Below are positions 1 through 5,936 of a stretch of DNA of 5,936 nucleotides, one piece after another (position 1 is the first letter of the stretch; every line of letters starts with the position of its first letter). This stretch comes from a virus (taxonomy: Duplodnaviria; Heunggongvirae; Uroviricota; Caudoviricetes). The stretch lies in the IMG/VR virus record IMGVR_UViG_2537561692_000011. The stretch is one strand, 5' to 3'. The notes beneath the pieces were generated by a model that did not search any database, was not told the DNA's origin, and was given only the letters and a program-made list of their open reading frames with translations. A program made the translations under genes and the position numbers.

Positions 1-1053
1 TGCTGCGCTGGCCTGTTCAGTGGCTTCGCCAGCCTTCGTTGTGGCTGTTGAAGCAGACGATGCGGCACTTTCTGCCGATTTTCCGGCGGCGGTGGCACTG
101 GCTGAGGCCTGCCCGGCACTTGTTGACGCGGCACTGGCAGACGACGCAGCCGCTGTTTTTGAGCCTGCCGCAGCCGAGGCGCTCTGTCCCGCTGCCGTTT
201 CAGAAGACCTGGCGTTTGTCTCAGACGTTTTTGCCGCCTTCGCGGAATTGCCTGCCGCCGTTGCCGAGGAAGCGGCACTACTGGCGCTTGATGATGCGTT
301 CGTTTCTGATGATTTCGCTGCCTCTTTTGAGGCCGCCGCATCCCGGGCTGAGGTGGCAGCTTCTGACGCTTTCGTGGTCGCGGTGGATGCAGAAGTGGCT
401 GCAGATTTTTGTGACGCTGCAGCATTCGTTTCTGACGTTTTCGCCGCACCAGCACTGGTAGCCGCCGCGCTTTTTGAGGACTCTGCAGCGGCAGCACTTT
501 TTGATGCTTCAGTAGCCTTTGTTGATGCCGTTCCTGCGCTGGAAGACGCTGACTGAGCCGACGTCGCGGCCTGCCCGGCTGATGTGCTGGCTGCACGTGC
601 TGAGCCTGTAGCATCAGTCGCATGGGTTGCCGCCTCACGGGCTGATGTGCCGGCATCGCTGGCTGACTTCTTCGCGGCTGCCGTGTTCTGTGCCACCGCG
701 GACGCGTTACGCGCCACCTCTTCCACCATCAGTTCAAAGCGGCGCAGTGCCTCCGGACGGACATCATCCTCCGTCATGGCACCGAGAAAATCATTCAGCG
801 TACCCGGTTGTGAGTCTTCATACACGGTGATGGTCCCGGCATGCGATGGCGGGAAGCCTTCCACCAACAGAATAACGCTGTACTGACCGTACTCAACGTC
901 CATGCTGTAACGCCCGGCTTCATCCGGATTTTCTGAGGCCACCGTGTTCGCCACCACCGTGGTGCTGTTACGTTTTGCTTTCAGCTGGATTGTACAGTTC
1001 TGTACCGGTTTACCTGCACCGTCTTTCAGTACACCTGAAATCTTTACTGCCAT
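1..1053 (-). CDS. stf: Side tail fibre protein Stf, N-terminal 351 codons (partial; gene continues beyond window position 1)
   Basis: ATG at 1053..1051 (plus-strand 'cat'), preceded by the Shine-Dalgarno-like GGGGTGA. I checked every minus-strand codon in this frame from 1053 to 1 and found no stop. Translation begins MAVKISGVLKDGAGKPVQNCTIQLKAKRNSTTVV...GRYSMDVEYGQYSVIL...HAGTITVYEDSQPGTLNDFL, which I recognise as the lambda Stf (orf-401) N-terminus, followed by an Ala/Ser/Thr-rich low-complexity shaft. Not listed in the ORF track because the stop lies outside the window. Confidence 0.85.
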   Translation of the reverse strand, partial: MAVKISGVLKDGAGKPVQNCTIQLKAKRNSTTVVANTVASENPDEAGRYSMDVEYGQYSVILLVEGFPPSHAGTITVYEDSQPGTLNDFLGAMTEDDVRPEALRRFELMVEEVARNASAVAQNTAAAKKSASDAGTSAREAATHATDATGSARAASTSAGQAATSAQSASSSAGTASTKATEASKSAAAAESSKSAAATSAGAAKTSETNAAASQKSAATSASTATTKASEAATSARDAAASKEAAKSSETNASSSASSAASSATAAGNSAKAAKTSETNARSSETAAGQSASAAAGSKTAAASSASAASTSAGQASASATAAGKSAESAASSASTATTKAGEATEQASAA

Positions 1054-1063
1054 ATTCACCCCA

Positions 1064-1091
1064 CAAAAAAGCCCGCCTGAACCGGCGGGCT
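1064..1091 (-). terminator. Rho-independent terminator downstream of lom (minus-strand orientation)
   Basis: Perfect 8-bp stem, 1070-1077 (agcccgcc) pairing with 1084-1091 (ggcgggct), 6-nt loop. On the minus-strand transcript the hairpin is followed directly by a run of six U (complement of aaaaaa at 1064-1069). Lies between the lom stop (1118) and the stf start (1053). No T-run follows on the plus strand, so it is unidirectional. Confidence 0.6.
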
Positions 1092-1117
1092 GTCATAACA
1101 CTGTGTTACCTGGCTAA

Positions 1118-1717
1118 TCAGAACTTATAACCAACACCCACGATGAAACCGTCAGTGCGCCAGTTGCCACTGCCGGAGCCTTCATAAGCGACATCAACGG
1201 CCACGGATTCGGTCGGGTTAAACTGCACGCCAGCCCCCCACGCCAGAGACGTGTTGCTGTGGCGACCGTCATCACTTCCGGTCAGCACATCGTGCTTTTT
1301 CCCCTTGTTGTCAGTTACGCGAAGATAATCCCCGGAGAAAGTCGACACACGGCTGTAAGCCACACCCGCCATCGCATACGCGCTGAACCATTCATTCACG
1401 CGCACAGACGGCCCCGCCATTACGCTGAACCAGCGGTTACGAACGGAATCTTCATGCCAGCGGGTATCGCTGTAGTGCGTTTTTTGCTCATCCTCAGCAT
1501 TGGCATAACTGAAGGACGTAATCAGCCCCAGCGCGTCCGTAAACTCATAACGGTATTTCACGTTAATCCCGTTCAGATTATCGCTGCCGGGAGCGTTCGT
1601 ACGGGCATGAAGATACCCCGCGCTCAGTGTGGACTGATGTTCAGACGCCCATGCAGGCGCACCGGATACGGACAGACAGATGGCTGCGGACAAAATGACT
1701 GCACAAACTTTACGCAT
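1118..1717 (-). CDS. lom: Lom outer-membrane protein (Ail/PagC/OmpX-family 8-stranded beta-barrel; lambdoid lysogenic-conversion 'moron')
   Basis: Complete 199-aa ORF, ATG at 1717..1715, TGA at 1120..1118, RBS GAGAGG about 6 nt upstream. Translation MRKVCAVILSAAICLSVSGAPAWA|SEHQSTLSAGYLHARTNAPGSDNLNGINVKYRYEFTD...WGAGVQFNPTESVAVDVAYEGSGSGNWRTDGFIVGVGYKF is near-collinear with lambda Lom as I recall it. It has a typical signal peptide with an AWA-S cleavage motif and the C-terminal aromatic residue (...YKF) characteristic of outer-membrane beta-barrels. Confidence 0.93.
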   Translation of the reverse strand: MRKVCAVILSAAICLSVSGAPAWASEHQSTLSAGYLHARTNAPGSDNLNGINVKYRYEFTDALGLITSFSYANAEDEQKTHYSDTRWHEDSVRNRWFSVMAGPSVRVNEWFSAYAMAGVAYSRVSTFSGDYLRVTDNKGKKHDVLTGSDDGRHSNTSLAWGAGVQFNPTESVAVDVAYEGSGSGNWRTDGFIVGVGYKF

Positions 1718-1741
1718 AATTACCTCTCGCTTTTCTGCAAT

Positions 1742-1765
1742 AAAAAAGGCGCCATTTCTGGCGCC
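1742..1765 (-). terminator. Rho-independent terminator immediately downstream of J (minus-strand orientation)
   Basis: Palindromic GC stem ggcgcc (1748-1753) / ggcgcc (1760-1765) with loop atttct. On the minus-strand transcript it is followed by UUUUUUAUU (complement of aaaaaa at 1742-1747). Sits about 20 nt after the J stop (1787..1785) and about 25 nt before the lom RBS. Confidence 0.55.
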
Positions 1766-1784
1766 CGTATATGGGTTATAAAAT

Positions 1785-5200
<3,416 letters not shown>

Positions 5201-5222
5201 TCGTCATGCTCCATAAACGATA

Positions 5223-5242
5223 AAACCGCCCGGAGGCGGTTT
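5223..5242 (-). other. Intergenic GC-rich hairpin between I and J
   Basis: Perfect inverted repeat aaaccgcc (5223-5230) / ggcggttt (5235-5242) with 4-nt loop cgga, in the 58-nt I-J spacer. On the minus-strand transcript it is followed by UUUUAUCGUUUAU and then the J RBS (GGAG). Possibly an attenuating or stabilising structure; function unknown. Confidence 0.3.
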
Positions 5243-5260
5243 CACATAAAACATTTTGCA

Positions 5261-5902
5261 TCAGCGACCAATCACCACAACCTGACCACCTCCCCTTCGT
5301 CTGCCGTGCTGATCTCCTGAGAAACCACCGTGACCCCACGCGCATTTCACCGTACAGAACGGCAGAACATTGCCCTGGGCAACCATGTTATCCAGTGAGG
5401 AGAAATAGGTGTTCTGTTTGCCGTTATCTGTACTTGCTGCCGTGGGCGTCCTGGCTTTCGGTGCCAGCATCTGCGCCACCCGCCCAGGATCATACTGGCC
5501 CCTGCCGCATACATGCCCGATACAGCCGCGGCACCCAGCCAGCCCACAGGGTTCCACCATGCCACCGCAATCACGCCGCCCCCAGCACCACCTGAAAACA
5601 CCGCCACTTTTAGCTCCCGCCAGACGCGGCACGATATGGATCACGGCACCATTTGCCAGCGGCTCATTAAGACGGGCAGACAATTCGGTTTCACCTGCAT
5701 CACGCCCGGCAATGCGTACCTGATACCAGCCGTCGCTCAGTTTCTGACGAAACGCCGGGATCTGCATGGCCAGCGCCCGGATGGCTTCGGCCCCCGTTTT
5801 CACACGAAGGTCGATGCGGCGGCCAAATCGTTGCAAATCCCCGTAAAGGCAGATGCGTGCCATGCCCGGTGACGCCAGAGGGAGTGTGTGCGTCGCTGCC
5901 AT
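5261..5902 (-). CDS. I: Tail tip assembly protein I (lambda gpI homologue); full-length ORF is open but contains two internally compensated out-of-frame blocks, so it may be a pseudogene
   Basis: ATG at 5902..5900, TGA at 5263..5261, 213 codons. N-terminus MAATHTLPLASPGMARICLYGDLQRFGRRIDLRVKTGAEAIRALA...GAVIHIVPR.AGAKSGGVF and C-terminus ...GGQVVVIGR match lambda gpI, as does the internal segment VAQMLAPKARTP...TDNGKQNTYFSSLDNMVAQGNVLP. The stretches between (about 5478-5596 and 5292-5359) read as nonsense in this frame (RWCWGRRDCGG..., FCTVKCAWGHGG...). The gpI-like sequence there is found in an alternative frame instead (86-aa ORF 5347..5607: ...VIAVAWWNPVGWLGAAAVSGMYAAGASMILGG...). Confidence 0.75.
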   Translation of the reverse strand: MAATHTLPLASPGMARICLYGDLQRFGRRIDLRVKTGAEAIRALAMQIPAFRQKLSDGWYQVRIAGRDAGETELSARLNEPLANGAVIHIVPRLAGAKSGGVFRWCWGRRDCGGMVEPCGLAGCRGCIGHVCGRGQYDPGRVAQMLAPKARTPTAASTDNGKQNTYFSSLDNMVAQGNVLPFCTVKCAWGHGGFSGDQHGRRRGGGQVVVIGR

Positions 5903-5936
5903 TTGTCGGTATACCTCTCTCGTTTACTCAGTTGTT

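Follow-up and report, generated by a model that had tools for sequence, protein, structure and literature searches.

The position of lom between the phage genes J and stf, the protein family to which it belongs, its label as a moron and the hairpins that flank it are already textbook or database knowledge. Lambda lom has been called a moron (PMC3594210), and the features of a moron that we drew from this source are extra DNA, an own promoter, an own terminator, a distinct base composition, expression in the prophage, and dispensability for lytic growth. Expression of lambda lom in lysogens has been reported (PMC7067206, PMC1151598). In contrast to these reports, lom of lysogens escaped detection in one array study, according to which knowledge of its promoter, which is unmapped, is scarce (PMC2147009). 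According to papers citing ribosome profiling, expression of Lom is strong during the lytic cycle (PMC9836094), and a study using CRISPRi found lambda lom to be non-essential for plaque formation (PMC10695390). An adhesion phenotype of lambda lom is cited in PMC3594210, and adhesion is the function classically ascribed to it. In a preprint, overexpressed lambda Lom was shown to protect strongly against lambda-vir, but not against T7, and Lom at lysogen levels did not block lambda-vir; the same preprint proposes that lambda Lom acts in kin-phage exclusion (bioRxiv 10.1101/2025.02.28.640651). The proteins Ail of Yersinia, OmpX of Escherichia coli, and PagC and Rck of Salmonella are eight-stranded barrels of the outer membrane and belong to the same Pfam family or clan (PF06316/PF13505) as the Lom protein studied here. 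Their genes are located on chromosomes or plasmids and are regulated in their own right, whereas the Lom protein studied here is the product of a prophage gene and has longer loops (199 amino acids compared to ~150 to 170 for Ail, OmpX, PagC, and Rck).

The DNA analyzed in this work (the window, 5,936 nt) is the entire contig AQCD01000047.1 of the draft assembly GCA_000358695.2. All its genes lie on the minus strand and are arranged in the order K′-I-J-lom-stf′. Over its full length (100%), the window was 97.9% identical to prophages that are intact in complete E. coli genomes, among them that of ETEC strain 602354 (NZ_CP025847), and its closest relatives were ETEC-type E. coli chromosomes. 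Many isolated lambdoid phages showed 93 to 95% identity to the window. A median of 3 places per E. coli genome matched the window, and of 5426 complete genomes of E. coli, 4798 (~88%) had the lom cassette, with a median of 2 copies. We consider it probable (roughly 0.85) that the window derives from an ordinary lambda-like prophage of E. coli, namely from its tail-tip end, and was recovered as a short repeat contig with artefactual base dropouts in J and I and with lom as a unit between terminators. The features on which this reading is based are as follows.

1..1053, minus strand: 5′ part of the side tail fibre gene stf (351 codons), whose reading frame runs on to the end of the contig; start codon ATG at 1053..1051.
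1064..1091, minus strand: predicted terminator after lom; stem-loop AGCCCGCC-GGTTCA-GGCGGGCT (1091..1070), followed by TTTTTT (1069..1064).
1118..1717, minus strand: lom, an uninterrupted open reading frame of 199 codons for an Ail/Lom-type outer-membrane protein.
1718..1740, minus strand: lom leader with the ribosome-binding site GAGAGG (1728..1723).
1741..1766, minus strand: predicted terminator between J and lom; stem-loop GGGCGCCA-GAAA-TGGCGCCT (1766..1747), followed by TTTTT, with a T tract at 1747..1742 that reaches to about 1741.
1785..5200, minus strand: J, tail tip and host specificity; correct in 1785..2645 and fragmented by dropped bases in 2646..5200.
2646..5597, no strand assigned: dropout zone with 66 events of 1 to 2 nt (71 bases) and 1 insertion; one of its borders falls within J and the other within I.
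5261..5902, minus strand: I, tail assembly; open reading frame of 213 amino acids, the intact homologue in NZ_CP025847 having 215.
5800..5936, minus strand: 3′ end of the tail gene K (C40 peptidase), truncated at the end of the contig; it overlaps the start of I and was placed by means of the alignment with NZ_CP025847, in which K and I overlap.

The stf part was translated without stops, matched the Pfam family phage_tail_N from end to end (1-134/134, E=1.3e-72) and showed 0 differences from NZ_CP025847. Its ATG (1053..1051) is located 12 nt past the T tract that follows lom. The last 305 amino acids of J matched Pfam Ig_GpJ_C and Phage_Tail_Tip, and J was aligned to the intact gpJ of NZ_CP025847. 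An Rfam scan of the window yielded 0 matching families.

The Lom protein encoded in the window matched Pfam Ail_Lom (PF06316) over its entire length (1-199/199, E=5.3e-127, 421.7 bits at a cut-off of 23) and in addition Pfam OMP_b-brl (PF13505) and PHROG 108, "Lom outer membrane protein" (E=4.7e-109). Reading the sequence by eye, we recognized a Sec-type signal peptide, MRKVCAVILSAAICLSVSGAPAWA/SEHQ (...SGAPAWA/SEHQ), and a C-terminus, ...VGVGYKF, that ends with the aromatic residue of the outer-membrane protein beta-signal. The preliminary description of this DNA had regarded lom as full length with a signal peptide and a barrel-type C-terminus, and the complete Ail_Lom match, the Sec-type leader, and the GYKF end agree with this view. 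The protein also matched the solved chain of lambda Lom (9wso_C, E=4.9e-49) and solved chains of OmpX and Ail (E~1e-19), with the whole mature region covered, and this homology points to an eight-stranded barrel fold. A single-sequence AlphaFold2 model of Lom was poor (pLDDT 40.3). When the entry 9wso of the PDB was searched with the C-terminus of J and the N-terminus of Stf, neither of the two matched it. The exact Lom protein of the window is on record solely on AQCD01000047.1, and all bases of this lom allele occur in other lom alleles. The unique combination of bases would fit natural mosaicism and a chimeric consensus alike.

As the sequence stands, many short open reading frames take the place of J and I is garbled, whereas lom is intact. 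Domesticated prophage remnants exist in E. coli. The preliminary description had proposed that, if the lesions in J and I are real, lom as host-beneficial cargo is retained in a damaged tail module while the structural genes around it are dead, which would mean that J and I are truly pseudogenised in a domesticated prophage remnant and that lom is kept by selection. A comparison with NZ_CP025847, the best intact reference, argued against this proposal. All of the 71 missing bases (66 events) and the single extra base were located in 2646..5597, and 0 indels were found in 1..2645. Outside lom and the dropout zone, 0 differences from the intact prophages (NZ_CP025847) were present in 1..2958. 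The ends of the zone (2646 and 5597) lie inside genes, and the clean part 1..2645 includes not only lom but also the N-terminal part of stf (1053 nt) and the final 860 nt of J, which are as clean as lom. Because the clean zone also covers the 5′ part of stf and the 3′ end of J, intactness is not specific to lom. A decaying prophage should carry mixed indels, nonsense and missense changes that are independent of polymorphism; what we found were 71 deletions versus 1 insertion, all of 1 to 2 nt, almost no substitutions, and no nonsense change among the lesions. Between 2646 and 4750, ~50 dropouts stood against ~6 substitutions, which is the reverse of natural decay. When genome contigs were searched for exact matches to a 61-nt stretch with four of the dropouts, 0 hits were obtained.

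The position of the dropped bases was informative with respect to their origin. When the sequences were compared with a panel of 7 intact J/I alleles, 59 of the 71 dropped sites (83%) coincided with polymorphic columns, compared to 530 of 2950 other sites (18%; Fisher p=1.4e-31), with ambiguous gap placement within same-base runs being allowed in this count. By a strict count with the same panel, 43 of the 71 dropped sites and 362 of the 2950 other sites were polymorphic; 12 of the 71 dropped sites were not variable in the 7-allele panel. Third codon positions were strongly preferred (third:first:second = 45:21:5, p=3.6e-8). We take the lesions in J and I to be an artefact rather than decay because they pick naturally variable, mostly synonymous sites. 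After the missing bases had been filled in, J encoded 1159 amino acids without an internal stop, with 21 nt differences and 2 amino-acid changes, and I encoded 215 amino acids without stops, with 15 nt differences and 4 amino-acid changes. The differences in the repaired genes look like those left by purifying selection. The open reading frame of 213 amino acids for I in the uncorrected sequence is accidental: it is one whose frame is restored by 6 dropouts and whose middle is out of frame, and Pfam Lambda_tail_I was matched by residues 14-97 alone.

We infer that the short contig is a consensus of at least two paralogous prophage copies from which discordant columns were dropped, and that the underlying J and I genes are intact. 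Bases would have been lost at columns where the co-assembled copies differ, for example by the stripping of ambiguity codes. In the clean part 1..2645 the prophage copies may be identical, or this part may be unique. The frameshifts of the "damaged tail module" are thus real as text and artefactual as biology, and the idea that the structural genes are dead is contradicted by the full-length filled-in products with their 2 and 4 amino-acid changes. The preliminary description had itself named error correction as the check on the frameshifts in J and I, with intact genes as the outcome that would make this an ordinary functional prophage; after correction both appear intact. Taking into account the one-sided deletions at naturally polymorphic, mostly third-codon sites, the borders of the zone within genes, and the nature of the sequence, a repeat contig (5.9 kb) in a draft assembly, we regard pseudogenisation as extremely improbable.

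The lesions could also be explained by random read error in an unpolished long-read or homopolymer-type stretch, without any collapse of paralogues. The presence of deletions alone in a single stretch is what is seen in unpolished long-read patches. Random errors, however, would neither coincide with sites that vary between alleles (83% versus 18%) nor favor third codon positions, and homopolymers were not enriched. The dropouts were distributed evenly over the four bases, and an identical neighboring base was present in 28 of 66 events, compared to ~44% expected by chance (an estimate). Homopolymer or base-specific sequencing error was rejected as the cause of the lesions, since no such bias was detectable. 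Read error of a random kind is in our opinion very unlikely, and we retain the collapse of paralogous copies as the explanation. More generally, when the structural genes of a prophage appear massively frameshifted in a short contig of a draft assembly, this can stem from the consensus and should not be taken as a sign of domestication, and an artefact caused by collapsed paralogues can be recognized by dropped bases on natural, mostly synonymous polymorphic sites.

The two hairpins flanking lom were analyzed with strict terminator criteria (at least 8 pairs, at least 6 of them G-C, and a T tract). A strict scan of the window gave 2 sites in total, which were the pair flanking lom, whereas 300 dinucleotide shuffles gave a mean of 0.09 sites under the same criteria, with P(>=2)=0.007. 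A generic, non-strict terminator scan found as many weak sites in the window as in shuffles. In the terminator after lom, 7 of the 8 base pairs of the stem are G-C. For a comparative analysis, 54 related loci were gathered via Lom protein similarity. The downstream hairpin was nearly invariant among them, with just wobble-type single changes. The upstream hairpin occurred in 16 sequence variants among the 54 loci, and full pairing was maintained in all of them. Compensatory double changes were found at 2 of the 8 pairs of the upstream stem, one leading from G-C via G-U to A-U and the other from C-G to U-A. Furthermore, the record of phage mEp460 annotates both hairpins as rho-independent terminators. 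Judged from these sequence properties, both hairpins are most plausibly real intrinsic terminators acting on the minus strand. The preliminary description had placed two minus-strand terminators at the borders of lom, and it is borne out by the fact that they were the sole strict sites (P(>=2)=0.007), by the covariation in the upstream stem, and by the annotation in mEp460.

Among the 16 upstream variants (54 loci), the 29 nt preceding the ATG (1746..1718, overlapping the T tract) were invariant, and across these 29 leader nucleotides the diversity in 48 distinct segments of related loci was 0. Nucleotide diversity in the 48 segments was 0.166 at the 3′ end of J, 0.02 to 0.04 in the part from terminator to terminator including lom, and 0.106 in stf; as the loci had been chosen by Lom similarity, the positions of the steps are informative and the low value inside lom is not. 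These steps suggest that the block from terminator to terminator behaves as a unit of mosaicism.

The hairpins might, under antiterminated transcription, serve as general punctuation of the late operon by stabilising the 3′ ends of J and lom mRNA segments or by providing sites for their processing, and would then not be boundaries specific to lom. This would be in line with the passage of Q-modified polymerase through such sites, so that no termination takes place in the lytic cycle, and with the putative terminators in the tail operons of other lambdoid phages (in HK97 before I and before J, in N15 before gene 21). The gap between J and stf in HK97, which has no lom gene, argues against it: no terminator-like hairpin was found there. 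In addition, the hairpins of the window lie within the low-diversity block that travels with lom. General punctuation is for these reasons rather unlikely, and boundaries belonging to the lom unit are the reading that we prefer.

The preliminary description had spoken of a "classic moron architecture" for lom. In agreement with this, lom is extra DNA when compared to HK97, in which J is directly followed by stf without lom, and it is followed by an own terminator (1064-1091) that is conserved in relatives and in lambda. Two other features of a moron, an own promoter and a contrast in base composition, were not found. A consensus scan of the minus strand detected no sigma-70-type site upstream of lom, and a weight-matrix scan of 1700-2100 returned weak candidates alone, which were located upstream of the terminator or overlapped the start codon; these searches cover sigma-70-type sites, and lom may have a non-sigma-70 or activator-dependent promoter. 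As the leader between the T tract and the ATG comprises only 29 nt, there is no room for a promoter in it. The motif TATAAA, which overlaps the T tract in lambda, is not conserved in the cassette of the window. With respect to base composition, the GC content of lom (0.55 to 0.57) was within the range of its flanks (0.48 to 0.52 at the 3′ end of J, 0.52 to 0.63 in stf, and 0.48 to 0.64 in the window). Independent transcription is functionally central to the moron concept; the evidence for it in the case of lom comes from the lambda literature only, and treating lom as a transcription unit of its own, as is usually done, remains an assumption. For the promoter of this much-cited moron, the sequence of the window has no obvious candidate.

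A different role for lom must be weighed here. The gene could be a late-expressed part of the receptor-recognition module that blocks adsorption of kin phages (superinfection exclusion or prevention of readsorption) rather than virulence cargo, with the hairpins serving mainly RNA stability or insulation and not a lysogenic unit of the moron type. The effect of overexpressed lambda Lom on lambda-vir and not on T7 (bioRxiv 10.1101/2025.02.28.640651) and the strong lytic-cycle expression described in papers citing ribosome profiling (PMC9836094) speak for such a role. In phage N15, cor and two genes for membrane proteins are located between J and the gene of the tail fibre, so that Lom would be analogous to Cor. 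We also searched phage records with a query of the concatenated flanks: the best 60 records having these J and stf flanks all span ~1560 nt between them with lom present, and a junction of J and stf lacking lom was found in none of these 60. This retention of lom, together with the fact that an own promoter was not found, is in favor of the exclusion role as well. The preprint's result that Lom at lysogen levels did not block lambda-vir and the adhesion phenotype cited in PMC3594210 point in the other direction. Taken together, we regard exclusion of kin phages as possible, with the odds leaning against it; it is compatible with the reading of the window as part of an ordinary prophage and does not exclude it. 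A further suggestion is that lom is not an independently transcribed moron of lysogenic conversion but a late part of the receptor module that blocks kin-phage adsorption, with an allele matched to the receptor-binding domain of the neighboring J, and that its lysogenic expression is leakage. This suggestion arises because no promoter could be recognized, a terminator precedes the conserved 29-nt leader, lom was never missing in the best 60 records, and N15 has cor in this slot; we consider it doubtful and put it forward tentatively.

Q-modified RNA polymerase reads through intrinsic terminators, as is established for lambda. In the window, the gap between J and stf is filled by the lom unit, in which a terminator is followed by the invariant 29-nt leader containing the ribosome-binding site and lom itself is followed by a second terminator. 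If the situation in lambda can be transferred, Q-modified RNA polymerase that started at pR′ would pass both hairpins in the lytic cycle and give late expression of lom and of stf/tfa. In the lysogen, again by analogy with lambda, the upstream hairpin would prevent stray transcription in the silent tail operon from reaching lom, and the downstream hairpin would keep any low-level transcription of lom out of stf.

A comparison with described systems places the locus as follows. The morons of HK97 and HK022 (Juhala et al. 2000) resemble lom of the window in being extra DNA between adjacent genes with an own terminator, and lom of the window differs from them in having no recognisable promoter, no GC contrast, and an additional terminator upstream. 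In N15, the slot after J is occupied by the small envelope proteins Cor, gp22, and gp23, with a putative terminator before the fibre gene, and cor is annotated as superinfection exclusion; the N15 proteins, however, are unrelated to Lom, and J is not separated from the first cargo gene by an annotated terminator. Phages mEp460 (NC_019716) and vB_EcoS-640R1 and the ETEC prophage in NZ_CP025847 share 93 to 98% DNA identity across the window and the same gene order; J and I are intact there, and lom of the window is a unique mix of known variants. The most direct counterpart is lambda lom (NP_040601), which is located in the same slot between J and stf (orf-401) and encodes a protein of the same family. 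Lambda has a hairpin with a T tract after J, a terminator after lom homologous to that of the window, the same GTGGGGTGAATATG start of stf, and a homologous leader with ribosome-binding site. The stem of the upstream hairpin is unrelated in the two (GGGCGCC.. in the window versus CGTCCGGG.. in lambda), and lambda Lom (206 amino acids) is clearly diverged from the Lom protein of the window (199 amino acids), with several alignment gaps. The lom gene of the window represents a new allele of the lambda lom cassette rather than a cassette of a new kind.

Compared with intact alleles, 71 bases are absent from the part of the window that covers much of J, the tail tip/host specificity gene, and I, the tail assembly gene (2646..5597), and 83% of them fall at positions that are polymorphic among intact J/I alleles. 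Third codon positions are preferred among the missing bases. This pattern of dropouts is a recognisable signature of a consensus in which paralogs were collapsed, and the bases were possibly lost when ambiguity codes were stripped. The combination of polymorphic sites and third codon positions could help to recognise genes in draft contigs that are wrongly taken for pseudogenes.

The 213-aa ORF at 5261..5902 (minus strand) resembles an intact I gene, but it is a frame-restored chimera in which six dropped bases put the middle out of frame; its match to Lambda_tail_I is confined to residues 14-97. The stf (side tail fibre) region at 1..640 encodes a long, repeat-like stretch rich in Ala, Ser, and Thr. 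On the plus strand, opposite stf, this stretch produces spurious long ORFs such as 20..556 and 39..461.

The exact Lom protein encoded at 1118..1717 is recorded on the window's own contig only, and the best DNA match of the lom cassette among 5426 complete E. coli genomes reached 98.6%. Relative to NZ_CP025847, the nearest whole-window reference, lom shows 15 differences, all located within the coding sequence between 1289 and 1698. As each of these is also present in other alleles, the window's allele has no private bases; it is a mosaic allele of natural origin or else a consensus sequence that is chimeric between paralogs.

Upstream of lom, the 29 nt from the T tract of the upstream terminator to the ATG (1718..1746) were identical in 16 of 16 upstream variants and in 48 of 48 distinct segments, whereas lom itself contains 130 variable columns. 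The leader is thus more conserved than the coding sequence that follows it. In some of the related loci collected with the Lom protein (L010-L089), the loop region of the upstream terminator (window 1747..1766) is reverse-complemented, CCAGAAATGG versus CCATTTCTGG. The arms around this loop are identical palindromic GGCGCC sequences, and the whole hairpin appears to have been inverted in one piece.

Lambda Lom is part of a solved structure, PDB entry 9wso, which contains two Lom chains. Its remaining chains were compared with the J C-terminus and the Stf N-terminus, and neither matched. The partner of Lom in this structure could inform Lom function.

The J-stf gap of HK97 (locus L091), which lacks lom, carries at 6050..6159 a 17-nt perfect inverted repeat, GGAAGGTGCGAATAAGT ... 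ACTTATTCGCACCTTCC, whose arms are separated by ~76 nt and enclose no annotated genes. The repeat may represent either a scar or some small element, in the place where other phages hold cargo. In N15 (locus L092), J and the tail fibre gene are separated by a slot (5528..7046) with the following features:

gp22, annotated as an outer membrane protein
gp23, annotated as membrane associated
cor, annotated as superinfection exclusion
a putative terminator after gp22/gp23/cor

The J-fibre junction looks like a general site of envelope-acting cargo.

Follow-up and report, generated by a model that had tools for sequence, protein, structure and literature searches.

One described system close to the locus analysed here is gene I of phage lambda, whose product gpI is a tail tip assembly protein with an N-terminal domain of the PF06805 (Lambda_tail_I) family and whose gene stands in the order K-I-J-lom-stf. 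The locus shares both the domain and the gene order, and differs in that part of the centre and of the C-terminal region of its deposited gpI is read out of frame. Prophage decay is widespread in E. coli, and the pseudogenes of degraded prophages resemble the locus in carrying several frameshifts in lambdoid tail genes; the locus differs from them by an excess of deletions over substitutions, by a bias towards codon position 3 and by an overlap of the deletions with polymorphic sites. A further likeness is to the errors made in short-read draft genomes where repeats collapse or paralogues are mixed. Here the shared features are a short contig that starts and ends inside multi-copy tail genes, mixed alleles, errors at the differences between copies and a pattern that varies between sister assemblies. 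Such errors usually take the form of chimeric substitutions, whereas those described below are mostly deletions, which mimic frameshift decay.

The window, by which we mean the whole stretch of 5,936 nt that was analysed, proved by exact look-up to be identical to the complete contig AQCD01000047.1 of draft assembly GCA_000358695.2, the 2013 draft genome of the enterotoxigenic E. coli (ETEC) strain P0305293.8. The origin of the strain is described in PMC4309559. The isolate series to which it belongs was sequenced by Illumina HiSeq2000 paired-end reads at >200x and assembled with Celera Assembler, and populations were found to be clonal in 10/12 patients (PMC4462620). It should be noted that P0305293.8 is unnamed in the main text of that paper and that its method is taken from the general methods given there; the strain was very probably sequenced and assembled like the rest of its series (Illumina, Celera Assembler).

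Mapping the annotations of the closest genomes onto the window revealed that its minus strand carries the tail-tip module of a lambdoid prophage, arranged as K, I, J, lom, stf. The 3′ end of gene K, encoding a C40 peptidase (5800-5936), runs off one end of the contig and overlaps the start of gene I (5261-5902), which encodes the lambda gpI-type tail tip assembly protein. Gene J, for the tail tip host-specificity protein, occupies positions 1785-5200 and is broken into many ORF fragments. It is followed by an intact lom gene (Ail/Lom outer membrane protein, 1118-1717) and by the 5′ part of the side tail fibre gene stf (1-1053), which runs off the other end of the contig. In the gap between the stop of gene I (5261) and the start of gene J (5200) lies a GC-rich inverted repeat, AAACCGCC-CGGA-GGCGGTTT (5224-5246), followed on the coding minus strand by a short run of T; this terminator-like hairpin is conserved in the reference genome. 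Of the 53 substitutions that separate the window from the closest complete genome, 15 are clustered in lom, at positions 1289-1698, while the flanks of lom (stf and the 3′ end of J) are identical to that genome, which suggests from sequence comparison that lom is a mosaic or recombined allele, or another case of mixed consensus.

Gene I starts with an ATG and is free of stop codons across all 213 codons, as the original prediction had stated, and public annotation treats it as a normal coding sequence, as was also anticipated: its product is ENG75073.1 at NCBI, 'bacteriophage lambda tail assembly I family protein' of Escherichia coli p0305293.8. A PF06805 assignment is likewise precomputed for the gene I of this contig. 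The protein scores 84.3 bits against this family, for a Pfam gathering cut-off of 23.8. The score is the same with or without the scramble described below, because the match spans residues 14-97 only.

When the gene I product was aligned by BLASTP with the intact 215-aa gpI WP_000741576.1, 157/215 residues were identical. Two blocks (residues ~104-141 and ~182-205) showed no identity at all, and the segments around them were near-identical, which is the pattern that had been expected from the letters of the window. A global DNA alignment with NZ_CP025847.1 (ETEC 602354), the closest complete genome, placed six 1-nt deletions in gene I, after positions 5597, 5572, 5479, 5360, 5327 and 5290. The first out-of-frame block (5479-5597 on the minus strand, residues ~104-141) has the deletions after 5597 and 5479 as its bounds and the one after 5572 inside it; the three sites are at codon position 3, at position 1 of a leucine TTG/CTG codon and at position 3. 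The second (5290-5360 on the same strand, residues ~182-205) is bounded by the deletions after 5360 and 5290 and contains the one after 5327. The six sites put forward earlier all lie within a few bases of these aligned positions, although some of the missing bases had been misidentified: the base lost at 5597, for example, belongs to the wobble position of a valine codon (GTA/GTG), and is not a C of TTCCAGG. In total, about 62 residues of the deposited protein are out of frame and, as predicted, out-of-frame sequence takes the place of its Gly/Ala-rich central segment and of a C-terminal segment. Colinearity with the gpI family over the full length, which fails in the deposited protein, was recovered once the six bases were put back; this gave an intact gpI of 215 aa with 4 substitutions relative to WP_000741576.1 (98% identical).

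The frame is regained after every third deletion, and in this sense the deletions do compensate one another, as had been claimed. The compensation is a matter of arithmetic only: such triplets need no selection, because each third 1-nt deletion returns the reading frame. By simulation, the probability that gene I would stay open after six random 1-nt deletions was 0.02, and the alternative frames of its GC-rich centre contain long stop-free runs. We conclude that gene I remained open by chance (~2%), aided by these stop-poor alternative frames, an outcome that is unusual but unselected.

The six deletions in gene I are part of a much wider run that the original prediction had overlooked. Alignment of the window with NZ_CP025847.1 gave 65 deletion events (71 nt) and 1 insertion, all in 2646-5597, a density of ~2.2 deletion events per 100 nt. 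In the same alignment no deletions were seen in 1-2645 or 5598-5936, so that stf, lom, the 3′ end of gene J (1785-2645) and the portion of K on the contig have none. Of these, 59 events and the insertion fall in gene J, within 2646-4952. The frame set by the start codon of gene J meets 44 stops, the first at codon 95, and gene callers divide it into many fragments. Gene I is the sole affected full-length gene that is still open.

The deletions are tied to wobble positions and to naturally polymorphic sites. Among the 31 deletions that could be placed unambiguously within a codon, 27 fell at position 3 and the other 4 at position 1, so that position 2 was never affected (binomial p 9e-10). In a panel of 8 homologues, 53/65 events coincided with sites that vary, compared with 11.3 ± 3.0 for randomly placed events (maximum 22 in 2000 trials); the remaining 12/65 lay off any site that is polymorphic in this small panel. 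Counted by alignment column, 47/70 deletion columns were polymorphic, vs. 292/3050 of the others (Fisher p 5e-30). All six gene I sites are polymorphic in the panel, and at 4236 the deletion of 2 nt falls on a dinucleotide polymorphism, GT/CC. A bias towards codon position 3 is what natural variation between gene copies predicts, and what mutation, selection and sequencing chemistry do not.

The explanation that we favour with considerable confidence, on the evidence of the sequence comparisons, is that the assembly consensus, and not mutation, produced the six deletions of gene I and the 59 deletion events of gene J, as errors made where prophage copies collapsed. We propose that P0305293.8 has several lambdoid prophages, with a divergence of a few percent among their tail genes, and that reads from at least two of these copies were stacked into one contig over gene I and the 5′ region of gene J. 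At columns where the copies differ, the overlap-layout-consensus caller would often have output no base. A mismatch could have been represented as two half-gapped columns, both of which would then be lost; a single-base difference would in this way yield a 1-nt deletion and a double difference a 2-nt deletion. We infer this dropping of bases at mixed columns by the Celera Assembler consensus, and likewise which copies collapsed and how many.

What is seen in close relatives agrees with such a collapse. The module is multi-copy there, with 4-7 separate matching places in each of the related complete ETEC genomes, and the errors lie at inter-copy differences: two copies from one of these genomes, NZ_CP025847.1, were compared and differed at many of the deletion sites. 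Over ~4750-5750 the window alternates between the alleles of the two NZ_CP025847.1 prophage copies. As stand-ins for a second copy, the second prophage of NZ_CP025847.1 and LR883007.1 each account for about half of the deletion columns. Inter-copy divergence measured in 100-nt windows had no clean relation to the affected stretch and did not account for the clean region 1-2645.

A consensus could also fail over a real mixture of DNA at one locus, arising from variation within the culture or from ongoing prophage recombination, in which case the contig would still be artefactual. Such a mixture predicts the same signature, that is, gaps at variable sites together with alternating alleles. We nevertheless consider it very unlikely: in related ETEC genomes the module occupies separate places and the two copies compared differ, so that fixed paralogues are both sufficient and simpler.

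Very unlikely, in our estimation, is an origin of the deletions in random or chemistry-driven read errors that were left unpolished, for instance the homopolymer indels seen with 454, Ion Torrent or nanopore sequencing, repeat collapse playing no part. The bias towards deletions and the rate of ~2 per 100 nt do resemble the error of a raw long-read consensus. Most of the deleted bases, however, lie outside homopolymers, in runs mostly of 1-2, on which ground a homopolymer-type sequencing error was rejected. Chemistry, moreover, cannot pick out wobble or polymorphic positions, and at the >200x Illumina coverage of the series (PMC4462620) random indels would be outvoted.

The original prediction took gene I for a cryptic pseudogene, that is, part of a defective prophage with real single-base deletions in I and J, in which I happened to stay open. 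In its favour, the deposited sequence is indeed scrambled, and prophage decay is common, as mentioned at the outset. As a biological reading we nonetheless find it highly improbable. Decay produces substitutions in numbers far above those of indels, and the stretch 3034-4763 contains ~35 deletion events vs. 2 substitutions relative to the nearest genome. The concentration on codon position 3 and on polymorphic sites is predicted by neither mutation nor selection, and decay leaves the codon-position bias in particular unexplained, because a frameshift is equally damaging at any position of the codon. Natural decay was accordingly rejected on both mutation spectrum and codon position, the deletion excess and the position 3 bias being contrary to a neutral spectrum. 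The deletions are also absent from the best 60 matches in a search of 5,426 complete E. coli genomes; each of these 60 has 1802 nt where the window has 1761 (3000-4760).

The sister isolate P0305293.6 bears on this reading in both directions. Two of the gene I deletions recur in assemblies of sister isolates, as real inherited mutations would also have given; the contig of P0305293.6 has those at 5597 and 5572 in common with the window. Opposite the gaps that the window shows at 5479 and 5360, on the other hand, this contig carries the bases A and G, respectively, against T and T in the reference, and two further wobble sites differ between the sister contig and the window. The sister thus carries only 2/4 of the comparable deletions, which is not identical inheritance if P0305293.6 and P0305293.8 are one clone, as is assumed here. 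The sister assembly has 1-nt deletions of its own in V, H, L, K and I, and these fall at codon position 3 in 27/30 unambiguous cases (p 2e-10). At the start of the same contig (1-260, in the region of gene Z), the first ~250 nt can be aligned with the reference only if several insertions and deletions of more than one base are allowed; a different allele of Z, or a wrong join at the end of the contig, may be the reason.

We give almost no credence to real deletions in which one base was removed per mismatch when diverged prophage copies recombined, for example by faulty processing of a heteroduplex, which if true would have produced a series of 1-nt deletions at precisely the inter-copy differences.

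With collapsed prophage copies as the preferred explanation, the scramble of gene I is very probably neither a real feature of the strain nor a decayed gene. Its biological importance is small, since the real gene I of the strain is most likely intact and normal. The consequences lie in the databases: the artefact has given rise to an open, annotated and deposited 'gpI family protein', ENG75073.1, in which the out-of-frame residues are nonsense, and it has shattered gene J in a manner that resembles prophage decay. The presence of the same signature in the sister assembly means that it may extend through this series of ETEC drafts, and counts of pseudogenes and of prophage integrity made from these drafts would, if that is so, be inflated. 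The combined test of codon position 3 and polymorphic sites offers a quick way of separating such artefacts from true frameshift decay without recourse to reads.

A few sequences met in the course of these comparisons deserve mention in their own right. When the scrambled block was searched against 5.8 billion proteins, the sole match was an ORF called off frame on a short contig of no relation, a weak negative result in that the known representative P0002 was missed as well. The off-frame match lies on a 1464-nt Logan contig from SRR30309744, which carries a partial upstream gene, then cas2 (PF09827) and then the ORF in question. The ORF spans 1222-1443 of the contig, and its second half consists of gpI-gene sequence in the +2 frame (CGLAGCRGCIGHVCGRGQYDPG); a chimeric unitig is one possible source, phage DNA lying beside a CRISPR leader another.

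Two gpI fragments encoded on contigs of 5.0 and 5.3 Mb, P0005 and P0007, leave the frame where the window does, after GGVF/GGLF, and continue with RLCWGR...; each has a frameshift or error that arose independently at the GTA-TTT-CAG site or close to it. Lastly, NZ_LR883007.1, a circular sequence of 46,243 bp deposited as 'plasmid 2' of the ETEC isolate L5_E1779, contains a lambdoid tail module with frameshifts annotated in every one of the genes stf, lom, J, K and tape measure; it could be a long-read contig with many errors, derived from a prophage that is excised or plasmid-like.
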